From contig JAJXZJ010000059.1 of the NCBI GenBank assembly GCA_021780105.1, positions 3,230 to 67,229 of the forward strand: a DNA stretch of 64,000 nt. The letters run 5' to 3'. How positions within the stretch are numbered: the first letter of the stretch is position 1; every line of letters begins with the position of its first letter. Below, piece after piece: positions 1 to 64,000 of this stretch. Made by a program: the position numbers and the translations under genes. The notes below the pieces were generated by a model. It did not search any database and had not been told where the DNA came from. It saw only the letters and a program-made list of their open reading frames with translations. This stretch comes from a bacterium. Lineage in GTDB: Bacteria; Verrucomicrobiota; Verrucomicrobiia; Limisphaerales; J093.

Positions 1-1077
1 ATCGTTGCCGTCGAGCGTGGCGACGTGGCCCGGTCCGTGGTCGCGCGCGGAAAAATCGAGCCGCTCTCAAAGGTGGAGGTGAAGTCCAAGGCCAACGGCA
101 TCATCCAGGTGTTGCTGGTGGATGTCGGTGACCCGGTGAAAGATGGGCAGGTTCTGGCCGAACTGGACAAGGAGGATTTGCAGGCGCAGGTGCGGGAGGC
201 GGCGGCGACGCGTGATGGCGAACAGGCCAACCTGCAGGCGGCAGTCGCGGCGGCGAACAAGGCCAGAATCGAAGCGGCGAATCCCGAGCTGGCGTTTGCC
301 AAGCGCGATTACGAACGGGCGCAGGGTTTGTTCAAGGAGAAGATCGCGTCCGTGCAGCAGTTGGACGACGCGAAGCGCGCCCTCGAGGTTTCCCAGAACC
401 GGCAGCAACTCCTGGAGGCCGGGGTGCAGACGACGACGGCGCAGGTGGAGCAGGCGCGAGCACGGGTGGCGGCCGCCAAAGCCGCGCTGGACCGGGCGGA
501 GGAAAATCTGGGTTACGCGACCATCCGCGCGCCGATTTCGGGGATCGTGCTCACCCGACCGACCGAGGTGGGCGACGCGGTTTCCTCCATTCTCAACCTC
601 GGCAGCGCGGCCACGCTGATCATGACGCTGGGCGACGTGAGCAGCGTTTACATCAAGGGCGAGGTGGACGAGGCGGACATCGGCAAGGCGGCCTGCGGCC
701 AGCACGTGCGGACGAAGGTGGAGTCGTTCCCGGACGAGTCGTTTGACGGCGTGGTCAAGCGCATTGCGCCGATGGGCCGGGAGCAGAACAACGTGACCAC
801 CTTCGAGGTGCGCGTCACCATTTCCAATCCGCAGGGCAAGCTGCGCGCCAACATGACCGCCAACGCGGAAATCGTCCTCGAAGAACACAAGAACACGCTG
901 CTCATCCCGGAGGCGGCGATCGGGTATGAGAAGGACAAGGCGACCTACGCGCAGTTGCTGGACCCGGCGGCGAAAACCGGCTGGCGCAAGACGCCGGTCA
1001 AGACGGGCATCTCCAACGGCCAGCGCACGGAGGTGACCGTGGGCTTGAAGGAAGGGGACAAACTGGTCCTGCCCTGA
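1..1077 (+). CDS. Efflux transporter periplasmic adaptor (HlyD/MacA-type membrane fusion protein); 5' end cut by window edge
   Basis: Frame 1 is open from nt 1 (IVAVERGDVARSVVARGKIEPLSKVEVKSKANGIIQVLLVDVGDPVKDGQVLAELD). A long Ala/Gln-rich coiled-coil follows, then beta-barrel motifs (ATIRAPISGIVL, VYIKGEVDEADI, LLIPEAAI). Stop TGA at 1075..1077. Two FtsX-type permease genes follow. Confidence 0.85.
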   Translation: MVAVERGDVARSVVARGKIEPLSKVEVKSKANGIIQVLLVDVGDPVKDGQVLAELDKEDLQAQVREAAATRDGEQANLQAAVAAANKARIEAANPELAFAKRDYERAQGLFKEKIASVQQLDDAKRALEVSQNRQQLLEAGVQTTTAQVEQARARVAAAKAALDRAEENLGYATIRAPISGIVLTRPTEVGDAVSSILNLGSAATLIMTLGDVSSVYIKGEVDEADIGKAACGQHVRTKVESFPDESFDGVVKRIAPMGREQNNVTTFEVRVTISNPQGKLRANMTANAEIVLEEHKNTLLIPEAAIGYEKDKATYAQLLDPAAKTGWRKTPVKTGISNGQRTEVTVGLKEGDKLVLP

Positions 1078-1086
1078 CGGAAAACC

Positions 1087-2340
1087 GTGACCTTCGCCGG
1101 CGAAATCCTGATTCAGACCCTGCGCAACATCTGGGCGCACAAGCTGCGGAGTCTGCTGACGATGTTTGGCATCTCGTGGGGGATTGCCTCGATCGTGCTG
1201 ATGATCGCCATTGGCGAGGGCTTCAAGGCCGGCTACCGCAACATGCTTTCCACGCTGGGCACCGACATCGTCATCCTCTGGTCGGGCCGGACCACCAAGC
1301 AGGCGGGCGGCCAGCGCGCGGGGCGGGACGTGCGTTTCACCTACGCGGATGTCCGCGCGATCGAGGAGGAGTGCTACGCCGTCCGGCACGTGACCGCGGA
1401 ACTGGGCGATTCCCTGCCGGTCAAGAGCCGCTTTAACTCGGGGATTTTCTCGACGCACGGCATCACCCCCATTTACCAGCAGATACGATCCATGACGCTG
1501 GCGAAGGGGCGGGCACTCTCGGAGGCGGATTTGAGCGAGGCGCGGTGCGTGTGTGTCATCGGCGACGATGTCAAAAAGCAACTGTTCGCCGGCCGCGAAG
1601 CCGTCGGCGCGCAGGTGTTCATCCGCGACGTGCCGTTCACCGTGGTCGGCGAACTCGCTCCCAAGGATCAAAACAACTCGTATAACGGCCTGGACGGAAA
1701 CAAGGTCTTGATTCCTTACCCGACGATGAACCGGCATTTTCCCGATCCGCGTCCGTTCATCGGCCCCGGCCACGTGGACAACCTCATCTTCATGCCGGTT
1801 TCCGCGGCGGAACATCTCACCGCCGTGCGGCAGGTGCGGCACGCGCTGGGCCGCCGGCACGGATTCGATCCGAAAGACGAGGGCGCGATCTGGTGCTGGG
1901 ACACCGTGCAACAGGCGCAGATGGTGAGCCACATTTACGATTCCATGGAGCTGTTTCTCAGTTTCATGGCGTTTGTCACGCTCGGTCTGGGCGGCATCGG
2001 CGTGATGAACATCATGCTGATTTCCGTGGCCGAACGGACCCGCGAAATCGGCGTGAAACAGGCGGTGGGCGCCACGCCGGGCCGGATTCTGTTCGAGTTC
2101 TTCCTCGAGGCCATTGCGCTGACAATCCTGAGCGGCCTGGCGGGGCTGGTGGCCGCCTGGTTTCTGTGTTCCGTGGTGAGCCGGTTTCCCCTGCCCACGT
2201 TGTTCGCCGGTCTGCCGGTCACGCCGACGACGGCCGCGGTGGCCTTCGGCACGCTGGTGCTGGTGGGCATCCTTTCGGCCATTTACCCGGCCCGCCGCGC
2301 GTCGTTGCTCACGCCGGTGGAAGCCCTGAGATACGAATGA
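1087..2340 (+). CDS. ABC transporter permease, MacB/FtsX family (no fused ATPase domain)
   Basis: 417 aa with a GTG start. N-terminal TM helix (LRSLLTMFGISWGIASIVLMIAIG), a large periplasmic domain, and a C-terminal FtsX-type 3-TM bundle containing the SVAERTREIGVKQAVGA motif. Confidence 0.85.
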   Translation: MTFAGEILIQTLRNIWAHKLRSLLTMFGISWGIASIVLMIAIGEGFKAGYRNMLSTLGTDIVILWSGRTTKQAGGQRAGRDVRFTYADVRAIEEECYAVRHVTAELGDSLPVKSRFNSGIFSTHGITPIYQQIRSMTLAKGRALSEADLSEARCVCVIGDDVKKQLFAGREAVGAQVFIRDVPFTVVGELAPKDQNNSYNGLDGNKVLIPYPTMNRHFPDPRPFIGPGHVDNLIFMPVSAAEHLTAVRQVRHALGRRHGFDPKDEGAIWCWDTVQQAQMVSHIYDSMELFLSFMAFVTLGLGGIGVMNIMLISVAERTREIGVKQAVGATPGRILFEFFLEAIALTILSGLAGLVAAWFLCSVVSRFPLPTLFAGLPVTPTTAAVAFGTLVLVGILSAIYPARRASLLTPVEALRYE

Positions 2341-3590
2341 TCCGTCACATTTTTTCCGAGGCCGTCGGCGCGCTGGCTCATTACCGGCTGCGCTCGGCGC
2401 TGACGATGTTGAGCATCGTCTGGGGCGTGGCGTCGCTGATGCTGCTGCTGGCTTACGGTCAGGGTTTTGAACACGCCCTCACCCGCGCGTTCCTGCAAAT
2501 CGGCAAGGACCTGGTGGTGGTGTTTCCCGGCCAAACCAGCCTGCAGGCCGGCGGCGAACGCTCCGGCCGGCGCATTCCACTCGAATTGAGCGACGTCAAG
2601 GCCATCCAGGACGGCGTGCCGACCGTCGAGGCGGTTTCGCCCGAAGTCCGGCGCTTCTGGCCATGCACGTTCAACGACCGCATCCGCAGCTACGGCGTGA
2701 GCGGCGTTTACGCCGGCTACGCGCGCATTCGCAACGCAGCGCTGGCCCGTGGCCGATACCTTTCGGAGGAGGACGTGCTGCACCGGCGGCGGGTGGTGGT
2801 CATCGGCGACAACCTCCGGAAAGAGTTGTTCAGCGGCCTGCCGGCGCTGGGCAGCGACATCAAAATCAACGGTGTCCGCTTCACCGTCATCGGCATCCTG
2901 GAAAAGAAAACCCAGATCAGCAACTACTCGACACCGGACGACATGACCGCCTTCGTGCCGTTCACGACGCTCGCGGGCATCACCGACGCCCGCTACCTCG
3001 ACGACATTGTCCTGCTGCCCGCCAGCAACCTGTTCCGGGACCGCATCACGGCGGACGTGCGGGCGGCGCTGGCCCGCGCCCACAATTTCAACGTCAACGA
3101 CACGCGCGCCGTGGAAATCATCGAATGGAGCAAATTCCTGGCGCTCGTGACCAGCTTGAGCCTGGGACTGAAAATCCTGCTGACGATCATCGGCACGCTC
3201 ACGTTGAGCATCGGGGCCGTGGGCGTGGTGAACATCATGCTCGTCTCCGTGGCGGAGCGAACGCGGGAGATCGGCGTGCTCCGGGCATTGGGGGCGCGGC
3301 GGAAACACGTCCTCCTGCAAATCCTGTTCGAGGGTTTGATCCTGACGCTGACCGGCGGCTTGCTGGGCTTCCTGCTGGCGGCCGTGCTGATCAAGGCGAT
3401 CGGCTCGCTGCCGTTTCTGGGACCGCTCTTTGAGGACACCTCCGGGCGCAGTGACATTCATCTGGCGGTGTCGTTGTCCGCGCTGGTGGTGTCGAGCACG
3501 ATTCTGACCGCGGTGGGTGTCATCGCAGGGATGATTCCCGCCATCCGGGCGGCGCGACTGGATCCGGTTCAGGCGATCCGGAGCGAATAG
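2337..3590 (+). CDS. ABC transporter permease, MacB/FtsX family (second copy)
   Basis: The ATG at 2337 overlaps the upstream TGA (ATGA). MIRHIFSEAVGALAHYRLRSALTMLSIVWGVASLMLLLAYG... then SVAERTREIGVLRALGA. Same architecture as the preceding gene. The listed ORF start at 1893 is an upstream shadow extension. Confidence 0.85.
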   Translation: MIRHIFSEAVGALAHYRLRSALTMLSIVWGVASLMLLLAYGQGFEHALTRAFLQIGKDLVVVFPGQTSLQAGGERSGRRIPLELSDVKAIQDGVPTVEAVSPEVRRFWPCTFNDRIRSYGVSGVYAGYARIRNAALARGRYLSEEDVLHRRRVVVIGDNLRKELFSGLPALGSDIKINGVRFTVIGILEKKTQISNYSTPDDMTAFVPFTTLAGITDARYLDDIVLLPASNLFRDRITADVRAALARAHNFNVNDTRAVEIIEWSKFLALVTSLSLGLKILLTIIGTLTLSIGAVGVVNIMLVSVAERTREIGVLRALGARRKHVLLQILFEGLILTLTGGLLGFLLAAVLIKAIGSLPFLGPLFEDTSGRSDIHLAVSLSALVVSSTILTAVGVIAGMIPAIRAARLDPVQAIRSE

Positions 3591-3604
3591 CTCCGCCCCA
3601 GACG

Positions 3605-3672
3605 CGTAGGACAGGCATCCTGCCAGTCTCTGAGTTCAGAATATTGGAGACAACCGGGATGGCTGTCCTACG
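3605..3672. repeat. REP-like long imperfect palindrome (GTAGGACAG core) just downstream of the permease operon
   Basis: cgtaggacaggcatcc (3605..3620) pairs with ggatggctgtcctacg (3657..3672) with one mismatch. An inner gtctc/gagac stem surrounds a 12-nt loop. The element starts 14 nt after the stop at 3590. Confidence 0.6.
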
Positions 3673-3767
3673 ATGAAGACATGCTTCAGGGTAGCGCGGC
3701 GGAGAGTTTGGGAAATAAGCGAATAAGTGCGGGAAACAGAGGACTGCGATAGGCGGTAAAAATCACA

Positions 3768-3798
3768 CCGTTAATCCGACGTTAACGGGTCGTTTTTT
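3768..3798 (+). terminator. Rho-independent terminator-like hairpin
   Basis: ccgttaa (3768..3774), a 7-nt loop, ttaacgg (3782..3788), then gtcgtttttt. Confidence 0.4.
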
Positions 3799-3903
3799 GG
3801 GGGGCAGATGGCGATCTGGCTGGCGGCGGCACGAGGCGCGGCGCGGCGGCGGGTTGGCGGCGGCGCGGCAACAACGGCGCGTGCGGAGCCAAGCGAAGCG
3901 GTT

Positions 3904-4125
3904 TCACATGATTTTCCCAGAACCGGCACCGGATGTCACTTCGGGAGTCTGGGGTTTCCGTCGGTGTGAATCACCGACAAGTTGCACGCGGATTTCGTTG
4001 CGCGCGATGCGCAATATCATCCCCCGCCAGCTCGGACGGCCAGAGTAGATCGCGTTGGTGGCGGCAGCCAGTTCCTCCAGTCGCTGCCAGTCTGACTCTT
4101 GAAGTTTCAGACTTTCGCGGCGCAT
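3904..4125 (-). CDS. Small hypothetical protein with a ribbon-helix-helix-like N-terminus
   Basis: ATG at 4125 with GGGGGA about 13 nt upstream. MRRESLKLQESDWQRLEELAAATNAIYSGRPSWRGMILRIARNEI fits a beta-alpha-alpha pattern. It overlaps the junk tail of the frameshifted methyltransferase frame. Confidence 0.35.
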   Translation of the reverse strand: MRRESLKLQESDWQRLEELAAATNAIYSGRPSWRGMILRIARNEIRVQLVGDSHRRKPQTPEVTSGAGSGKIM

Positions 4126-4893
4126 GGCGGGTGATAAATCCCCCAGTCATCGGAGGTGTCGGAGGTTGAGATTGGTTTCCTGATTCCAGGCTACGGTTGA
4201 GAAGGTCGATGGTGGCCGCGCGGTCGCGCTGGGCGGCCAGCAGATTGTTGCCTCTTGTTTCGGTCATCCCGCTAAAAAGAAAATCAACGAATAATCGGCC
4301 GCCATCAGCCAACGACCCGGCGAGCGCTCCGGCAATCTGGCATGGGTTCGGAGTGTGCTCCAACACGTCCAGGCAGGTGATGACATTGTATTTCGCTTCC
4401 AGTGGGGCGACTCCGCCAGGGGTGGTCTCGATGTAGTTTACCCGACCACCGAGCCTCCAGTGGACGAAATCCCAAGTTCGTCCCGGAACATCCACCACGG
4501 TTGCCCGGACATCCGGCCGGTGCCTATGACCCATTCGGTCAAGACCGCAGCGCCGCAACCGTATTCGAGCCGCGTCCCGTTTTTGGGAAGGTGACGCAAA
4601 AGATTAAACCAAGTCTGATTGCGACGCGACCAAGGCAGGCGGGCCACGTAAAAATCCAAAGTCAGGTATAGCCGCTGCGTTTCGCAATCGTCGAGCTGAC
4701 CGCCCGCCAGACGGTTCCATTCGTCGTAAAACGCCTTCTTTCCAGACGCGGCGATCCGCACGGTGTCTTCGACACTCCAGCCGAGGAATTCAGCGGATTT
4801 CCGGACCGCGTTCCGCTGGCGGCGCGCGTTATCCGTGAGCCGAAGGAGTGAAACGGCTAGCACGTCACGAGGCATCATCCAGCCATATTGCAC
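3971..4893 (-). pseudogene. Class I SAM-dependent methyltransferase, frameshifted
   Basis: The N-terminal part, with motif I (RLEYGCGAAVLTEWVIG), lies in ORF 4438..4893. The continuation (HRPDVRATVVDVPGRTWDF...YNVITCLDVLEHTPNP...DGGRLFV) lies in ORF 3971..4558. The frame switch is at about 4514..4530. The fold ends near 4178, but the frame stays open to 3971. Confidence 0.6.
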
Positions 4894-4986
4894 TTTCCGT
4901 GGGCACTGGCCGCTTGGGCAAGTTTCATTTTCATTTTTCCTTCCGTAGGTTTCCCTGCTTTTGGTTGGTTTTCAGATGTGAATAAC

Positions 4987-5029
4987 AAAGGCAGGCAAGA
5001 AGGAACCGGTTTCCTGAATTCCTGCCTTT
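4987..5029 (-). terminator. Hairpin downstream of the 46-codon ORF
   Basis: aaaggcagg (4987..4995) pairs with cctgccttt (5021..5029), with a nested aggaa/ttcct stem. It lies 17 nt after the stop at 5046. On the minus strand it is followed by GTTATT. Confidence 0.4.
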
Positions 5030-5045
5030 CTCATGGGTTGAGGGT

Positions 5046-5186
5046 TCACGGTTGCTCGCCGGCGGCGGCCACGACGGCGAATTGCTGGGCGCCGAGGCTC
5101 TCGGCCGGGAAGTCGGCGGCATGGGTTTCGCCGAAAGTTTTGATGCGTTTGAGGGCGTCCATTTCCGAACTTTCCAGGTGTGTCAT
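5046..5186 (-). CDS. Small hypothetical protein (46 aa)
   Basis: ATG at 5186 preceded by AAGGA about 8 nt upstream. MTHLESSEMDALKRIKTFGETHAADFPAESLGAQQFAVVAAAGEQP. A hairpin lies just downstream. No family recognised. Confidence 0.4.
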   Translation of the reverse strand: MTHLESSEMDALKRIKTFGETHAADFPAESLGAQQFAVVAAAGEQP

Positions 5187-5278
5187 GGTCGTTTCCTTTG
5201 GTGGCTGCGTCGGAAGAAGGCTTACCGCAGGGTCAGCGGAGGTGTAAATGAATTTTTGATGTTTCGACGGGGATTCGT

Positions 5279-5396
5279 GGATTACCGCTGAGGCGCAGAG
5301 ACGCTGAGGAAAGAGGAACCACGGGTTGTCTGCCAATGGCGCTGCAATGATTCGGCCCCAGTAAATCTCCGCGTCTCCGCATCTCCGCGGTCATCC
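5279..5396. repeat. Pair of inverted REP-like elements (CCGC-GAG-GC-GAGACGC-GAG type)
   Basis: ggattaccgctgaggcgcagagacgctgagg (5279..5309) compared with the reverse complement of aatctccgcgtctccgcatctccgcggtcatcc (5364..5396) gives about 25/31 identical by hand alignment. It lies between the MFS stop and the small ORF. Confidence 0.45.
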
Positions 5397-5502
5397 TCAT
5401 TATCCGCCCGGATTGGCAGTTGCGTCGCACGGAGCAGTATTTCGTCCGCACGGAGGGGCCAAACGGCCGCACGGACTGGCTTCATCGGATTTCGGCGCGG
5501 GG

Positions 5503-6819
5503 TCAACGCCGTCGGCGGGGCGTGGTGGCGCGGACGATTTCTTCGCCGCCCTCCAGAATTTCCTCGCCCACCTCGGTCAGGGCGCGGGCCTGCCGACGCA
5601 AGGAACGCAGGGACTGCCGCGTCAGGCCGAGCAAACCGCGTGGCGTGAGGAAATACTCCGCCACCGTGCCCATCATGAGCAGCGGGTTGAACGAGCGCAT
5701 GGTGCGCATCGTGCGCCAGACTTCCTCCGCCGGCCGCGTAGGAACGAGGCCGACCATAAGGTTGAACTGGGAGAGTTGGAAGCCGGCGGTGGTGGCGCCG
5801 ACGACAAAATAGTTCACGTAAAGATGCTGGTGCCAGCGTGGGCCGGCCAACGCCCATGACAGCATGCCAGCCAGCGCCCAGAGCACCGCGCAGACGTGCA
5901 GCACCGGCTTGCTGCCGAAGCGGTCGCACAGCCGGCCCCAGCCCTTGAGCGTGGCCAGGCCGCCGATGCTGGCCACGGTGGTCAGCTTCACCACGTCCAC
6001 CACCTTGAAATGCAGCCCGTCCAGCAGATACATCGTGTAAAACGGCATCCCCACGTTCAGCAGCAGGCCCCACACGGCAATGAAGGCCACCAGCCAGAGG
6101 TAGTTGTGGTCGCGGAACACGGCGAGGAAATCCTCCCATCGCAGCGGATTCGTCTGCCGCTCGGTGACGACCGGTGGAAATTTCATCCGCGTGAGGAAGA
6201 GCAGGCCGATCAAGCGCGCCATGCCGGCAGCCGCAAAAATCCAGCCAAAGGTCAGCAGTGGATCATGACCGACGTCCGCGATCACGCCTGCCGCCAGGAT
6301 CACAATCAGCGTCCAGAAACCGAACACGAGGTTGCGGCGGCCAAAATATTTGCCGCTGATGCGGTGGGGCACGACTTCGGCGATGGCGGCGGACCACGCC
6401 ACGCTCGTGACGCTGTTCGCCAGCGTCGCCAGGCCCAGCAGCAGCGCGAACACCACGTTCCGCGATGGACCGAGCCAGTCCAGCCAGGGGACCAGGCCCC
6501 ACGGCAGCGCGCTCAGGACGAAGCCCAGGCACATGGTTTGGTAGAGGGAAAACCGGCGTTGCAGCCAGCGCGTGAGCGGCGGTTGCAGGAAATTGCACCA
6601 GTGCGGCAGCGCCGCCATCAAGCCGATCGCCCACGGGTCCCAGCCCAAGGCCACCACCGCAAAGGCGATCGCGAACGGCAGGTTCGGCATCGTGAGGTTG
6701 AGCATGGGCACGCTGAAGCACGCCTCGATGGTCGAATACTTCAACGAGAGCAACAGGTCGCGCCGGCGCAGGCGGCCGTCGGGCGGCCCTGTTGGCAACG
6801 GCACTGGCATGGGTGTCAA
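5503..6819 (-). CDS. MFS transporter
   Basis: 438 aa with about 12 hydrophobic helices in two halves. Typical MFS loop motifs are present (GKYFGRRNLVFG, LCDRFGSKPVL). Confidence 0.85.
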   Translation of the reverse strand: MTPMPVPLPTGPPDGRLRRRDLLLSLKYSTIEACFSVPMLNLTMPNLPFAIAFAVVALGWDPWAIGLMAALPHWCNFLQPPLTRWLQRRFSLYQTMCLGFVLSALPWGLVPWLDWLGPSRNVVFALLLGLATLANSVTSVAWSAAIAEVVPHRISGKYFGRRNLVFGFWTLIVILAAGVIADVGHDPLLTFGWIFAAAGMARLIGLLFLTRMKFPPVVTERQTNPLRWEDFLAVFRDHNYLWLVAFIAVWGLLLNVGMPFYTMYLLDGLHFKVVDVVKLTTVASIGGLATLKGWGRLCDRFGSKPVLHVCAVLWALAGMLSWALAGPRWHQHLYVNYFVVGATTAGFQLSQFNLMVGLVPTRPAEEVWRTMRTMRSFNPLLMMGTVAEYFLTPRGLLGLTRQSLRSLRRQARALTEVGEEILEGGEEIVRATTPRRRR

Positions 6820-8096
6820 AGGCGGGCGATGAGGGTTTCGGGGGCGGGGAGCGCGAGCCTTTCGTCCGCCTCGTGTTTGAAGTAAACCGTCCGGCTCGGA
6901 AAGGCAAATTCAAGGCCGGCGGCATCGAATTGGCGCTTGATCGCCAGGTTCAGTTCCTTCATCCCGGCCAGGTAAGCCTTGTAGTCGGTGGAATTCCACC
7001 AGTGGATGACCAACAAGTTCAGCGAGCTGTCGGCAAAGCGGTCAAAACTCAGCCACACGTCGGCGGTCATCGGATGGCCCCGGAAAATCGTTTCGAGGAT
7101 GGCCAGCGCGTGCTCGATCTTCTCCGCCGGGGCGTCGTAGGTGATGCCGATGTTCATCACCGTCTTGATCGTCGGCCGCTTGGACACGTTGACGATCGTG
7201 GCATTACCCATGGTTTTGTTCGGAATGGTGACCAGGTGGCCGTCGAGGTTGCGGACGCGCGTGCTGCGGAAGCCAATGGACTCGACACAACCATCCACGT
7301 TATCGAGCTGGATGCGGTCGCCGACATGAAACGGTCGGTCGGTCAGCACCGCCACGGCGCCAAAAATGTTGCCGAGCGTGTCCTGCGCCGCGAGGCCAAG
7401 GGCGAGGCCGCCGATGGAAAGCGACGCAATCAAGCCGGTGACGTTCAGGCCGAGGTTTTGGGACGTGACGAGGGCTGCCACGATGACCACAAACACCTTC
7501 AACGTTTTCCGGATGAGCGGCAGGAGCGAGCGGCCCAGCACTTCGTTTTCCGGCCCGGTGGCGCGCTGGTGCCAGACGCCGACGACGAGGTCCACCACTT
7601 TGAGCAGAACGTAGGTGAGCGAGCCGGCGACGATGATTTTGAGGGCCTTGGAGAAGAATTCGGCCAGCGCGGGCGGCCAGCGATAAACCTCCATCCCGAC
7701 GTGCAGCAGGATCACAAACGTGATGACCTTGATCGGCCCGTGCAGGAGGTCCAGCAGCACGTCGTCCACGCGGGTCGTTGTCGCCTCCGCCCATCTTCGC
7801 AGCCGGCCGTGGACGATACGGTCCAGCAGCCATGCGGTCATGAAGGCCAGAAAGATGTAGAGCAACGAGGCGAAAAACTGCCAGAGCGGAATGTCGCCGA
7901 ATGGTTTGTGTTGCAGCAACGGCAGGCGGTCCAGCCCGAAGGTCAGCCAGTCAGCCGCCGGGCCAGTGACGGTGACCGGCGGCGGGTTGGTCGGTGCGGT
8001 GTTGGGGGCTTCCGCGGCGTCCAGCGCGGCGCACGAGGCGAACGCCATGAGGATAAGCACGAGCCGGAACCAAGTTTGGGAGACGATCGCTTTCAT
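6816..8096 (-). CDS. Mechanosensitive ion channel family protein (MscS-like)
   Basis: Signal peptide, TM helices, then the MscS core: GLIASLSIGGLALGLAAQDTLGNIFGAVAVLTDRPFHVGDRIQLDNVDGCVESIGFRSTRVRNLDGHLVTIPN. Its 3' end (stop codon) overlaps the start of the MFS gene by 4 nt. Confidence 0.9.
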   Translation of the reverse strand: MKAIVSQTWFRLVLILMAFASCAALDAAEAPNTAPTNPPPVTVTGPAADWLTFGLDRLPLLQHKPFGDIPLWQFFASLLYIFLAFMTAWLLDRIVHGRLRRWAEATTTRVDDVLLDLLHGPIKVITFVILLHVGMEVYRWPPALAEFFSKALKIIVAGSLTYVLLKVVDLVVGVWHQRATGPENEVLGRSLLPLIRKTLKVFVVIVAALVTSQNLGLNVTGLIASLSIGGLALGLAAQDTLGNIFGAVAVLTDRPFHVGDRIQLDNVDGCVESIGFRSTRVRNLDGHLVTIPNKTMGNATIVNVSKRPTIKTVMNIGITYDAPAEKIEHALAILETIFRGHPMTADVWLSFDRFADSSLNLLVIHWWNSTDYKAYLAGMKELNLAIKRQFDAAGLEFAFPSRTVYFKHEADERLALPAPETLIARL

Positions 8097-8126
8097 ACCG
8101 GCAAAACGGTGTGAACGCCCGGCGGT

Positions 8127-8723
8127 TCAAACCTCCTGTGTGTCCAGCTCTACGCCGTCCAACGTCAGGCTCGCGCCGGACTCACCTTCCGCGCCGACCG
8201 GCGTTCTCCCCGTCAGGCTGGCGAGCCGTTCGGAGGAAAGCCGCCGCGTATATTGAGTTTGTTGCCAAACCCAATAGACCAGAAATCGCGCCACCCCCAT
8301 GGTCATGGCCGCGATGGGACCGAAGATGAAGTCGGTGAACGCAAGCACCGCGCACGCCGCCAGCAGGCAGACGCCCAGCGACAATTCCACGACTGTGGCG
8401 CGCAAGGGGCCGGGCATGACGGCGCCGAGGAATTTGTTCGTGCGCACAAACGGTGAACGGTGATCGAACAGGCACTTGATCCAACTGGCACTGAAAATCC
8501 AGCCCAGCCCGATGTGCGTCAAGTAGGCGAGCCAGATCTCACGCAGCTTGTGGCCGTCGCGCCGCAGGCTGTAGAAAATGGTCCCAAACCGCAGCACCAT
8601 GAAGGTCAGCAACGTCACCGCCGAGAGCAGGATGATGTGGTCTTGCAGCGGGCTGATCCGACCGGCCAGGGCCAGCGGCGCCAGCAGGATAAGCGACAGG
8701 CTGGGCAGCAGGTTGAAATTGAA
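8127..8723 (-). pseudogene. C-terminal membrane part of the same GT2 gene (same frame, downstream of the amber codon)
   Basis: The frame is shared with 8724..10004 (both end coordinates are 2 mod 3). It reads FNFNLLPSLSLILLAPLALAGRISPLQDHIILLSAVTLLTFMVLRF... with hydrophobic helices continuing to 8127. Confidence 0.7.
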
Positions 8724-9761
8724 CTACGCCGTCAGGTGCGCAAGAAAGCCGAGCCGCTGCCGCAGCGTCAGTTCGCGGCCCAGCGCGATGCGGCGCCAGT
8801 TGAGTTTAAGGATTTGCGCGTTGCCGAAAGCCCAGCGCCAGCGCTGTTTTTTGAGGCTTTCCAGGTCGTGCGGCATGACGCCCTGGCCGATGGTTTCATT
8901 CACATACACGGAGCGGTAGCCCTGAACGCTCAGCCGGAAGCCGAGGTCGGCGTCCTCCGTGATCGTGCTCGGGTCAAACCCACCCACGGCCTTCAGCGCG
9001 GCCACGTTGATCAGGCTCAACGTGCCCGTGGACGGCACGCAGTCGAGCGTGTTGGCCATGGTCATGTAGCCGGAGAAATAGTGTTTGAAGTCCAGGGCGA
9101 TGCCCAGATTGCCGGGGCCGATGTTCCGGTAATCCTGAGGAAACTGGACGAGGCCGATCTTCGGGTCGGCGAAATAGCGCAGCCCGCGGCGCAGCGCGTT
9201 GCGCCGCACGGTGTAGTCGGCGTCCACCACGAAGATGTATTCGGCCTGGGGATTCATGAACTGTGCGTGTTGCGCTGGATCAACTGGGCGTCCCACGAAG
9301 ATGTATTCGGCCTGGGGATTCATGAACTGGCGCACGTAATTGAGCGCGCCCGCCTTGAAGCCCGCGAGCTGCTCGACGTGAAAAAAGCGGAACCGCGGTC
9401 CCAGTTTCTCACAGCAGGCCTCGACCGGATGCCAAATCGCTTCATCGGCGGTATCGTTGTCAATGACCAGCACCTCGTAATTTCGCCAGTGCAGTTGAGC
9501 CAGACTCTCCAGCGTCTGACGCAGCAGTTCTGGCGGTTCATTGCAGGCCGGAACATGGATGGAAACAAACGGCTCCTTGGCGAACGCCTTGCGGCGGGCC
9601 AGATGGACGCGCGGGATGCAGGAGGTGACCAGTTGCAAGCCCAGCACGAAGAAATGGACCGCGAAATTGACCGCCAGCAACGCGGCATGGACCATTGGAA
9701 AAAGCAGCAGCAAGGCCGCGGAGCCTGCCACGCCAAAACAGATTGTCAGTTTTTTCAGCAT
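8724..9761 (-). pseudogene. Processive GT2 glycosyltransferase, catalytic part. Carries a 66-bp in-frame insertion and ends at an in-frame TAG
   Basis: ATG at 9761 (MLKKLTICFGVAGSAALLLL). VSIHVPACNEPPELL, VLVIDNDT, VVDADY (DxD), TEDADLG and QRWRWAFG (QxxRW) are all present. The duplicated segment is FMNPQAEYIFV. TAG at 8724..8726. Confidence 0.75.
9228..9329. repeat. Two identical 36-bp direct repeats separated by a 30-bp spacer, inside the GT2 coding sequence
   Basis: cacgaagatgtattcggcctggggattcatgaactg occurs at 9228..9263 and 9294..9329. The spacer tgcgtgttgcgctggatcaactgggcgtcc is at 9264..9293. The period is 66 bp, so it is in frame. Confidence 0.9.
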
Positions 9762-10013
9762 GATTGAGTTTGATTTTCCAGGCTGTCCACGGTGGCGGAA
9801 TCGCGGGACCGGCATTCCGGTGCCAGCAGCTTCCCGCATGAAGCAGAACAGCCAGTGTGACAACCCTAGGCTGATCATCCACGGCAGGCTATTGGGGTTA
9901 TCCCCTAAAAAACGGCGGTGCGGTGCCGCGTGCCATGATCGCCGAACCGCCGCTTTGCTCGGCCGGGCGCGGTGTGCTACAAAACGCGCGATTGACTGGA
10001 TCAAGCGAATGCC

Positions 10014-11090
10014 ATGACGAGTGACCCTTCCTCAGCCCAACCGCGCAAAGCGGCCCGGCGATTGCGCGGTCCCAGCTTGCGGGCGCTGCTGGCGGACATC
10101 GTCGAGTCTTCCGAGGACGCGATTTTCGGCCGAAGTCTTGACGGTGCCGTAAGCAGTTGGAACCGCGCGGCGGAACGCATATTCGGCTATTCCGCCGAGG
10201 AAATCATCGGCCGATCGAGCCATGTGCTCCTGCCGCCGGACCGACCTGAGGAAATCCGCCGGCTGATGGAACGCATCCGCCGCGGCGCGCGGGTGGAGCA
10301 TTTTGAGACGGTGCGACTGCGCAAGGACGGCGAGCGGCTGGCACTGTCCATGTCCGTCTCGCCCATCCGCAACGCGCGCGGCCGGATCGTGGGCGCCTCG
10401 ACCATCGCCCGGGACATCACCCGTGAACGCGCACTGGAGGCCCGCCTGCTGGAGGCCGGCGAGGAAGAACGCCAGCGCCTGGGCCGTGATTTACACGACG
10501 GCCTGGGCCAGCAGCTCGGCGGCATGGAACTGCTGTGCCGCACCTTGAGGCGCTCGTTGAGCAAGCGCAGCCTGCCGGAAGCCCGCACCGCGCGGTTGCT
10601 CGTATCGCAAATCCAGGCCGCCACGAGGCAGACCCGCGCGCTCGCCCGCGGCCTCACGCCCGTCATGGACCGGCCCAACGGCCTGATGCTGGCGCTGGAA
10701 GACTTTGCCACCACCACGCGCATTTTATTCCGGATCAACTGCACCTTTCATTGCGAGGAGCCGGTGTTGATTGCCGACCGCGGCGCTGCGATTCACTTGT
10801 TCCGCATCGCCCAAGAAGCCGTCAGCAACGCCATCCGCCACGGCCGTGCCCGCCGCGTGGACCTCAGCCTGCGACGCAAGGTGAAACATCTGACACTGGA
10901 AATCCGCGACCGCGGGCGCGGGCTGGCGGCGCCGGCACCCAATCCCACCGGCCTCGGGTTGCGGATCATGAAATACCGTGCCGCGATGTTGGGCGGCACG
11001 CTGCACCTGGCCGGCATCTCACCGCGTGGCGCGGTGGTCACCTGTAATGTTCCCCTCGCCCGCCTCAACGCCGTGGTTCCCCGCCTGTGA
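10014..11090 (+). CDS. PAS domain sensor histidine kinase (HisKA_3/NarX-type)
   Basis: PAS segment (SSEDAIFGRSLDGAVSSWNRAAERIFGYSAEEIIGRS). H-box ERQRLGRDLHDGLGQQL. HATPase motifs (EAVSNAIRHGRA, IRDRGRGL, GLGLRIM). Confidence 0.9.
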   Translation: MTSDPSSAQPRKAARRLRGPSLRALLADIVESSEDAIFGRSLDGAVSSWNRAAERIFGYSAEEIIGRSSHVLLPPDRPEEIRRLMERIRRGARVEHFETVRLRKDGERLALSMSVSPIRNARGRIVGASTIARDITRERALEARLLEAGEEERQRLGRDLHDGLGQQLGGMELLCRTLRRSLSKRSLPEARTARLLVSQIQAATRQTRALARGLTPVMDRPNGLMLALEDFATTTRILFRINCTFHCEEPVLIADRGAAIHLFRIAQEAVSNAIRHGRARRVDLSLRRKVKHLTLEIRDRGRGLAAPAPNPTGLGLRIMKYRAAMLGGTLHLAGISPRGAVVTCNVPLARLNAVVPRL

Positions 11091-11761
11091 AAACCACCGT
11101 CCATGCTGCCGGCGAGCGTCGCCGCGTGCTGATCGTGGACGACCATCCGCTGATGCGGCTGGGGCTGCGGCAATTTCTCACACAGGAGCCAGACCTCGCG
11201 GTCTGCGGCGAGGCGGCCAACGCCACCGAGGCGCTTGCGGCCGTCGAGCGCAGCCGGCCCGATCTGTTACTGCTGGACCTCTCGTTGACCGGGCGCAGCG
11301 GCCTGGACCTGCTCAAGGACCTGCGCGTCCGCTTCCCGCGGACGCCGGTGCTGGTGCATTCGGTGCATGACGAACTCATTTTCGCCGAGCGCGCGCTGCG
11401 GGCCGGCGCCCGGGGCTATTTGATGAAGCAGGAAAGTGGCAGCCAGCTCGTCGCCGCCGTGCGGCAGGTGTTGCGAGGGGAGATCTATCTCAGTGAACGT
11501 CTCCGCGCGCCGGCCGCGAAAACTGCCGGCCGCCGGCCGCCGGCAGGGCAGACGCCCATCGCGCGGTTGACCGCACGGGAATTCGAGGTGTTCCAGCTCA
11601 TCGGCCGGGGCAGCAACAACCAGGAGATTGCCCGCCAGTTGCACATCAGCATCAAGACCGTCGAGGCGCATCGCGAGCACATCAAGCGCAAGCTGAGCCT
11701 GGACAGCAGCACGGCGTTGAACCTGCTGGCGGTGCGCTGGGACAGCGACCAAACCGCCTAG
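11087..11761 (+). CDS. Response regulator, NarL/LuxR family
   Basis: GTG start overlaps the kinase TGA. Receiver domain (RVLIVDDHPLMRLGL...PDLLLLDLSL). C-terminal LuxR HTH (LTAREFEVFQLIGRGSNNQEIARQLHISIKTVEAHREHIKRKL). Confidence 0.9.
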   Translation: MKTTVHAAGERRRVLIVDDHPLMRLGLRQFLTQEPDLAVCGEAANATEALAAVERSRPDLLLLDLSLTGRSGLDLLKDLRVRFPRTPVLVHSVHDELIFAERALRAGARGYLMKQESGSQLVAAVRQVLRGEIYLSERLRAPAAKTAGRRPPAGQTPIARLTAREFEVFQLIGRGSNNQEIARQLHISIKTVEAHREHIKRKLSLDSSTALNLLAVRWDSDQTA

Positions 11762-11880
11762 CGGCCGGCGGGCCAGCGCGTCGCCGGCCATCTTTGTTCT
11801 TCAAATCCCGCGGCGCAGCGGCTAACAAAGGGCGGGCGGCGGCGAGTCCTGCAAACCCCTCGGCCGGCCGCAAGGATTTC

Positions 11881-12612
11881 ATGGCTGGACACAGCAAATG
11901 GGCAAAGGTCAAACATTTCAAGGGTGCGATTGACGCCAAACGCGCGCGCATTTTCGCAAAGCTGTCGCGCGAGCTTGCCATTGCCGCCAAACTGGGCGGC
12001 GGCGATGCCGACCTGAACCCGCGACTGCGCATGGTGCTGCTCAAATGCCGGGCGGCCAGCGTGCCGGCGGATAACATCGAGCGGGCCATCAAGAAGGGCG
12101 TCGGCGGCACCGAGGGCGTCAATTTCGAGGATCTCACCTACGAGGTTTATGGCCCGCACGGTGTGGCCATGCTGGTGGAACTGACCACCGACAACCGCAA
12201 TCGCACGGCCGCGGAAATCCGCAGCCTCCTGACCAAGCACGGCGGCAGCATCGCCTCCGCCGGCGCCGTGACGCGGCTCTTCCAGCGCAAGGGCCAGATC
12301 ATCGTGACGCGCGACGCCGCCGGCGAGGATCAGTTGATGGAACTGGCGCTGGAGGCCGGCGCGGAGGATTTCAAGGCGGACGCGGACGGTTACGAAATCA
12401 TCACCGAGCCGGGGCAGTTCGAGGCGGTGCACCGGCAGATCGAAGCGAAGGGGATCAAGGCCGCCGGCGCCGAGGTGACTTATCTGCCTGCGCTTACGGT
12501 GTCACTGGCGACATCCGCCGACGCGGAGGCGGTGAACCGGCTGATTGACGCGCTCGAGGAGCATGACGACGTCAAGGAGGTTCACACGAACGCCGAGTTT
12601 CCCGAGGGTTGA
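11881..12612 (+). CDS. YebC/PmpR family DNA-binding regulator
   Basis: ATG at 11881. MAGHSKWAKVKHFKGAIDAKRARIFAKLSRELAIAAKLGGGDADLNPRLR is the hallmark N-terminus. Confidence 0.9.
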   Translation: MAGHSKWAKVKHFKGAIDAKRARIFAKLSRELAIAAKLGGGDADLNPRLRMVLLKCRAASVPADNIERAIKKGVGGTEGVNFEDLTYEVYGPHGVAMLVELTTDNRNRTAAEIRSLLTKHGGSIASAGAVTRLFQRKGQIIVTRDAAGEDQLMELALEAGAEDFKADADGYEIITEPGQFEAVHRQIEAKGIKAAGAEVTYLPALTVSLATSADAEAVNRLIDALEEHDDVKEVHTNAEFPEG

Positions 12613-12615
12613 ACC

Positions 12616-15435
12616 GTGGCCGAAGCCCCTTCACCCGTGCCGCCGCCGTCGCCCGCCGGCGAGTCGTCGCTGGTCGTGCGCGTGCTTTCGTGGCTCACGG
12701 ACGCGGTGTGTGACCATCCGAAATGGTTCACCTGGCCGCAGGTGGGGTTGTTGGTCCTGTGCATCGTTTACACGGTGCGCAATCTACAGTTCGACATGGA
12801 CCGCAACAACCTGGTCGGTTCCAACCAGAAGTATCACCAGAACTACCTGCGCTACGAAAAAGAGTTCCAGGCGGACAACGATCTGGTGACGGTGGTGGAA
12901 AGCGAGAGCATCGAGAAGAACCGGCAGTTCGTCGAGCGGCTCGGACGCCGCATGGAAGACGAACCGAAGTTCTTCACGAATGTGTTCTACAAGGGCGACC
13001 TCAAGCTCATGGGGCCGAAGGCGCTGTTGCTGGAAACGAATGCGGCGGACCTCGCGGAGATGCTCCAACGGCTGGAGGAGGCCCGGCCGATGATCCAGAA
13101 CTTCTCCCAAGTCACCAATCTCGACTCGCTGTTCAGCATGGTGAAGCGCCAGTTTTTGCACGCCAGTGGCGATCTGGACACCAATACGGAGGCCACGCTC
13201 AAGGCCCTGCCGGTGCTGACGCGCATTCTCAATCAGGCCGCCGACGCGGTGCGGCGCCCCGGCATCCCGCCGTCGCCGGGCGTGGCCGCGTTGTTCGACA
13301 GCAGCGAGCAGGCTGAGGCCAGTCTTTACATCACGTTTGCCACGAACCGGATTTACCTGGTCACCGCGCAACCGGCGGGGCCTGACATTGCCGAGGAGGC
13401 GATTCACGAATTGCGGACGCTCATCGCGGACACCCAGGCCGAGGTGCCGGGGGTAAACGTGGGCGTCACCGGAGGACCGGTGATCGAGGTGGACGAAATG
13501 GCGCAGGTCAAGCGCGACTGCACGGTCGCCACAATCGTCTCGCTCATCTTGTCGGCCGGGTTGTTCATTTATGCCTACTCCGAGGTCTGGCGGCCGTTGA
13601 AGGCGGTGGTGTCGTTGATCTTCGGACTTGGTTACACGCTGGGCTTCGCCACCCTGGTCGTGGGCCATCTGAACCTGCTGACCGTCACGTTTCTGCCGAT
13701 TCTGATCGGTCTGGCCATTGACTTTGGCATCCACCTGGTGACGCGCTACGAGGAGGAACTGCACCGCGGCCGGACGCCGCGCGAGGCCATGCGCAAGGGC
13801 ATCGTCTTCACCGGCCAGGGTATTTTCACGGGCTGCTTCACCACGGCCGGCGCGTTTCTGGCGATGGGGCTGACGGATTTCCGCGGCATCAAGGAAATGG
13901 GCCTGATCAGCGGTGCCGGCCTGTTGATCTGCCTGGTGCCGATGATGACGTTGTTTCCGGTGCTGCTGCTGCGCGGGCGACAACCCGAGGCCGGCGAAGA
14001 AGATTTGGGGCAGGCGGAACGCCGGGCGCGCATTGAACGGCTGTGGCTGGACCGGCCGGGCTGGGTCACGGCGGTCACGCTCACCATCACGGCGCTGGCC
14101 TTGAGCCAGTTTCCCAAGGTCTATTTCGACTACAACCTGCTGAAATTGGAAACCAAGGGCCTGCAGGCGGTGAACTACGTGAACGTGCTCATGACGGCCG
14201 CCGACCGGTCCGTCCTGTTTGGCGCGGTGATCACGGACTCGCCGGAGAAGGCGGAGGCCCTCACGCAGAAGCTGCTGGCGCTGCCGTCGGTTGCCAGCGT
14301 GGACTCGATCGCCCATTACCTGACGGAGGACCAGAGCCAGAAGCTTGCGCTGATCCGCCAGATCAAGCAATCCCTGGCCGGCATCCACTTCGCCCCGGTG
14401 GATCTGAACCCGGTCAACGTGCGGGATTTACGACTGACCCTGCAGTATCTCCAGACTTACCTTACGCTGGGCAGCGAGGCGGCGGCGAAGGCGGGCGAAC
14501 AGAAGCTGGCGGAGCAACTCACCCATGTGCATGACGCCATCGCCCGGTTGCGGGTCGCGATGCAAAACGTTGATTCCTCCACGGCTGCCGAGAAGCTGGG
14601 TGAGTTTCAACGGGCGCTGCTGAACGATTTGCACGACACGCTGGCCGCCATTGCGGACCAGGATGCCAGCGCGGCGCTGCGGGTGAAGGATTTGCCGCCC
14701 ACGCTGCGCAACCGCTTCATCAGTCAGAACGGCAAGTTCTTCCTTTTGCAGGTCAATCCCAAGCGCGATGTCTGGGAACGCAAAAACCAGGAGGAGTTCG
14801 TTACCGAGTTGCGCTCGGTGGACCGCGATGTCACCGGCGAGCCGGTGCAACTGCTGGAATACACCACCCTGCTCAAGGACAGCTACATCCAGGCGGCGTG
14901 GTATTCCTTGGGAGCAATTGCGTTGTTGGTGTTCATTCACTTCCGCAGCATCCCTTGCGTCATCATGGCGCTGCTGCCGGTGCTGCTGGGAACCACCTGG
15001 CTCGTCGGCTGGATGGGACTGGCCGGCGTGCCGTTCAATCCAGCCAACATTATGACCCTGCCGCTGGTCATCGGCATTGGCGTCACCAACGGCATTCACA
15101 TTCTCAACCGCTTTGCCGAGGAGCAGAAGCCGAGCATTCTGGCCAAGAGCACGGGCAAGGCGGTGCTGGTCTCGGCCCTCGCCACGATGGCTGGTTTTGG
15201 CAGCCTCATCCCCGCCAAGCATCAGGGTATCGCCAGCCTCGGCATGGTCATGGCCGTCGGCACGGCCGCCTGCATGGCGGCAGGGCTGACGTTCCTGCCG
15301 ACACTGCTCGGCTGGTTGACCGCGCGGGGCTGGACCATGCCCAACAAAAAACCCAGAGGCGATAATGCACAACCGCCACTGGGTTCTGGAGGAACCAAGG
15401 CAAAACCACTCGTGATAATGCCTCTAAACGATTAG
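12616..15435 (+). CDS. MMPL/RND-superfamily exporter (HpnN-like architecture)
   Basis: 939 aa. Two 6-TM bundles, each following a large soluble loop. Sterol-sensing-like helices (LIFGLGYTLGFATLVVGHLNLLTVTFLPILIGLAIDFGIHL; VLLGTTWLVGWMGLAGVPFNPANIMTLPLVIGIGVTNGIH). Confidence 0.8.
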   Translation: MAEAPSPVPPPSPAGESSLVVRVLSWLTDAVCDHPKWFTWPQVGLLVLCIVYTVRNLQFDMDRNNLVGSNQKYHQNYLRYEKEFQADNDLVTVVESESIEKNRQFVERLGRRMEDEPKFFTNVFYKGDLKLMGPKALLLETNAADLAEMLQRLEEARPMIQNFSQVTNLDSLFSMVKRQFLHASGDLDTNTEATLKALPVLTRILNQAADAVRRPGIPPSPGVAALFDSSEQAEASLYITFATNRIYLVTAQPAGPDIAEEAIHELRTLIADTQAEVPGVNVGVTGGPVIEVDEMAQVKRDCTVATIVSLILSAGLFIYAYSEVWRPLKAVVSLIFGLGYTLGFATLVVGHLNLLTVTFLPILIGLAIDFGIHLVTRYEEELHRGRTPREAMRKGIVFTGQGIFTGCFTTAGAFLAMGLTDFRGIKEMGLISGAGLLICLVPMMTLFPVLLLRGRQPEAGEEDLGQAERRARIERLWLDRPGWVTAVTLTITALALSQFPKVYFDYNLLKLETKGLQAVNYVNVLMTAADRSVLFGAVITDSPEKAEALTQKLLALPSVASVDSIAHYLTEDQSQKLALIRQIKQSLAGIHFAPVDLNPVNVRDLRLTLQYLQTYLTLGSEAAAKAGEQKLAEQLTHVHDAIARLRVAMQNVDSSTAAEKLGEFQRALLNDLHDTLAAIADQDASAALRVKDLPPTLRNRFISQNGKFFLLQVNPKRDVWERKNQEEFVTELRSVDRDVTGEPVQLLEYTTLLKDSYIQAAWYSLGAIALLVFIHFRSIPCVIMALLPVLLGTTWLVGWMGLAGVPFNPANIMTLPLVIGIGVTNGIHILNRFAEEQKPSILAKSTGKAVLVSALATMAGFGSLIPAKHQGIASLGMVMAVGTAACMAAGLTFLPTLLGWLTARGWTMPNKKPRGDNAQPPLGSGGTKAKPLVIMPLND

Positions 15436-15534
15436 CCGGCGCCACTCCAAAAGTCAATCGCCAACCCCGAAAAATCCCGGAAAAAATCCAGAAACACGCC
15501 TGCCATCCGCGGTTGAATGACGGCCCACGGGCCG

Positions 15535-15562
15535 TTGACAGCCCGGCATTCGGCGCTAGCTT
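15535..15562 (+). promoter_or_regulatory. Candidate sigma70-type promoter for the uvrA-like gene (TTGACA-N16-TAGCTT)
   Basis: TTGACA at 15535..15540 and TAGCTT at 15557..15562. The start codon at 15572 is only 9 nt after the -10 element. The palindrome acggcccacgggccgt abuts the -35 element. Confidence 0.25.
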
Positions 15563-15571
15563 CGCTCCGCC

Positions 15572-18500
15572 ATGTCGAGTGCCAATCCACCCGCCGCCAT
15601 CCGCCTGCGCGGCGTCCGCCAGCACAACCTGAAGGGGGTTGACCTCGACCTGCCGCTGCACCGGCTGATTGTCGTCACCGGCCTCAGCGGTTCGGGGAAA
15701 AGCTCCCTGGCTTTCGACACGCTGTTCGCCGAGGGCCAGCGGCGCTACATCGAGACGTTTTCCCCCTACGCCCGCCAGTTCTTCGACCGGATGGACAAGC
15801 CGCGGGTGGACAGCATCGAGGGCATTCCGCCGGCCATCGCCATCGAGCAGCGCAACGCCGTCCGCACCACGCGCTCCACCGTCGGCACGATGACCGAACT
15901 GTGCGACTACCTGAAAACGCTCTGGCCGCAAATCGCCCGGCTCCACTGCCGCGGCTGCGGCCGGCCGGTGAAAAAGGAAACGCCGCGCGCGGTCTGGGAA
16001 ACGCTGGCCGCCGACGCACGGACGCATGGCGCCGAGGTGTTGCTCACGTTCGATCTGCCGTTGTCGGAAAAGCTCCCGCTGGCGGACTCGCTGGCGCTCA
16101 TCGCCCGGCAAGGCTATCAACGCCTGTTGCTCGGCGGGGAAATCGTGCGGGTGGAGGAGGCCGCCGATCCGTTGCAACGCCGCGCGGCCGCGTCCGCCGC
16201 GTTGACCGTTGTCCAGGACCGCCTGCGGTTGAGCGACGACCAGCGCGCCCGGTTCGCGGAAGCCTGCGAGCAGGCCTATCACTTCGGCAAAGGCAAACTG
16301 GCCGTGCGCGTCCTGAACCGGACCGGGGCGGCGCCAGCCGGGGCCGCGCCAGGCATCAGCGGATTGACCCTGTTGTTCAGCAACCGCCTTCACTGCGCCG
16401 GGTGCGACATCGAATACGCCGAGCCGACGCCGACGCTGTTCAGCTTCAACCACCCGCTGGGCGCCTGCCCGGCCTGCAAGGGCTTCGGCCGGATCATCAA
16501 CATTGACTACGACCTCGCTGTGCCGGATCGCTCGCTCACCCTGGCCGGCGGCGTGGTGAGGCCCTGGCGCAGCGGGTTCAGCGCCGAGTGCCAGGACGAT
16601 CTGATGAAGTTCTGCCGCGCGCGGGAGATTCCCACCGACGTCCCGTTCAATGAGCTGCCGCCGCGCCAGCAGGATTGGGTGCTCAACGGCGATCCCGGTT
16701 ACGGCAGCGACGAGGAGCACGAATGGCCGCGGGCCTGGTATGGCGTGAAAGGCTACTTCCGCTGGCTGGAATCGAAAGCTTACAAAATGCACGTCCGCGT
16801 GCTGCTTGCCCGCTACCGCAGCTACCAGACCTGCCCGGCCTGCGCCGGCCGCCGGCTCCAGCCCGACGCGTTGCTGTATTGCGTCCCGAATCCGCCGGCG
16901 GTGCCCAAGGAAACCAGCCTTGCGGGTCACGCCGCCGCCGCGCCCGACGCGCTGCCCGCGCTGACGCTGGCCGATTTCTACCAGCTCCCCATCCGCGACG
17001 CCCACCGCTTCGTGGAACGGCTGGCCGGCGAACAACGATTTTCGCCGGGCGATCCGCTGCGGTTCGTGCTGGACGAAATCCACGCCCGCCTTGGCTACCT
17101 GGTGGAAGTCGGCCTCGGCTACCTGACACTTGACCGCCCCACGCGCACGCTTTCCGGCGGCGAAACCGAGCGCGTCAACCTCACCACCTGCCTCGGCACG
17201 CGGCTCGTCAACACGCTCTTCGTACTCGACGAACCGAGTGTCGGCCTCCACCCGCGCGACACCGCCCGGCTGGTGCGCATCCTCGAACACCTCCGCGCCG
17301 CCGGCAACACCGTCGTCGTGGTCGAACACGAGGCCGCCGTCATGCGCGCCGCCGACCAGATCGTGGACCTCGGCCCCGGCCACGGCGAGACCGGTGGCCG
17401 GGTTGTCTTCCAAGGCAGCTTTGCGAATCTGCTGAAGTCGCCGGACTCGCTCACCGGCCAATACCTCGCCGGCCGCAAGCGAATTGAAATTCCGCCGCGC
17501 CGCCCGGTGGCAAAACTGAAATCCGAAATCCGAAACCCGAAACCCGGGAATGCTGACAAGGCCGCCGCCGTTCGGACCTCCGACCTCGGACTTCGCACTT
17601 CGGACTTGTCCTGGCTCACCCTCCGGCATGCCACCCGGCACAACCTCCGGGACCTGACCGTGCATTTTCCGCTCGGCCGTTTCATTTGCCTCACCGGCGT
17701 GAGCGGCTCCGGCAAGACGACGTTGGTCCGCGAGGTGTTGCTGCCCGCGCTGGAACAAGCCGTCAAATCGCCGGAGCCTGCTGACGATCCCGCCGGCGCC
17801 CGGACCGACAACGAAGGCCCGCCAGACGACGAGTCGGCGACGCCCTCGCCTTCGTCATCCGTCATGCTTGCGGGAGCGGAGCAACTCGGCGGCATGGTGC
17901 TCGTGGACCAGGCGCCGCTGGGCAAGACACCGCGCTCGAACCCGGCGGTTTACGTCGGCGCGTTTGACGATCTGCGCGAATTTTTCGCGCAAACCGAGGC
18001 CGCCCGCCAGCACGGGTTGAACGCCAGCGCCTTCAGTTTCAATTCGGCCCAGGGCCAGTGCGAGCGCTGCCGCGGCGCCGGCTTCGAGAAGATTGAAATG
18101 CAGTTTCTCAGCGACGTCTTCATCCGCTGTCCCGACTGCGGCGGCCGCCGCTACCGGCCGCACATTCTGGAAGTGAAGGTTGAGAGACGGAGTGAGTTGA
18201 TGGTTGATAGGCGCGTTGCCGCGCGACGCCGTCCACTATCAACCATCAACTCAAATTCAGCCTCAACCCTTTCTTGGTCCATCGCCGACCTGCTCGACGC
18301 CACGGTGGACGAGGTCATTGATTTCCTCGCCGGCTTTGCGGATTCCAGGCCGGCGGCCCGCGCGAGCGCCGCGTTGAAATTGTTGCAGGAAGTCGGCCTC
18401 GGCTATCTGCGCCTCGGCCAGCCGATCAACACGCTTTCCGGCGGCGAAAGCCAGCGGCTCAAACTCGCCCGCCACCTCGCGGAATCGGCCGCCGTTTCCG

Positions 18501-18799
18501 CCGCGCCGCCTGCCTCGCGCCGCACCTTGTTCCTCTTCGACGAGCCGACGACCGGCCTCCATTTCGAGGACATCCGCGTGCTGCTCCAGGCGTTTCAGCG
18601 GCTCGTGAACGCCGGCCATTCCGTGCTCGTGATCGAGCACAATCTGGAGGTCATCAAGTGCGCCGACTGGGTGATTGACCTCGGCCCCGACGCCGGCGAC
18701 GAAGGCGGGCGGATCGTGGCCACCGGCACGCCGGAGGACATCGCCGCCTGCCCGCAAAGCCACACCGGCCGCGCGTTGCGCGAGGTGGGCGTCGGCTGA
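15572..18799 (+). CDS. UvrA-family ABC ATPase (excinuclease subunit A paralogue type) with two inserted repeat-derived segments
   Basis: [52 protein letters not shown]. Zinc-finger Cys pairs. Two Walker A sites ([16 protein letters not shown]). Two signature/Walker B pairs ([34 protein letters not shown]). Confidence 0.88.
   Translation: [1075 protein letters not shown]
17519..17607. repeat. Intragenic inverted heptad-repeat element
   Basis: Arms at 17519..17548 and 17578..17607. Of 30 hand-paired positions, 20 are Watson-Crick and 7 more are G.U only on the antisense strand. Translated in frame as [29 protein letters not shown]. Confidence 0.6.
18178..18268. repeat. Intragenic REP/MITE-like palindromic element
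   Basis: An 18-bp perfect inverted repeat (18193..18210 / 18236..18253) around a 25-nt loop, plus an outer 7-bp stem (18178..18184 / 18262..18268). Translated in frame as [30 protein letters not shown]. Confidence 0.8.
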
Positions 18800-18803
18800 C
18801 GGG

Positions 18804-19958
18804 CTACCAGGCGCGTTGGAGGATTTCCTCCAGTTCCCCCGGCGTCAGCGGGAGCGGATTCGACTTCATGCTGCTGGCGCGAGCGGCCTTTTCGACCAGA
18901 CCGGGGAAATCTTCCGGGGTGAGGCCGTAGGCGCGCAGGCCGGGAATGCCGAGGTCGCGCGTCAACTCGCGCAACCACGCCGCGCCGTCGTTGGCCGTTG
19001 CCTGTGGCCGGTCCGTGAGCAGCCGTGCGATTTCATCGAGCCGGCGCCGCGCCGCGTGTTCCGGCTGCCGCGCAGTCAGCGCGCGTTGATTGACTTCCCA
19101 AACCGGCGCCAGCAAGGCCGCGCACACCGCGCCGTGCGGAGCGGGAAACATCCCGCCGATCGGCCCGGCGAAACCGTGGACCGCGCCCAGCCCGGCGTTG
19201 GCCAGCGCCAGCCCGCCGAACAGGCTCGCCACCGCCATCTCCTCGCGCGCCGCGGCATTCGCGCCGGCCGTGAACGCCTGGCGCAACGACCGCGCCACGC
19301 GCCGCAGGCCCTCCACGCACAGGGCGTCGGCGAGCGGGTTGGCGCGCGCGCAGAGGAACGGTTCGATGAGTTGCGTCAACGCGTCCATGCCGGTGGCGGC
19401 CGTCACGGCGGGCGGCAGGCCGTGCGTCAATTCCGGGTCCACCAGCGCCACGCGCGGCAGCATCAACGGGCTGCGCAGGCTCACTTTCACGCGGTGCAGC
19501 GGCGAGGCGAGCACGGCGTTGCGCGTCACCTCGGCGCCGGTGCCGGCGGTGGTCGGGATCGCGAGGCACGGCGCGGCCGGCCGGGTCAGCGGTTGCGCGC
19601 GGCCGATGACTTCGAGGTAATCCAGCAATTCGCCGTCGTTGGTCAGCAGCACGGCGATGGCCTTGGCCGCGTCCACCGCGCTGCCGCCGCCGAAACCGAT
19701 CACGCAGTCGCAGCGCCCCGCCTTGGCCAGCGTCGCCCCCGCAATGATCGCCTCCGTGGTCGGTTCGCCGGCCACGGGAAAAACCACATCGCTGACATGA
19801 TTTTCCCCGAGCAGGCGCCGCAGCGCTTCGGCGCGGGCCGGCGTGTGGCCGGTGACAACCAGCGCGCGACGGCCGAGCGAACGGGCGACCGGACCGGCCT
19901 CCTTCAGCGTGCCGGGACCGAAGACGATTCGCTGCGCGGTGGCGAACTCGAAGTGCAT
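18804..19958 (-). CDS. Iron-containing alcohol dehydrogenase
   Basis: 384 aa. CDCVIGFGGGSAVDAAKAIAVL, plus the His-rich metal site region (GLGAVHGFAGPIGGMFPAPHGAVCAALL). Confidence 0.9.
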   Translation of the reverse strand: MHFEFATAQRIVFGPGTLKEAGPVARSLGRRALVVTGHTPARAEALRRLLGENHVSDVVFPVAGEPTTEAIIAGATLAKAGRCDCVIGFGGGSAVDAAKAIAVLLTNDGELLDYLEVIGRAQPLTRPAAPCLAIPTTAGTGAEVTRNAVLASPLHRVKVSLRSPLMLPRVALVDPELTHGLPPAVTAATGMDALTQLIEPFLCARANPLADALCVEGLRRVARSLRQAFTAGANAAAREEMAVASLFGGLALANAGLGAVHGFAGPIGGMFPAPHGAVCAALLAPVWEVNQRALTARQPEHAARRRLDEIARLLTDRPQATANDGAAWLRELTRDLGIPGLRAYGLTPEDFPGLVEKAARASSMKSNPLPLTPGELEEILQRAW

Positions 19959-19962
19959 GACG

Positions 19963-20268
19963 TTACCAGCCGGCGTCGTCGGGATGCAGGTTGACGAATT
20001 TCACGCTCGTGCGCGGCGCGGCCATGAGGGGCGCCACGGCATCGCGCCACTTGGCGTAGTGCGCCGTCTCCTTGTGCCGCGCCGGCGCCTCGGCGTGACG
20101 GTAAACCTCGACGAGCACAAAGCGCGTCGGGTCGTCGCTCTGCTGGATCACGTCAAAGCGCGCGATGCCCGGCTCGCGGACGCTGTGCCGGGCGTTTTCC
20201 AGCGTCGCCGCCGTGAACGCGGCGACCGCCTCCGGCTTCACCTGGACATGAACGTGGACGATGAGCAT
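19963..20268 (-). CDS. Antibiotic biosynthesis monooxygenase (ABM) family protein
   Basis: ATG at 20268. [57 protein letters not shown]...HKETAHY is a ferredoxin-like ABM pattern. Confidence 0.75.
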
Positions 20269-20374
20269 GGCGGCAGTATTTGACGCCGCCGGGGCCGAGG
20301 CAACGCATTTTGCGCGCCGGCGACCCGGCTTTTTGACTGGCCAAGGTCGGCAGTTTCTCCCGAAATCAACGTCC

Positions 20375-21334
20375 GTGCGAATTGTTGTTCTCGACGGCCA
20401 CACGCTGAACCCCGGCGATCTGAGCTGGGACGCCTTGCGCGCCCTCGGCGAGTGCGTGATTTATGAGCGGACGCCCCCGGCGAGGGTGCTGGCGCGCGCC
20501 GCCGAGGCGGAAATTATCCTGACGAACAAGACCGTGCTGGATCGCGCCGCGCTCGGCCGGCTGCCGCGGCTGCGCTACGTGGGTGTGCTCGCCACCGGCT
20601 ACAACGTCGTGAATGTCGCCGCCGCGCGGGAACGCGGCGTGATCGTGACGAATGTGCCCGCCTACAGCACGCCGTCGGTGGTGCAGCTCACCTTTGCGCT
20701 GTTGCTGGAATTGACGCATCACGCCGGCCGCCATGCGGCGGGAGTTCACGCGGGGCGTTGGACGCGCTGCCGCGACTTCTGCTACTGGGAAACGCCGTTG
20801 GTCGAGCTGGCCGGGTTGACGCTCGGCGTCGTGGGTTTTGGCCGCATCGGGCGCGCCGTGGCGGAAGCAGGCCGCGCCTTCGGTATGCGCATCCTAGCCC
20901 ACACGCGCACCGTGCCTCCGGCACCGCCGGCCGGCGTCGAGTTTGTGGCGTTGGAAACGCTGTTCCGACAGGCGGACGTGGTTTCGCTGCACTGCCCGTT
21001 GACGCCGGAAACCGAACGCCTCGTCAACGCGGAGCGGCTGGCGTGGATGAAGCCGACGGCGTTGCTGCTGAACACCGGGCGCGGGCCGCTGGTGGATGAA
21101 GTGGCACTGGCGGCGGCATTGCGGGAAAACCGGCCCGCCGGTGCCGGCCTGGACGTGCTCAGCACCGAGCCGCCAAAGGCGGACAACCCGCTGCTGGCCG
21201 CGCCGAACGTCGTCATCACGCCGCACATCGGCTGGGCCACCCGTGCGGCGCGCGAGCGGCTGATGCAAACCGCCGTGGAAAACGTGCGGGCCTTTCTCGC
21301 GGGCCGGCCGCAGAACGCGGTCAACGCCGGTTGA
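20375..21334 (+). CDS. D-isomer-specific 2-hydroxyacid dehydrogenase (glycerate dehydrogenase-like)
   Basis: Probable GTG start at 20375 ([16 protein letters not shown]). NAD motif [12 protein letters not shown]. Catalytic region [12 protein letters not shown]...ITPHIGWAT. Confidence 0.85.
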
Positions 21335-21354
21335 AACGCCCGCCCGCGTCCGGC

Positions 21355-21768
21355 TCAGTGGCCGTGGCCGCAACTGCAGCCGGAGCCACAGGACTCGAAG
21401 TCGTCCGTGTTTGGCACGCGGCCGAGTTCCAGGGTCTTGGCCACGTAACGCGTCACGGCGTCCTGGAGCGAGTGCATTTGCTGCTGGGCGTCAATGAACC
21501 GGCGGGCGACCGCATTGTCGAACAAGGACTGGCGGTGTTGTTCGTAGTCGGCGATTTCCGTCTCGCTCAATTGCTCGCCCTGGTGCTGCTTGTGATGCAG
21601 CGCTTCGCCCTTTTCGGCGACGGTCTGGTAAAGCTGCTTGGCCTCGTCGTTCAGCAAAAAGGTTTCAATGTCACGCTGACGCGCGGTGAAGTCAGGCTGG
21701 GAAACGATGGTCTGGCAAAGCTCGAGCGTCTTGTCGAGCACCGCCCCGGATTCAAGAGTGTTGTGCAT
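21355..21768 (-). CDS. YlbF/YmcA-like (UPF0342) protein with a Cys/His-rich C-terminal tail
   Basis: ATG at 21768. A helical protein whose pattern matches the YlbF family (FLLNDEAKQLYQTVAEKGEALHHKQHQGEQLSETEIADYEQ...). The tail is ESCGSGCSCGHGH. Confidence 0.55.
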   Translation of the reverse strand: MHNTLESGAVLDKTLELCQTIVSQPDFTARQRDIETFLLNDEAKQLYQTVAEKGEALHHKQHQGEQLSETEIADYEQHRQSLFDNAVARRFIDAQQQMHSLQDAVTRYVAKTLELGRVPNTDDFESCGSGCSCGHGH

Positions 21769-21825
21769 GCGATTTCTTTCGATCAGCCGCGCAAAGTAGC
21801 CCAAACATCGGCTTGCACAAGCTCT

Positions 21826-24246
21826 TTAGTGCCGGCCGCCGGGCAGGGTGTCCGTGGGCGCAAACCGCCCTGCCCTGGTGCGGAGGGTGATCGTCGCGGA
21901 GCGCAGCCCCGGCGCGGTGGCGGTTAATTTGATCGTGCCATGCTGCGGCCGCAGCGACTGCACGAGCGCGAGGCAAAGGCCGTTGAATGCCCGGCGCTGC
22001 GTGGCCTGGTCCGGTTCGTGGCTGCTGGGATCGCCGTTGCCGACGCCCAGCAGCCGGCCCTTGCCCGTCAGGCTGAAACTCACTTCGTTGTCGGCGACCG
22101 GCACCACGCGGCCCTGCGCGTCCACGACGCTCACCGTGACGAGGCTTACGTCCTGCCCGTCGGCGCTGATGGTTTTGCGGTCGGGCGTGAGCCGGAGCGC
22201 GGCCGGCGCGCCGGTGGTTTCGACCTTGGCGGTGGCGATTTTCCTGTAGTCACGGAAGCCGATGGCGGACAGCGCGCCAGGCTCGTAGTTGACCTTCCAC
22301 ACGAGGTGCCCGTTGCGCGGCATCGCCTGCCGGCCGAGACTCCGGCCGTTGAGAAACAGCTCGACGGCGTCGCAGTTGCTGTGGCACCAGACCTCGATCG
22401 GCCGGCCTTCCTTGCCGGGCCAGTTCCAGTGCGGCAGCAGGTGCAGCACGGCGCGATCGGACCACCAAGATTGGTAGTAATAGAAGTTGTCCTTGGGGAA
22501 ACCGCAGATGTCAATGATGCCGAAATGGGAGTTGATGCACGGCCACTTGTAGGGGGTCGGTTCGCCTTTGTAATCGAACCCGGTCCAAACGAACCCGCCG
22601 GCCATGAAGGTGTTTTCCGCCAACGGACGCCACGCCGCCTCGGCGGTGGCGGCCCACGGCGGGAAGTTCACGTCGTAGGCGCTCACGTAACCGCGGGTCT
22701 TGTCGTTTTCGTAAATGCCGCGCGTGGACACCGTGCTCGCCGTCTCGCTGCCGAACAGCGGCTGTTGCGGATGCGTCTGATGGTAGCGCGCGTATTCGCC
22801 GCTGTGGTAATTGAAACCCTGCACGTCCACGACGTGCGAAAGACCGTTGCCGTAGCCGCCGTTCATCGCGGCGGTGACCGGCCGGGTCGGGTCCAACCGC
22901 AGAATCAAGTCCTTCATCGCGCGGCCCATCGCCTCGCCGCGGGCGCTGCCCTGCTCGCGTTCCTCGTTGCACAGCGACCAAAGAATGATGCTCGGATGAT
23001 TGCGATCGCGGAGCACCATGCTCTCGACCTGGCCGAGAATTTCCGGTGAATCGCCCAGTTTGCGGTTCTCGTCCATCACCAACATGCCGAGGCGGTCGCA
23101 GGCGTCGAGCAGTTCCGGCGGCGGCGGATTGTGCGAGCAACGCCACGCGTTCGCGCCCATTTCCTTCATCTTTTCCACGCGGAAGACGATCAGCCGGTCC
23201 GGCATCGCCACGCCCACGCCGGCGAAATCCTGGTGGTTGCAGGTGCCCTTCAACTTCACCGGCCGGCCGTTCAGGAAGAAGCCGTCGGCGGCGTCGAACC
23301 GGAGGTCGCGCACGCCAAACGGCGTCACCAGGCGGTCCACGATCTCGCCGTTGCGCTCCACGGTGGTGACGAGCTGGTAGAGCGTCGGCGATTCCACCGA
23401 CCACAGCCGCGCCCGCGCCAGCGCGAGGTTTTGCGCGACGGGTTGCACGCCTCCCGCCGGGACGGTGCCGTCGGTTTCCACGGTCGCGAGCGACTTGCCG
23501 CGGGCGGTTTGAATTTCCGAAAGCAGCCGAAAGCCAGCGGCCGCCGGGCCGGCGTTGGTGACGGTGGTTTGCACGTCAACCGTCGCCGCGGATTCGTCCG
23601 CCGGCAGCGGGCCGGTGACTTTGGCCGTGACGAACACGCCCCACGGTTCCATGTGCAGCGGGTCGGCCTTGTTCAGCCAGACGTGCCGGTAGATGCCGCC
23701 GCCTTCATACCACCAGCCTTCGAAGTGGCTCGCGTCGGTCCGCACCACCAGCTCGTTCGGTCCGTCGAACCGCGCCACGCCGGTAATGTCGTAACGGAAG
23801 CTCGTGTAACCACTGGCGTGGCGGCCGAGAAAATGGCCGTTCAGCCAGACCAAGCTGTCGCGATACACGCCGTCAAAATCAATCCACAGACTGCGGCCGC
23901 GGTCGCCGGCCGACAGCGTGAACGCGCGCCGATACCAGCCGACGCCGGCCGGCAGGTAGCCGTGCGACATGTCGGCGTTGCGGTCGAATTTGCCCTCCAC
24001 CACGTAATCGTGCGGCACGTCCACATGCCGCCACGCGTGATCGTCAAACGCCGGCAGCGCGGGGCCGCTGGCGGTTTCCGGATGTTCGCGATCGAAGCCG
24101 AAGTCCCGGTTCGTGTCGTGGGTGTCGCCGGGAGCGAACCGCCAGCCGAAGTCGAGCAGCAGCCGTTCGCGCGGTCCGGCCGCACGAAGCGACAGGCCGA
24201 AGCAGAAAGCAGCGAGGACGAGGACGGGAAAGAATTTCGTTTTCAT
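21826..24246 (-). CDS. Glycoside hydrolase family 2 (beta-galactosidase/beta-glucuronidase type), secreted
   Basis: Signal peptide MKTKFFPVLVLAAFCFGLSLRAA. Sugar-binding domain (WRHVDVPHDY). TIM barrel with NHPSIILWSLCNEE (acid/base) and FGSETAS. C-terminal Ig-like domains. Confidence 0.9.
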   Translation of the reverse strand: MKTKFFPVLVLAAFCFGLSLRAAGPRERLLLDFGWRFAPGDTHDTNRDFGFDREHPETASGPALPAFDDHAWRHVDVPHDYVVEGKFDRNADMSHGYLPAGVGWYRRAFTLSAGDRGRSLWIDFDGVYRDSLVWLNGHFLGRHASGYTSFRYDITGVARFDGPNELVVRTDASHFEGWWYEGGGIYRHVWLNKADPLHMEPWGVFVTAKVTGPLPADESAATVDVQTTVTNAGPAAAGFRLLSEIQTARGKSLATVETDGTVPAGGVQPVAQNLALARARLWSVESPTLYQLVTTVERNGEIVDRLVTPFGVRDLRFDAADGFFLNGRPVKLKGTCNHQDFAGVGVAMPDRLIVFRVEKMKEMGANAWRCSHNPPPPELLDACDRLGMLVMDENRKLGDSPEILGQVESMVLRDRNHPSIILWSLCNEEREQGSARGEAMGRAMKDLILRLDPTRPVTAAMNGGYGNGLSHVVDVQGFNYHSGEYARYHQTHPQQPLFGSETASTVSTRGIYENDKTRGYVSAYDVNFPPWAATAEAAWRPLAENTFMAGGFVWTGFDYKGEPTPYKWPCINSHFGIIDICGFPKDNFYYYQSWWSDRAVLHLLPHWNWPGKEGRPIEVWCHSNCDAVELFLNGRSLGRQAMPRNGHLVWKVNYEPGALSAIGFRDYRKIATAKVETTGAPAALRLTPDRKTISADGQDVSLVTVSVVDAQGRVVPVADNEVSFSLTGKGRLLGVGNGDPSSHEPDQATQRRAFNGLCLALVQSLRPQHGTIKLTATAPGLRSATITLRTRAGRFAPTDTLPGGRH

Positions 24247-24288
24247 GCGTGCGCGCTCTTCTTACCGCCGGCACAGGCGGCGGGAAAC

Positions 24289-25302
24289 TCATTTTTCAAC
24301 CCGGTCGAAGCCCAGGTCCTCGCCGTCATGCAGCGCGACGCCGATCTGTTCCAGGCTGCCGTGGCGGCCGTTGAACCAGAGCAGCCATTGCCGGCCGTCG
24401 AAAATGGCGAACGGCTTGTAGCAGGCGTCGGCGTCCCACTGGTTGCGGCCCGGACGGATGATGGGATTGGCCGGGTGGCGCTGCCAGCCGGTGATGCCGT
24501 CGCGCGAGCGGGCGAGACCGATCTGTGCGTGGTCCACGTCCCGGAAGCCGATGTAAAACATCCAATGCCAGCCGCCGCGCTGCACCACCTGACAGGCGGT
24601 GACGCGCTCCCGTTCCCAAGGATTCTGCGGGTCGGGCCGGAAAATCGGGTTCGCCGGCAGCTTGGTCCAATGCACCCCGTCTGGACTGGTGGCGTAACCG
24701 ATCGCGTCCGGTTCATACTGCCCGCCGCCGGAATACCACATGCGAAAACGCTGCGTTGCCTCGTCCCAGATCACATGCGGGCACATCACTGCCACCTTTT
24801 CCCACGGCTGTTCTGGCGAGAGCACCGGGCGGTCGCTCCTTCGTTGCCAGTGGATGCCATCTGGACTGGTTGCGTAACCGATCCACGAATGGCCCTTCGC
24901 CTGGCCCGTGAACCACAGGTGATAGCCGTTGGCGCGCTTCAACACCACCGGCCGGTTGAGGTCGTCTTCCCAGCCGGTTTCCTTGCGCGGACCGAGGACG
25001 ATTTGCGGCGGGCCGCTCCAATGCAGACCGTCGCGGCTTTCCACCAGAGCGATACTCTGTTTCGGCCGCCAGGAAAGCCACATCCGGTAAAGGTCGCCTT
25101 CCTTCAACACGGCGATGTCGAAGCAGGTGCCATATTGCCCGCCCAGCACCGGATTGCCGGCGAACTTCACCCAACCGGCGGTGGCACCGGCGTCATTCGT
25201 CGCCGCGGGGGCGGTGGTTGCGCCGCTTGCCAGGAGGAGGCAACCGAGCACGCCAGCACGGGTGGCAGCGATGAGAACATCAGCCGGCTTCAATGCGGTC
25301 AT
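24289..25302 (-). CDS. Secreted five-bladed beta-propeller glycosidase/phosphorylase-like protein (GH130/GH43/DUF377-like)
   Basis: Signal peptide. Blade motifs repeat: ESRDGLHW, GYATSPDGIHW, GYATSPDGVHW, ARSRDGITGW. The family assignment is made by pattern only. Confidence 0.6.
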   Translation of the reverse strand: MTALKPADVLIAATRAGVLGCLLLASGATTAPAATNDAGATAGWVKFAGNPVLGGQYGTCFDIAVLKEGDLYRMWLSWRPKQSIALVESRDGLHWSGPPQIVLGPRKETGWEDDLNRPVVLKRANGYHLWFTGQAKGHSWIGYATSPDGIHWQRRSDRPVLSPEQPWEKVAVMCPHVIWDEATQRFRMWYSGGGQYEPDAIGYATSPDGVHWTKLPANPIFRPDPQNPWERERVTACQVVQRGGWHWMFYIGFRDVDHAQIGLARSRDGITGWQRHPANPIIRPGRNQWDADACYKPFAIFDGRQWLLWFNGRHGSLEQIGVALHDGEDLGFDRVEK

Positions 25303-25346
25303 GGGCGGTCAAGTGACGGTTCGCGTCGGCGCCAGCACCCGGCGCG

Positions 25347-26144
25347 TCATTGGCTGGCGGTCGTCGCGGGGGGCTTGATGTGTGGCACGAAGGTGAACGC
25401 GACGTTTTGAACCTGGTTTTCCGCGACCGTGATGTCCGCCGTGTGGAGGCCGGCCTTGGGATGAACCGCCGCCAGCGTGTATTTGCCGGGCGGCAGGCCG
25501 GGCGGAATTTTGAATTCACCGCGCAGGTCGGTCACCGCGAAGAACGGGTGATCCACCACGCCCACAAAGGCAAATTCCCACGGATGCAGCTCGCATTTGA
25601 TGCGCACCAGCACCTCCGGCGCGTCGAAGCGCTTCTGGTCCACCTCGCCGGTGATCGGCTGGTAGAGCAGAAATTCCTCGTTGTGCTTGGGCAGCGCGTG
25701 GACGGTTTCCAGGTAAGGCTCGGAGTTGCGGATGTTGAGGAGCTGCCCGGCCCGCACGCCAAACACGTAGGGATGGAAGCTGCAGTGGAACTGGTCCAGC
25801 AAGGCCGGCTCCTTCGGCGGCGGGAAGGGGTGTCCCGCCAGGCCGTCGCGAATATAGACGAACACGTTCGCCAGGCCGCCGTCGGGGCCGACGACGTAGT
25901 GCTGCGTCTTGAGGCCCGGCGGGGCGACCTTTCGTTGCTCGGGGAAATCAGTGAGGTCAACGAGAATTTCCGGGGGTGGCGTCCCGACCAGCGTGGCTTT
26001 GCCCGAGATCGCGGTGCCGGCGGCCGGCACCGTGTCCGCCAGGGCGGAAATGGCCACGAAACCGCCGGCGGCCTTCAGGAATTCCCGCCGGGTCGTGTAA
26101 GAAGACCGAAGCTTGCTCATGGCCGCTAAAATCGTGCGGGTCAT
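25347..26144 (-). CDS. Tat-exported cupredoxin-like / CarboxypepD_reg-like domain protein
   Basis: Twin-arginine signal (SYTTRREFLKAAGGFVAISALA). C-terminal CELHPWEFAFVGVVDHPFFAVTDLRGEFKIPPGLPPGKYTLAAVHP. The start could also be the ATG at 26120. Confidence 0.6.
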   Translation of the reverse strand: MTRTILAAMSKLRSSYTTRREFLKAAGGFVAISALADTVPAAGTAISGKATLVGTPPPEILVDLTDFPEQRKVAPPGLKTQHYVVGPDGGLANVFVYIRDGLAGHPFPPPKEPALLDQFHCSFHPYVFGVRAGQLLNIRNSEPYLETVHALPKHNEEFLLYQPITGEVDQKRFDAPEVLVRIKCELHPWEFAFVGVVDHPFFAVTDLRGEFKIPPGLPPGKYTLAAVHPKAGLHTADITVAENQVQNVAFTFVPHIKPPATTASQ

Positions 26145-26271
26145 GCCGGGGTGTCAACTGCGGGATTCGCCGGCACTCGGAGCGGCAGACGGGACAGCCG
26201 CCTGACAAACCCCAAGCCGCACCGCGTTGGGTTCTTGAGTTAACCCGGTGCGGGGTGCTCGCATTTCCCCG

Positions 26272-26289
26272 ACTAGACCAAGGTCTAGT
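26272..26289. promoter_or_regulatory. Perfect 18-bp palindrome in a divergent promoter region (candidate operator)
   Basis: ACTAGACCAAGGTCTAGT lies between the divergent starts at 26144 (minus) and 26464 (plus). Confidence 0.3.
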
Positions 26290-26463
26290 AGCCCCACCTC
26301 GCCGAAGTGTTCTAGCCTCACTGCCGGATGCTAACTGAAGTCCAGTTGTCCTGGTGCTTGATGGGATACAGGAAATGCGGAAAAGACTTCTTAGTTGCTT
26401 GCTTGGTGCATCGCCGCCAGAGTCAACCAGCACCTGATCAACCGTGAGTGGAGAGACTTTTTT

Positions 26464-27804
26464 ATGCCTCGTTCAATCGAAACGACGTGCGGGAGAAACC
26501 GGGTCGTTATTTCCGACACCGCGTTACGGGTTCGATGCGCACCGCGACCAATCGCTGGGTTCCTTGGCGCGCTCTGCCTGGCAGTCGGCGTCCATGCCGG
26601 ACTGTCCCCCACGCCGGTCACGCTTTCCTTGACCCGCGCCGGCGATGTGCTGCAGTTGTCGTGGCCGACTCAATCCGCCGTCACCAATTTGGGATGCACT
26701 CCGATCTATCCCGCCTACGTGGTGCAGGCCAGCACCGATCTTGCCTATTGGTGGGATACCAAGGTGCTGATTCCTCAGCGGGTGGCTGGTCCTGCCATCA
26801 CCATCCAAACCAACTTTCAGACAATTCCCTTCTTGACCAACCTGTTTCTGCGGGTGCGGTGTGACCTGAAACTGGCCGGCGCCGATCTTTCCGGGGCGGA
26901 CTTTCATGGCGTTGATTTCACCGGGGAGAATCTGGCTGGAACCGTGTTCGACAACGCGCGGCTGGAGGGCGCCCGGTTCAACACGGCCGATCTCCGGGGC
27001 GCACGAATGAATTCCGTCAAGGCGTCCGGCGCGAGCTTCGACGACGCGCGCATGCAATCCCTGGCCGCCGCCACCGCCGATCTGCCCGGCACCTCCTGGC
27101 AGCGGGTTGTGCTGGACGGCGTGGACTTCAGCGGCGCCAACCTGACCAACGTGAATTTCGCAGGCCTGAGTCTGGTGGGGACGGAGTTCGATGACGCCGT
27201 GCTCATCAAATCGGTTTTCGACGGGGCGAATCTCAACGGCGCGCATTTGAACGGTGCCTCCGCGTCGGACGCCTCGTTTGTGAGTGCGCAGGCGGCAGAC
27301 ATCGAGCTTGCCGGCGGCGATTTCCGGCGCGTGTATTGGAACCACGCCGTGATGACTTCCGCACAACTGGACAACGCCAACATGGAGCAGGCGGATTTCA
27401 ACTCGGTGAACCTGACCTCGGCGAGTCTCCAAGCGGCGCACTTCTCGCGAGCCCAATTCTCGGGGACGGTTTTGAGTTACGCGAACTGTCTTCAGGCTGA
27501 CTTCAGTGATGCGCTGTTCAACGGCGCACAACTCAGTTTTGGCTCCTTCCATGGAGCCAACCTGAGCAATACGGATTTTGACCAAGTGGATGCAGAGTCC
27601 GCGGATTTCTACGGCGCAATCATGAACAGCACACAGATTCAAGATTCCAACTTCTCGCTAAGCGATTTCCGGGTGAGCAATCTGTCCGATTCGGAGTTCC
27701 AGCGGACATACTTCCGCTACTGCGACTTCCGTGGCGCCAACATGGATGATGTCGTGGCGTGGAACTGTGATTTCACGGGCGCGCAATTCTGGGGGTCGCC
27801 CTGA
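26464..27804 (+). CDS. Secreted pentapeptide-repeat protein with an N-terminal beta-rich domain
   Basis: ATG at 26464. Hydrophobic signal (IAGFLGALCLAVGVHA). About 300 aa of A(D/N)LxG-type pentapeptide repeats follow (ADLSGADFHGVDFTGENLAGTVFDNARLEGARFNTADLRGARM...). Confidence 0.85.
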   Translation: MPRSIETTCGRNRVVISDTALRVRCAPRPIAGFLGALCLAVGVHAGLSPTPVTLSLTRAGDVLQLSWPTQSAVTNLGCTPIYPAYVVQASTDLAYWWDTKVLIPQRVAGPAITIQTNFQTIPFLTNLFLRVRCDLKLAGADLSGADFHGVDFTGENLAGTVFDNARLEGARFNTADLRGARMNSVKASGASFDDARMQSLAAATADLPGTSWQRVVLDGVDFSGANLTNVNFAGLSLVGTEFDDAVLIKSVFDGANLNGAHLNGASASDASFVSAQAADIELAGGDFRRVYWNHAVMTSAQLDNANMEQADFNSVNLTSASLQAAHFSRAQFSGTVLSYANCLQADFSDALFNGAQLSFGSFHGANLSNTDFDQVDAESADFYGAIMNSTQIQDSNFSLSDFRVSNLSDSEFQRTYFRYCDFRGANMDDVVAWNCDFTGAQFWGSP

Positions 27805-27923
27805 GCGGCCGGCGCGTAGCCAACCCGCCACCGGTCGGTGCCCGGTTCCGAGCCGCCGCCAACAGCCGGCTATTCTGGTTGGCGCCGCCAACGACGCCGC
27901 TCAACAGCTTGTTTTGTCCAGCT

Positions 27924-28232
27924 TCACCTCGCGCGGAAAATCCAGTAGATGCTGATCATGTGGGCGAGCACGACGGGCACGCCGATCAGCGCGATGGTCA
28001 GCATGATGCCCAAGGTTTTCGGCGAGGAGGCGGCGTTGTAGATCGTGAGGCTGTGTTCGGGCGCCGGATTGCTGAACACCAGGTCGGGGAACATTTCCAG
28101 GCCGAACAGTCCCATCAGCGCGAGCATGGCGAGGCAGGCCCAAGGGAATCCCGCATGACGGGCCACCCTGCGCCGCATGATGGAATTCCACGGGGCTTTG
28201 CGCGGGCAAAGACTTCCGGCCTCGGCGGCCAT
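27924..28232 (-). pseudogene. cydB: 3' remnant of cytochrome bd oxidase subunit II
   Basis: ...GLEMFPDLVFSNPAPEHSLTIYNAASSPKTLGIMLTIALIGVPVVLAHMISIYWIFRAR matches the extreme C-terminus of CydB. Only about 85-100 codons are present and there is no cydA. Confidence 0.65.
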
Positions 28233-28276
28233 CGCCGAGCTGGTGGAGCCGCGCTTCGTTCAAACGTTGCCGGACC

Positions 28277-30604
28277 TCACCGTAATTCCAGCCGGACGAA
28301 GAGCCAAACTTTGAACCAGTCGAGCGCGAAGAAATAAACCACCGCGGCACCCGCGACGGCGGCGAGCAGCCACGGACTGATGGCCGGAAAGTGAAGGCCG
28401 GCCAGCGTCATGAACGCCGTCACGCCCAGTGCCAGCACCGTGCTCCAGAGCATGGCGCGGCTTGGACGCGACACCCAACAGTGTCCGCGTTCACGCAGCA
28501 GATAGACGCCCGCCTGCACGCCCAGGATGACCGTGGCAAAGGTGAGCGATTGCAGATGCGGCGTGTCGAGATCCAGCGCGTAACGCCCGAGCACGAACAC
28601 GCCAAAGGTGAAGACCAGCCGCAGTAATCCGATCACGACTCCCGCGATGACAATCGGCCGCGTGCGCCACCGGTTCGGCTGCAACGAGACGCTCATGCGG
28701 TCGGTCGTCAGCGCCATCGTCAGGAAGTCGTTGAGGAAAATGATGAGCACCATCAGCAGCGGCGTGAGCGGTTGATGGCCGGTGAGGAGAAAACCCGCGA
28801 CGAGCAGGAGCATCAGCTCGATTTTCTTCGAAAGCATGTTCAACGTGTAAGTGAGCATTCGTTGAAACACCCGCCGGCTGGTTTCGATGGCGGGCAGCAC
28901 ATCGCCCAGTCCCGGCTTGGTCAGGACGATGGCGGCGGCCGCCTTGGCCACGTCGGTCGCATTGGCCACGGCGACTCCGGCCTCGGCCTGGCGCAGCGCG
29001 GGCGCGTCGTTCACGCCGTCGCCGCTCATGCCCACAACCGCGCCCTGGCGTTGAAAGCCGCGCACCAGCCTGAATTTGTCCTCGGGGAAAACGCCCGCGA
29101 ACACGCTGTTCTCCAGCACGGCGCCGCTGAGATCGCCATGGATTGTTTCGGGCGGACAGACCTTCGGTGCGAGGCCGACCTGCTCCGCGACGGCGCTGGC
29201 GGTGAGCGCGTTGTCACCCGTGACCATCACCACGCGGACGCCCGCGTCGTGGATGGCTTTCACCACGGCGCGCGAGTCGGCGCGCACGGCGTCTTCCAGA
29301 CCGATCAAACCGGCAAACCGCAGCGACCCGTCACCGCCGGCCGCCACCCCGAGCACGCGCTGGCCGCGCGCGGCAATCTCCTGCGCCGGTGGCTGCCACG
29401 CGGATTCCGGCACGCCGCAGAGCTGCGCAATGACGGCGGGCGCGCCCTTCGTGTAGCGGCGCACGCCGTCCGCCTCACGGTAGGTGGCCTCGGCACGTTT
29501 CGTCGTGGGGTCAAACGGTTTGAACTCGACCTGCGCCGCGCCGTCCTCCGTCAGTGACTTTGCTTTCGCCGCGCGCACCATCGCGCCATCCACCGGGTCC
29601 TGCCCCGCCGGATCGCTCGCGCGCCACGCGGCGCGCAGCAATTGTTCCTCCGTGAACCCGTCCGCCGGGCGCAGCGTGGTGACGGTGGCCTCATTGCGCG
29701 TCAGGGTTCCGGTTTTGTCGCTGCACAAAACCGTCATCGAGGCGATGTCGTGCAGCGCGCTCAGGCGCGTCACGAGCACGCCGAGCTTCGACAACTCGAC
29801 CGACCCGAGCGCGGCGGCCAGCGTGAACGTCGCCGGCAACGCCACGGGGATGGACGCGAGCAGGATCGTCAGCATCAACGGAAGCGTCTGCGCGAGCGTC
29901 ATGCCCTCGGCGTGGGCGAAGCCAAGCACCACGACAACCAGGCCGGCGTTGAGCACGAACAAATCGCGCACGACGCGCACGATCTCGTGCTCCTGGCGGT
30001 TGGCGGAGTGGGCGCCGCGGACCAGTTCCGCCGTCTTGCCGAAAAACGTGCGCGTGCCGGTCGCCGTGACCACACCGGCCGTTTCGCCGCCGCGCACCAT
30101 CGCGCCGGCGTAGGCGATCTTGCCCGACGGGATCTGGACGGCGGCGGACTCACCCGTGAGCGCCGACTGGTCCAGCAGCAGCGAACCGCCCGCCAGCCGG
30201 ACATCCGCCGGCACGATGCCTCCCTGCCGCAGATGAATGACATCGTCCGGCACCAAAGCTTCCGCGCTGATGGTTTTCCACCCGCCGTCGCGCCGCACGC
30301 GCGCCTGGACGTGCAGTTGCTGGCGCAACAAGGCGAGCGCCTTCTGCGCCCGGCCTTCCTGCAAGAAACCGAGCACGGCGTTCAGGACGAGCAATCCGGC
30401 GATGACGCCGGCCTCGACCCGCTCGCCGAGGAAAAGCTGGATGATGATGGTCGCTTCGAGCAACCAGGGAATGGGCGTCCAGAACCGGCGCAGGAAGAGT
30501 CGCACCGGGTGCGGTTGCTCCTCGCGCACTGCGTTCGGGCCAAATTGCAGCAACCGGGCTTTCGCTTCCGCCGAGGTGAGACCGGGATAATCTTGTTCGC
30601 TCAC
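28277..30604 (-). CDS. P-type ATPase, plasma-membrane H+/Mg2+ (P3-like) type
   Basis: 775 aa with a GTG start. TGES, CSDKTGTLTRNE, MVTGDN and GDGVNDAPAL motifs are present. N-terminus reads GLTSAEAKARLLQFGPNAV. Confidence 0.9.
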   Translation of the reverse strand: MSEQDYPGLTSAEAKARLLQFGPNAVREEQPHPVRLFLRRFWTPIPWLLEATIIIQLFLGERVEAGVIAGLLVLNAVLGFLQEGRAQKALALLRQQLHVQARVRRDGGWKTISAEALVPDDVIHLRQGGIVPADVRLAGGSLLLDQSALTGESAAVQIPSGKIAYAGAMVRGGETAGVVTATGTRTFFGKTAELVRGAHSANRQEHEIVRVVRDLFVLNAGLVVVVLGFAHAEGMTLAQTLPLMLTILLASIPVALPATFTLAAALGSVELSKLGVLVTRLSALHDIASMTVLCSDKTGTLTRNEATVTTLRPADGFTEEQLLRAAWRASDPAGQDPVDGAMVRAAKAKSLTEDGAAQVEFKPFDPTTKRAEATYREADGVRRYTKGAPAVIAQLCGVPESAWQPPAQEIAARGQRVLGVAAGGDGSLRFAGLIGLEDAVRADSRAVVKAIHDAGVRVVMVTGDNALTASAVAEQVGLAPKVCPPETIHGDLSGAVLENSVFAGVFPEDKFRLVRGFQRQGAVVGMSGDGVNDAPALRQAEAGVAVANATDVAKAAAAIVLTKPGLGDVLPAIETSRRVFQRMLTYTLNMLSKKIELMLLLVAGFLLTGHQPLTPLLMVLIIFLNDFLTMALTTDRMSVSLQPNRWRTRPIVIAGVVIGLLRLVFTFGVFVLGRYALDLDTPHLQSLTFATVILGVQAGVYLLRERGHCWVSRPSRAMLWSTVLALGVTAFMTLAGLHFPAISPWLLAAVAGAAVVYFFALDWFKVWLFVRLELR

Positions 30605-31003
30605 TTGGCCAAGATACCTTCATCGCGACATAAGAGCCAATCCGAGGAGAACGCATGTGATCAAACCGGGTTAGGTCCAGGGACCAACAGCCTCGGTGGT
30701 TTTCAGTAGGCTTGGCGCAGTCTTTCCAATTCCGGGCGCAACGGCAGCCAGTTTTGCCGGTCACGTTCGCGTTTGGTGGATTCCCCGGGCCGTCAACTTG
30801 CGCTCCAATCCGTTGAGTTCGCCAGGCCTGGTATGGGGAAACAGTGGCCGCTTCAGCGCCGACGGCCAGAACCGGTGTCAGGCCGATGCCACCCGGCCCG
30901 TTCGCCGCCAGCCCGTTCTTCCGCGGCTGCATCATGGGCCACGCATAACAGGTTCCAGCCTGGCTGCAATTCTCCGAGCCTGGAGCGCGGGCGGGCGCGG
31001 AAG

Positions 31004-32341
31004 TTACGGCTGCCCAAAAATCAAATACAGCGGGCTTTCATCCACCTGAACGTTCACCTGTCCGGTGCCGTCCCGGGTGACGGGCGGGCGGGCGGGAGGA
31101 TCGGCGGCGCGTGGCATCCTTTGCGCGTCCACGAGCTGGCCGGGAAGGTTGGCGAGCGTCGCGGTGAAACGCCTTCCTTCACCGGTCGGCGACCACATGG
31201 CCCAAATGATGTTGGTTGAGTCGTTCCGATATTCCTGCACGCGCAAGCGGCCGGGTTCATCGGTGACGATGCGGTGGAAACGATACTCTCCCAGCACGAG
31301 CTGCAAATGAGCCAGTGCATGGTAGGCGGGTTTCGGCTGGAAATGCCGCGTGATCCCGGCGCTGGCATGGACGCCGGGTTGATCGTCGTCGTTGAAAAAA
31401 TAAATGCAGGCGCGCTCGACCGGCATCGCTGAAAACACAAGCAGTGAACGCACGAGCCATTGCGCCTGCTGGGTGTCGGTCACCCCAATCCAGCGGGCAA
31501 AATCCCCCGTCTTTGCCGGTGGCTTCGTGCTGCTGTCGTAGCCGAATTCGGTGATCCAGACCGGCTTGCCCGGCGCGTGCGCATCCCGCCACCGGCAGAG
31601 CGCTTCCACATCTTGAAGGTGGCGCGGCAGCTTCGGATCTTCGGGAAAGCTCTGGCGCCACGTCGGCCAGCCTTCGAGTTGGGCGTAGGTGTGAAGGTTC
31701 AGCACGTCGAACAATTCGGGAAACGGCGCCACGCAAGTCACGCTCTTCTCGTAAGCGCCGCTTTTGCCGGTCGTGAGATTGCACGTCACGATCTTCAATT
31801 TCGGATCACCGGTCCGGACACCCTCCGCCATGGCCTTGAACAGGCGCGTGTAGTCCGCGTCACTCCATTTGCCCGGCTCGTTGCCGATTTCTACCGCATC
31901 CACGAGCTTCCGCTTGCCCGACGGTCCGAATTTCTCGGCGGTGGATTTGCCATAAGCCCTGGCATCTGATTCGAGGTCTTTCCAGTCTGCCCGTTTTACG
32001 GTCTCAAACATCAGACAGGCATCAATGTTCCAGCCTTTCGCCCGCCACGAACCATAGACGTGGTTCCAGTCCACGCCGTTTTTGGCGAGGGGGAACGCAG
32101 GCAATTCCGCCGGATTCCCGCCCAGATCCCATTGGACCGGATGATAATCGCGCACCAACCCGCACACGGGCCGGTAAAGCTCCGGTTTGAACTGCACGGT
32201 GTGGCCATTGATCCCGATGAAATCACGCATCAGCGGCCGCGCCTCCTTCGCCGGCGCGGGAAGCGCCCCCGCCCAGAGCGCTGCGAGACAGATGGCCAGG
32301 CCTGGTGGCATACCGCAAAGGAACGATTTTTGAGACGACAT
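31004..32341 (-). CDS. Secreted clan GH-A (TIM-barrel) glycoside hydrolase
   Basis: ATG at 32341 with a signal peptide. VEIGNEPG (acid/base Glu) and VWITEFGYD (nucleophile Glu). The GH family number was not determined. Confidence 0.7.
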   Translation of the reverse strand: MSSQKSFLCGMPPGLAICLAALWAGALPAPAKEARPLMRDFIGINGHTVQFKPELYRPVCGLVRDYHPVQWDLGGNPAELPAFPLAKNGVDWNHVYGSWRAKGWNIDACLMFETVKRADWKDLESDARAYGKSTAEKFGPSGKRKLVDAVEIGNEPGKWSDADYTRLFKAMAEGVRTGDPKLKIVTCNLTTGKSGAYEKSVTCVAPFPELFDVLNLHTYAQLEGWPTWRQSFPEDPKLPRHLQDVEALCRWRDAHAPGKPVWITEFGYDSSTKPPAKTGDFARWIGVTDTQQAQWLVRSLLVFSAMPVERACIYFFNDDDQPGVHASAGITRHFQPKPAYHALAHLQLVLGEYRFHRIVTDEPGRLRVQEYRNDSTNIIWAMWSPTGEGRRFTATLANLPGQLVDAQRMPRAADPPARPPVTRDGTGQVNVQVDESPLYLIFGQP

Positions 32342-33038
32342 GATCGGACCGTAAAGCGCCGCGCTCAAAAATTGAATCCTGCATTAAACGAGATCGCGGG
32401 TGGCGAATTCGGCAGCCATCCGGTATCCCGGCCGCTCTTCCATCAAGCCGCGATCAGCACTCCACAGTCACCAGGCATCGTTCGTCATGGTGTTGCTCCA
32501 CTGGCGGCGGTCACCGAATACTCGCCTTCCTCCGACTACACCAAGGTTTAGCAGCACCGCATCGCCGAATGGCTCCAGGCTCTGCGTCGGCTGCCAACTC
32601 CAGCGCCAGTCGTCGTCATGCTTGATGACGAAGAAACAATGTGGAAGGCGCGGCCCGCGCGGGTCCCGCGTTTGACTGGTGCGCACTGACTTCACCATGA
32701 AGGACGTGAGACCGGAGGGCTTCGCGGCGGACCGCCGCCTTGGAAAAGATCCTCGGAGACAGTGACGACCTGGAGCTGAAGTTCACGCCGTTGCACAACC
32801 AACGCGACGGCCTCAGTAAGAAGCTCAACGCAGGGAACGTGCGGGTCCAGAGCGGGATGAAGGGCTGTTCTGGAAAGTCACCAAATTGTGTGGCCAAGGT
32901 TTGGCTCCGCTGGCGGGCTGGCCGCCCGCCGTAACGGGCCAATGGCCCATTCCACCCGGATTTCCACGGCCTCGTTCCGGCCTGGAGAAACCGGCCTCGT
33001 GTGGTCCGCCCCGTCGCAGGGTTCAGGAAAATCCGGAT

Positions 33039-35360
33039 CTAATTCAGCACTGCCGTTGCCTGGTCCAGACGGTCACTGTAGGCGTCCAGCGCCCTGGCCA
33101 CGATGGTCACGAAACGGTCCACCTCCGCCCAGCGGCGCTGTTCGATGGCCTCGCGGACGCCCGGCAGCGTCTTCACGCCGTAACCCGTCTGAAGGCCGGG
33201 GGCGTAGATCATGTGCCGGTACCATTCGCGGCCGGGCAGTCCCGCGGGATCAAGGAGGGTTTGCTCCAGACCCTGGAGCAGGCCATTCACCCGGCCAAGC
33301 TGCTCCGCGCCTGGCTTTGCGTCCGCGCGCAACGCGTGTGCGCAAGCGTCGTCGCCAAGGCGGGCGCTGCGTTTGAGCCGCGCCAGGGCGTTGTCGAGCG
33401 GAGCGAAATTGATGAACGGCACGTCGTCCTCGCGCTCCGGCGGCACATAGGTTTTGGCCGGATCGGCGGCGAGACGGAAGGCATTCGCCTGGAGCAACTG
33501 GTGTTGCCGTTCCGTGTCCTCGCGCATCGTGTCGGCCAGCTTGTGCAGTTCGCCGGCATAGCGGCCGACGGTGTTCGCAAAATCACTGAACCGCATCGGC
33601 AGCAGGTCCGCGTCCGCCACGCGCATGATCACGTGGCCGGTGGTTTCGGCCAGCGCCACGCCATACATGAAGTGCGGGTCGCCAAACCGCAAGAAGTGAT
33701 CGAACGAATCGTAATCGGAGTGATAGATCCCGCCGTCCTGATCCTCGCCCCCGTAGCCGAGGTCCAGCGAGGCGATGCCGACATGCTGCAGGAACGGGGT
33801 GTAATCCGAGCCAGAACCCAGCGCGCCAATGGGAAAACCCGTGCCCTCCGCAACCTCCCTGGCCCGCCGCCGGGCCGCATCGTCGGCGCTTTTGGCAGCG
33901 CCGGCGACCTGGATTTTCGCCCGCTCTCGCTGCAGCACTGTCCCGCCGGTTTCCGGATCGCGCACGCCACCGGCCACCTGACCTACGAGCGTCTGGAAGT
34001 CGTGGCTGCCGCCCGCGTCCAGATAGCCGCGTCCGTTGCTGTCCGAGTTCACGTAGAGCACGGCGTTGTGGCGCAATTCATCGGCGTGCGTTTCCACCCA
34101 TTCCGTCGAGCCGAGCAATCCCGGCTCCTCGCCATCCCAGCTCGCATAGACCAGCGTGCGCCGGGGCCGCCAACCCTCCTTGACCAGCGCGCCGAGGGCC
34201 TTCGCTTCGGCCATCAGGGCGACATTGGCCGAGAGCGGATCCCACGCGCCGAAAACCCAACCATCATGGTGATTGCCGCGAATGACCCATTGGTCCGGAT
34301 ACTCGGTGCCCTTCAGGGTCGCAATGACGTCGTAGATCGGCTTCAGGCTCCAGTCGCAGGCCACCGCGAGATGCACCTTCGCCGGGCCGGGGCCAAGGTG
34401 ATACGTGATGGGCAGACCGCCGCGCCAGGCGGCCGGCGCCACCGGGCCGTCCAACGCCGCGAGCAACGGTTGCGCGTTGGCATAAGCAAGGGGCAGCACG
34501 GGAATCTTGAGGAGGGTCTTCGCGGCTTCGCGGGCGAGCCGCGGGGCGTCCTTGGTCGCGCCCACGTCGGGCGTCAGAGGATCGCCCGGATAAACCGGCA
34601 TGTCCGCGACCGAACCGCGTTGCACGCCTTCCGGGGGGCGGAAACCGCCTTTCGGATACACGTCGCCGGCGGAGTAACCGTCATCGCGCGGGTCGGAATA
34701 GATGAGACAGCCGATCGCGCCGTGTTCCTGGGCCAGCTTGGGCTTGAGGCCGCGCCACCCGCCGCCGTAGCGCGCGATCACAATCCGGCCCTTGACGCTG
34801 ATGCCATGACGGTCCAGTTCCTTGTAATCGTCCGGCATGCCCTGGTTCACATAGACCAGTTCCGCGGTGACATCGCCGTCCGCGCCGTAGGCGTTGTAAG
34901 GCGGGAGCGCGTGCCGAGTCCGATCCGAGGTGCGGTCGCCGCTCACGGGCGGTTCTTCCAGGCTGGCGGTGAAGCCCGTTGGCGCGACCATTTCCAGCAC
35001 GCGCCGGGTGGGCGTGGGGAAGAGCACGTCAAACGTTTCGAGGTGCGCGTCCCAGCCCCATTCGCGAAATTGGGCGAGCATGAACTCGGCGTTCGCGCGG
35101 TCGTGCGGCGCGCCGACGTGATTGGGTTCGGCCGACATCCGTTCCAGCCACGCGCGCTGATCGGCGGCGTCCAGGTGGGTGTCAAACTTGCGCTCCCAGT
35201 TTTGCTCGTTGGTGGCCTGCGCCGCGGTGAACCCCAGCATCGGCGGCGGCGTTTCGGGCGAGGCGCCGGCGAAGGCGGCGGGGGCGATCAGGGTGGCGCC
35301 CACCAGACACGCCAAGAGAATGTGTTCGCGGGTTGCTTTCCAAGAAGGACTTCTTCGCAT
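33039..35360 (-). CDS. M28 family peptidase with PA and transferrin-receptor-like dimerisation domains (glutamate carboxypeptidase II-like)
   Basis: ATG at 35360 with a signal peptide. RGNHHDGWVFGAWDPLS, ASWDGEEPGLLGSTEWVE and GSGSDYTPFLQHVGIASLDL are present, followed by a C-terminal helical dimerisation domain. Confidence 0.9.
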   Translation of the reverse strand: MRRSPSWKATREHILLACLVGATLIAPAAFAGASPETPPPMLGFTAAQATNEQNWERKFDTHLDAADQRAWLERMSAEPNHVGAPHDRANAEFMLAQFREWGWDAHLETFDVLFPTPTRRVLEMVAPTGFTASLEEPPVSGDRTSDRTRHALPPYNAYGADGDVTAELVYVNQGMPDDYKELDRHGISVKGRIVIARYGGGWRGLKPKLAQEHGAIGCLIYSDPRDDGYSAGDVYPKGGFRPPEGVQRGSVADMPVYPGDPLTPDVGATKDAPRLAREAAKTLLKIPVLPLAYANAQPLLAALDGPVAPAAWRGGLPITYHLGPGPAKVHLAVACDWSLKPIYDVIATLKGTEYPDQWVIRGNHHDGWVFGAWDPLSANVALMAEAKALGALVKEGWRPRRTLVYASWDGEEPGLLGSTEWVETHADELRHNAVLYVNSDSNGRGYLDAGGSHDFQTLVGQVAGGVRDPETGGTVLQRERAKIQVAGAAKSADDAARRRAREVAEGTGFPIGALGSGSDYTPFLQHVGIASLDLGYGGEDQDGGIYHSDYDSFDHFLRFGDPHFMYGVALAETTGHVIMRVADADLLPMRFSDFANTVGRYAGELHKLADTMREDTERQHQLLQANAFRLAADPAKTYVPPEREDDVPFINFAPLDNALARLKRSARLGDDACAHALRADAKPGAEQLGRVNGLLQGLEQTLLDPAGLPGREWYRHMIYAPGLQTGYGVKTLPGVREAIEQRRWAEVDRFVTIVARALDAYSDRLDQATAVLN

Positions 35361-35839
35361 AACGATTAGCACAGCCGTTTCAAACGGTTAAGATGCGGGG
35401 GCGCGCCGTCTTTGACGAACCTTTTCTGCCGGTTCGCACCAGGGAGCTTGAACCCCGTATCGTTCACGTCGCGGCGGTCGGCCACGCCTTCTCCTGTTTC
35501 GGCAGATGCGGGTGAACCGCGACGGGAATGTGGTTTGCCGTGGTGGCCGCAAGCGCGCCGGATGTTCTTCGACGGCCTCCGCAGCGAGCGCGCCGCGTGG
35601 CAAGTAATTTTCACTTCACGCCTCGAACTTCGCCCTGTCCTGCCGCGTCGTCGGGCAGCCGGCAGCGCAAAGCCTCAAGACTGCCGGCGACATAACTGGC
35701 CCCCCTCGACATTGCCAGGACCACCTTACACTCGGCGTCGCGGCGTTCAGGTTTGCGTCGCCCGGCAACCCGCTCGTGACGTTCCGGGGCCGGTTTTGCC
35801 TTGTTCCACTGCCGTCTGGTATTTACGCTTCCGGACACC

Positions 35840-36859
35840 TTGAACACGCACTTCTCCCTCAAACTCCTCGCCCGGACCGCGAAGTTGCTGGCGTTGGCGG
35901 CGGGGCTGGCGTGCGCCGCCGGGGTGCAGGCGCAGTTCACCTACACGATCAACAACAACACGGTCACCATCACGGGCTACACCGGCCCCGGCGGCGCGGT
36001 GACCATCCCGGATACAATCAGCGCCCGCCCGGTCACGGCCATCGGGGACAGCGCGTTCCTGAACAACAACCACCTGACCCGCGTGACGATGGGGAGATAC
36101 GTCAGCAGCATCGGCGGCTTCGCGTTTGCCTCCTGCACCAACCTGACCGGCGTCACGATGACCAACAGCGTGAGGATCATCGGGAACCAGGCGTTCGCCA
36201 ACTGTCAGAGCCTGACGAACGTCACCCTGCCCGACAGCGTTACCAACCTCGGCGCCGTGGCGTTTTCCGGTTGCAGCCGGCTGGCTGGTGTCGCAACCGG
36301 CAGCGGCCTGACAAGCCTCGGGACGGCAACGTTCTCGCAATGCCCACGGCTCACGAGTGTCACGCTTGGCACGAACGTCACCGCCCTCGGCGGCAGTGCC
36401 TTCAAATCCTGTTCCGCGCTGGTCACCATCACGATTCCCGCCAGGGTCGGCAGCCTCGGCGACAGCGCGTTCAACAGTTGCGCTGCCCTGACCGGCGTCT
36501 ATTTCCAGGGAAACGCGCCGAGCGTCGGCCTGGGTGTGTTCGATGGGGACAACCTCGCGGTCGCCTATCACCTGCCGGGCACCACGGGCTGGGGCCTGAC
36601 GTTCGGCGGCCTGCCAGCGGTGCTGTGGAACGCGCAGATTCCGGTCGGCGACGCCAGCTTCGGCGTGCGGACGAACCGGTTTGGGTTCACCATCACGGGA
36701 ACCCGCGGTCTGGTCTTGGTGGTGGAAGCCAGCGCCGACCTGGCCAATCCGGTCTGGTCATCGGCGGGGACCAACACGCTCACCGACGGCGCGGCCTACT
36801 TCAGCGATCCGCAGTGGACGAATTTCCCCGCCCGCTTCTACCGCGTCCGCTCGCCGTGA
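35840..36859 (+). CDS. BspA-type leucine-rich repeat protein, secreted
   Basis: No ATG is available; TTG at 35840 or 35801. Signal LLALAAGLACAAGVQA. About 23-aa LRR units repeat (IGDSAFLNNNHLTRVTM, IGGFAFASCTNLTGVTM, IGNQAFANCQSLTNVTL...). A C-terminal beta domain ends in FYRVRSP. Confidence 0.8.
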   Translation: MNTHFSLKLLARTAKLLALAAGLACAAGVQAQFTYTINNNTVTITGYTGPGGAVTIPDTISARPVTAIGDSAFLNNNHLTRVTMGRYVSSIGGFAFASCTNLTGVTMTNSVRIIGNQAFANCQSLTNVTLPDSVTNLGAVAFSGCSRLAGVATGSGLTSLGTATFSQCPRLTSVTLGTNVTALGGSAFKSCSALVTITIPARVGSLGDSAFNSCAALTGVYFQGNAPSVGLGVFDGDNLAVAYHLPGTTGWGLTFGGLPAVLWNAQIPVGDASFGVRTNRFGFTITGTRGLVLVVEASADLANPVWSSAGTNTLTDGAAYFSDPQWTNFPARFYRVRSP

Positions 36860-37081
36860 GGCGGCGCCAAACCGTGCGCCAACAGGGCGAGGGCGTGACC
36901 GCGCGGCGGCTGGAAGCCGGCGCACCGGCAGGCATGTCAAGTTGCGCCCAATTTGATGGGACCTTATCCAGATCATTTGCGCGACAGGGCTTCGTGCGAT
37001 AGCTTGGCGGCAATTGCACGCGCACGGCCTCGCATGACGCCGCCGCACCCGGAAGCATCGAATCATAACCACAGCCATCAC

Positions 37082-37519
37082 ATGAGCGAAGCAAACGAAT
37101 CCCTGTGTCCCCAGCCGGGCCATTTCGGTTGGAACGAGCTGATCACGGCCGACGCCAAAGCCTCCGCCGATTTTTACGGAAAACTTTTCGGCTGGCAGGC
37201 GGTGCCGTTCGCCCCGCCGGGGGCACCCGCAGGCGACCCGTCTTACCTGTTATTCAAAACCGGCACGGCCGACGCAGGCGGAAACGACATGGGCGTGGCC
37301 GGCATGATGCAGGCGCCGATGCCCGGAATCCCAACGCATTGGCGGGCCTATGTCATCGTGGGTGACGCTGACACTACTCTGGCCAAAGCCGTCGAGCTGG
37401 GCGCGCAGGCGTTGTTGCCGGTGATGGCTATCCCTGGAGTCGGCCGCGTGGCCGTGATCCAGGATCCGCTGGGCGCGGTGATTGGCATTCACGAACCACC
37501 CAAGCAAACCAGCCGTTGA
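37082..37519 (+). CDS. VOC (glyoxalase/bleomycin-resistance) family protein
   Basis: ATG at 37082. GHFGWNELITADAKASADFYGKLFGWQ...THWRAYVIVGDADTTLAKAVELGAQALLPVMAIPGVGRVAVIQDPLGAVIGIHE. Confidence 0.85.
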   Translation: MSEANESLCPQPGHFGWNELITADAKASADFYGKLFGWQAVPFAPPGAPAGDPSYLLFKTGTADAGGNDMGVAGMMQAPMPGIPTHWRAYVIVGDADTTLAKAVELGAQALLPVMAIPGVGRVAVIQDPLGAVIGIHEPPKQTSR

Positions 37520-37537
37520 AGCAGCCGCGCCGCCCGT

Positions 37538-38749
37538 TCACCCACCGCCAGCAGCGCTCCCACCGGAAGGCGCGCCGGCGGGAGCAGCGGCGGCGGATTG
37601 TTTGATCCACGCGCAGACGGCCTCCAGCACGGCTGGATCCTCGTAGGCCGCGCTGTGCGTGAGCGGCGTGCCCTCGGCGTCCCCGGACACCGAGGCAAAT
37701 AATTGCACCAGCCAGCGGCCGGGCGGCGTGGCCTCGGCGGTCACCTGCATGAACAGGCCGATTGCAAACGCCTCCGGCCCGAACGGCAGGGTCAACACAC
37801 CCACCGCCGGCATCAGCAACACGAACGCCCCGCCGAGCAGCAGGTAACGCAACGTCCCGGCTGCAAACAGCGTCAGATACACCATCGGCCCCAGCAAACC
37901 ACCCGCGAGCAGCGAAACCAAAATCACACCCAGCCGGCTCATGTCCGGCGCCGCCTGCCGGCCGATGATCCAGTCGGCCACGGCCCAGCCGACGAGCGCG
38001 GCGAGCGCGAGTTCAAACCAGGACAGGCGGTTCTTCCGCCGTTCCTCCCAGGCTTCCCATCGCTTGTTGAGACTGCCCAGGAGCGGTTCGATCAGCGAAC
38101 CCGCCAGCGCGCAGGCGCTCAGCACCGCGCCGGCCTCGTCGCCGCTGTGGCGGAGGATCAAGAGTTGGTTTTCGCGCAACGGCGGAAGCCGCATCCGGTC
38201 CGCCAGGAGCCGCGCCTTGTCGGTCAACCAGTGGAACAGCCCGTAACTGACCGGCCAGATGACGATGGAACTGAGAAACATCCACGATTCCGTGGTTTCC
38301 TTGAGGCCAAATTTCGCGAGGATCCAGACCCAGGCGGCAATCATCGGCGCGAGTTGCGCGGCCAGGAACAGCCGGTTGTGTTCGCCTTCAAACCGGCGCC
38401 GCTTCACCAGCAGAAACGGCGTCGAGAGGCAGACCACGCCGGCCACGCGCGCGGCCAGGCCGGCGTCATTGAGCGCCCCGAGCGCAATGTTGCCGCCGTG
38501 GCTGTGACCAATGATGAACTGCGCCGCATCCGGGTTTCTTTGGACGGATGCCGCGACGCTCGCTGCCGCGGCCTCGACGGCGCGGAAACGGTCCTTGAAG
38601 CGGTTACGGCCGGTCCAGTTGATGGTCTGGAACTCCACGTTGGTGCCCAGCTCACGCGCCAGCGCCTCGCGCAAACGGGAGCCGGGCTGCACCCACGGGG
38701 CGTGCGGGGCAAACGTGCCGTGAACCAGCGTGACCACGCATTTGCTCAT
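37538..38749 (-). CDS. Alpha/beta hydrolase interrupted by a multi-helix membrane insertion
   Basis: ATG at 38749. VTLVHGTFAPHAPW, FQTINWTGRNRFKDR and the nucleophile elbow IIGHSHGG. About 230 aa of hydrophobic helices follow. C-terminal TPLTHSAAYEDPAVLEAVCAWI is a candidate catalytic His segment. Confidence 0.65.
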   Translation of the reverse strand: MSKCVVTLVHGTFAPHAPWVQPGSRLREALARELGTNVEFQTINWTGRNRFKDRFRAVEAAAASVAASVQRNPDAAQFIIGHSHGGNIALGALNDAGLAARVAGVVCLSTPFLLVKRRRFEGEHNRLFLAAQLAPMIAAWVWILAKFGLKETTESWMFLSSIVIWPVSYGLFHWLTDKARLLADRMRLPPLRENQLLILRHSGDEAGAVLSACALAGSLIEPLLGSLNKRWEAWEERRKNRLSWFELALAALVGWAVADWIIGRQAAPDMSRLGVILVSLLAGGLLGPMVYLTLFAAGTLRYLLLGGAFVLLMPAVGVLTLPFGPEAFAIGLFMQVTAEATPPGRWLVQLFASVSGDAEGTPLTHSAAYEDPAVLEAVCAWIKQSAAAAPAGAPSGGSAAGGG

Positions 38750-38859
38750 GCCGATCCGCAAGGCTAACGGAGACCGGCACGAAACGCAACGCCACCGGGC
38801 CCCCCCGTCGGGCCGGCGCGGCGCGGCCGCATGACACACCGTTGCCGTGGCTCCGGAAC

Positions 38860-39560
38860 GCCCTCAAGAAAGGCCTTCCGGTTCAGCCCGAAGGCGCCCG
38901 GAACTGGTATCCAGGCTTGAGTCCGGGCTGGTGCGCACGCGCAGCTCGGTCATCAACCGCATTTTGTAAGTTGAGACGGTATTTGCCCGGCCGGAGTTGC
39001 AGCGCCGCCTCCTTATTGCTCAGATTCTGGCCAGCAGCCTGAAGACCTGAAGTTCCTGATCGCTCAGGCTGAGCAAAACCGGAGGCCGGGCCAGCCTCCG
39101 GCTCGGTTTCCTTCAAATCCAAGACTTTCGTCATCAGTTGACTCGCGCTTGCCCGGCTGGCCGAGCTTGCCGCTGTGGATGCGGCGGATGGCCTGCAAGA
39201 CGTGTTCGACCGGTTCGTCTTGCATGAGGGTATCCCCGGGCGCCGGCATGCAACCAGCGGCGGGCATACAAGGCTTCGCACACACAAGCGTTGTCCTTTT
39301 AGGGTCTTGGTTTCTGCCTTGCGCTTTACCGGGTTCACTTGTTCACCTCAGTATCAGCCATGATGCCATCCATCTTCGCTGAAGCTTCAGGCCATTATCT
39401 CAGCAGGAACTGGTCAATCTCCGGTAACACGCTGCGAGCCGTTGTAGCCGGCCACGCGGCAAAAGGGATAGATGGAGTCCGGCCGTAGATTCCGCCTTCG
39501 GCCCGGCGATATTTCATTCCATGAGCGGGGGGCGCATTTTGCCCGCGGACTCGTGGGCTT
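38860..39560 (-). pseudogene. NarL/LuxR-family response regulator, multiply frameshifted
   Basis: Recognisable pieces lie in different frames: EALYARRWLHAGARGY (about 39230..39277), LMQDEPVEHVLQAIRRIHSGKL (about 39163..39228), LSLSDQELQVFRLLA (about 39030..39075), TVSTYKMRLMTELRVRTSPDS (about 38920..38981). Compare the intact paralogue at 11087..11761. Confidence 0.55.
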
Positions 39561-39611
39561 TTATACGGAAGCTGGCAGGATTCGACGATCCCTCGATTTC
39601 CTTAGCAATTT

Positions 39612-39685
39612 TGGCTGTCCGACCAGGATTTGAACCTGGACTAAAGGCTCCAAAGACCTCTGTGCTACCATTACACCATCGGACA
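39612..39685 (-). tRNA. tRNA-Gln (anticodon UUG), CCA encoded
   Basis: Hand-folded 74 nt: TGTCCGA TG GTGT AATGGTA GCAC A GAGGT CTTTGGA GCCTT TAGT CCAGG TTCAAAT CCTGG TCGGACA G CCA. U1:A72 and G73 are typical of bacterial tRNA-Gln. Confidence 0.85.
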
Positions 39686-39758
39686 AACCAGCGGACAGGC
39701 TAACGGCGCGCCGCGACAGCGCAATAGAAAACTGCCACACTGGCGGCCGGCGGTCGAG

Positions 39759-40640
39759 TCAGCCGCCCCGCAGCGGAACCACCACCGTCCAGCACCGCGC
39801 CCCGAATTTGGCGAGGTGTTTCTCCCGCAACCGCTGCGCGGCGTCCTCGCCCGCGATCAGCGCAAACGTCGTCGAACCGCTGCCCGACATCAGCGTCCCG
39901 ACCGCGCCCTCCGCGCGCAGAAATTCCTGGTAAAGCGCCAGGATCGGATATTTCTCCAGCGCCGGCCCTTCGAGCGAGTTGTAAAACTCGGTGCCGGCGC
40001 CGGCGAGATCGCCCGCCTGCAGCCGCGCGAGCAGTCGCTGTGCCCGGCCCGGCTCGCCGTTCAGCGCCCGCGGGAACCGCCCGAGGCTTTGATATGCCCA
40101 GGCCGTGGCGATGCCAAATCCAGGATGAATCAGCAAGGCCCAGACCCCGCGCAACGCGGGAAACCAGTCCAGCGTCTGCACCTGCTCGCCGCGGCCGGTC
40201 GCCAGGGCCGGTTGCGGCTGGAGAAAGAATGGCACGTCGGAGCCGAGCTGGGCCGCGAGTTGCGTCAGCGTCGCTGGATCGAGCGGCGCGCCGAAAAGTC
40301 CGTTCAAGCCCAGCAACGTTGTGGCGGCGTTGCCACTGCCGCCACCGAGGCCGGCCGCCATGGGAATGCGTTTTTCCAGATGTACCCGCACGCCGTCGCG
40401 AACGTCCGCGGCCTGGAGGAACGCAGTCGCCGCCCGGTAAACGAGATTCGAGCTGTCGGTCGGCAGCGCGGGGTCGCTGCAGGTAAGCGTGACGCCGGCG
40501 GGCGCGACTTCAAACTCCAGTTCGTCGCACACCGGCACCGGGTGCATGACCGTCTCCAGCTCGTGGAAACCGTCCGGCCGCCGGCCGAGGATGTTCAGCA
40601 GCAGGTTGACTTTGCAGGGCGAGACGCGGGCGAGCTTCAT
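39759..40640 (-). CDS. ispE: 4-diphosphocytidyl-2-C-methyl-D-erythritol kinase
   Basis: ATG at 40640 (an upstream TTG at 40658 is also possible). KVNLLLNILGRRPDGFHELETVM. GHMP kinase motif PMAAGLGGGSGNAAT. Confidence 0.9.
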   Translation of the reverse strand: MKLARVSPCKVNLLLNILGRRPDGFHELETVMHPVPVCDELEFEVAPAGVTLTCSDPALPTDSSNLVYRAATAFLQAADVRDGVRVHLEKRIPMAAGLGGGSGNAATTLLGLNGLFGAPLDPATLTQLAAQLGSDVPFFLQPQPALATGRGEQVQTLDWFPALRGVWALLIHPGFGIATAWAYQSLGRFPRALNGEPGRAQRLLARLQAGDLAGAGTEFYNSLEGPALEKYPILALYQEFLRAEGAVGTLMSGSGSTTFALIAGEDAAQRLREKHLAKFGARCWTVVVPLRGG

Positions 40641-40677
40641 CAATAAAAAAGGCGCCAACCACAGGGTGTCGGCGCCT
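40641..40677 (-). terminator. Terminator-like hairpin between the lipoprotein gene and ispE
   Basis: Minus strand: AGGCGCC, 14 nt, GGCGCCT, then TTTTTATTG immediately before the ispE ATG. Confidence 0.4.
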
Positions 40678-40694
40678 GGAGAATGGGCCCGTTT

Positions 40695-41150
40695 TTAGTA
40701 ATCAAAAATGTGGAAGCGGCTGCCTGGAACGAACGGCACAATGTCGCCACCGCTGAAACCGGTGTGATTGTCCGGCTCGAATGTCGTGTCGGAAATCAGC
40801 GCCGGCGAGTAGCTGTCCGGGAAAGCTGGTCCCACGGTCGCATCGGGCAGGATCGGCCCGCCGGGGCGCAGGATCGGGTCGTAGCTGGGAATGGGGAAGG
40901 TGATAATCTCGTAGGCGCCAACGAGGGTCCGGACCATGCTGCGGTCGAAGCCCTTGATCACGCCGCTGGTGTAGGCCACAGACGGACCATCGAAGAGCGC
41001 CGTCTGCTCGACCGAGCGCCGGATCTCGCCCAGGCGGGCAAATTCGGTCGCATTGTTGATACCACGGCCCAGTTTCTTCTCCGGGCCGGCGCAACCGACC
41101 GCGAAGGCCGCCATGAGGCCGGCGGCGGCGAGTGTCCAAAGCTTACGCAT
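40695..41150 (-). CDS. Lipoprotein resembling the exosortase system-associated TIGR04073 family
   Basis: Lipobox AFAVGCAG. KKLGRGINNATEF...GVIKGFDRSMVRTLVGAYEIITFPIPSYDP matches my memory of the family pattern (KLGRG..N...G.YE..TFP.P). Confidence 0.6.
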   Translation of the reverse strand: MRKLWTLAAAGLMAAFAVGCAGPEKKLGRGINNATEFARLGEIRRSVEQTALFDGPSVAYTSGVIKGFDRSMVRTLVGAYEIITFPIPSYDPILRPGGPILPDATVGPAFPDSYSPALISDTTFEPDNHTGFSGGDIVPFVPGSRFHIFDY

Positions 41151-41226
41151 AAATCAAATTGTTGAGGGGAGGTTACCCGCCCCGATGGCCTTGTAAAGAG
41201 CGATTTCTGTGCCAGCGCAAAATACC

Positions 41227-44200
41227 TTATTGCGCTGGCGCCGGCTCAGAAAAGTCCCCGGTCCGGACCCGATACTCAACGCCTTTTTCCGCGGGCGCAA
41301 GCCCATAGCGGATCATCATCTCCCTCGACATCATAGTCTTCGGAGGTATTGGCCGCGGCCAGGCTCCCGCCAACGCCTCGCCGGGCCGGTCATGCATCAG
41401 CCCACACACGCTGCCGTTGGCCAGCGCGTAAAACCGCTGCCACCGGCCGTCGGTGCTGGGCACGACCGCCCGCGATCGGGCGATGATGGTGTCCGGCGCC
41501 TCCCGCAACCGGTGCTGCAATGCCGTCTTGTTCGGCACTACCACTTCGACGTCGCCCCAGTTCACAGCCGGGGCAAGATTCGTCAGCGCTGGGTTGAGCC
41601 GGCCGTCGCCCAGAGACAGCGGCTCCGGCCGTTCGTCGAGGGCAAAGACGCGCAGCGCCAGGCTCGCCTGCCGCATCTGGTCCAACTCGGCATGCGCCAT
41701 CGCGGCGGCGACGATGACCGGCGGGTTGGTTTCGGTGATCAACGTCGTCGGGAAATTGGTTGCTCCCGCCGCGGTTTGCTGGCCCCACAGCGTGAAGACT
41801 GGATTTTCACTGGCCCCGGGCGGCTCCCAACTTAGCGGCCAGATCGCATTGGCGTTCGGGCGCGGGGCTGGCGGGTTTGTGTCGCCTCCGGTTCGGAGCG
41901 TCATGCCCGCCGGCAATTTGACCAGGCCGTAGCGGATCATCATCCGGAGGTCCATCATCGGGCGTGGCGGCTCGGAGAAAACGCCCGTCAGGGGTGAATC
42001 CGGTGTCGTCTCCATCCGCCATCGGACGCTGCCGTCGGCCAGCGCATAAAATCGTTGCCAGGCGTGGCTGGAATATTCCACCGCGGTTTGGGAATAGGCG
42101 ACGATCGTCTGCGATTGCTCGCGCACGGCGTGATCCAACGCGGCCGTGTCGGCAAGCGGCACCTTCACGTCATCCCAATTCAGGTCGGGCGCCGCGGCGG
42201 TAACCAACGGGTTCAACCGGCCGTCGCGAAGGAGCGGTTCCTGTGGGTGATTCAACAAAAACAAGTTGAGTGCCGACGCAGCCTGCTCGGTTTCGTAGTG
42301 CGCCAGCAGTTCCACATGGCCGGTGGCCCGCACCACCATTTGGATCCCGCGCGGCGAGTTGATCCGCAGCAGGACCGCCTCCGGCAGGGTCCGGTCGGCG
42401 CTGGGCAGGACGGTGGCGTCCATGCCGTCGTAGTCCTGAACATCCGCGCTCTTGAGGAAGCCTTGGGCCACGAGGTTGGTCAGCGGCAGCGTTGGTGGCA
42501 AGGTCTGTCCGGTCGTCGTGGCACCACGCCGCACCGCGTCCAACGCACGGAGGATTTTGTCCGTGTTGAGCGACAAGAAACCGTTGTGTTGTAACAACAC
42601 CCGGTCCAGGCGCCACGGCGGCGGTTTCGGCGGCTGGACCAACTGGGTTTGCCGCGCGGCCGCTCTCTGGAATGCGCTTTCGCCTGCCACGGCCAAGGAA
42701 AAAAACGCGACGCACCACACGCCGATGACCAATGCCACAATTCCCATTTGCCCCAACACACGGCGCGCGCCGCGGTCCACGCGACGGAAATTGGCCAGCG
42801 CGAAACCGAGCAGCAGTGACAGCATAAGCAACGCACCAACGACCTCCAGAATCGTGGCCGGGAGAGCGAACGGCTCTTCGTGAAACACTTTCCAATCGGG
42901 AAGTGCCTGACCGAAAAGCAAAAACTTGTTGATGAACGTCCCCAACGCCGCTCCGGTCAGCACGACGGCCACCAGACTCGACAGCAGCGCGCGGACGCTT
43001 GTCTGGGACAGTGATGAAAAATAAATGGCCAGACAGCAGGCGCCGAGCACGTAGGGGGAAGAGCCGATAGCGTCGCCCGTGAACTCGCGTCGCGCTTCCG
43101 GAAACGGCGACACCAAGAGCAAAAGCAGCGGCAGTCCCACGGCGAGCACCAACGCCAGACCGCACACCACGCCCACCTTCACTGCCCATTGGCGCCACGC
43201 GGCAAGCGGCTGGATCAACTGCGAAGCTACCGTGCCGTGTTGCCGCTCCTCCGCGCAACTCAGCGCGCCCGCCAGCAGCGGAACCATGAACAGATACATG
43301 AACACCCAAACAAGTGGGTCCGTGCCGGCGGCTTCCAGATTGCCATACATCAACCGGATCATTTCCAAGACGACGGCCGCCAGCCAGCCGAGGCAGAACA
43401 AACCGGCCAGCAGGAAAGTCATTTGCTGAAGGTGAAGTTCCTTTTTCACCAGTTCCCAGACCACATTTCGGCGGCGCGGCACATCAGCAACCACCGCTTT
43501 GGCCGGCAGCCAGCGCGCCAGCCAGCGCGGCAGGCGTAACTCGGGATTGGGACCATCCAACGCCTGCAAGTGAATAAACGCGCGATAACCCAGCACCGGC
43601 GCGGCCAGCCAGTGAACCAACAACAGGACCGCGAAACAGACCTGCGTGAACGACTCCGAAAGGTCCGGGTTCGATGGATTGACTCCAAAGATGGCGAGCG
43701 CGAGCAAATTGGCGACCAGCCAGAACAACGCCGGCCAGACGGCGGTGAACACCGCACCCGCCAGCGTGCTGCGCGTGAGCAGTGTCATCCACGGCGCCAC
43801 ACCGACCGCGCTGAGAAATGCACCGCCCAGGAGCGCGAGGTAGAAAAGCAAATACCCTGTCGAAGCCCGCATCCCAAAGAAAATCACGGGAGCGGCCGAG
43901 CTGAGACAGTTAAGCAGGACAATCGCCGCCAGCACCCCGATCTTCGCGCGCCAGATCGAGGCGCGGGACCGGGGTTGGACCAGCAATAACGGCATGGTGT
44001 GGTGGCCAAACTCATGGCCGAACAAGCCGGCGCCAAGCACGAGACAGCAACCCGCGTTAAGCACCAGTTCCAGGTTGAAGCTCCGCGCATCGCCACCCAG
44101 CCGGGCGACAATCAGCACCAACAACGTCACCAGCCACAGCGGCATGAGGGCGCGGAGTTCCTTGCCGACGATGACCGGGAACACCGGCGTGCGACACCAC

Positions 44201-44244
44201 TCCGGCAGCGTGTAGGCCAGCGAGACGTTTCGCTCCGGTTTCAT
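41227..44244 (-). CDS. ABC-2-type permease (two six-helix modules) fused to a ~485-aa non-membrane C-terminal region with tandem repeats
   Basis: 1005 aa. The ATG overlaps the ATPase stop (ATGA). Residues 1 to about 520 are almost entirely hydrophobic helices. Residues from about 521 are soluble and hold two ~160-200-aa repeats. Confidence 0.7.
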   Translation of the reverse strand: MKPERNVSLAYTLPEWCRTPVFPVIVGKELRALMPLWLVTLLVLIVARLGGDARSFNLELVLNAGCCLVLGAGLFGHEFGHHTMPLLLVQPRSRASIWRAKIGVLAAIVLLNCLSSAAPVIFFGMRASTGYLLFYLALLGGAFLSAVGVAPWMTLLTRSTLAGAVFTAVWPALFWLVANLLALAIFGVNPSNPDLSESFTQVCFAVLLLVHWLAAPVLGYRAFIHLQALDGPNPELRLPRWLARWLPAKAVVADVPRRRNVVWELVKKELHLQQMTFLLAGLFCLGWLAAVVLEMIRLMYGNLEAAGTDPLVWVFMYLFMVPLLAGALSCAEERQHGTVASQLIQPLAAWRQWAVKVGVVCGLALVLAVGLPLLLLLVSPFPEARREFTGDAIGSSPYVLGACCLAIYFSSLSQTSVRALLSSLVAVVLTGAALGTFINKFLLFGQALPDWKVFHEEPFALPATILEVVGALLMLSLLLGFALANFRRVDRGARRVLGQMGIVALVIGVWCVAFFSLAVAGESAFQRAAARQTQLVQPPKPPPWRLDRVLLQHNGFLSLNTDKILRALDAVRRGATTTGQTLPPTLPLTNLVAQGFLKSADVQDYDGMDATVLPSADRTLPEAVLLRINSPRGIQMVVRATGHVELLAHYETEQAASALNLFLLNHPQEPLLRDGRLNPLVTAAAPDLNWDDVKVPLADTAALDHAVREQSQTIVAYSQTAVEYSSHAWQRFYALADGSVRWRMETTPDSPLTGVFSEPPRPMMDLRMMIRYGLVKLPAGMTLRTGGDTNPPAPRPNANAIWPLSWEPPGASENPVFTLWGQQTAAGATNFPTTLITETNPPVIVAAAMAHAELDQMRQASLALRVFALDERPEPLSLGDGRLNPALTNLAPAVNWGDVEVVVPNKTALQHRLREAPDTIIARSRAVVPSTDGRWQRFYALANGSVCGLMHDRPGEALAGAWPRPIPPKTMMSREMMIRYGLAPAEKGVEYRVRTGDFSEPAPAQ
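41245..42351 (-). repeat. Tandem protein-level duplication inside the permease gene (two copies)
   Basis: Copy 1 is aa ~632-790 (41875..42351) and copy 2 is aa ~842-1000 (41245..41721). Shared motifs: GRLNP, NW.DV.V, WQRFYALA[DN]GSV, MMIRYGL. 35/70 positions are identical in the best block (hand alignment). Confidence 0.7.
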
Positions 44245-45149
44245 GCCACCGGTCCTCCGGTTTTCAGCGCGGTGACGAAGATTTCCTCCAGCGTCAGCGC
44301 CTCGGTGTTGATCGCCTCCGGCCGCAGCGCCTTCAGCCGCGCCAGCACCTCGGCCGAGTTGCCGTTGACGATCACCTCCAGCTCGCGGCCTTCGCGGCGG
44401 AAAACCTTCGCCTCGCCGAGGTCCACCACCGGCGGCTCCGTGGCGAACCGGGCGTAGATTTTCTGGTAACGCTCGCGGGCCGTGTCGGACGCCAGCGTCA
44501 TCACTTCGCGGCCGCGGTCAATGATCGTGAACTCGTCAATCAGCCCCTCGAATTCAGCGATCAGGTGCGTGGAGACGAACACGGTTCGCCGGCCGGGATC
44601 GCTTTCCTGGTAGGCGCCGATGACGGTTTCGATGAACTCGCGCCGGACGATCGGATCCAGCCCGGAGGTCGGCTCGTCGAGGACGAGCAGTTCCGGTTCG
44701 GGACAGATGGCCACGAGGAGCGCGAGCTGGGTGCGCTGGCCCTTCGAGAGGTGGCTGGTTTTCTGGCCCGGATCGAGGCGGAACTGGTCCAGCAGGGCAC
44801 GTTCGGTGTCGCGGTTCCACTGCTCGCGGAACGACGCGAGGTAATCCAGCGTTTCGCGGACGGTCATCCATGGGTAGAAGGCGACGTAGTCCGGCACGTA
44901 GGCGAGGCGGGATTTGACGGCGACCTCGTGCCGCGCGGGGTCGAGGCCGAAGACGCGAATGTCACCGGCGGTGGGCCGCAACAAGTTCAGCAGGCACTTG
45001 ATCGTAGTGGTCTTGCCGGCGCCGTTGCGGCCGAAGAAGCCGTAACAACGGCCGGGCGCGACGCGCAGGCTCAGGCCGTTCACGGCGTCGGTGTGGCCGT
45101 AGCGGCGGACCAGGTGCTGGATGTCAATGACGGGGGTTGCGGTGTTCAT
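44241..45149 (-). CDS. ABC transporter ATP-binding protein
   Basis: Walker A GRNGAGKTT, signature LSKGQRTQL, Walker B LLVLDEPTSGLD. A C-terminal extension is typical of ABC-2 partners. Confidence 0.9.
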   Translation of the reverse strand: MNTATPVIDIQHLVRRYGHTDAVNGLSLRVAPGRCYGFFGRNGAGKTTTIKCLLNLLRPTAGDIRVFGLDPARHEVAVKSRLAYVPDYVAFYPWMTVRETLDYLASFREQWNRDTERALLDQFRLDPGQKTSHLSKGQRTQLALLVAICPEPELLVLDEPTSGLDPIVRREFIETVIGAYQESDPGRRTVFVSTHLIAEFEGLIDEFTIIDRGREVMTLASDTARERYQKIYARFATEPPVVDLGEAKVFRREGRELEVIVNGNSAEVLARLKALRPEAINTEALTLEEIFVTALKTGGPVA

Positions 45150-45571
45150 GGTTTCTCCTGCTTGGATGAATTGGGTTCGGCATCGGCACGTTTTTGTTCA
45201 AAGGCGTCAAAGCGTTCTGCGGCCAGGGCGAGGAAGTCCGTCCGGCCGATCTGCAGGTGGTGCGCCTGCACGACCGCGTGGTCGAGTTCGTCCGCCAGCA
45301 ACTGGCGGCGGACCTCCTTGCGGAACGGCGAATTGTTCAAGCGAAGGAAGCAGCCCCGCCCGGCGACGGTCTCGATGATGCCCTGGCCCTCCAGTTCCGT
45401 GTAGGCCTTGGCCACCGTGTTGCGGTTGAGGCGGAGTTGCTCGGCGAGCGGGCGGATGGACGGCAGCGGCTCGCCGGGTTTCAGCGCGCCCGAGGCGGCG
45501 GCGGCCTTGATCTGGTCCACCACCTGGAGATAGACCGGCTTGCCGGATTTGAAATCGAGTTGAATAAGCAT
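45146..45571 (-). CDS. GntR family transcriptional regulator, YtrA subfamily
   Basis: 141 aa. Winged HTH (PGEPLPSIRPLAEQLRLNRNTVAKAYTELEGQGIIETVAGRGCFL) with the short two-helix C-terminus typical of YtrA-type regulators. Confidence 0.9.
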   Translation of the reverse strand: MLIQLDFKSGKPVYLQVVDQIKAAAASGALKPGEPLPSIRPLAEQLRLNRNTVAKAYTELEGQGIIETVAGRGCFLRLNNSPFRKEVRRQLLADELDHAVVQAHHLQIGRTDFLALAAERFDAFEQKRADAEPNSSKQEKP

Positions 45572-45626
45572 GGCAAACGGCGCCTTCGGGCGCGCGACCC
45601 CAGCCGGGCCGCGCGCCGGCCGGCGG

Positions 45627-45893
45627 TCACTTCAGTTTCGGTTCTAAAAAATCGGGCGAGGAATTGCCTTCGGAGGCGAGCGTGAATTTCTCCCACGCCT
45701 GGCCGGTGGCGGTGTCGAGGATAAAGGCGTGGCCGCCGCCCACGGCGACCGAGTAGCGGCCGGGCTGGCTGGCGCGACCGCCAGCAGCCACGGCCAAGGC
45801 AAGGACCACGCCCAGGAGCAGGCCGGCGGCGACGCTTTTGAAATCAAAGTGGGACGTTCGGGGTTGTCGCGCGGCAGGAAGCATCGGTTTCAT
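45627..45893 (-). CDS. Small single-TM hypothetical protein, first gene of the GntR/ABC operon
   Basis: 88 aa with an ATG start. TM helix VAAGLLLGVVLALAVAAG followed by a short soluble tail. Co-directional, 55 nt upstream of the GntR gene. Confidence 0.45.
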   Translation of the reverse strand: MKPMLPAARQPRTSHFDFKSVAAGLLLGVVLALAVAAGGRASQPGRYSVAVGGGHAFILDTATGQAWEKFTLASEGNSSPDFLEPKLK

Positions 45894-45916
45894 AAGGCTC
45901 AGGCTGATTGATTATG

Positions 45917-45936
45917 TGTCATAGGACAGTATGACA
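45917..45936. promoter_or_regulatory. Inverted repeat TGTCATA-N6-TATGACA (candidate GntR/YtrA operator)
   Basis: 7-bp perfect arms at 45917..45923 and 45930..45936, 24 nt upstream of the operon's first start codon. Confidence 0.4.
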
Positions 45937-46059
45937 GTTAGTATGGCCGGTCAAGAAATTGTTTGCACCGCCGAACGGCCCTCGCTGGCAGCGCGCGTCT
46001 GACAACTCCTGGTCACGAAAGCGTGACAACGGCGGCTGTTGCGGCAAAATGGTCGCGCT

Positions 46060-46689
46060 ATGTTTTCATTGCAGGAGCTGTTCGGAAAAGGCGACCGGTT
46101 CTACAAACTGCTCGAAGAGAGCGCACAGGAAGCGCATGAGAGCGTCCGGCTGCTCATCCAATTCCTCCAGAATCCGGACGGACGGAAGAACCTTGATGAT
46201 CTGGTGCTGGCGCGCCGGAAGGAAAAAAAAATCACCGAGCGGATCGGCGAGGAGCTGGTCAAAACGTTCATCACGGGCATCGAGCGCGAGGACATCGAGG
46301 CGCTTTCCCTGGCGCTCTATAAGATTCCCAAGACCGTGGAGAAGTTCGCGGAGCGGCTGGACATCGCCGCGCCCCACGTGGCCGGGGTGGATTTTACCCG
46401 CCAGGCGCAGGCGATGGAAAAGGCCACCGGCACGGTGGTCGCGATGATCGGGCAACTGCGCAACCTGCAGCAATTGCAGAAGATCAAGGAACTCAACAAC
46501 CGGCTGCAATACATCGAAGGCGAGGCGGACAAGCTGATGATCGAGCTGCTGCGCGACCTTTACAGCGGGCGGCACGAGGCGTTGAAGGTGGTGGTTCTCA
46601 AGGATCTCTACGAGTTGATGGAAAAGGTCATTGACCGGTGCCGGGACGCCGGCAACGTCGTGGTCGAGGTGGTGCTGAAGAATTCCTGA
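46060..46689 (+). CDS. DUF47 (PhoU-like, TIGR00153) protein associated with Pit
   Basis: ATG at 46060. MFSLQELFGKGDRFYKLLEESAQEAHESVRLL...IEREDIEALSLALYKIPKTVEKFAERL...IEGEADKLMIELLRDLY. Confidence 0.85.
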   Translation: MFSLQELFGKGDRFYKLLEESAQEAHESVRLLIQFLQNPDGRKNLDDLVLARRKEKKITERIGEELVKTFITGIEREDIEALSLALYKIPKTVEKFAERLDIAAPHVAGVDFTRQAQAMEKATGTVVAMIGQLRNLQQLQKIKELNNRLQYIEGEADKLMIELLRDLYSGRHEALKVVVLKDLYELMEKVIDRCRDAGNVVVEVVLKNS

Positions 46690-46709
46690 ACCGTCCACGC
46701 CTTCCAACC

Positions 46710-47797
46710 ATGACGCTCATCTTCACGGTCATCGTGGTGGCGTTGATTTTTGAATACATCAACGGCTTCCACGACACGGCGAACTCCATCGCCACGGTCG
46801 TTTCCACCAAGGTGCTCACGCCGCGGCAGGCGGTGGTGATGGCGGCGGTCACCAACCTTGCCGGCGCGATGTGGGGCACGGCCGTGGCCCAAACCATAGC
46901 CTCCGGCCTCGTGGACGCCACGTTCGTGAACTCGCAGGTGTTGATCGGCGCGCTGTTTGGCGCGATCGCCTGGAACCTCATCACCTGGTGGTTTGGGATG
47001 CCTTCCAGTTCGTCCCATGCGCTGGTGGGCGGGCTGTGCGGCGGCGCGCTGGCCGCGGCGCACAATCACTGGGACGTCGTCATCTGGTCCATCCCCTCGC
47101 ACCAACACTGGTGGATGGGCAAGGGCGTGTTGTGGAAGGTGGTGGCGCCGATGATCACATCGCCCATCTGCGGGCTGATCATCGGCTTTCTCGTGATGGG
47201 CCTGCTGTATTTTCTCTTGCGAAACTGGCGGCCGCAAACCGTCAACCGCGCCTTCGGCAAAATGCAGTTGTTCAGCTCGGCCTCGATGGGCTTCATGCAC
47301 GGCACGAACGACGCGCAAAAAACCATGGGCATCATCGCGCTGGCGCTGCTGACCGCAACGCAGACCGGAGTGTTTGCCCACCTTCCGGGCTGGCTTGGCT
47401 TCCTCCGCACGCCCACGCCGCCGGCGGGGGCGCCGCTCACCATCGCGCTTTGGATCAAGGTGGTTTGTGCGCTGGCGATGGCCAGCGGCACGGCCGCCGG
47501 CGGCTGGCGCATCATCAAGACGCTCGGCCACCGGATGGTCCGGTTGCAACCCGTCCACGGCTTCGCGGCGGAGACGACCTCGGCGACGGTCATCTTGGTG
47601 GCGACGAGTCTGGGCATCCCCGTGTCCACCACGCACATTGTTTCCGCGGCCATCATGGGCGTCGGCGCCGCCAAGCGTCTGGACGCGATCAAGTGGACGG
47701 TGGTCGAGCAGATGGTGTGGGCGTGGATTCTGACCATTCCCGCGGCCGGGCTGTTTGCCTACGGCGCCGTCCGCGCGATGATCGCCGCCGGCTGGAT

Positions 47798-47804
<7 letters not shown>
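46710..47804 (+). CDS. Inorganic phosphate transporter, PiT family
   Basis: ATG at 46710. FEYINGFHDTANSIATVVSTKVLTP, GMPSSSSHALVGGLCG, HGTNDAQKTMGII, IPVSTTHIVSAAIMGVG. Confidence 0.9.
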
Positions 47805-49258
<1,454 letters not shown>

Positions 49259-49347
49259 AATGCGTCAACGCGGTGACGCGCCGGCCAGCATAGTCCAACG
49301 GCGGAACCTCGCAGCGACAAATTTCAGGCGGGCAGGCGCGGCGGCGC

Positions 49348-52173
49348 TCAGGCCAGCTTCTTGATGGCCGCCTTCAACCGCGCGGCGATCTGCTTCTGAC
49401 GCGTCACCGATTCGATCTTCGGATGGTGCAGTTCCCGCACGTAGAACGTGTCCATCGCCGCGCCCTTTTCCGTGCAGATTTTGGCCACCACGATGTCCAC
49501 GTCCAGCTCCGCCAGCGTCCGCACGATGGCGAACAGCAGCCCGAACCGGTCCTCGGCCTCGATCTCGAGCACGGTGCCCAGCTCGGACGCGGCGTTGTCG
49601 AACGCCACCTCCGTCGGCAGCCGCTCGCCCTCGGACAGGCGTGGCAGCGCCACCGGCTTTTGCTGGAAGATCACCCGCGCCAGCGCCTCCTCGTCCTGCA
49701 GGCCCTCGTCCAGGTGTTGGCTGAAGAGCTGCTGCTGGCGCTCGGTGGCGGGCGAACTCGTCGCGGCATCCGTCACCAGGAACGTGTCCAGCACGATGCC
49801 ATCGGCGCGCGTGAACACCTCGGCGCTGAGAATGTTCAGCCGCGCCGCGGTCAGGGCGCCGGCAATCTTGCTGAACAGCCCGGTGCGGTCCCAGGTGCAG
49901 AGCCGGAGCCGGGAGTAGCCGCGATCCTCGTCATGCACCCACTCGACGACCGGCGCGAGCACGGCCGCCTGCTCGGCGCTCAACTGGACCATGAACCGGT
50001 GCGTGAGTGCGAGGTCGGCGAGTATTTCCGGGCCGGTGCGCAACTGGTAATAGCGCGCCGGCAGCGTGGCGAAATGCGCCGTCAGCTCGTCGTCGCTCAC
50101 GGTCTGGAGCGCTGCGGCGCGGATTTCCTCCTTCAACACCTCCCGCTGCCGCGCGTCCACCTGCAAGGGTTGTCCTCGGCCGGCCAGATACTCGTGGGTG
50201 CGGTGATGCAGCAGCCAGAGCAGCGATTCCTTGTGCCCGGTCCAGAGCTGGTCGCTCGTGCCCATGGAATCCGCAAACGTCAGCAGCGTGAGCAGGTTGA
50301 GCCGCTCCAGGGTCTGGACCAGCGTGGCGAAGCGGCGGATTTCCCCCGGATCGTCCAGGTTGCGCCGCTGCGACACCTGCACCATCGCCAGGTGATGGTG
50401 GACCAGGAAATGCAGGGCCGCCGTGGCCGCGGGATCCAGGTCCAGCCGCCGGGCCACGCTCAGGGCAATCCGCCCGCCGTCCTCCGCGTGGTGCCGGCTG
50501 CCGGTGGCCTTGCCGGTGTCATGGAGCAGCATGGCGAGGTAAAGAACGAACGGCCGCTCGACCTCCTGGAACAGCGGCGCATAGGCGGCAAACGGCCGCT
50601 CGGTCGCGCCCTGGATCTGGTCCAGTTTTTCCAGGCAGACAAGGACGTGCTCGTCCACGGCGTATTGGTGGAAGAACTCGTGCTGGACGCGGTTCGTGAG
50701 CTTCTCAAACGGCGGCAGGTAGCGCCCCAGCAGGCCGACCTCGTGCATGGCGCGCAAGGCCGGCGCCACCTCGCCGCGCTGGTTGAGGATTTCCAGGAAG
50801 GTTTTGCGCACGTGCGGGTCGCGGCGGAAGTTCTCGTCCAGCAGCTCCCCCCGGTGGCGGAGGCGCTGGACAATGTCCGGGCTGAGGGTGAGATGGCGCT
50901 GCTGGGCGTAGCGGAACACGCGCATCAGGCGCCGCGGATCCTCGCGGAACACGCGCTCCACCTCGGCGTGGACCTGCCCGTCCACAAACTTGAAGCCGTC
51001 CACCGCGTAGGCCGCGTTGCGGCGGCGTTCGCGCAGGAAGTGCCGCAGCGTGGGCAGGCGATGCGGCTGCGGCAACAGCGCCAGGCGCTGCTCCAGCGTG
51101 CGCGTGATGAGGTAGATCCGGCGCGAATGCGTGTAGTAATCGCGCATGAACTTCTCCTGCCGGACGGCCAGCGAGCGGTCCGTGTAGCCGAGGTGGTAGG
51201 CCACCGCCGGCTGGTAGTTGCGTGTCAGCACGTCCACCGGCCGCTCCGTGAGGTAGTGCAGTTCGTTGCGCACGCGCAGCAGGAAATCGTAACCGGCCTC
51301 CAGTTGCACCTCCTCCTCCTCGCTGATGAGGGCTTCCTTCCGCAGGTCCGCGAGCGTGCGGCTCTGGTATTTGAAGAAGGCCATCCAGAGCAGATTTTGA
51401 AAATCGCGCAGCCCGCCGCAACCGTTTTTGATGTTCGGCTCCTGCATGGCGGCGGAGTTGCCGTATTTGGTCCGGCGCGCGGCCTGGTCGGCCAGCCGCG
51501 CCTCAATGTATTCGTTTTCGTGCCGGCGCACGCACCGGGCCAGCACCGCCTGCTGCATCGCGGCAAACAACTTCGCGTCGCCGCAGATCAGCCGCGCCTC
51601 GATCAACGACGTTTTCGACTGCATGTCGCGGTTCGCGACCTCGACGCAGTCCGCCACCGTCCGGACGGAGTGGCCGACCTTCAGGCCGATGTCGAAAATC
51701 AGCCCGCCGGTGAACAGTTCCAGCGGCGCGGGCGGCGCTTTGCGCGCCCGGTTCTCGCCCTCCAGCAGCAGCATCACGTCCAGATCGCTGCACGGATTCA
51801 ACTCGCCCCGGCCGTAGCCGCCGATCGCCACCAGGGCGCAGGTCCGGCACACCTCGGCCGCCGCCGCGGCCGCTCCCGCCTGCAAATCCTCCATCGTGCG
51901 GCACAGCAGCGCGTCCACCACCCCGGCCCGGGCGCGGCAGATCGCGCGGCCGCCGGCGCCGTTCCGATGGAGCATGCGCAGGCGCTGCGTCTCGAAGCGC
52001 AGGAATCGCCGGTAGCGCGCCACCTCCTGCGCCGGATGCGTGCCGGGCGGGAGGGTGAGGCGCTTGTCGGCGTCGGCTTCGATGCTGTCGAGCAAGGTTT
52101 GCACCGCGCCGGAAGGTAGGCACCGGCCGGCGTCGCCGCAAGCGCGGAGCGCCGGCGAGTGTTTCCGTGACAA
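49348..52173 (-). CDS. glnD: [Protein-PII] uridylyltransferase / uridylyl-removing enzyme
   Basis: 941 aa. Nucleotidyltransferase motif ([21 protein letters not shown]), HD domain (LLHDTGK) and two C-terminal ACT domains. The start is uncertain: TTG at 52173 with no nearby ATG. Confidence 0.9.
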
Positions 52174-52204
52174 CGCTGGCGCGGTTTTGGCATAACACCG
52201 CGCG

Positions 52205-53509
52205 ATGCACGATTTCCGCTACATCCGCGGGCGGCTCCACTGCGGCCAGGTCGCCCTCGAGGCGCTCGTGGCCCGGTTTGGCACGCCGCTTTACGTCTAT
52301 TCGCAAACGACGCTGGCCGACCATTTCCAGAAGCTGGCCGGCGCGCTGGCGCCGCTGGACCACCGCATCTGCTACGCGCTCAAGGCGAACTCGAACCTGG
52401 CCGTGCTCCGCACGTTCGCCGGGCTGGGCGCGGGGTTCGACCTCGTCAGCGGCGGCGAACTCGAGCGCGTCCTGGCCGGCGGCGGCGACCCGGCCAAATG
52501 CGTCTTCGCCGGCGTCGGCAAGACCGAGGCGGAGATCGCGCTGGCCCTGCGCCACGGCATTTACTGCTTCAACGTCGAGAGCGAGCCGGAGCTGGTCCGC
52601 ATCAACCGCGTGGCGGCGCGTTTGAAAAAGGTTGCGCCGGTGGCCGTGCGCGTGAACCCGAACGTGGACGCCGGCACGCATCACAAGATCACCACCGGCA
52701 CCTACGAGAACAAATTCGGCATCGCCTTCGAGACGGTGGAAGGCGTCTATGCCCGCGCGGCGAAATTGAAAAACCTCCGGCTGCGCGGCCTCCAGATGCA
52801 CATCGGCTCCCAGCTCACGGAGGTGACGCCGTTCCGGCAGGCCGTCGAGCGCGTGGCCCCGCTGGCGCAGCGGCTGGCGGCGCGGCACGGCTTCGAGTTC
52901 CTCAGCATCGGCGGCGGCCTGGGCATCGTCTATGAATCGGCGCTGGCCAGCGGCGCGGCGGCCTGGTGGCGCACGCCCGCGGGTCGCGGCATCCTCACGC
53001 CGGCCGGCTACGCCGCCGCGCTGGTGCCATTGCTCCGCCCGCTGGGGTTGAAGATTCTCGTCGAGCCGGGCCGCTTCCTCGTGGGCAATGCCGGCATTCT
53101 CGTGACCCGCGTCGAATACGTGAAGCGCACCGGCCATAAGAATTTTGTCATCGTGGACGCCGCCATGAACGACCTCATCCGGCCGGCGTTTTACGACGCC
53201 TACCACGAGATCGTGCCGGTGCGGCGCAAACCCGGCGCCACGGTGCCCTCGGATGTCGTCGGCCCGATCTGCGAGTCCGGCGACTATTTCGCGAAAGACC
53301 GGCCGCTGCCAAAGGTTGGCGAAGGCGACTGCCTGGCGCTGCTCAGCGCCGGCGCCTACGGCTCGGTGATGGGCTCGAACTACAACAGCCGTCCGCTTCC
53401 CGCCGAGGTGCTGGTGGACGGCGCCCGCGCGGCGCTGGTGCGCGAGCGCCAGCCGGTGGCGGCGATCTGGGCCGGCGAACGGCTGGCGCCCTGGCAACGC
53501 CGCCGATGA
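52205..53509 (+). CDS. lysA: Diaminopimelate decarboxylase
   Basis: ICYALKANSNLAVLR (PLP Lys), GAGFDLVSGGEL, HIGSQ, SIGGGLGI, VVGPICESGDYF, AGAYG. Confidence 0.92.
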   Translation: MHDFRYIRGRLHCGQVALEALVARFGTPLYVYSQTTLADHFQKLAGALAPLDHRICYALKANSNLAVLRTFAGLGAGFDLVSGGELERVLAGGGDPAKCVFAGVGKTEAEIALALRHGIYCFNVESEPELVRINRVAARLKKVAPVAVRVNPNVDAGTHHKITTGTYENKFGIAFETVEGVYARAAKLKNLRLRGLQMHIGSQLTEVTPFRQAVERVAPLAQRLAARHGFEFLSIGGGLGIVYESALASGAAAWWRTPAGRGILTPAGYAAALVPLLRPLGLKILVEPGRFLVGNAGILVTRVEYVKRTGHKNFVIVDAAMNDLIRPAFYDAYHEIVPVRRKPGATVPSDVVGPICESGDYFAKDRPLPKVGEGDCLALLSAGAYGSVMGSNYNSRPLPAEVLVDGARAALVRERQPVAAIWAGERLAPWQRRR

Positions 53510-54042
53510 AGAACATCGTCTATTTCGATCTGGAAACGCAGAAATCCGCCGACGACGTGGGCGGCTGGGGCAACATTCGTGACATGCGGATGAGCGTGGG
53601 CGTCACCTTCAGCACGACGCGCGGCACCTACGAGATTTACCCCGAATCGCGCGTGAACGAGCTGATCGAGGAACTGCGGCGCGCCGACCTCGTCGTGGGC
53701 TTCAATGTCCTCCGGTTCGACTACGAGGTGCTGGTCGGGCACAACCCGTTTTTCGATCCGGCGCAGGTACCGACGCTGGACATGCTGGTTGAATTGCAGA
53801 AGACCCTGCCGCACCGGCTCTCACTGGACGCCATCGCCACGGCCACGCTCGGCGTGGAAAAAACCAGCGAGGGCCTGCAGGCCATCCGCTGGTATCGCGA
53901 GGGCAAGCTGTTGGAGATCGCGGAATATTGCTGCTTCGACGTGAAGATCACCCGGCTCGTCCACGAATACGGCGCCGCGCACCGGCAGCTTCATTTCGTG
54001 AACCGCTTTGGCAAACGCCTCACCGTGCCGGTGGCGTGGTGA
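53506..54042 (+). CDS. RNase H-like / DEDD 3'-5' exonuclease domain protein
   Basis: The ATG overlaps the lysA stop. IVYFDLET (Exo I), VVGFNVLRFDYEVL (Exo II), EYCCFDVKIT (Exo III-like). Confidence 0.6.
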   Translation: MKNIVYFDLETQKSADDVGGWGNIRDMRMSVGVTFSTTRGTYEIYPESRVNELIEELRRADLVVGFNVLRFDYEVLVGHNPFFDPAQVPTLDMLVELQKTLPHRLSLDAIATATLGVEKTSEGLQAIRWYREGKLLEIAEYCCFDVKITRLVHEYGAAHRQLHFVNRFGKRLTVPVAW

Positions 54043-54060
54043 CGCGGCGGGGACCGCGCC

Positions 54061-57000
54061 TCACTTCTGCGCCGTCTGTTCCGCAGCCGGCGGCACGGCG
54101 GGCTGTTCGATTTCCCAGCCGCCGCCCAGCGCCTTGTAAACCGCCACCAGCGAGGTTGCCGTCTTGAGCTGGCTCTGCGCCAGTTGCTCCTGGATGGACA
54201 ACTGCGTCCGTTGCGCGTCCAGCACGGTGAGGAATTCGTCAATGCCGCTCTGGTACCGTTGGTTGGCGAGCGCCACGGCGTCTTCCGCGGCGCGGGCCGA
54301 GGCAATCAGGTAGTCTCGGCGGGCCTGCGCGCGGTCGAACTCCACCAGCATGTCCTCGGTTTCTTCCAGCGCCGTAAGCACGGTCTTTTCATACGTGGCG
54401 AGCTGCGCGTCGGCCTCCGCGTGCGCGGCCTGCATCCGGGCGCGCACCCGGCCCAGGTCCAGCGCGGCCCAAGTGATCTGCGGCCCGAAGGAGTAGGTGT
54501 CGGCGCCGGATTTGAAAAGGCCCGACACTTCGCCCGCCGACACGCCGAGATTGCCGTTGAACGTGACCCGCGGGAACAGGTCGGCCGTCTCCACGCCGAT
54601 GCGTGCCGTGGCGGCGGCGAGGGAACGCTCGGCGGCGCGGATGTCCGGCCGGCGGCGCAGGAGTTCCTCCGGCCGGCCGAGGTTCACCAGCGCGGGCAGC
54701 GCCGGGATGGGCGCGGGGCTGGCGAGTTCCGGCTCCAGTGTTGCGGGCGGCTGGCCGATCAGGACGCTCAGCCGGTAGATGTTTTCCTTGATGCTGGCCT
54801 GCAGCGGCGGGACGAGCGCCAGCGTGGCGTTCAATTGCGAGCGGGCGCGGGCGGCGTCCAGCTCCGTGGCGCGGCCGGCCTTGAGCTTGGCCAGCGTGAT
54901 GTCCAGCGTGTCCTGCTGGTTGGTCACGTTGCGGCGGGCGACATCCAGTTCGTTTTGCGTGCCGCGCAACTCAAAATAATTCCGCGCCACCTCGGCAATG
55001 AGGCTCACGAGCACGTCCCGGCGCGACGCCTCGGCTGCGGCGACGTCCGCCGTGCTGGCCTCGACCGAACGCCGGACGCGGCCGAACAAATCCACCTCCC
55101 AGGTCGCGTCGAAGCCGGCACTGTAAAGCTGCAGCTCGCGTGCGCTGCGCGGCACAGAGAAGAAGGGAATCGAGTCCTTGCTCGCCAGCGATTTGTTGTA
55201 ACCGGCGCTGCCGGTGATGGTCGGCGCCAGGTCCAGCACCGCCTGGGAGCGCAACGCGCGCGCCTCCCGCAGGCGCGCGGTGGCGATGCGGAGGTCGTGG
55301 TTCGTCGCCACGGCGCGGTCCACGAGCTGGTTGAGCGTGGCGTCGTTGAAGCCGCGCCACCAGGTGACGGCGACGGGTGCGGCGGCGAAATTCGTCGCCC
55401 CGCCGTTGGCGAACGCGGCGCTCACCTGGGTTTGCGGCGGGTGATAATTCGGCCCGGCCGCGCAGCCGCTGAGGAACAGCGTCGAGACGGCGCCCAGCAG
55501 AGCCAGGCTGGTCAACACGCCGGCGATCTTGCCGCCGGGGAGCGCGGCGCCGGCGGCCCGTTTCCGGCGCTCCAGCACGCCGCGGATGACAACGTAGAAG
55601 ACCGGCGTCAGGAAGATGCCGAAAAACGTCACGCCCAACATGCCGAAAAACACCGCGGTGCCGATGGCCACGCGCATTTCCGCGCCGGCGCCGCGGGAGA
55701 GCATCAGCGGGATCACGCCGAAGGTGAACGCGAACGAGGTCATCAGAATGGGCCGCAGCCGCAGGCGCGAGGCTTCGATGGCCGCCTCGACACGGTTCCG
55801 GCCGGCGTCCTGAAGCTGCTTGGCGAACTCGACGATGAGGATGGCGTTTTTGCACGCCAGGCCCATGAGCACCACCAGCCCGATCTGGGTGAAGAGGTTG
55901 TTGTCAATGCCCCGCAGCCAGATGCCGCCGATGGCAAAGAGCAGGCACATGGGCACGATGAGGATGATCGCCAGCGGGAGCGACCAGCTTTCGTATTGGG
56001 CGGCGAGCACCAGGAACATCATCAGCACGCAAAGCGGGAAGATGTAGAGCGCGGTGTTGCCGGCGAGGATTTGCAGCAGGTTCAAATCGGTCCACTCGAT
56101 CGTCATGCCATGCGGCAGGACGCGCTGCGCCAGCTCGTCCATGGCCCGGATCGCCTCGCTGGCACTGACGCCCGGCGGCGTCGCGCCGGTGATTTCCGCC
56201 GTCGGATACATGTTATAATGGCCGACGAGGACCGGCGCGTTGATGTCGCGCACCTTCACCAACGTGCTCAGCGGAATCATTTCGCCGTGGTCGTTGCGCA
56301 CCTTGAGGTTTTTGACGTCGCCCGGCTGCGCGCGGAACGGCGCGTCGGCCTGCGCCACGACGTGGTAGGGCCGGCCGTAGATCGTGAAGTCGTTCACGTA
56401 AAGCGAGCCGAGATAGACGGAGAGCGTGTCCCACACGTCGCTCAACGGCACGCCGAGCGACTCGGCCTTGGCGCGGTCCACGTCGAGATTAACCTGCGGC
56501 ACGCCGGCGCGGAAGGTGGACAACGCCCCGGCGATCCGGTGTTGCGGGTCCTGCATGGCGGCGCCGGCGAGCTGGTAGGTGGCCGCCTGCAATGCCGTGT
56601 AACCGTTGTTTCCGCGGTCCTCGACCTGGAGCTTGAACCCGCCCACGATGCCCAGGCCGTCCACCGGCGGCATGCCGAAGAAACGGACGACCGCGTCCTG
56701 GATGTTCGCGGCCGCGAGCCTGGCGTTCAGTTGGTTGACGATCGCGTCGGCCGTGAGGCCCGTCTTCGCGCGCTCTTCAAATGGCTTGAGGCGGATGAAC
56801 ATGCTGGAGGCGTTGGCGCTGTTGCCCAGCGAAACCAGCGAAAGGCCGGCGAACTCGGAGACGGCCTCGATCCCGGGCGTCTCCCGGATGAGCTGGTAAA
56901 CCCGGCTGCTCACGCCTTCCGTGCGCTGGAGCGAGGCGCCGTCCGGAAGCTGCATGTAGCAGAAGATCGCGCCCTTGTCCTGCGTGGGAATGAAGCCGGT

Positions 57001-58704
57001 GGGCACCTTCGCAAACCCAAACCAGGTCAGCGCCAGCAGGCCGGCGTAAAGCACCAGCCCGAGGCCGCAGTGGCGCAATATCCGGCCCAGTCCCGCGACA
57101 TAAGCCAGCCGGCCACCCTCGAACACGCGGTTGAACCCGGTGAACAGCCAGCCGACGGAGCCGTGAATGATACGCCCGATCGTGTCCTTCGGCGCGTGGT
57201 GCGGCTGGAGCAGCAACGCGGCGAGCGCCGGGCTGAGCGTGAGCGAGTTGAACGCCGAGATCAGCGTCGAAATCGCAATGGTCAGCGCGAACTGCTGGTA
57301 GAACTTGCCGGTGATGCCGCTGATGAACGCGGTCGGCACGAACACCGCGCTGAGCACCAGCGCGATCGCAATCACCGCGCCGCTGACCTCGTCCATCGCC
57401 TTGCGCGCCGCGTCCGCCGGTGCCAGCCCCTCGGCGATGTGCCGCTCGACGTTTTCCACGACGACGATCGCGTCGTCCACCACGATGCCGATGGCCAGCA
57501 CCAGGCCAAACAGCGTAAGGTTGTTGATCGAAAAGCCAAAGGCCGACATCGCCGCGAAGGTGCCGATCAACGACACCGGCACGGCCACCAGCGGGATGAT
57601 CGAGGCCCGCCAGTTTTGCAGGAACAACACCACGACGAACACGACCAGCAGCATGGCTTCAATCAGCGTGTGAAGCACGGCGTTGATGGATTCGCGGATG
57701 AAGGCCGAGGTGTCGAAGGCGACGCGATAGTCCAATCCGTCCGGAAAATCCTTCTTCAACTCCTTCATCGCCGCCTCAATGGCATTCGCCGTCTCGATGG
57801 CGTTCGAGCCGGGCTGCTGGAACAAGGCGATGGCCGCGGCGGGCCGGCCATTGAGCCGGCCGTCAATGCTGTAGTCGTTGGCCCCCAGTTCGATCCGTGC
57901 CACGTCCCGCAGCCGCGTGATCTGGCCGCCGGCGTCCGCCTTGAGGACGATCGCACCGAACTCCTCCGGCGTGATGAGCCGGCCCTGCGTGCGGATGGCG
58001 ATCTGGAAGAGGTTGTTGGCCGGCTGCGGCGCCTGGCCGAACAAACCGGCGGCAACCTCCACGTTTTGCCGGCGGATGGCGGCGATCACGTCGCTGGCGG
58101 TGAGGCTGCGCGCGGAAATCTTGCTCGGATCGAGCCAGATCCGCATGCAATAGTCCCGCGCGCCGAAAATGATCGAGTCGCCCACGCCCGGCAGCCGCGC
58201 CAGCACGTCACGCACGTGGAGGTAGGCGTAATTGCTGAGGTAGATCGGATCGTATTTGCCGTTGGGGGAGACGAGGCTGACGATCATCGCAATGGTCGGC
58301 GAGCGTTTGCGGGTGATGACACCGAGGGTGCGCACCTCCTCCGGCAATCGTGGCATGGCCGAGTCCACACGGTTTTGCACGAGCACCTGCGCGGTGTTCG
58401 GGTCGGTGCCGACCTTGAACGTGACCGAGAGCCGCACCGAGCCGTCGCTGCTGCACTGCGCCGACATGTAGAGCATGTCCTCCACCCCGTTGATCTGCTC
58501 CTCCAGCGGCGTGGCCACGGTGTCGGCGACGGTTTCCGCACTGGCGCCCGGATACGTGGCCTGGACGAAAATCGTCGGCGGCGTGATTTCGGGATACTGG
58601 GCCACCGGCAGCGTGAACAGCGCCACCAGCCCCAACACCACGATGAAGATGGAAAGCACGGCCGCGAAAATCGGCCGGCGGATGAAGAAATGGGAAAATC
58701 TCAT
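54061..58704 (-). CDS. RND efflux permease (AcrB-like) continuous with a NodT-family outer-membrane factor lipoprotein in a single ORF
   Basis: ATG at 58704 (MRFSHFFIRRPIFAAVLS). The RND part runs to about aa 1045 (...PVFYVVIRGVLERRKR). With no stop it continues as AAGAALPGGKIAGVLTSLALLGAVSTLFLSGCAAGPNYHPP, with the lipobox Cys codon at 55462..55464, followed by a full OMF to 54061. Confidence 0.8.
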   Translation of the reverse strand: MRFSHFFIRRPIFAAVLSIFIVVLGLVALFTLPVAQYPEITPPTIFVQATYPGASAETVADTVATPLEEQINGVEDMLYMSAQCSSDGSVRLSVTFKVGTDPNTAQVLVQNRVDSAMPRLPEEVRTLGVITRKRSPTIAMIVSLVSPNGKYDPIYLSNYAYLHVRDVLARLPGVGDSIIFGARDYCMRIWLDPSKISARSLTASDVIAAIRRQNVEVAAGLFGQAPQPANNLFQIAIRTQGRLITPEEFGAIVLKADAGGQITRLRDVARIELGANDYSIDGRLNGRPAAAIALFQQPGSNAIETANAIEAAMKELKKDFPDGLDYRVAFDTSAFIRESINAVLHTLIEAMLLVVFVVVLFLQNWRASIIPLVAVPVSLIGTFAAMSAFGFSINNLTLFGLVLAIGIVVDDAIVVVENVERHIAEGLAPADAARKAMDEVSGAVIAIALVLSAVFVPTAFISGITGKFYQQFALTIAISTLISAFNSLTLSPALAALLLQPHHAPKDTIGRIIHGSVGWLFTGFNRVFEGGRLAYVAGLGRILRHCGLGLVLYAGLLALTWFGFAKVPTGFIPTQDKGAIFCYMQLPDGASLQRTEGVSSRVYQLIRETPGIEAVSEFAGLSLVSLGNSANASSMFIRLKPFEERAKTGLTADAIVNQLNARLAAANIQDAVVRFFGMPPVDGLGIVGGFKLQVEDRGNNGYTALQAATYQLAGAAMQDPQHRIAGALSTFRAGVPQVNLDVDRAKAESLGVPLSDVWDTLSVYLGSLYVNDFTIYGRPYHVVAQADAPFRAQPGDVKNLKVRNDHGEMIPLSTLVKVRDINAPVLVGHYNMYPTAEITGATPPGVSASEAIRAMDELAQRVLPHGMTIEWTDLNLLQILAGNTALYIFPLCVLMMFLVLAAQYESWSLPLAIILIVPMCLLFAIGGIWLRGIDNNLFTQIGLVVLMGLACKNAILIVEFAKQLQDAGRNRVEAAIEASRLRLRPILMTSFAFTFGVIPLMLSRGAGAEMRVAIGTAVFFGMLGVTFFGIFLTPVFYVVIRGVLERRKRAAGAALPGGKIAGVLTSLALLGAVSTLFLSGCAAGPNYHPPQTQVSAAFANGGATNFAAAPVAVTWWRGFNDATLNQLVDRAVATNHDLRIATARLREARALRSQAVLDLAPTITGSAGYNKSLASKDSIPFFSVPRSARELQLYSAGFDATWEVDLFGRVRRSVEASTADVAAAEASRRDVLVSLIAEVARNYFELRGTQNELDVARRNVTNQQDTLDITLAKLKAGRATELDAARARSQLNATLALVPPLQASIKENIYRLSVLIGQPPATLEPELASPAPIPALPALVNLGRPEELLRRRPDIRAAERSLAAATARIGVETADLFPRVTFNGNLGVSAGEVSGLFKSGADTYSFGPQITWAALDLGRVRARMQAAHAEADAQLATYEKTVLTALEETEDMLVEFDRAQARRDYLIASARAAEDAVALANQRYQSGIDEFLTVLDAQRTQLSIQEQLAQSQLKTATSLVAVYKALGGGWEIEQPAVPPAAEQTAQK

Positions 58705-58735
58705 AAGCAACCCCGCTGCAACAGGAACGAGTGGT

Positions 58736-59950
58736 TCAGTGGCCGACCGGCGGCTTCGCGACCGCCGCGCCGGCGTTGTCCGCCGCGGTTGCGGCCGGGG
58801 CGGTTTGCGGCTCCACCGGCGTGCCGGGGCGCAACATCATCACGGTCATCAGGCCGTTCACCACGACCCGGTCATCCGTCGAAAGGCCTTTCAGGATCGC
58901 GCGCCAGTCGCCGTAGGCCCGGCCGGTGGTGATGGGCCGGTTCTCCACGACGTTGGTCCGGTTGACGAGGTATACGTATTTGTAGCCCTGGTCCGAGCCA
59001 ATGGCCACGTCCGGGATGACCATCGCCTCCTGCGGTGTCCCCGCCATCACGCGAAGCCGGGCGAACATGCCCGGCACGAGCGCGCGGTCGGCGTTGTCGA
59101 ACACCGCGCGGAGGCGGATGGTGCCGGTCTGCGGGTTCACCTGGTTGTCGAAGAAATCCAGCCGGCCCGCGTGCGGGAAACCGGTCTCGTTCGCCAGACC
59201 CAGGTCGCAGGGAATGGCTCCGAGCCGGTCGCCGGCGCCGGCCACCGCCTTGGCGAACGCGCGGTAGTTCGCCAGCGCCGCCTCCTCGACGTCGAAGTAG
59301 CCGTAAATCGGGTCCTGGGAAACCAGCGTGGCAAGCACGGTCGGGCTGCTGCCGCCTTGCACCAGGTTGCCGACGGTCACCAGGCGCTGGCCGATCTTGC
59401 CGCTGATGGGCGCGGTGACGCGGGTGTAGTCCAGGTTCAACTTCGCGGCGGCCTCGGCGGCTTTCGCCGCGGCAAGCGCGGCCTCCGCTTCCCGGCAGGC
59501 CTTGCTGCGGCTGTCGAGTTCCTCGTCAGAAATGGCCTTCGTGCCGCGCAATTCGTCGGCGCGCTGGAGGTCGTTCTTCGTCAATTCGAGGTGCGTTTCC
59601 GCCTGCTGCCGCTGGGCCTGCGCGCGATCCAGGTCGGCCTGATACGGCTTGGGATCAATCACGAACAGCAGGTCGCCCGCCTTCACCTCCGCGCCGTCCG
59701 TGAAATGGATGGAGTCCAGGTAGCCCGTGACCCGCGGACGGATGTCCACCGACTCGACCGCCTCCACGTGGCCGGGATACTCGTCCCAGTTCGTGACGGT
59801 CATCATCCGCGGCGTGGCCACGGTGACCTTCGGCGTCATCGGCGGCGGCGGTTTGGGGCGGCTGCAGGACGTCAACGTCAGGGCGCCGACGAACACGGCG
59901 AAACCCAGCGCCAGCGGGGATTTCAACAACGACACAAATGTGGGGTTCAT
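58736..59950 (-). CDS. Efflux RND transporter periplasmic adaptor subunit (lipoprotein)
   Basis: ATG at 59950. Lipobox ALTLTSCS. VEAVESVDIRPRVTGYLDSIHFTDGAEVKAGDLLFVIDP, a coiled-coil hairpin, and TRVTAPISGKIG. Confidence 0.9.
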   Translation of the reverse strand: MNPTFVSLLKSPLALGFAVFVGALTLTSCSRPKPPPPMTPKVTVATPRMMTVTNWDEYPGHVEAVESVDIRPRVTGYLDSIHFTDGAEVKAGDLLFVIDPKPYQADLDRAQAQRQQAETHLELTKNDLQRADELRGTKAISDEELDSRSKACREAEAALAAAKAAEAAAKLNLDYTRVTAPISGKIGQRLVTVGNLVQGGSSPTVLATLVSQDPIYGYFDVEEAALANYRAFAKAVAGAGDRLGAIPCDLGLANETGFPHAGRLDFFDNQVNPQTGTIRLRAVFDNADRALVPGMFARLRVMAGTPQEAMVIPDVAIGSDQGYKYVYLVNRTNVVENRPITTGRAYGDWRAILKGLSTDDRVVVNGLMTVMMLRPGTPVEPQTAPAATAADNAGAAVAKPPVGH

Positions 59951-60026
59951 GGTAGTTTCCAAATAAGCGAAAGCGGTGGAGTCAAGTCGGGCGACGGCAA
60001 ACGCCTTGGTCGGGTGCGTCAGTCAA

Positions 60027-60728
60027 TCATGTTCGGTTCGTCTGCCGGGTGGCGCCGGCCCGGCGCGGGGCCTTGGCCTTGCGCGACAACGGCGGGGCCG
60101 CGAGTCCCGCGGAGAAGAAGCCCATCATTTGCTCGAACACGGTCTCGGTGTCCGCCGGGTTGCAAATGCCCTTCGTCACCGTTTCCATTTTCGCGGGATT
60201 GCACAGGATGAACGCCAGCGCGCCCCAGATGAATTCCATCCGCCACAGAAGATCCCGCTGAGGCAAATCCGGCAGCGCGTGCTGAAAGGCCTTGAGATAC
60301 GCCGCCCGGATCGCGGCGTGGGGCCGGGCCAGCAGTTGCTGAATCTGCGAGCTTGGCTCGGTCACGACCCGGCCGACCAGGCGTTTGACCGCCTCCTGCC
60401 GGGCCGAGCCGCCTCCCACCAGCCGGAGCGTGGGCAGAAGCAGGGTTTCCAGAATCGCCTCCACGGTGGGCGGTTGACCGCCGGCCGCCGGTTCCAGATG
60501 GCCGAGCGCGGACAACTGCTCCTCACGCAACGGACGAAACCGCCGGTCCATCACCGCCAGCATCAATCCTTCCTTGGACCCGAAATAATAATAAACCGTG
60601 GCAAGATTGACGCCCGCCTCCTGCACGATGCGACGCAGGGAGGCGCCTTCGAAGCCCGCGTTGGCAAAGGCGTTCTCCGCCGCATCCAGGATGCTGACTT
60701 TCCGGTCCGTTTCCGGCGTGGTCGTCAT
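60027..60728 (-). CDS. TetR/AcrR family transcriptional regulator
   Basis: ILDAAENAFANAGFEGASLRRIVQEAGVNLATVYYYFGSKEGL. First gene of the tetR-adaptor-RND operon. Confidence 0.9.
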   Translation of the reverse strand: MTTTPETDRKVSILDAAENAFANAGFEGASLRRIVQEAGVNLATVYYYFGSKEGLMLAVMDRRFRPLREEQLSALGHLEPAAGGQPPTVEAILETLLLPTLRLVGGGSARQEAVKRLVGRVVTEPSSQIQQLLARPHAAIRAAYLKAFQHALPDLPQRDLLWRMEFIWGALAFILCNPAKMETVTKGICNPADTETVFEQMMGFFSAGLAAPPLSRKAKAPRRAGATRQTNRT

Positions 60729-60733
60729 GTATT

Positions 60734-60759
60734 GAACGTTTGTTTAAAACGAACGTTTG
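60734..60759. promoter_or_regulatory. Two GAACGTTTG direct repeats (each with an AACGTT palindrome) directly upstream of tetR; candidate operator
   Basis: GAACGTTTG occurs at 60734..60742 and 60751..60759, starting 6 nt upstream of the tetR ATG (60728). Confidence 0.35.
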
Positions 60760-60900
60760 ATAACTAGCGCCGCCCGCCGAACGTGTCAAATGAAAGATTG
60801 CGCTGGGTTCGTGGTCCGGCGCGGCTGGACCCGGCTTCCCGTGCGGCTTCGCCGCCCCGGCGCGCATCCGGACTGCTTGCCGCCGTGCCGGCAAGCGCAC

Positions 60901-61016
60901 GAGATCTCGGTAGTGTCCTGTTTTACGGAATTTTAATGGTAGGGCGGCGCTGCTGCGCTGCCAGGCCGAGCAGCCGCCCGGCCCTACCCTCGAAAACAGG
61001 ACACTGTCCAGATCTC
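60901..61016. repeat. ~116-nt compound palindrome (GGTAGGGCGG core) in the tetR / beta-helix intergenic region
   Basis: Nested stems: gagatct/agatctc (60901..60907 / 61010..61016), agtgtcctgtttt/aaaacaggacact (60912..60924 / 60993..61005), ggtagggc/gccctacc (60938..60945 / 60981..60988), gctgct/agcagc (60949..60954 / 60969..60974). Confidence 0.7.
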
Positions 61017-61154
61017 CCCGCTTTGACTTTTTGCGTAATGTAGCCGATTAATTGCCAAAATCGGTGAATGCAAGGTCACGGTTCAGCCCGTGGGTCGTTG
61101 GCCGGTGTTGAGTGGTCACGGCAGCCGTCATTCGCCGGAGCGTCTCGTTGACAC

Positions 61155-64000
61155 ATGCCTAAACAACCCTCCCGCCGTGTGGGCGCGCCTGGCAGCGGTC
61201 GCCGGATCCTGGTCTTCTGGATGGTGTTCGCGCTGGCTTTGCTGGTGGCCGCCGGCCGGGCGCGGGCGGCCACGTTGACGGTGACGACGACCGCCGACTC
61301 GTATGCGTCGCCGGCACCGCTCTCCCTGCGCGCCGCCATCATCGCCGCCAACAGCGCGACGAATCCCGGGCCGGACACGATCATCCTTCCCGCCGGCCAC
61401 TACACCCTGAGCCTTCCCGGTGCCGGCGAGGACGCGGCGGAGACCGGCGATCTGGACATTACCGACGATCTCACCATCGTGGGCGCCGGCGCAGCCGCGA
61501 CCACGATTGACGCCACCGGCCTGGGCGACCGCGTCTTCCAGGTGATCCGCGGCCACGTCCAGATCCGCGGTGTCACCCTCAAGGGCGGCCGTCCGCCCGA
61601 AGGCACCGGCGGGGGCATTCTCAACTTCGGCAACCTGGAGCTGACGGACTGCGTGATCGCGGACAACGACGCGGCGAACGCCGGCGCCGGCATCAGCAAC
61701 CAGAATTTCTCGAATCACGGCACCAATTACTTCGGCTCGCTGAAACTCACGCGCTGTGTGTTCCAGGGCAACGGCCAGGTCGTGCCGCCCAACACCGGCG
61801 GCGCGCTGTATAGCGTCAACGCGCTCACGATCGCCGACTGCACCTTCACCAACAACCTCGGCCGCGCGGGCGGCGCCCTGTATGCCGCCGGCACCAGCGA
61901 TGTCCGCCGGAGCCTGTTCGCCGGCAACACCGCGACGCCGAACGGCGGCGGAGCCATCCTCGTTCCGGTCGGTGGCAGGCTGAATCTGACGGACTGCACG
62001 CTGGCGGCCAACACTTCGACCAGCGACGGCGGCGGAGGCGCCCTGGCCACCACCACCAACCTGGCGGCGCCGCAACCTAATGCGAGCGTGTTGAACTGCA
62101 CGTTCGCGGACAACGTCGCGCCGAACACAGCTTCCGGCGCGACGGTGGCGATTATTTCCGGCTCGGTGACGCTGGAAAACACGATCGTCCGCCAGTCGGG
62201 CGCGATTGCCGCGTTCAATGTCCCGCCGGCTTCGCGCGGGCACAACCTCACCAGCGACGCCTCCGGACCGTCGGACGGCCCCGGCGACCGGTTGAACACC
62301 GACCCGCAACTGGGTTCATTGCAGGACAACGGCGGCCCGACCGCCACGCTCGCGCCGCAGCCGGGAAGTCCCGCGATTGACGCCGGCGCCAGCGCGGATG
62401 CGCCGTTCACGGACCAGCGCGGTTATCCGTGCTGGGTGGGCGCGGCGGCGGACATCGGCGCCGTCGAAACCCAGACGCCGTTTTGGGTCACGAACGTCAA
62501 CGATGCCGGACCGGGTTCGCTGCGCCAGGCCATCCTTGCGGTCAACAGCGCCAACGGCGACGACAGCAGCATTCTCTTCGACATTCCGGGCACCGGTCCG
62601 TTCCGCATCCAGCCGCAGAGCGCGTTGCCCGCGTTGACGCACCCGGCGGTCGTGGACGGTTACAGCCAGCCCGGCGCCAGCCCGAACACATTGACATTTG
62701 GCGACAACGCCACGCCGCAGATCGTTCTGGATGGCGGCGCGCTGGCTCCTTCCAGCGCAGCCGGCGTGCTGTTAAACGCGGACCGTTCCGCCGTCCGCGG
62801 CTTGGTAATTCAAGGCCAGTTTCAGGCCGGCGTGCAGGTGAACGCCAGTCAGACCCGCCTCGAAGGCAACTTCATTGGCACAGACGGGACCGGCAAACTG
62901 AGCCAGCCCAACAACCAGGGCATTGCGCTTGCACCAACCAGCCGCGCGGCGGTGATCGGTGGCGTCACCCCGGCCACGCGGAATCTGGTTTCCGGCAACA
63001 CCGGGGCGGGCATTTACCTGAGCCTTGGCACCGGCAATCAGATTCTCGGCAATTACATCGGCGCCGATGCCACCGGCCTCGCCGCGCTGGGCAACGGCGA
63101 CGCCGGCATCCGTTTCGACAACGCCAGCACGAACACCGTTGGCGGCACGAATGCCAGCGCCCGCAACCTTATTCTCGGCAATCACGGCGCCGGCATCAGC
63201 CTCAGCGGCGCGGACAACGCCGTGTGGGGCAACACGATTGTCTCGAATACCGCAGCCGGTGTGGCGGTCCTGACCGCCCCCGGACCGGCGACGGGCAACG
63301 TCATCGCGGGCAATTCAATCTACGGCAACGGCACGCTGGGCATTGACCTTGGCGGCACCGGTGCAACCCTGGCCAACGATCCCGGTGACGCGGACGCCGG
63401 CCCGAACAATCTCCAAAATTATCCCGTCCTCGTCCGCGCAAGCCCGGTCGGCGGTGGGTTGCAGATTCAATATTCCGTGCCCACCGACCCGGCCAACGCG
63501 AGTTATCCGTTGACCATCGAATTTTTTCTCGCCGACAGCCGGGGCCAGGGCATGACGCCACTGGGCAAGGCCATGTATCCGGCGTTGCTTGCCGGCCTGC
63601 CCGCCACGGCCGTCGTCACCGCAACGCTGAGCGACACACAGCAGCTCGTGGCCACGGCCACCGATGCCGCCGGCAACACGTCGGAACTCTCACCGCCGGT
63701 CCCGGTCAACCAACCGCCCACAATCAATCTCGCCTTTGAGCCGCCGGCCGGCTTCGCCCATACCGCCACCGGCCCGCAAACGGTGGTTGCGCGCGACCTC
63801 GACGGCGATGGCTACGCGGACGTGGTGCTCAACGACCCTGGCAGCAGCAACGTCTGGGTCTGGCCGAACACGAGCGTGGGGCACGGCAATCCGGCCGACT
63901 GGCTGGGCACGCCGCTGAAGTTTGTCACCGGCATTTCACCGGCGGCGGTCGCGGTCGCCGATCTCGACGGCGATGGCAAACCGGACCTGGTCACGGTTTC
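61155..64000 (+). CDS. Very large secreted right-handed beta-helix (CSLREA / choice-of-anchor-Q-like) and FG-GAP/VCBS repeat protein; 3' end beyond the window
   Basis: Hand translation from the ATG at 61155 found no stop to nt 64000. MPKQPSRRVGAPGSGRRILVFWMVFALALLVAAGRARAATLTVTTTADSYASPAPLSLRAAIIAANS...PDTIILPAGHYTL. Repeated G-N-x-I beta-helix turns. End region reads DLDGDGYADVVL and DLDGDGKPDLVT. It is not in the supplied ORF track because no stop codon is reached. Confidence 0.8.
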   Translation, partial: MPKQPSRRVGAPGSGRRILVFWMVFALALLVAAGRARAATLTVTTTADSYASPAPLSLRAAIIAANSATNPGPDTIILPAGHYTLSLPGAGEDAAETGDLDITDDLTIVGAGAAATTIDATGLGDRVFQVIRGHVQIRGVTLKGGRPPEGTGGGILNFGNLELTDCVIADNDAANAGAGISNQNFSNHGTNYFGSLKLTRCVFQGNGQVVPPNTGGALYSVNALTIADCTFTNNLGRAGGALYAAGTSDVRRSLFAGNTATPNGGGAILVPVGGRLNLTDCTLAANTSTSDGGGGALATTTNLAAPQPNASVLNCTFADNVAPNTASGATVAIISGSVTLENTIVRQSGAIAAFNVPPASRGHNLTSDASGPSDGPGDRLNTDPQLGSLQDNGGPTATLAPQPGSPAIDAGASADAPFTDQRGYPCWVGAAADIGAVETQTPFWVTNVNDAGPGSLRQAILAVNSANGDDSSILFDIPGTGPFRIQPQSALPALTHPAVVDGYSQPGASPNTLTFGDNATPQIVLDGGALAPSSAAGVLLNADRSAVRGLVIQGQFQAGVQVNASQTRLEGNFIGTDGTGKLSQPNNQGIALAPTSRAAVIGGVTPATRNLVSGNTGAGIYLSLGTGNQILGNYIGADATGLAALGNGDAGIRFDNASTNTVGGTNASARNLILGNHGAGISLSGADNAVWGNTIVSNTAAGVAVLTAPGPATGNVIAGNSIYGNGTLGIDLGGTGATLANDPGDADAGPNNLQNYPVLVRASPVGGGLQIQYSVPTDPANASYPLTIEFFLADSRGQGMTPLGKAMYPALLAGLPATAVVTATLSDTQQLVATATDAAGNTSELSPPVPVNQPPTINLAFEPPAGFAHTATGPQTVVARDLDGDGYADVVLNDPGSSNVWVWPNTSVGHGNPADWLGTPLKFVTGISPAAVAVADLDGDGKPDLVTV

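Follow-up and report, generated by a model that had tools for sequence, protein, structure and literature searches.

An in-frame palindrome of inverted heptanucleotide repeats at an apparently recurrent insertion site in a verrucomicrobial uvrA gene

How a conserved DNA-repair gene comes to carry a long perfect palindrome within its reading frame, and whether the palindrome does anything there, is the question raised by a 91-nt element inside a UvrA-family gene in the 64,000-nucleotide stretch of DNA that was analyzed here (the window). A sequence-only reading of the window had taken the element for a REP- or MITE-like hairpin that landed in the gene, with the Rickettsia palindromic elements (RPEs) as the best-known precedent. 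Its description of the arms, loops and outer stem is exact in position and sequence, as is the translation that it quoted, and the element does lie in frame in the host ORF (Table 1). The host protein contains the Pfam domains UvrA_inter, UvrA_DNA-bind and ABC_tran and matches PDB UvrA chains at E = 1e-94; it retains both ATPase halves and the cysteines of the zinc module, and the Walker, signature and Cys residues show no variation in 42 members of the UvrA family. An assembly artefact is ruled out, in that the exact host protein is found on four contigs, the two assemblies that were read (ERZ27236874 and ERZ27236853) have a uvrA sequence identical to that of the window, and a JGI orthologue of 93% nucleotide identity (L003) contains the element with substitutions of its own. 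In all recovered assemblies uvrA is identical and in frame. A search for a putative LexA box of the form TGTTC-N4-GAACA found no site near uvrA.

Table 1 Features of the uvrA gene and its two in-frame inserts (window coordinates)
Feature	Position	Strand	Basis or remark
Host gene, UvrA-family excinuclease subunit, 1075 aa	15572..18799	+	ORF and translation
Second insert, left array (GAAAYCC) x 4.1, encoding KSEIRNPKP	17518..17546	+	TRF, own scan, alignment
Second insert, right array (TTCGGAC) x 5.3, inverted relative to left array	17571..17607	+	TRF, folding
Whole palindromic element, 91 nt	18178..18268	+	translated VERRSELMVDRRVAARRRPLSTINSNSAST in the sole stop-free frame
Outer left stem GGTTGAG, the first GTTGAKR unit	18178..18184	+	7-bp stem
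Inner left arm TGAGTTGATGGTTGATAG, about 2.5 units of GTTGAT[GA]	18193..18210	+	18-bp stem
Apical loop, 25 nt, 84% G+C (21/25)	18211..18235	+	unalignable between lineages
Inner right arm CTATCAACCATCAACTCA	18236..18253	+	18/18 identical to the L042 arm
Outer right stem CTCAACC	18262..18268	+	pairs with GGTTGAG
Internal loops, 8 nt each (8x8)	18185-18192 and 18254-18261	+	
Protein-level insertion, 32 residues opposite 3 (757-759) of T. maritima UvrA (PDB 3PIH)	18182..18277	+	phmmer split alignment

The arms of the element are built of tandem period-7 units: the inner left arm reads GTTGATG-GTTGATA-G, the outer stem is another unit (GTTGAGA), and the two inner arms are complementary at all 18 positions. 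Folding of both strands, which the sequence-only reading had proposed as a check, returns a stable hairpin for the segment 18170-18275, with a free energy of -53.6 kcal/mol on the plus strand (z = -8.0, none of 200 shuffled sequences being as stable) and -51.6 kcal/mol on the minus strand (z = -7.8). It is the strongest hairpin of the window, in which a sequence-agnostic scan found no second one comparable to it. The 18-mer arm, with a chance expectation of 0.02 in the window, is present there solely as the two arms, with no further copy at up to three mismatches, and it has no match in viral contigs. Across the window Rfam at the gathering threshold returned a single tRNA and no family at the element, a terminator scan found no terminator-like site at the element, and the sequences 3' of the two stems (AAATTCAGCC for the inner and CTTTCTTGG for the outer) lack the U tract of an intrinsic terminator. 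The inner left arm has stops in two of its three frames, and the whole element is stop-free in one of three frames on each strand, the open one being that used by uvrA.

At the level of sequence, the comparisons establish this segment as an insertion relative to canonical UvrA. The linker measures 37 residues here and exactly 8 in 53 of 53 canonical UvrA genes among the matches listed, a baseline drawn from a metagenome scan for related loci with patterns common to all UvrAs, at least five close relatives being among the matches listed. The expectation that canonical proteins have only a few residues at this position is thereby borne out, and the proposed gain of about 30 residues amounts to 29, in frame and without a stop, between intact flanking UvrA motifs. 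Alignment with the T. maritima protein places the insertion just past the C-terminal zinc module, where it occupies the turn of the next beta-hairpin. AlphaFold2 gives residues 874-898 a pLDDT below 50 and no secondary structure, between well-predicted elements, so that the encoded 29-residue segment is predicted to be a disordered surface loop. Translational bypassing, as in T4 gene 60 and the mitochondrial byp elements, was rejected as a way of dealing with the segment, since the inserts of about 45 homologues are all in frame and stop-free and the single open frame is the one used here.

Because the segment is common to the 93%-identical orthologue, is positionally homologous to inserts of several lineages, and has some insert as its counterpart in the majority of family members, it might be an old and functional protein linker of this UvrA lineage in which the palindrome is incidental. 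We regard this as very improbable. The orthologous copy in L003 differs from the window element by six substitutions, of which four alter the amino acid, which points to weak constraint on the peptide, and one breaks a stem pair; its outer stem and one inner pair are already gone. The peptides at the site are unrelated between subgroups, even between sister genes, the segment is predicted to be disordered, and what is conserved between lineages is the nucleotide sequence, rare codons included. Some members, moreover, have no more than a short linker.

Neither half of the proposed REP- or MITE-like description of the element holds. GTAG is absent from the element, CGTC occurs in the apical loop only, and the ends are GGTTGAG and CTCAACC. 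The arms are inverted GTTGAKR heptanucleotide repeats, and the element is therefore not a GTAG/CGTC REP; neither arm is self-complementary, and it is therefore not a REP dimer. Its size also sets it apart, at 91 nt with a perfect 18-bp stem and a 7-bp stem, compared with REP units of 20-40 bp whose stems have 6-9 and up to 13 bp. With in-frame bacterial MITEs (ERIC, Correia and cyanobacterial elements; PMC10969869) it shares the form of a small non-autonomous inverted repeat that makes in-frame fusions, and it has terminal inverted repeats (7 bp outer, 18 bp inner), which are trivial for any palindrome. The flanks GAAGTGAAG and CTTTCTTGG, however, share no direct repeat, and there is no target-site duplication at the boundaries defined by L143 and L150, two related genes described below, so the definition of a MITE does not apply; nor, in contrast to MITEs, is there a relation to an IS terminal repeat or evidence of transposition. 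The element has no target-site duplication, transposase or tagged end that would point to a mechanism of transposition.

The analogy with RPEs is apt in several respects. As described for RPEs in the accounts of Ogata et al. 2000 given in PMC10969869 and PMC3733652, a palindrome of about 100 nt lies in frame in a conserved housekeeping gene with the ORF kept, and the extra peptide is predicted at the surface, as the prediction for the present segment also has it. In those accounts RPEs are multi-copy families with a conserved consensus and conserved peptides in Rickettsia, a likeness drawn here by description; the arms of the window element are instead simple repeats and its loop is unconserved, with one copy in the window and several in related genomes. 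A closer precedent is provided by the REPs inside uvrA (two genes) of Opitutus terrae (Di Nocera, De Gregorio & Rocco 2013, BMC Genomics 14:522, PMC3733652), which are likewise in-frame palindromes, with two inserts per gene, each of about 7-30 residues. The O. terrae insert at aa 638-644 of Oter_2709 is close in residue number to the second insert of the present gene, a comparison of numbers between unaligned proteins. The same study reports intragenic REPs in other DNA-repair genes and different REPs at about the same site of homologous recB genes (PMC3733652).

The units themselves resemble those of heptanucleotide simple-sequence repeats (SSRs), such as the cyanobacterial STRR sequences, the TAACTGA repeats (PMC4679880) and the GGGAATC repeats of Xanthomonas, the last of which include inverted arrangements (PMC4692102). 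Heptanucleotide SSRs lie mainly in intergenic DNA near gene ends, have stops in one orientation, and can form stem-loops when arrays are inverted. They are described as intergenic direct repeats, whereas the two short arrays of the window element are inverted and form part of the coding sequence of a conserved protein; this copy lies within an ORF, its sister copies being near ORF ends or in gaps.

In related uvrA genes (designated here by L and P numbers) the same site is occupied by a variety of sequences. The genes L143 and L150 are 87% identical overall and have unrelated palindromes between identical boundaries, after AARGT and before ATGGTCC: that of L150 is a GTAG...CTAC hairpin (-58.8 kcal/mol, z = -5.9) of the O. 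terrae type, at the very site of the window element, and that of L143 is a hairpin that has partly decayed. In L142 and L148 the site has (GTCGAGR)n/(CTCGAC)n hairpins (z = -7.5 and -5.1), and in L042, from MAG GFS_6609, it has a GTTGATA hairpin (z = -4.3 / -5.4). The hairpin of L144 folds on the minus strand only, its arms being each internally homogenized and mutually mismatched (GCCGA units against TCAAC units); at these homologous positions L142, L148 and L144 have at least four clean heptamer units. Tandem arrays that form no hairpin occupy the site in L062, L065, L145, L146 and L147, with 7-nt units except for 14-nt units in L065, and z is about 0 in L062, L063, L065, L145-L147 and L149. 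Almost no insert is found in P0018, P0027, P0083 and P0088. P0036, in which 82% coverage had given the appearance of truncation, has a 97-aa insertion and a frameshift is excluded. The type of insert is incongruent with the protein tree. Turnover of elements at this site is thus demonstrated, and the comparison argues for a recurrent and permissive hot spot, as far as sequence can tell. It also amends the idea of a hairpin that landed: compared with canonical UvrA there is indeed an insertion, but not a recent, private one, as the orthologue L003 has it, several lineages have positionally homologous hairpins, and close relatives have unrelated palindromes.

Where hairpins are present, their symmetry is maintained as their sequence changes. 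Pairing extends over 88% of arm cells across lineages, with both partners altered in 8 pairs (16 cells); covariation scores 0.28, compared with 0.15 in shuffles (0 of 500 shuffles reach the observed score) and no more than 0.08 when partners are slid. Six of seven lineages retain the outer helix, and the alignment, read by eye, shows a 3-nt TGA/TCA indel in one arm that has its mirror image in the other. The right arms of the window and L042 agree at 18 of 18 positions, while third codon positions of the flanks are only about 52% identical, such that the arms are conserved and the loop is free where synonymous sites are near saturation. In several copies, in addition, G.U pairs make the minus strand the better paired of the two. 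Together with the location of both inserts of the gene at domain boundaries, these observations are what would be expected of a nucleic-acid structure (mRNA, antisense RNA or DNA) under selection, one that might make ribosomes pause between domains, serve as a determinant of decay or RNase III cleavage, or regulate the expression of uvrA. We nonetheless judge such a role improbable, given the many members whose site is free of a hairpin or almost free of an insert, the absence of the structure from canonical UvrAs, the stem pairs already lost in L003, and the lack of a terminator-like tail after the hairpin or of an Rfam match.

Related hairpins also occur outside uvrA. In a scan of a genome collection that excludes the source genome, the 18-mer has 58 single-arm matches, which include hairpins of Verrucomicrobiota whose inner stem, loop and outer stem are laid out as in the window element. 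Those of L012, L022/L041 and L028 lie about 3-25 nt from ORF ends, that of L049 is in an intergenic gap, and that of L018 is directly upstream of the start of a CTP-synthase-like ORF. In MAG GFS_6609 one copy (L022) is intergenic and another occupies the uvrA site (L042). Intergenic hairpins of the kind that the sequence-only reading had suggested looking for in the element's own genome are present in these other Verrucomicrobiota genomes. In L142 a second hairpin of the same unit as its uvrA insert lies 43 nt past the uvrA stop, and it is missing in the relative L148. The GTTGATR unit also recurs in Cyanobacteria and Bacteroidota.

These copies bear on the possibility that the palindrome arose in situ: a 7-nt unit in a tolerant loop would have multiplied by slippage, and one arm would have been copied from the other through inverted duplication or template switching, the hot spot then reflecting local mutational dynamics. 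The 7-nt composition of the arms, the plain arrays at the site in relatives, the 3-nt indel and many substitutions mirrored across arms, the internally homogenized and mutually mismatched arms of L144, and the lack of target-site duplication both at the element and at the L143/L150 boundaries are all in keeping with such an origin, and heptanucleotide repeats are reported to be the most abundant class of long SSRs, a class ascribed to slippage of the polymerase (Mrazek 2007, cited in PMC4679880 and PMC4692102). Against it, growth of a 7-nt unit in frame needs steps of three units, the palindromes of L143 and L150 are wholly unrelated within identical boundaries, unrelated intergenic loci share the same arm and architecture, which also appear twice in a single MAG, and the hairpin after the L142 gene is lacking in L148. 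On balance, we think an origin in situ unlikely.

A second in-frame insert lies in the linker joining the two ATPase halves, where AlphaFold2 gives residues 651-677 a pLDDT below 50. Its two inverted arrays pair mainly via G.U on the minus strand (-47.6 kcal/mol, z only -1.7), and they are the only array calls that TRF makes in the gene, the palindromic element being passed over because each of its arms has fewer than three units. Over the family as a whole, there are 18 heptamer arrays in 60 kb of uvrA and 4 in 146 kb of flanking DNA (p = 5e-7, about 10-fold), an enrichment that is specific to period 7 among periods 5 to 11; unlike the heptanucleotide SSRs described elsewhere, these arrays are concentrated in one gene family. 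Tolerance alone does not account for such a concentration, which exceeds the density in neighboring intergenic DNA.

A period that is indivisible by three raises the prospect of a contingency locus, in which slippage by one unit more or less would shift the frame and reversibly switch off nucleotide excision repair, giving rise to transient mutator or hyper-recombination subpopulations. The arrays of relatives reach 4-5 perfect units, those of the second insert have 4.1 and 5.3 units, and repeat inserts in repair genes have been speculated to promote mutator states (PMC3733652). The arms at 18193-18253, on the other hand, have only about 2.5 units, the recovered assemblies are all identical and in frame, and no frameshifted allele was seen among them, with the one apparent case being the insertion in P0036. 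The tracts here are also short and imperfect beside known phase-variable tracts, and we find switching of this kind quite improbable.

The account that we favor, and consider probable, is that the element is a tolerated and translated passenger, a heptamer palindrome in a recurrent insertion hot spot of uvrA. It consists of two short inverted GTTGAKR arrays flanking a non-conserved GC-rich loop, and hairpins of this class are scattered over the genomes of Verrucomicrobiota, in many cases no more than a few to 25 nt from an ORF end. The copy in uvrA may have arrived from, or been converted by, another genomic copy, with only those events surviving that were in frame and within dispensable loops. 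Set in the single stop-free frame of three, it would be read as a 29-residue disordered loop that the protein tolerates, and any effect of the hairpin on mRNA or protein would be minor. In uvrA genes of relatives this short stretch is taken up by other heptamer hairpins, plain arrays, or REP-like GTAG...CTAC palindromes. The right-arm identity with L042 and the covariation of the arms would equally fit selection on the hairpin itself. A bolder form of this passenger account, which we think rather doubtful, is that loops of the uvrA family are an active and recurrent sink for heptamer-array and REP-like hairpins that couples the dynamics of palindromes and SSRs to an excision-repair gene, either by switching in steps of 7 nt or by breakage repaired from ectopic copies. 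In the case of frameshift switching, uvrA would be a contingency mutator locus; in the case of palindrome-induced breakage and ectopic repair, a repair gene would record its own damage history.

In-frame palindromes in verrucomicrobial uvrA have already been reported, in O. terrae, and palindromic repeats favor excision- and recombination-repair genes (Di Nocera et al. 2013, PMC3733652). Insertions of this kind show how selfish or simple-sequence DNA can lengthen a conserved protein without disrupting it. To our knowledge, the preference of palindromic repeats for repair genes has never been explained. What is new here is an in-frame palindrome composed of heptanucleotide repeats, a class so far described mainly as intergenic; the use of one turn of UvrA as an apparent landing pad, at which unrelated hairpins are swapped within 13% nucleotide divergence; and a density of period-7 arrays roughly ten times higher in uvrA than in neighboring DNA. 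The uvrA family thus offers a dense set of comparable events in which tolerance, targeting and selection for switchable repair may be weighed against one another.

Rechecking of the arms, loops and outer stem reproduced exactly the palindrome described in the sequence-only reading, which is built of short 7-nt arrays with GTTGAGA as the outer stem unit and GTTGATG-GTTGATA in the inner arms. The RNA of 18170-18275 folds at -53.6 kcal/mol on the plus strand (z = -8.0) and at -51.6 kcal/mol on the minus strand (z = -7.8), and in a window-wide comparison the element is the top-strength hairpin of the 64 kb; an arm has a chance expectation of 0.02 within the window and was observed only as the element's own two arms. 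An assembly artefact is ruled out, because the identical gene sequence was recovered from independent ENA assemblies and a JGI orthologue, 93% identical at the nucleotide level, contains the element with its own substitutions.

Positions of the host gene, the palindromic element and the second insert
Feature	Position	Strand	Description
Host gene UvrA	15572-18799	+	1075 aa ORF
Outer stem	18178-18184 / 18262-18268		7 bp
Internal loops of element			8 nt each side
Inner left arm	18193-18210	+	TGAGTTGATGGTTGATAG
Apical loop of element	between inner arms		25 nt, 84% G+C
Inner right arm	18236-18253	+	CTATCAACCATCAACTCA; 18/18 complementary to 18193-18210
Second in-frame insert, whole	17509-17607		linker between two ATPase halves
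Second insert, left array	17518-17546		(GAAAYCC) x 4.1
Second insert, right array	17571-17607		(TTCGGAC) x 5.3; inverted relative to left array

The host protein contains the Pfam domains UvrA_inter, UvrA_DNA-bind and ABC_tran, matches PDB UvrA chains (E = 1e-94) and has its best named matches in Verrucomicrobia or Limisphaerales MAGs, and its ATPase motifs and zinc-module cysteines do not vary among 42 relatives. The proposal that the element is inserted in frame relative to canonical UvrA is borne out: it is translated as VERRSELMVDRRVAARRRPLSTINSNSAST, with one of three frames per strand free of stops and uvrA reading the open one, and the linker from C..C.G.R[YF]...L to I..VL.MT spans 37 residues here versus 8 in every one of 53 canonical UvrA genes, which come from a wide range of phyla. 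Alignment with T. maritima UvrA (3PIH) delimits the insertion, setting 3 residues opposite 32 of the window protein, and in an AlphaFold2 model built from the family alignment residues 874-898 have pLDDT < 50 and no secondary structure, so that the insert is predicted to form a disordered loop where the chain turns after the C-terminal zinc module. An ancestral functional linker seems very improbable. A slippage-based on/off switch for uvrA, for which the heptamer arrays would be the substrate, is doubtful in the extreme, though less so than the ancestral linker.

The second in-frame insert encodes KSEIRNPKP...RTSDLGLRTSDL, also at pLDDT < 50, and its two arrays oppose each other mainly as A.C in the sense orientation, equivalent to G.U in antisense. 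PKSEIRNPK...SDFGFRTSD is retained here by many relatives, and at this site of some relatives peptides such as RQDAGST and RDRRDACPT resemble translated GTAG-tagged REP-like units (compare 3605-3672). Further low-pLDDT inserts occur at residues 444-460 and 733-762, and a 15-nt unit repeated in tandem (CCGGGGCCGCGCCAG x 2) at 16323-16352 falls in another low-confidence loop (residues 251-260). Upstream, an A-rich imperfect repeat of 2-3 CCCGAAAAAT-like copies lies at 15465-15494, ~80-110 nt before the start of uvrA, and promoter calling over 15300-19100 gave no sigma-70-like site.

Among ~45 family members of 999-1201 aa that are 65-76% identical, the site of the element ranges from a short linker to ~60 extra residues, with inserts of a few mutually unrelated types. 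The site was compared at the DNA level in 14 family members and relatives, including L042, the locus from MAG GFS_6609, which has a hairpin with GTTGATA arms. Strong hairpins of other sequence occur at loci L142 (z = -7.5) and L148 (z = -5.1), where the arms are (GTCGAGR)n/(CTCGAC)n; the hairpin of L144 forms on the minus strand only, via G.U pairs, that of L143 is half decayed, and L062, L065, L145, L146 and L147 have tandem arrays without a hairpin (7-nt units; 14-nt in L065). Seven inserts are collinear, and on their alignment 88% of cells are paired, both sides have changed in 8 pairs (16 cells), and the covariation score is 0.28, compared with 0.15 for shuffled controls, none of 500 attaining 0.28, and at most 0.08 with slid partners; we also read a 3-nt TGA/TCA indel as mirrored in both arms. 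A selected RNA or DNA structure would fit this covariation, a reading we nevertheless consider quite unlikely at a site where many family members have no hairpin. The protein tree does not agree with insert type, and L143 and L150, 87% identical overall, differ within a segment that is bounded alike in both (GARGTSAARGT on the left, ATGGTCCATC on the right), where L143 has a GTTGAGR hairpin and L150 an unrelated GTAG...CTAC palindrome (-58.8 kcal/mol, z = -5.9); several further loops also differ between them. In gene organisation, the family (L042, L142, L063) includes single genes, as in the window, genes accompanied by a second uvrA-like gene (L142 9561-11333, ~2 kb downstream) and fusions with a second, canonical-type UvrA, such as the 2140-aa ORF at L042 100-6519 and many database proteins of 1820-1880 aa.

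Similar hairpins occur outside the gene. A scan with the 18-mer arm over one genome per species gave 58 single-arm matches, many in Verrucomicrobiota, several of which share the layout of outer stem, internal loop, inner stem and GC-rich ~25-nt loop and lie ~3-25 nt from ORF ends or in intergenic gaps. Another match is L042 itself, at this uvrA site; its right arm is 18/18 identical to that of the window element, with flanking third codon positions only ~52% identical and an unalignable loop, and the same MAG has an intergenic copy, L022; in L142 a second hairpin of its uvrA-insert unit stands 43 nt past the uvrA stop codon and is missing in L148. In situ generation by slippage and inverted duplication has the tandem arrays at the site to recommend it and these dispersed same-layout copies to account for, and we regard it as unlikely, if the least so of the alternatives. 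Long GTTGATR tandem arrays and long hairpins were also seen in Cyanobacteria, Bacteroidota and an epsilonproteobacterium (L004, L007, L013, L015, L017, L029, L037, L040). The G/T-rich orientation of GTTGATR rotates TGA and TAG stops through all frames, and the C/A-rich orientation leaves all three open; C/A-rich CTATCAAC-type arrays lie in frame in ORFs of 1018 aa (L020) and 331 aa (L006), giving the peptides PLSTINYQPSTH and INHQLSTINST, so in-frame capture is not confined to uvrA.

Period-7 arrays number 18 inside uvrA-like genes (60 kb) versus 4 outside (146 kb) in 16 family loci (binomial p = 5e-7), with essentially nothing at periods 5, 6 and 8-11, and our scan of the window found none besides the two of the second insert. 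In UvrA loci of other phyla the genes are not enriched in period-7 arrays, with 4 over 238 kb versus 16 over the 420 kb outside. Four canonical uvrA genes hold an internal heptamer array, which in L111 and L120 is close to the linker between the halves, and in the non-verrucomicrobial loci L118, L134, L092, L091, L133 and L074, several unrelated metagenomic contigs, arrays lie at most ~220 nt up- or downstream of canonical uvrA.

The analogy first drawn with Rickettsia palindromic elements is apt; a nearer precedent, however, is given by the GTAG/CGTC REPs that Di Nocera et al. (2013) reported inside repair genes, among them both uvrA genes of the verrucomicrobium Opitutus terrae (Oter_2709, aa 638-644 and 1601-1623; Oter_3168, aa 224-239 and 440-462), an occurrence that they argued is unlikely to be fortuitous (PMC3733652). 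The REP/MITE-like label does not hold, since the element differs from those REPs in lacking a tag and having too long stems, and from MITEs in lacking a target-site duplication; no transposase was found for it either. Its arms belong instead to the heptanucleotide SSRs, reportedly the commonest long SSRs of prokaryotes and described mainly from intergenic DNA (PMC4679880, PMC4692102), and we therefore regard the element as a variant of a known phenomenon. Within the window, an intergenic palindrome at 3605-3672 (CGTAGGACAGGCATCCTG...CGGGATGGCTGTCCTACG; 26-nt arms, 81% complementary, GTAG start, CTAC end) resembles in sequence the GTAG-tagged REPs that Di Nocera et al. described. Other inverted repeats lie at 60901-61016 (24-nt arms, 88% complementary, 68 nt apart, apparently intergenic) and, AT-richer, at 4982-5034 (24-nt arms, 75% complementary, 5-nt spacer) within the long non-coding 3457-5503.

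We think it most likely that the element is a passenger which uvrA tolerates and translates, one of the simple-sequence palindromes that are common across these genomes. It would survive in uvrA because it occupies the only open frame and a loop that the protein can spare, and the site would be one where such elements arrive recurrently and replace one another. What most merits follow-up is the still unexplained way in which period-7 arrays are concentrated, and turn over, in this uvrA family.

Follow-up and report, generated by a model that had tools for sequence, protein, structure and literature searches.

A predicted lipase-like alpha/beta hydrolase with membrane helices at both lid positions of the fold

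Few enzyme groups have been studied as thoroughly as the alpha/beta hydrolases, whose lids vary and some of whose members are tethered to a membrane by a terminal helix. Monoglyceride lipase (MGL) is a lipid esterase and a peripheral soluble protein whose small helical cap contacts the membrane, and in the alpha/beta hydrolase LDAH a hydrophobic insert of the cap region directs the protein to a lipid surface. In PGAP1, the membrane helices are not part of the fold, and the lipase domain is on the luminal side. PlaF of Pseudomonas aeruginosa is reportedly anchored by one N-terminal helix, its catalytic domain being contiguous and periplasmic. The cryo-EM structure of PGAP1/Bst1 (PF07819) has the triad S327, D407, and H443 in one contiguous lipase domain, accompanied by 10 transmembrane helices and a jelly-roll domain (PMC10761859). 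PlaF is described as a membrane-bound phospholipase A1, an inner-membrane alpha/beta hydrolase proposed to degrade and remodel the cell's own phospholipids (PMC9132575). In the literature searched on membrane-embedded or polytopic alpha/beta hydrolases, the GHSHGG motif, and bacterial PGAP1-like proteins, a fold with membrane-spanning helices as the building material of its lid positions is not described.

A gene predicted to encode such an enzyme is found in a 64,000-nucleotide stretch of DNA from a bacterium of the Verrucomicrobiota (contig JAJXZJ010000059.1), here called the window. The open reading frame lies on the minus strand, with an ATG at 38749 and the stop codon at 37538-37540. Translation could instead begin at a GTG at 38839, although the 30 residues that this adds are absent from the homologues. 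The product has no signal peptide, and an identical product is annotated in three public assemblies. The features of the locus are as follows.

37538..38749, minus strand: membrane alpha/beta hydrolase gene, predicted polytopic product of 403 aa (open reading frame list and translation; full-length homologues)
38381..38749, minus strand: first half of the hydrolase core, residues 1-123, with beta3-beta6 and helices A-C (Pfam, AF2, covariation)
38714..38722, minus strand: oxyanion-hole motif H10-G11-T12 at the end of beta3 (conservation H 96%, G 97%, T 97% among 258 members)
38492..38509, minus strand: nucleophile elbow G81-H-S83-H-G-G86 (Ser83 codon 38501-38503)
38195..38380, minus strand: insert 1, residues 124-185, a hydrophobic two-helix hairpin (124-147, 151-185) (AF2, hydropathy, K+R)
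38132..38164, minus strand: beta7 and the D204-E205-A206 motif, residues 196-206 (Asp204 codon 38138-38140; AF2 strand 196-201)
37751..38020, minus strand: insert 2, residues 244-333, with helices 244-265, 272-296, and 299-323 and a short helix 325-333 (AF2, hydropathy)
37778..37855, minus strand: helix 5, residues 299-324, ending P322-F323-G324 (hydropathy, conservation, covariation)
37586..37750, minus strand: second half of the core, residues 334-388 (His365 codon 37655-37657; AF2, conservation, covariation)
38891..39219, minus strand: neighbour outside the enzyme, remnant of a LuxR/NarL-type regulator with at least two frameshifts (composite GerE match)
39612..39685, minus strand: neighbouring tRNA-Gln gene, anticodon TTG (ARAGORN; Rfam tRNA 64.5 bits)

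The hydrolase belongs to a large and widespread family and is not a rarity. Forty-two homologues, mostly full-length, share 28-67% identity, the full-length ones with E values of 1e-43 to 1e-165. A profile search returned 2,774 clusters (50% identity) at E<=1e-30, and nearly all of the best 150 of these were matched over almost their full length. The 324 genome hits span at least eight phyla, with homologues in Acidobacteriota, Verrucomicrobiota, Planctomycetota, Pseudomonadota, Actinomycetota, Bacteroidota, NC10, and Gemmatimonadota; a search of E. coli genomes gave no match. Culturable hosts with a homologue include Paraburkholderia tuberum, P. phymatum, Methylobacterium crusticola, Micromonospora, Mucilaginibacter, and Chitinophaga dinghuensis. 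At most homologue loci (~80 genomes) the gene is a single open reading frame of ~370-480 aa. The public records matched are labelled "hypothetical protein" or generic carboxylesterase, and the only NCBIfam match is a chance one of 14 bits to a leader-peptide model. The preliminary description had recognised no named family, and no characterised family in Pfam, NCBIfam, PADLOC, or the literature searched corresponds to this one.

Gene context says little about the role of the family. Clustering of the genes around 83 loci, together with seven annotated contexts, gave no recurrent neighbour; the best cluster, of PD40/Tricorn-type proteins, occurs at 7 loci and probably reflects shared lineage. 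The unusually long members contain no informative domain fusion. At the window locus, the decayed LuxR-type regulator and the tRNA gene named in the preliminary description are both real. The regulator remnant has no Pfam match in any single frame and no gene annotated over it in public records, and its frameshift-corrected composite matches GerE with 25.3 bits (cut-off 23.5). The accessory character read from this context is unsupported, since GC content is flat over the hydrolase region, no integrase or mobile-element gene is annotated nearby, and the homologues lie in unrelated contexts. A genomic island was also rejected on the first two of these observations.

The catalytic residues are highly conserved. 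The preliminary description had placed the start of a hydrolase fold at the motifs VTLVHGTFAPHAPW, FQTINWTGRNRFKDR, and IIGHSHGG, and these are found where claimed, at residues 6-19, 40-54, and 79-86. It had also seen a possible acid site in ILRHSGDEAG (residues 198-207) and a candidate catalytic histidine in the C-terminal TPLTHSAAYEDPAVLEAVCAWI (residues 361-382). Conservation among 258 members agrees with both assignments: Ser83 is conserved in 100%, Asp204, after beta7, in 98%, and His365, after beta8, in 94%. The elbow has the alpha/beta-hydrolase pattern Sm-x-Nu-x-Sm-Sm right after beta5, with G81-H-S83-H-G-G86 directly following strand 76-82, and H82 and H84, which flank the nucleophile, are both 100% conserved. 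In the same set, P111 (100%), E205 (98%), A206 (94%), P342 (94%), G324 (89%), and W381 (86%) are also conserved, as are the polar residues W45, N49, and R54 (98-99%). Each triad residue follows its canonical strand (beta5 for Ser, beta7 for Asp, beta8 for His), and the same order is found in a short homologue, P0007.

The Pfam matches of the protein to Abhydrolase_6, Hydrolase_4, and PGAP1 are confined to residues 1-123. The Abhydrolase_6 match, with 26.4 bits against a cut-off of 26.3, is marginal, and Hydrolase_4 is matched by 38 of the 42 members at E<=0.01. When the inserts are removed, the Pfam matches of the core sequences still stop short of the Asp/His half, and therefore sequence models alone cannot prove collinearity. 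The AlphaFold2 (AF2) model of the protein (pLDDT 85.5, pTM 0.81) shows the canonical order of strands and helices, and the model of P0007 reaches pLDDT 87.9 and pTM 0.86. The first half contains strands 4-9, 38-43, 76-82, and 102-108. The second half comprises the E339..P342-P-G344 segment, beta8 (347-351), the His loop, and the last helix; strands 334-337 and 347-351 and helix 372-388 are modelled there.

The single fold is further supported by an independent mean-field covariation analysis of 312 sequences, in which 14-19 pairs exceed the maximum of column-shuffled controls, a lenient control since it disregards phylogeny. The pairs above these controls include V9-I79, F78-G104, F112-I198, I198-W346, V106-V378, S109-A368, A14-S366, A17-S366, F13-P322, and L210-F323. 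Within the first half, V9-I79, T7-Q77, and F78-G104 correspond to the beta3-beta5 and beta5-beta6 strand pairs. Around beta7, I198 pairs with W346 (beta7-beta8), F112 with I198 (beta6-beta7), and R200 with E339. Strand beta6 covaries with the C-terminal part of the chain, through V106-V378 in the last helix, S109-A368, and V106-L363, and the His loop covaries with the oxyanion loop (A14-S366, A17-S366). By covariation and the AF2 models, the N- and C-terminal pieces are joined in one sheet and one active site, which supports a single alpha/beta-hydrolase fold with Ser, Asp, and His set apart by membrane helices. The preliminary description had made its reading depend on one hydrolase fold and on a triad that comes together. 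The pTM values and the coupling of the two terminal pieces bear out the first point, and the covariation between His loop and oxyanion loop supports the second.

The helices that interrupt this fold had been described as a single insertion of ~230 aa. The splitting of the fold by membrane helices stands, but there are two inserts, at about 119-190 and 228-333, which flank beta7 and the acid residue, a layout at which the short soluble piece of the preliminary description had already hinted. The first lies between beta6 and beta7, where the lid is classically found, and occurs in essentially all members. Insert 2 is less constant, and ~10% of members have no space in it for one helix; in P0007, one hydrophobic helix of 35 residues takes the place of its helices. 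At least five long hydrophobic segments had been proposed, and AF2 does give five long helices (124-147, 151-185, 244-265, 272-296, and 299-323). Kyte-Doolittle averages over 19-residue windows exceed 1.5 at 126-147, 244-263, 270-298, and 298-328, but segment 154-175 stays under this threshold in the present protein (mean 0.93); across the family, 286 of 322 members nevertheless have a hydrophobic segment here. Among the residues of the membrane helices almost none is invariant, with the exception of G324, a pattern equally compatible with a plain anchor and with a gate for the substrate.

The distribution of charge suggests that the catalytic domain is cytoplasmic. The segments adjoining this domain contain on average 2.4, 3.5, and 2.6 K+R, and the loops between the helices 0.7, 0.2, and 0.2; insert 1 accordingly has K+R-rich flanks and a K+R-poor connecting loop. 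An extra N-terminal helix, present in 74 homologues, is preceded by 0.24 and followed by 2.5 K+R. A buried soluble cap formed by the hydrophobic helices was considered and is ruled out by hydropathy values of up to 2.3, the positive-inside pattern, and the 74 extra anchors. If all five helices spanned the membrane, the number of crossings would be odd. Helices 1-2 and 3-4 are best interpreted as two membrane-spanning hairpins, a topology based on this parity argument, the short variants, and noisy mid-rank couplings.

Helix 5 is the most hydrophobic of the helices and is hydrophobic in 305 of 317 members. Its end covaries with the rim of the active site (F13-P322, L210-F323, C213-P322, and V115-P322), and the residues that covary with the helix, F13, L113, V115, L210, C213, and L215, are all hydrophobic. 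From this pattern we infer that helix 5 probably caps the active site, and that the active site would face the membrane.

Structural comparison places the protein, as modelled, in the lipase-like branch of the superfamily. The best Foldseek matches of both models are monoglyceride lipase, family I lipases of Burkholderia, Pseudomonas, and Acinetobacter, cutinases, Rv3802c, and LysB, all of them weak, with a TM-score on the query of at most 0.35. The top match of both is monoglyceride lipase (human MGLL, 3jwe/3hju; Mycobacterium tuberculosis MGL, 7ozm), with E values of 3.7e-4 and 2.7e-5 and TM-scores on the query of 0.25-0.35; it was also matched by the family profile on the PDB, over the region from the elbow to beta6. 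Sequence searches of the PDB with the single protein, the family profile, and the elbow peptide gave weak, generic matches in the elbow region only. Weak Pfam matches within the family include PGAP1, Lipase_3, LIDHydrolase, DUF676, Tle3, and LCAT.

The bacterial family I lipases (P. aeruginosa LipA, 1ex9; Burkholderia, 1tah/1ys1/2es4; Acinetobacter LipA, 9g8u) and Bacillus subtilis LipA (1i6w) are among the best Foldseek matches. Like the present protein, they open the fold at an HG oxyanion strand and have a G-H-S-x-G-G elbow, which in P. aeruginosa LipA also reads GHSHGG. They differ in being secreted and soluble, with an amphipathic lid or none and without membrane helices. The family profile matches bacterial lipases in the PDB only at E 0.04-0.2, which is not significant. 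In hhalign, neither the full-length family nor its insert-free core gives a significant match to B. subtilis LipA, whose query sequence was confirmed to be identical to 1i6w_A; the core aligns with 1i6w with a probability of 21% (E 2e-4), the Asp region being roughly aligned and the His region unaligned.

PGAP1 is the most frequent specific Pfam match in the family, found in 28 of 42 members, all weak. For the present protein, PF07819 scores 19.1 bits, below its cut-off of 24.3, and covers the elbow region (71-128) only. The two proteins are alike in being polytopic, with a lipase-type alpha/beta domain, and the Ser-Asp-His triad of PGAP1 deacylates a membrane-embedded lipid. Unlike PGAP1, the present protein has helices that interrupt the fold and a domain predicted to be cytoplasmic. 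LDAH (PF10230, LIDHydrolase), weakly matched in 4 of the 42 members and without significance in the present protein, is eukaryotic, monotopic on a monolayer, and has a much shorter insert. PlaF has no sequence match to the family. Its role is of the kind proposed here, but the present hydrolase differs from the PlaF type in having no N-terminal helix, four to five helices within the fold, and a domain predicted to be cytoplasmic.

Based on these observations, the protein is on balance probably an integral inner-membrane, lipase-like serine hydrolase, predicted to take a lipid from the cytoplasmic leaflet and to cleave or transfer its acyl group. Its intact catalytic residues would sit in one globular domain on the cytoplasmic face of the membrane, with Ser83, Asp204, and His365 as the triad and an oxyanion hole formed by the HGT loop and residue 84. 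Membrane helices would fill both lid positions of the soluble relatives, a hairpin after beta6 and a module after the acid-bearing strand. Helix 5 (299-323, ending Pro-Phe-Gly) would return to the active-site rim as a hydrophobic cap, lining a hydrophobic route between the inner leaflet and Ser83. An ester-linked lipid, for example a phospholipid, a lysophospholipid, or another acyl-lipid, could be drawn from the cytoplasmic leaflet, and its acyl chain cleaved or transferred by an ordinary acyl-enzyme mechanism. The most likely predicted activity is that of an esterase or acyl-transferase on inner-leaflet lipids.

Sequence cannot separate hydrolysis from transfer, and an enzyme with the same fold and triad that is mainly an acyl-transferase, whose water-poor capped site passes the acyl group to a lipid or lipid-linked acceptor, is a rather unlikely alternative. 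The covariation of helix 5 and other hydrophobic residues with the rim suggests a shielded site, and weak matches to LCAT and cutinase families occur in Pfam and Foldseek. Alpha/beta-fold acyl-transferases that pass the acyl group to acceptors other than water include LCAT and the mycolyltransferases. A membrane-associated precedent is Chp1, a cutinase-like acyl-transferase (PMC3318749). However, no acceptor-binding feature was found, and no biosynthetic genes neighbour the 83 loci.

Somewhat less probable still is that the helices are a mere anchor and that the substrate is something other than a membrane lipid, for example a cytoplasmic small-molecule ester or thioester, a protein carrying an acyl group, or a peptide, the enzyme being a membrane-anchored esterase, peptidase, or deacylase. 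The near lack of invariant residues in the transmembrane helices fits this view, as do the generic Pfam matches (including Hydrolase_4/S33 aminopeptidase and Thioesterase) and the thioesterase domains among the Foldseek matches, and the conserved W45, N49, and R54 could bind a soluble polar group. On the other hand, a plain anchor needs no double insertion at lid positions within the fold, and the 74 homologues with an N-terminal anchor helix carry it besides the inserts. The coupling of active-site residues to helix 5 and the lipases as best fold matches also argue against it.

A membrane-damaging phospholipase, acting as a toxin or as a phage-defence (abortive-infection) effector that stays silent until triggered, is very improbable. 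The distribution is patchy, the gene of the window has a tRNA gene and the remnant of a regulator as neighbours, a Tle1-like gene lies 4 kb from one homologue, and 2 of 42 members have weak Tle3 matches in Pfam. No anti-phage defence model of PADLOC-DB was matched at E<=1, however, and the 83 loci contain no conserved sensor, immunity gene, or secretion system. The flat GC content and the absence of annotated mobile-element genes nearby also count against this role, and homologues are rare on plasmids (1 weak match). An artefact, whether a fusion of two genes by frameshift or misassembly, as the preliminary description had allowed for, or a decayed non-functional gene, is suggested by the decayed neighbour and by the many long spurious open reading frames of this GC-rich DNA, but it is effectively refuted by the conserved triad, the confident single-domain models, covariation across the whole chain, and the same contiguous open reading frame in three independent assemblies and ~80 genomes of many phyla, a recurrence that excludes a fusion or frameshift origin.

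Returning to the lipase-like hydrolase of the inner membrane, it is possible, as a more tentative extension, that the family forms a distinct structural class. In this class, the lid would consist of membrane-spanning hairpins and a hydrophobic portal helix, the bilayer would deliver the substrate laterally to a site facing the cytoplasm, and the enzyme could be a deacylase/reacylase of the Lands-cycle type. If so, it could be the missing phospholipid/lysophospholipid deacylase/reacylase of the cytoplasmic leaflet in many soil and aquatic bacteria.

The family merits a Pfam/NCBIfam definition, as thousands of its genes are currently mislabelled. Should its substrates be inner-leaflet lipids, it would be a new player in bacterial membrane-lipid turnover, a field of which the single-pass PlaF is the only documented enzyme encountered in this analysis. 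The architecture would then also offer a compact model of how a soluble catalytic fold may build its substrate-binding site partly from the bilayer.

The hydrolase gene is a 403-codon ORF (window 37538-38749, - strand, ATG at 38749), whose identical product has been called in three public assemblies (ENA, NCBI GCA_027452625.1, and Logan). Starting from an alternative GTG further upstream (38839) would lengthen the product by 30 residues, which have no counterpart in the homologues. All the hydrolase motifs quoted in the preliminary description were found where it had placed them. An Arg/Gln/Pro-rich ORF of 354 aa antisense to the gene (window 37703-38767, + strand) is almost certainly the usual GC-rich antisense artefact and no gene.

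A word-indexed search found 42 relatives, mostly with 94–99% query coverage and 28–36% identity (one at 67%). Of 1.84 billion cluster representatives searched with a profile, 8,749 matched at E ≤ 1e-3, and 2,774 of these reached E ≤ 1e-30; among the best 150, nearly all are ~340–600 aa long and aligned across almost the full length. In a scan of species-representative genomes, 324 relatives were confirmed, with hosts including Acidobacteriota, Verrucomicrobiota, Planctomycetota, NC10, Gemmatimonadota, and Alpha-, Beta-, Gamma-, and Deltaproteobacteria, as well as Actinomycetota (Micromonospora, Kitasatospora) and Bacteroidota (Mucilaginibacter, Chitinophaga, Algoriphagus). Plasmids hardly ever carry the family gene, and E. 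coli does not have it. It is one uninterrupted ORF of about 370–480 aa in the great majority of fetched loci. Since the gene is a single ORF with conserved relatives across genomes, the possibility that it is a fusion or frameshift product fails, and the hydrolase is one real gene. The gene is patchily distributed and behaves as one that stands alone. A Hyphomicrobiaceae MAG carries two tandem family genes (locus L067:159-2697, + strand; ORFs of 419 and 470 aa, both >200 bits), which is a local duplication, and the MAG JANNFT01 has two separate family loci, L029 and L048.

An AlphaFold2 model of the window protein, built from the 42-sequence alignment, has a mean pLDDT of 85.5 and a pTM of 0.81, and contains the following elements.

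Residues 4-9, strand, then H10-G11-T12
Residues 25-34, helix
Residues 38-43, strand
Residues 51-71, helix
Residues 76-82, strand, then Ser83
Residues 84-92, helix
Residues 102-108, strand
Residues 114-117, short strand
Residues 124-147 and 151-185, helices of insert 1
Residues 196-201, strand, then Asp204
Residues 205-239, helix
Residues 244-265, 272-296, 299-323, and 325-333, helices of insert 2
Residues 334-337 and 347-351, strands
Around residue 365, His loop holding His365
Residues 372-388, helix

In the predicted structure the order is that of a canonical alpha/beta-hydrolase, with the nucleophile after beta5, the acid after beta7, and the histidine after beta8. The preliminary description had proposed one membrane insertion of ~230 aa. 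Membrane helices do interrupt the fold, as it stated; the order of elements in the model resolves them into two inserts, the first between beta6 and beta7, where the lid classically sits, and the second between the post-acid helix and beta8. Conservation scored across 258 aligned family members was as follows.

H82, S83, H84: 100%
P111: 100%
G86: 99%
W19, W45, N49, R54: 98–99%
D204, E205: 98%
T110: 97%
H10, G11, T12: 96–97%
A206: 94%
P342: 94%
H365: 94%, the remainder mostly gaps
G324: 89%
E339: 81%

Besides the positions listed, such as G324, the membrane helices have no conserved positions in these members.

Mean-field direct-coupling analysis was applied to 312 non-identical family sequences (effective number 280). 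Between 14 and 19 pairs exceed the maximum of column-shuffled alignments, a lenient control as it ignores phylogeny. The top pairs are structurally coherent: V9-I79 and T7-Q77 connect beta3 with beta5, F78-G104 beta5 with beta6, F112-I198 the beta6 region with beta7, and I198-W346 beta7 with beta8; V106-V378 links beta6 with the C-terminal helix and V106-L363 links it with the His loop, and A17-S366 and A14-S366 join the oxyanion loop to the His loop. S109-A368 and R200-E339, the latter a pair of conserved charged residues, are also among them. Seven of the 14 best pairs connect the N-terminal half or beta7 with the C-terminal 70 residues. Taken with the pTM values, the couplings support one domain in which the active site is assembled.

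In the window protein, Kyte-Doolittle hydropathy over 19-residue windows rises above 1.5 at residues 126-147, 244-263, 270-298, and 298-328. Helix 1 is hydrophobic in 279 of 322 members; helix 2 (154-175), with a mean of 0.93, is under this threshold in the window protein and hydrophobic in 286 of the 322. The window protein has no signal peptide. The mean numbers of K+R in the flanking segments are given below.

Before helix 1: 2.4
Loop between helices 1 and 2: 0.7
After helix 2: 3.5
Segment 228-243: 2.6
Loop between helices 3 and 4: 0.2
Turn between helices 4 and 5: 0.2

An extra N-terminal helix in 74 homologues has 0.24 K+R before it and 2.5 after it. Because of this distribution and the established positive-inside rule, the catalytic domain is probably cytoplasmic. 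If all five helices spanned the membrane, beta8 would end up on its wrong side, so one of the five cannot do so. The region 228-271 has no room for one helix in about 10% of members. In the AlphaFold2 model of one short homologue, P0007 (pLDDT 87.9, pTM 0.86), a 40-residue helix after the Asp is followed by one 35-residue hydrophobic helix, which replaces helices 3–5 and ends in the same conserved Pro-Phe-Gly. P0007, the homologue P0004, and about 30 other members (e.g., at loci L014, L028, and L039) lack the helix-3/helix-4 hairpin, and this short variant may be the ancestral or minimal form of the family. Several high-ranking couplings meet where helix 5 ends (F13-P322, L210-F323, C213-P322, V115-P322, L215-P322, L113-A327), which puts its conserved Pro-Phe-Gly on the active-site rim formed by the oxyanion loop, the post-beta6 segment, and the post-Asp204 helix. 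Residues 309-321 also couple to core residues, in mid-rank and noisy pairs. We infer that helices 1–2, family-wide, and 3–4, in most members, are true hairpins and that helix 5, lying at the inner-leaflet interface, acts as a hydrophobic cap or portal.

The Pfam matches of the window protein are weak and confined to its N-terminal half: Abhydrolase_6 scores 26.4 bits against a cut-off of 26.3, and Hydrolase_4, Abhydrolase_1, and PGAP1 are each under theirs. Among the 42 members, weak matches to these four and Lipase_3 recur, and LIDHydrolase, DUF676, Tle3, and LCAT are matched occasionally. In public records, members go by "hypothetical protein" or by one of two generic names, "pimeloyl-ACP methyl ester carboxylesterase" and "Serine aminopeptidase, S33". 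No sequence search of the PDB gave a significant match, and a viral structure library added nothing. Foldseek against the PDB gave partial matches only (TM-score on query ≤0.35), the best being human monoglyceride lipase, with family I lipases of Burkholderia, Pseudomonas, and Acinetobacter, cutinases, Rv3802c, mycobacteriophage LysB, and some thioesterase domains also among the best; no solved structure in this search shares the whole architecture. Among polytopic proteins with a lipase domain, PGAP1 is the best known; it has 10 transmembrane helices and a jelly-roll domain, and its triad lies within one contiguous lipase domain (PMC10761859). This arrangement differs from that of the window family, in which helices interrupt the fold. 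NCBIfam and PADLOC searches matched no family and literature searches found no description of the architecture, in which the preliminary description, too, had recognised no named family.

On the hydrolase strand, an ispE-like GHMP kinase gene, a tRNA-Gln gene, a regulator remnant, and the hydrolase gene follow in order. A glyoxalase-fold gene and a BspA-type LRR protein gene on the opposite strand are convergent with the hydrolase gene, and an M28 peptidase gene further on is again on the hydrolase strand.

38891-39219, - strand, LuxR/NarL-type regulator remnant between the tRNA-Gln and hydrolase genes
39612-39685, - strand, tRNA-Gln (anticodon TTG), found by ARAGORN and Rfam

Both the decayed LuxR-type regulator and the tRNA gene reported beside the hydrolase are genuine. 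The remnant has two frameshifts, its helix-turn-helix is readable only across three joined frames, and the composite scores 25.3 bits against Pfam GerE (cut-off 23.5); public records call no gene there. The tRNA-Gln is the sole RNA family that ARAGORN and Rfam detect in the 64-kb window. GC content is uniform around the hydrolase gene, and the genes called nearby include no mobility genes. A 151-aa ORF adjoining the ispE-like kinase gene (40695-41150, - strand) has a lipoprotein-like N-terminus (…LMAAFAVGCAG…) and no Pfam match. A 1005-aa ORF (41227-44244, - strand), also without a Pfam match, lies immediately downstream of a GntR regulator and ABC ATPase. It has a very hydrophobic N-terminal half with many predicted membrane helices, and in its C-terminal half two segments resemble each other, "GRLNPLVTAAAPDLNWDDVKVP..." and "GRLNPALTNLAPAVNWGDVEVV..."; the product may be an ABC permease-like protein of an unusual kind.

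The neighbourhoods of the homologues, whose analysis the preliminary description had proposed, brought out no partner: all-against-all clustering of flanking ORFs in 83 homologous loci gave no recurrent one (maximum 7 loci), and seven Pfam-annotated contexts were mutually unrelated. In 7 of the 83 (L004, L005, L023, L042, L046, L078, and L082), beta-propeller proteins of the PD40/Tricorn type are encoded no more than 5 kb from the family gene, and some of them are fused to a Ser/Thr kinase or Trans_reg_C domain. Such paralogues may simply abound in these lineages, and the recurrence is likely chance. Long family members have no informative fused domain. In a Sphingomonadaceae genome the family gene (L087:7386-8660, - strand) is convergent with a cyclopropane-fatty-acyl-phospholipid synthase (CMAS) gene, the single case of a lipid-metabolism neighbour seen.

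The hydrolase is an intact, conserved Ser-Asp-His alpha/beta-hydrolase integral to the membrane, and its nearest folds are lipases. Its catalytic domain would face the cytoplasm, and helix 5 with neighbouring hydrophobic residues would form an acyl-binding cap. The substrate would be an ester-linked lipid of the inner leaflet, the ester being cleaved or transferred via an acyl-Ser83 intermediate. Speculatively, the nearly invariant W45, N49, and R54 after beta4 might hold the polar head group, a role for which a weak N49-G324 coupling is the sole support. Among the alternatives, the protein could be an acyl-transferase instead of a hydrolase, an enzyme anchored in the membrane that acts on something other than a lipid, or a toxin or defence phospholipase; an artefact is effectively excluded. 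The original finding is real and its interpretation was essentially right. Function and substrate are only predicted, and the family is a variation on a known fold that brings no new principle: a large, widespread, uncharacterised, and unnamed family with membrane helices at the lid positions of the alpha/beta-hydrolase fold.

Follow-up and report, generated by a model that had tools for sequence, protein, structure and literature searches.

The locus studied here raises the question of whether the inner-membrane pump and the outer-membrane channel of a tripartite efflux system can be encoded by one uninterrupted gene and, if so, how the channel would reach its own membrane. In the window, i.e., the whole stretch of 64,000 nucleotides that was analysed, a minus-strand ORF of 1547 codons plus stop (54061..58704) begins with ATG at 58704, ends with a stop codon at 54061..54063 and is translated without an internal stop; it contains an RND permease and an outer-membrane factor (OMF), both families at full length. 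A preliminary description of this DNA had given the ORF, its translation, several peptides and the coordinates of a Cys codon (55462..55464) and of an in-frame GTG (55576..55578), all of which proved correct. An antisense ORF of 1582 aa on the plus strand (54184..58932) was discounted, being regarded as a shadow that the high GC content of the real gene casts on the opposite strand.

Two Full-Length Modules in One Reading Frame

Residues 1–1049 of the product (55558..58704, minus strand) constitute an RND permease module of the HAE-1 type, similar to OqxB and AcrB. The Pfam family ACR_tran matched residues 3–1041 across the entire profile (positions 1–1021 of 1021, 1134 bits), as expected of the complete AcrB/MexB-like permease claimed beforehand, and the NCBIfam model RND_permease_1 matched residues 4–1041 with 1409 bits against a cut-off of 1250. 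The best solved relatives of this part are 8yr0, 7wlv and 7cz9 (E = 0, residues 1–1049); these chains stop at their own C-terminus where residues 1042–1049 of the window protein align, whereas the window protein, instead of having the cytoplasmic end soon after TM12 that is a trait of the RND family, runs on for 498 further residues. The translation of the RND part contains the motifs IVVDDAIVVVENVER, GLACKNAILIVEF and RLRLRPILMTS, which we take to carry the proton-relay residues of TM4, TM10 and TM11 (AcrB D407, D408, K940 and R971, a numbering assigned from knowledge of AcrB rather than from an explicit alignment); in alignment A1 the K, the R and the flanking motifs show no variation.

Residues 1081–1547 (54064..55464, minus strand) correspond to a mature OMF of the NodT/OprN type. 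Its length of 467 aa is close to the approximately 465 aa suggested earlier for a full-length NodT/OprM-type protein, and the NCBIfam model outer_NodT (TIGR01845) covers it almost completely (positions 2–460 of 460, residues 1073–1529, 377.6 bits against a cut-off of 210). The profile search of the 1547-aa product that had been proposed for ACR_tran and OEP recovered both families, with Pfam OEP matching two stretches of the OMF part; the best solved relative of this part is OprN (E 4e-34 for the first 200 residues). The dN/dS values among fused orthologues, 0.06–0.19 for the RND part and 0.05–0.43 for the OMF part, indicate that purifying selection acts on the OMF part as it is read in the fused frame.

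Third-position GC content is 0.90 in the RND part, 0.95 in the linker and 0.88 in the OMF part, all in the same frame; in the two other frames the junction reads as nonsense, with stops in one of them. The identical 1547-aa protein is recorded on three contigs, including the contig L001.

As judged from the sequence, the gene order is that of an efflux operon, TetR–adaptor–pump–channel. A gene for a periplasmic adaptor (membrane fusion protein of the AcrA/MexA type, 404 aa, 58736..59950, within an ORF listed as 58736..59962), assigned by the families BSH_RND, HH_MFP_RND, Beta-barrel_RND and RND-MFP_C, lies 31 nt ahead of the fused ORF on the same minus strand, i.e., adjacent as in tripartite RND operons. 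Further upstream, the first gene of the cluster is a 233-aa ORF for a TetR-family regulator (60027..60728, minus strand), where PF00440 (TetR_N) and PF17939 were matched on the identical contig L001. A promoter scan of 53400..61200 returned no promoters, nothing exceeding the shuffled background, and the same interval contained seven terminator-like sites against 7.3 expected from shuffled sequence, giving no support for an internal promoter or terminator.

The Junction Between the Modules

Between the modules lie 31 residues, a basic linker followed by a hydrophobic segment ending in L-S-G-C. The basic, presumably cytoplasmic tail comprises residues 1043–1058 (VLERRKRAAGAALPGG, 55531..55578, minus strand) and shares its first residues with the end of the RND module; residues 1059–1080 (KIAGVLTSLALLGAVSTLFLSG, 55465..55530, minus strand) form the putative core of an internal signal peptide, or a would-be TM13. 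From P-V-F-Y to Cys1081 there are six K/R and one D/E, and Cys1081 is preceded by 21 uncharged residues with a best 15-residue hydropathy of 2.03. AlphaFold2 modelling of a 363-residue junction segment predicted a low-confidence loop (1054–1058) followed by a helix (1059–1078); the secondary structure alone was used from this model, which is of low confidence overall (pLDDT 66.7, about 50 in the helix; pTM 0.33).

The lipobox claimed in the preliminary description, L-S-G-C at residues 1078–1081 (55462..55473, minus strand), has a predicted LspA cut between G1080 and C1081, and the alignment places Cys1081 at the +1 Cys of solved OMF lipoproteins: it aligns with residue 1 of mature OprN (5iuy, 5azo), OprM (1wp1), CusC (3pik), MtrE (4mt0) and CmeC (4mt4). 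With Cys1081 aligned to residue 1 of the mature proteins, the OMF fold follows the hydrophobic segment directly and no tether separates the two. A lipoprotein rule of the PROSITE PS51257 type reads [LIVMFWSTAG](2)-[LIVMFYSTAGCQ]-[AGS]-C with K or R upstream and six uncharged preceding positions; the window protein has GAVSTL-FL-S-G-C, with K1059 and RRKR upstream. The same rule places the Cys within the first ~35 residues of the precursor, whereas here it is residue 1081, and members of the OMF family have an N-terminal signal peptide and a start codon of their own, whereas this signal is internal. The lipobox is kept in 74 junction-bearing homologues, where the +2 residue is never Asp; in the window protein it is Ala.

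Distribution of the Fusion and Its Unfused Relatives

Full-length fusions appeared only in an exhaustive protein search; the first search yielded fragments of at most 630 aa. The same single ORF was found in approximately 22 Verrucomicrobiota genome representatives at 60–88% identity, the 88% identical L004 stemming from SPRUCE. With clustering at 50% identity, some 40 of the 150 best clusters extend across the junction. To the question of whether orthologous loci have a stop between the modules, these relatives answer that the uninterrupted fusion is shared and not unique to this assembly. The fusion is beyond chance, since approximately 22 genome representatives at species level, along with dozens of proteins from metagenomes, have the same uninterrupted junction; on these comparisons, the fused ORF is a genuine, evolutionarily maintained gene fusion. 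A fused single ORF also occurs in a Planctomycetales MAG, and unrelated RND::OMF fusions were found in Acidobacteriota, Muribaculaceae and Planctomycetales assemblies and on the closed chromosome of Kiritimatiellota B12222 (WFB35000.1), where the layout is again TetR–adaptor–fusion. For some fused MAG contigs, the assigned taxon (Binatia, Acidoferrum, Methylacidiphilum at 65.5% GC) was not relied on. Alignments by tblastn that span both modules were not accepted as proof of fusion and every locus was re-checked codon by codon; six such alignments (L015, L020, L023, L026, L028 and L039) concealed an in-frame stop. A separate "short" architecture was rejected, P0009 and P0087, the two hits on long contigs that were checked, being pieces of frameshifted long-read assemblies. 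Most other short matches come from contigs only a few kb long.

Each of the 12 independent full-length fusions that were read (30–47% identity, different RND subfamilies), the one on the closed Kiritimatiellota chromosome among them, has a lipobox at the junction. In one subclade of fused proteins the Cys is replaced by A-K-A, A-N-A, A-T-A or A-R-A sites, which suggests that a cleavage site is preserved although its type changes. The linker among the fused loci is 37–45 residues long, with six distinct lengths and a variable sequence, and is always in frame.

In neighbour-joining trees, the fused state is basal in the clade of the window and separate genes are nested within it, with at least one or two reversions to separate genes, so the fusion is not obligatory. 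Unfused isolates of Verrucomicrobiaceae (Prosthecobacter fluviatilis KACC 12649, Brevifollis gellanilyticus NBRC 108608) and the sister MAGs L037 and L030 possess the same operon, the RND part being 57–87% and the OMF part 47–70% identical. Their OMF signal peptide follows directly after the RND tail, and tail and signal peptide together have about the length of the fused linker but, unlike in the window, the OMF has its own ATG, which overlaps the RND stop (+1 frame) or lies one base past it. In all unfused relatives this ATG stands 13–21 codons before the Cys (40 in L030), and in several of them it is preceded by a GGAG- or AGGA-like Shine–Dalgarno sequence. At the sequence level, the fused and unfused states are a one-base or stop-codon change apart.

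Proposed Maturation of the Fused Protein

The most probable interpretation of these features, in our estimation a rather likely one, is a membrane polyprotein whose export depends on a thirteenth helix and which is cleaved through the Lgt/LspA pathway. The preliminary description had proposed such a route, every computational prediction that was examined agreed with it, and the single chain, its topology and its cleavage by signal peptidase II are what we infer. The ribosome would make one chain of 1547 residues; the 12-helix permease would insert into the inner membrane, leaving its basic tail (ERRKR) on the cytoplasmic side, and the 21-residue hydrophobic segment would insert N-in/C-out as a thirteenth helix and drive Sec-dependent translocation of the 467-residue OMF domain, as happens for the two large periplasmic loops of RND proteins. 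Lgt would then add diacylglycerol to Cys1081, LspA would cut before this residue and Lnt would N-acylate it; the freed OMF lipoprotein would travel to the outer membrane via Lol and BAM, and the spent signal peptide would stay on the pump as an extra C-terminal helix. The outcome would be a strictly equimolar synthesis of pump and channel protomers, matching the 3:3 stoichiometry of tripartite pumps. We know of no demonstration that Lgt and LspA act on a signal peptide located behind a polytopic protein of 1050 residues. The extension of the cleaved polyprotein beyond the window is put forward a little more cautiously, as a plausible and favoured generalisation: RND::OMF fusions, whose assemblies carry assignments to five phyla or more, would be recurrent membrane polyproteins matured by Lgt and LspA at an internal signal behind a 12-helix transporter, which would hard-wire 1:1 synthesis and give the pump a thirteenth helix, one subclade having switched to signal peptidase I.

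Alternative Explanations

One doubt, raised already in the preliminary description as a lost stop codon or sequencing error, is that the fusion is an artefact of assembly or sequencing or a very recent accidental stop loss in a single genome. Some close relatives do have separate genes (L033, L030, L034, L035 and L037, RND part 80–87% identical), and frameshift errors do occur in long-read contigs of the comparison set; yet short-read assemblies produced independently in many studies, as well as a closed chromosome, carry this same fused ORF, the identical protein is recorded on three contigs, the coding signal in third-position GC is continuous through the junction, and the fused state is ancestral to the clade, which leaves this explanation almost no credibility. 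It is less easy to dismiss, although still unlikely, that the long ORF is an incidental read-through of two functional cistrons and that the OMF is made separately by initiation within the linker, for example at the GTG at 55576..55578 or the GTG/TTG codons at 55511..55516. The window gene has in-frame GTG/TTG codons at distances of 38, 18 and 17 codons ahead of the Cys, in a few distant fusions a Met is retained immediately before the hydrophobic segment (P0186, MARIRRRK...; P0207, MGKVAKV...; P0178), and the tight translational coupling of unfused relatives (ATG overlapping the RND stop, or TAA-T-ATG) implies that the ancestral state had a start here. Against this, no internal start codon or Shine–Dalgarno sequence in the linker is conserved among the fused loci examined, and the candidates, which in the window include no ATG, are without a Shine–Dalgarno sequence. 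Any ATG, GTG or TTG between TM12 and the hydrophobic segment is absent in six or seven fused loci (L010, L019, L024, L025, L038, L031), and the linker is devoid of Met in eight or nine of the 12 distant fusions. Moreover, internal initiation would render upstream frameshifts and stops neutral, yet all six linker lengths are in frame.

A chain that is made whole but never cut, with the OMF-like domain tethered through the thirteenth helix in some other role and a separately encoded OMF serving the pump, would fit the frequent presence of several OMF genes per genome. However, the geometry of the established AcrAB-TolC and MexAB-OprM structures, taken together with the alignment of Cys1081 to the first residue of mature OMFs, leaves no spacer with which a tethered domain could reach the outer membrane; conservation of a lipobox or A-x-A site in every fusion lineage has no explanation without cleavage, and the full profile of β-barrel and α-barrel is retained under purifying selection. 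An uncut chain is therefore considered quite improbable.

Significance and Comparison with Known Systems

Gram-negative bacteria owe their intrinsic drug resistance mainly to tripartite efflux pumps, and the matching of pump and channel amounts, as well as the way in which both meet, is still debated. If the proposed maturation is correct, RND::OMF fusions would be, to our knowledge, the first natural proteins in which signal peptidase II acts on a deeply internal signal, and they would exemplify in nature how a single ORF can supply both membranes of a diderm. A pump and channel naturally encoded in one gene would show repeated selection for equimolar co-synthesis and a tolerance of RND pumps for an extra C-terminal helix; Sec, Lgt and LspA would probably cope with a signal peptide situated behind a large polytopic protein. 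For structural work, the fused genes also provide a ready design for producing pump and channel in stoichiometric amounts. The fusion products of approximately 1500 residues are currently annotated either as "RND permease" or as "outer membrane subunit", so that their operons appear to miss a partner, and signal-peptide predictors that inspect only N-termini would overlook the fused lipoprotein. The full-text literature searched, including PMC8277102 and PMC4793230, contained no description of a natural RND–OMF fusion, although absence there is not proof of absence; we found no paper on the single-ORF architecture, which is an apparently undescribed variant of tripartite RND efflux systems.

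The gene order and the three protein families, with a TetR-type regulator, an adaptor, an RND permease and an OMF lipoprotein of the NodT type, are those of the mexEF-oprN, mexAB-oprM and oqxAB operons; the solved chains closest to the window are of the OqxB/AcrB/MexB type for the RND part and OprN for the OMF part, and the lipobox Cys aligns just where the Cys of mature OprN and OprM stands. Unlike in these operons, the pump and channel of the window share one ORF and the OMF signal is internal, ~1050 residues into the chain; on cleavage, a thirteenth transmembrane helix would remain attached to the pump.

A comparable layout is that of FbcH of Bradyrhizobium japonicum, reportedly a polyprotein of cytochrome b and cytochrome c1 that is split at an internal signal peptide (work of Thony-Meyer and co-workers, about 1989–1991). 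Both ORFs encode two subunits of one complex: a polytopic inner-membrane protein comes first, then an internal export signal in the form of a hydrophobic segment with a signal-peptidase site at its end, and cleavage, predicted in the case of the window, releases the second subunit in a 1:1 ratio. FbcH is cut by signal peptidase I and both its products stay at the inner membrane, whereas the window protein has a lipobox for signal peptidase II and its released product would be bound for the outer membrane; the peptidase type would agree with that of FbcH only in the Cys-less A-x-A subclade of fusions. Within the RND superfamily, SecDF of Thermus thermophilus is described as a single chain (PMC8277102, section 5.7.6.3) and resembles the window protein in that subunits separate in most bacteria form one polypeptide in some lineages; the SecDF fusion unites the halves of a single inner-membrane protein and requires no cleavage, whereas the modules fused in the window belong to different membranes.

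Fused gene, its modules and operon

The gene at 54061..58704 (minus strand) extends over 1547 codons from an ATG to a TAG/TAA-type stop. The preliminary description had read it as a single uninterrupted ORF, and it does contain no internal stops; all the peptides quoted there were found, and both the Cys codon of the L-S-G-C motif (55462..55464) and an in-frame GTG (VLERRKR, 55576..55578) are located correctly. Profile searches of the product, suggested there for ACR_tran and OEP, matched both families and bore out a complete RND permease followed by a full-length NodT/OprM-type outer-membrane factor (OMF). The Pfam ACR_tran match covers residues 3–1041 and the entire 1021-position profile, and NCBIfam RND_permease_1 scored 1409 bits (cut-off 1250); OEP gave two matches in the fused product, and NCBIfam TIGR01845 (NodT outer-membrane factor) scored 378 bits (cut-off 210) at residues 1073–1529, profile positions 2–460 of 460. 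Alignments to solved RND chains (OqxB-like, MexB, AcrB, CmeB) run from residue 1 to 1042–1049, the chains' own C-terminus. Neither component stands out within its own family (HAE-1 RND and NodT OMF, respectively); a Protein Data Bank search returned no entry with both modules. Third-codon-position GC stays high in one frame (RND part 0.90, linker 0.95, OMF part 0.88), and the remaining two frames across the junction are nonsense, with stops in one of them. A 1582-aa antisense ORF (54184..58932, plus strand) spans the whole fused gene but matches no family; shadow ORFs are typical of 65–67% GC DNA, and this is most likely one of them. It is a possible trap for gene callers that rely on ORF length.

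The locus is an ordinary tripartite RND efflux operon with its final two cistrons merged into one: an identical 87-kb metagenome contig (ENA ERZ27236874) carries, both upstream of the fusion, the genes of a TetR regulator (60027..60728, minus strand) and of a 404-aa periplasmic adaptor (58736..59950, minus strand). A scan around the fused gene for promoter-like and terminator-like sites found none above the shuffled background. Adjacent to the TetR gene, the plus strand holds a very large gene that extends from about 61155 past position 64000, out of the window (1..5550 of L001, the identical contig); it encodes over 2720 aa and has repeats of the beta-helix, FG-GAP, cadherin-like and Big_9 types. 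Downstream, 49423..54042 (plus strand) contains genes for a GlnD-type uridylyltransferase and a member of the ornithine/DAP decarboxylase family, plus a small RNase H-like ORF. The stop of this ORF, at 54042, is 18 nt from that of the convergent fused gene; the scan showed no terminator-like site between the two.

Junction and its relation to unfused genes

The last permease helix, TM12, ends in …LTPVFYVVIR and is directly followed by a basic tail, GVLERRKRAAGAALPGG, and by K1059 with 21 uncharged residues, IAGVLTSLALLGAVSTLFLSG, immediately after which comes Cys1081. In alignments to Protein Data Bank chains, it falls on the first residue of mature OprN (5iuy, 5azo), OprM (1wp1), CusC (3pik), MtrE (4mt0), CmeC (4mt4) and OprJ, where this residue is the lipid-modified N-terminal Cys; therefore, the OMF fold follows the hydrophobic segment with no spacer to spare. 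AlphaFold2 models the junction with low confidence (pLDDT 66.7), predicting a single helix for TM12 plus tail, a loop at 1054–1058, a separate 20-residue helix at 1059–1078 and an unstructured stretch from there to a conserved WW motif.

Among cultured relatives, the RND stop is overlapped by the OMF start codon in the +1 frame, e.g., in Prosthecobacter (...cATGAAGCCCACTAA), and the unfused locus L037 has the layout TAA-T-ATG, then MKVTIPSLLGALLLCVAG|C. The unfused RND tail (about 24 residues) and signal peptide (about 18) add up to the PVFY-to-Cys length of the fusions (37–45 residues), so the fusion is the expected product of stop-codon loss or a one-base indel, and the old OMF signal peptide is kept whole.

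Conservation and recurrence of the fusion

A scan with the junction segment against one genome per species (GTDB) returned 80 loci, each re-read codon by codon because tblastn alignments may cross stop codons. The question raised earlier, whether relatives also lack a stop between the modules, is answered by about 22 loci with an uninterrupted fused ORF (L004–L014, L016–L019, L021, L022, L024, L025, L038; 60–88% identity), nearly all labelled Verrucomicrobiota and coming from many independent studies and assemblers, and by L031, a Planctomycetales MAG (45% identity). Genes are separate in all Verrucomicrobiaceae, including cultured Prosthecobacter fluviatilis and Brevifollis gellanilyticus, in a sub-clade (L015, L020, L030, L034, L035, L037) and in L033. 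Neighbour-joining trees of the RND and OMF parts place the fused state at the base of the window's clade with the separate state nested within it; the fusion thus predates the diversification of the clade to about 63% RND identity, and it has since been retained, with at least one or two reversals. Some of the seven split loci inside the fused clade have new spacers of 100–380 nt, that of L020 containing a long inverted repeat (…aggaggaaacagagagaacggagtgcgtctctctgtttcctc…), which suggests fission by insertion.

Several contigs labelled Binatia, Acidoferrum, Burkholderiales, Limnocylindrales or Methylacidiphilum carry Verrucomicrobiota-like copies of the operon (L007, L008, L019, L023, L030, L034, L038), the 'Methylacidiphilum' one having 65.5% GC; mis-binning or horizontal transfer would explain these labels. 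Long-read contigs L002, L003, L027, L029, L032 and L036 are frameshifted throughout, and in these and L016 (names of the contig_NNNN or MFD… type) frameshifts break the operon into many short called genes. Such breaks in long-read-style assemblies give rise to database proteins of 500–630 aa that resemble an OMF with an RND tail, and fragments of this kind made up the bulk of the first protein-search matches.

Between fused orthologues, dN/dS is 0.05–0.43 for the OMF part and 0.06–0.19 for the RND part, with looser constraint on the short linker; the low OMF values indicate that this part is translated and functional. The linker has six lengths and is scarcely conserved except for the basic cluster, hydrophobic core and lipobox, and the frame is always kept.

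When 1.84 billion cluster representatives were searched exhaustively, about 40 of the best 150 clusters spanned the junction, the named sources being Acidobacteriota/Bryobacteraceae, Muribaculaceae and Kiritimatiellota bacterium B12222, whose closed 4.43-Mb chromosome carries its fusion after TetR and adaptor genes, as in the window. Twelve fusions are full-length (1372–1541 residues), only 30–47% identical and partly from other RND subfamilies, and all have a junction lipobox (LTGC, LQGC, LSGC, LCGC, LGGC, LGSC, ISGC, FSGC, ASGC, MSSC, LTGC, SVSC). The fusion is, then, both conserved and recurrent. Within one fused clade (…FYV[TV]LMKLG…), some proteins possess a lipobox (LSGC, LNGC, LTGC; P0082, P0087, P0096, P0101, P0105, P0112, P0066, P0122), whereas others (P0064, P0089, P0126, P0196) have lost the Cys and carry A-K-A, A-N-A, A-T-A or A-R-A right before a conserved VGPDY. 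Judging by these motifs, a signal-peptidase-II-type site looks to have been swapped for a signal-peptidase-I type, which looks like a switch from a lipoprotein to a non-lipoprotein OMF inside a fusion; a swap with the fusion kept is difficult to account for if cleavage is unimportant. In 74 junction-bearing proteins, the position following the Cys holds A, M, K, T, V, S or L, never Asp, which is compatible with outer-membrane sorting under the E. coli rule for this position.

Proposed biogenesis

The fusion most likely functions as a polyprotein whose maturation uses the lipoprotein pathway, and two products probably arise through lipobox cleavage. The whole chain would be inserted co-translationally, with the basic tail after TM12 cytoplasmic by the positive-inside rule and the hydrophobic segment inserted N-in/C-out; the 467-residue OMF domain would be translocated by Sec, much as the cell already handles the two RND periplasmic loops of about 300 residues each. 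Cys1081 would be processed by Lgt, LspA and Lnt, and the channel would reach the outer membrane via Lol and BAM, the spent signal staying on the pump as a thirteenth helix. The gain would be obligate 1:1 synthesis, fitting the 3:3 protomer ratio, which translational coupling in unfused relatives approximates.

The lost stop or sequencing error allowed for in the preliminary description does not agree with some 22 independent loci sharing the fused ORF; for the family as a whole, an artefact or fresh accident is excluded, and at the window locus it is highly improbable, so little credence is left for it, and the fusion is almost certainly genuine. In AcrAB-TolC and MexAB-OprM structures, more than 150 Å separate the inner membrane from the lipidated OMF N-terminus, which sits at the outer membrane, and since the fused chain has no tether, cleavage or separate synthesis is required. 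An OMF domain left uncleaved and tethered to the pump is accordingly improbable, and would leave the conserved cleavage sites and the missing spacer unexplained.

Internal translation initiation could supply the OMF separately, and the window gene does have GTG or TTG 38, 18 and 17 codons ahead of the Cys; for this particular gene it is a minor but real contender. It is not a family-wide solution because several members have no candidate start: ATG, GTG and TTG are absent between TM12 and the hydrophobic core in L010, L019, L024, L025, L038 and L031, in the other fused loci the sole candidates are Val or Leu codons here and there, none with a Shine-Dalgarno sequence, and no conserved internal start was found across the fused loci. 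A Met near the hydrophobic core occurs in only three or four of the 12 full-length distant fusions. All unfused loci with a locatable Cys and an assignable start have an ATG 13–21 codons ahead of the Cys (40 in L030), several with a GGAG- or AGGA-like sequence upstream.

Comparison with known systems

Automatic annotation pipelines have already caught the double nature of these proteins: NCBI names members 'RND permease' or 'outer membrane subunit', and JGI names one 'HAE1 family protein/NodT family efflux transporter outer…'. A full-text literature search found no paper describing or testing the RND-OMF fusion architecture. The efflux biology is unchanged; what is unusual is the route of biogenesis, which can be tested directly. 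Unlike known tripartite RND systems, the fusion is a single ORF with an internal lipoprotein signal and a predicted 13-helix pump. Its nearest logical precedent is FbcH, the Bradyrhizobium cytochrome b-c1 polyprotein, which signal peptidase I cuts in two at an internal signal peptide.
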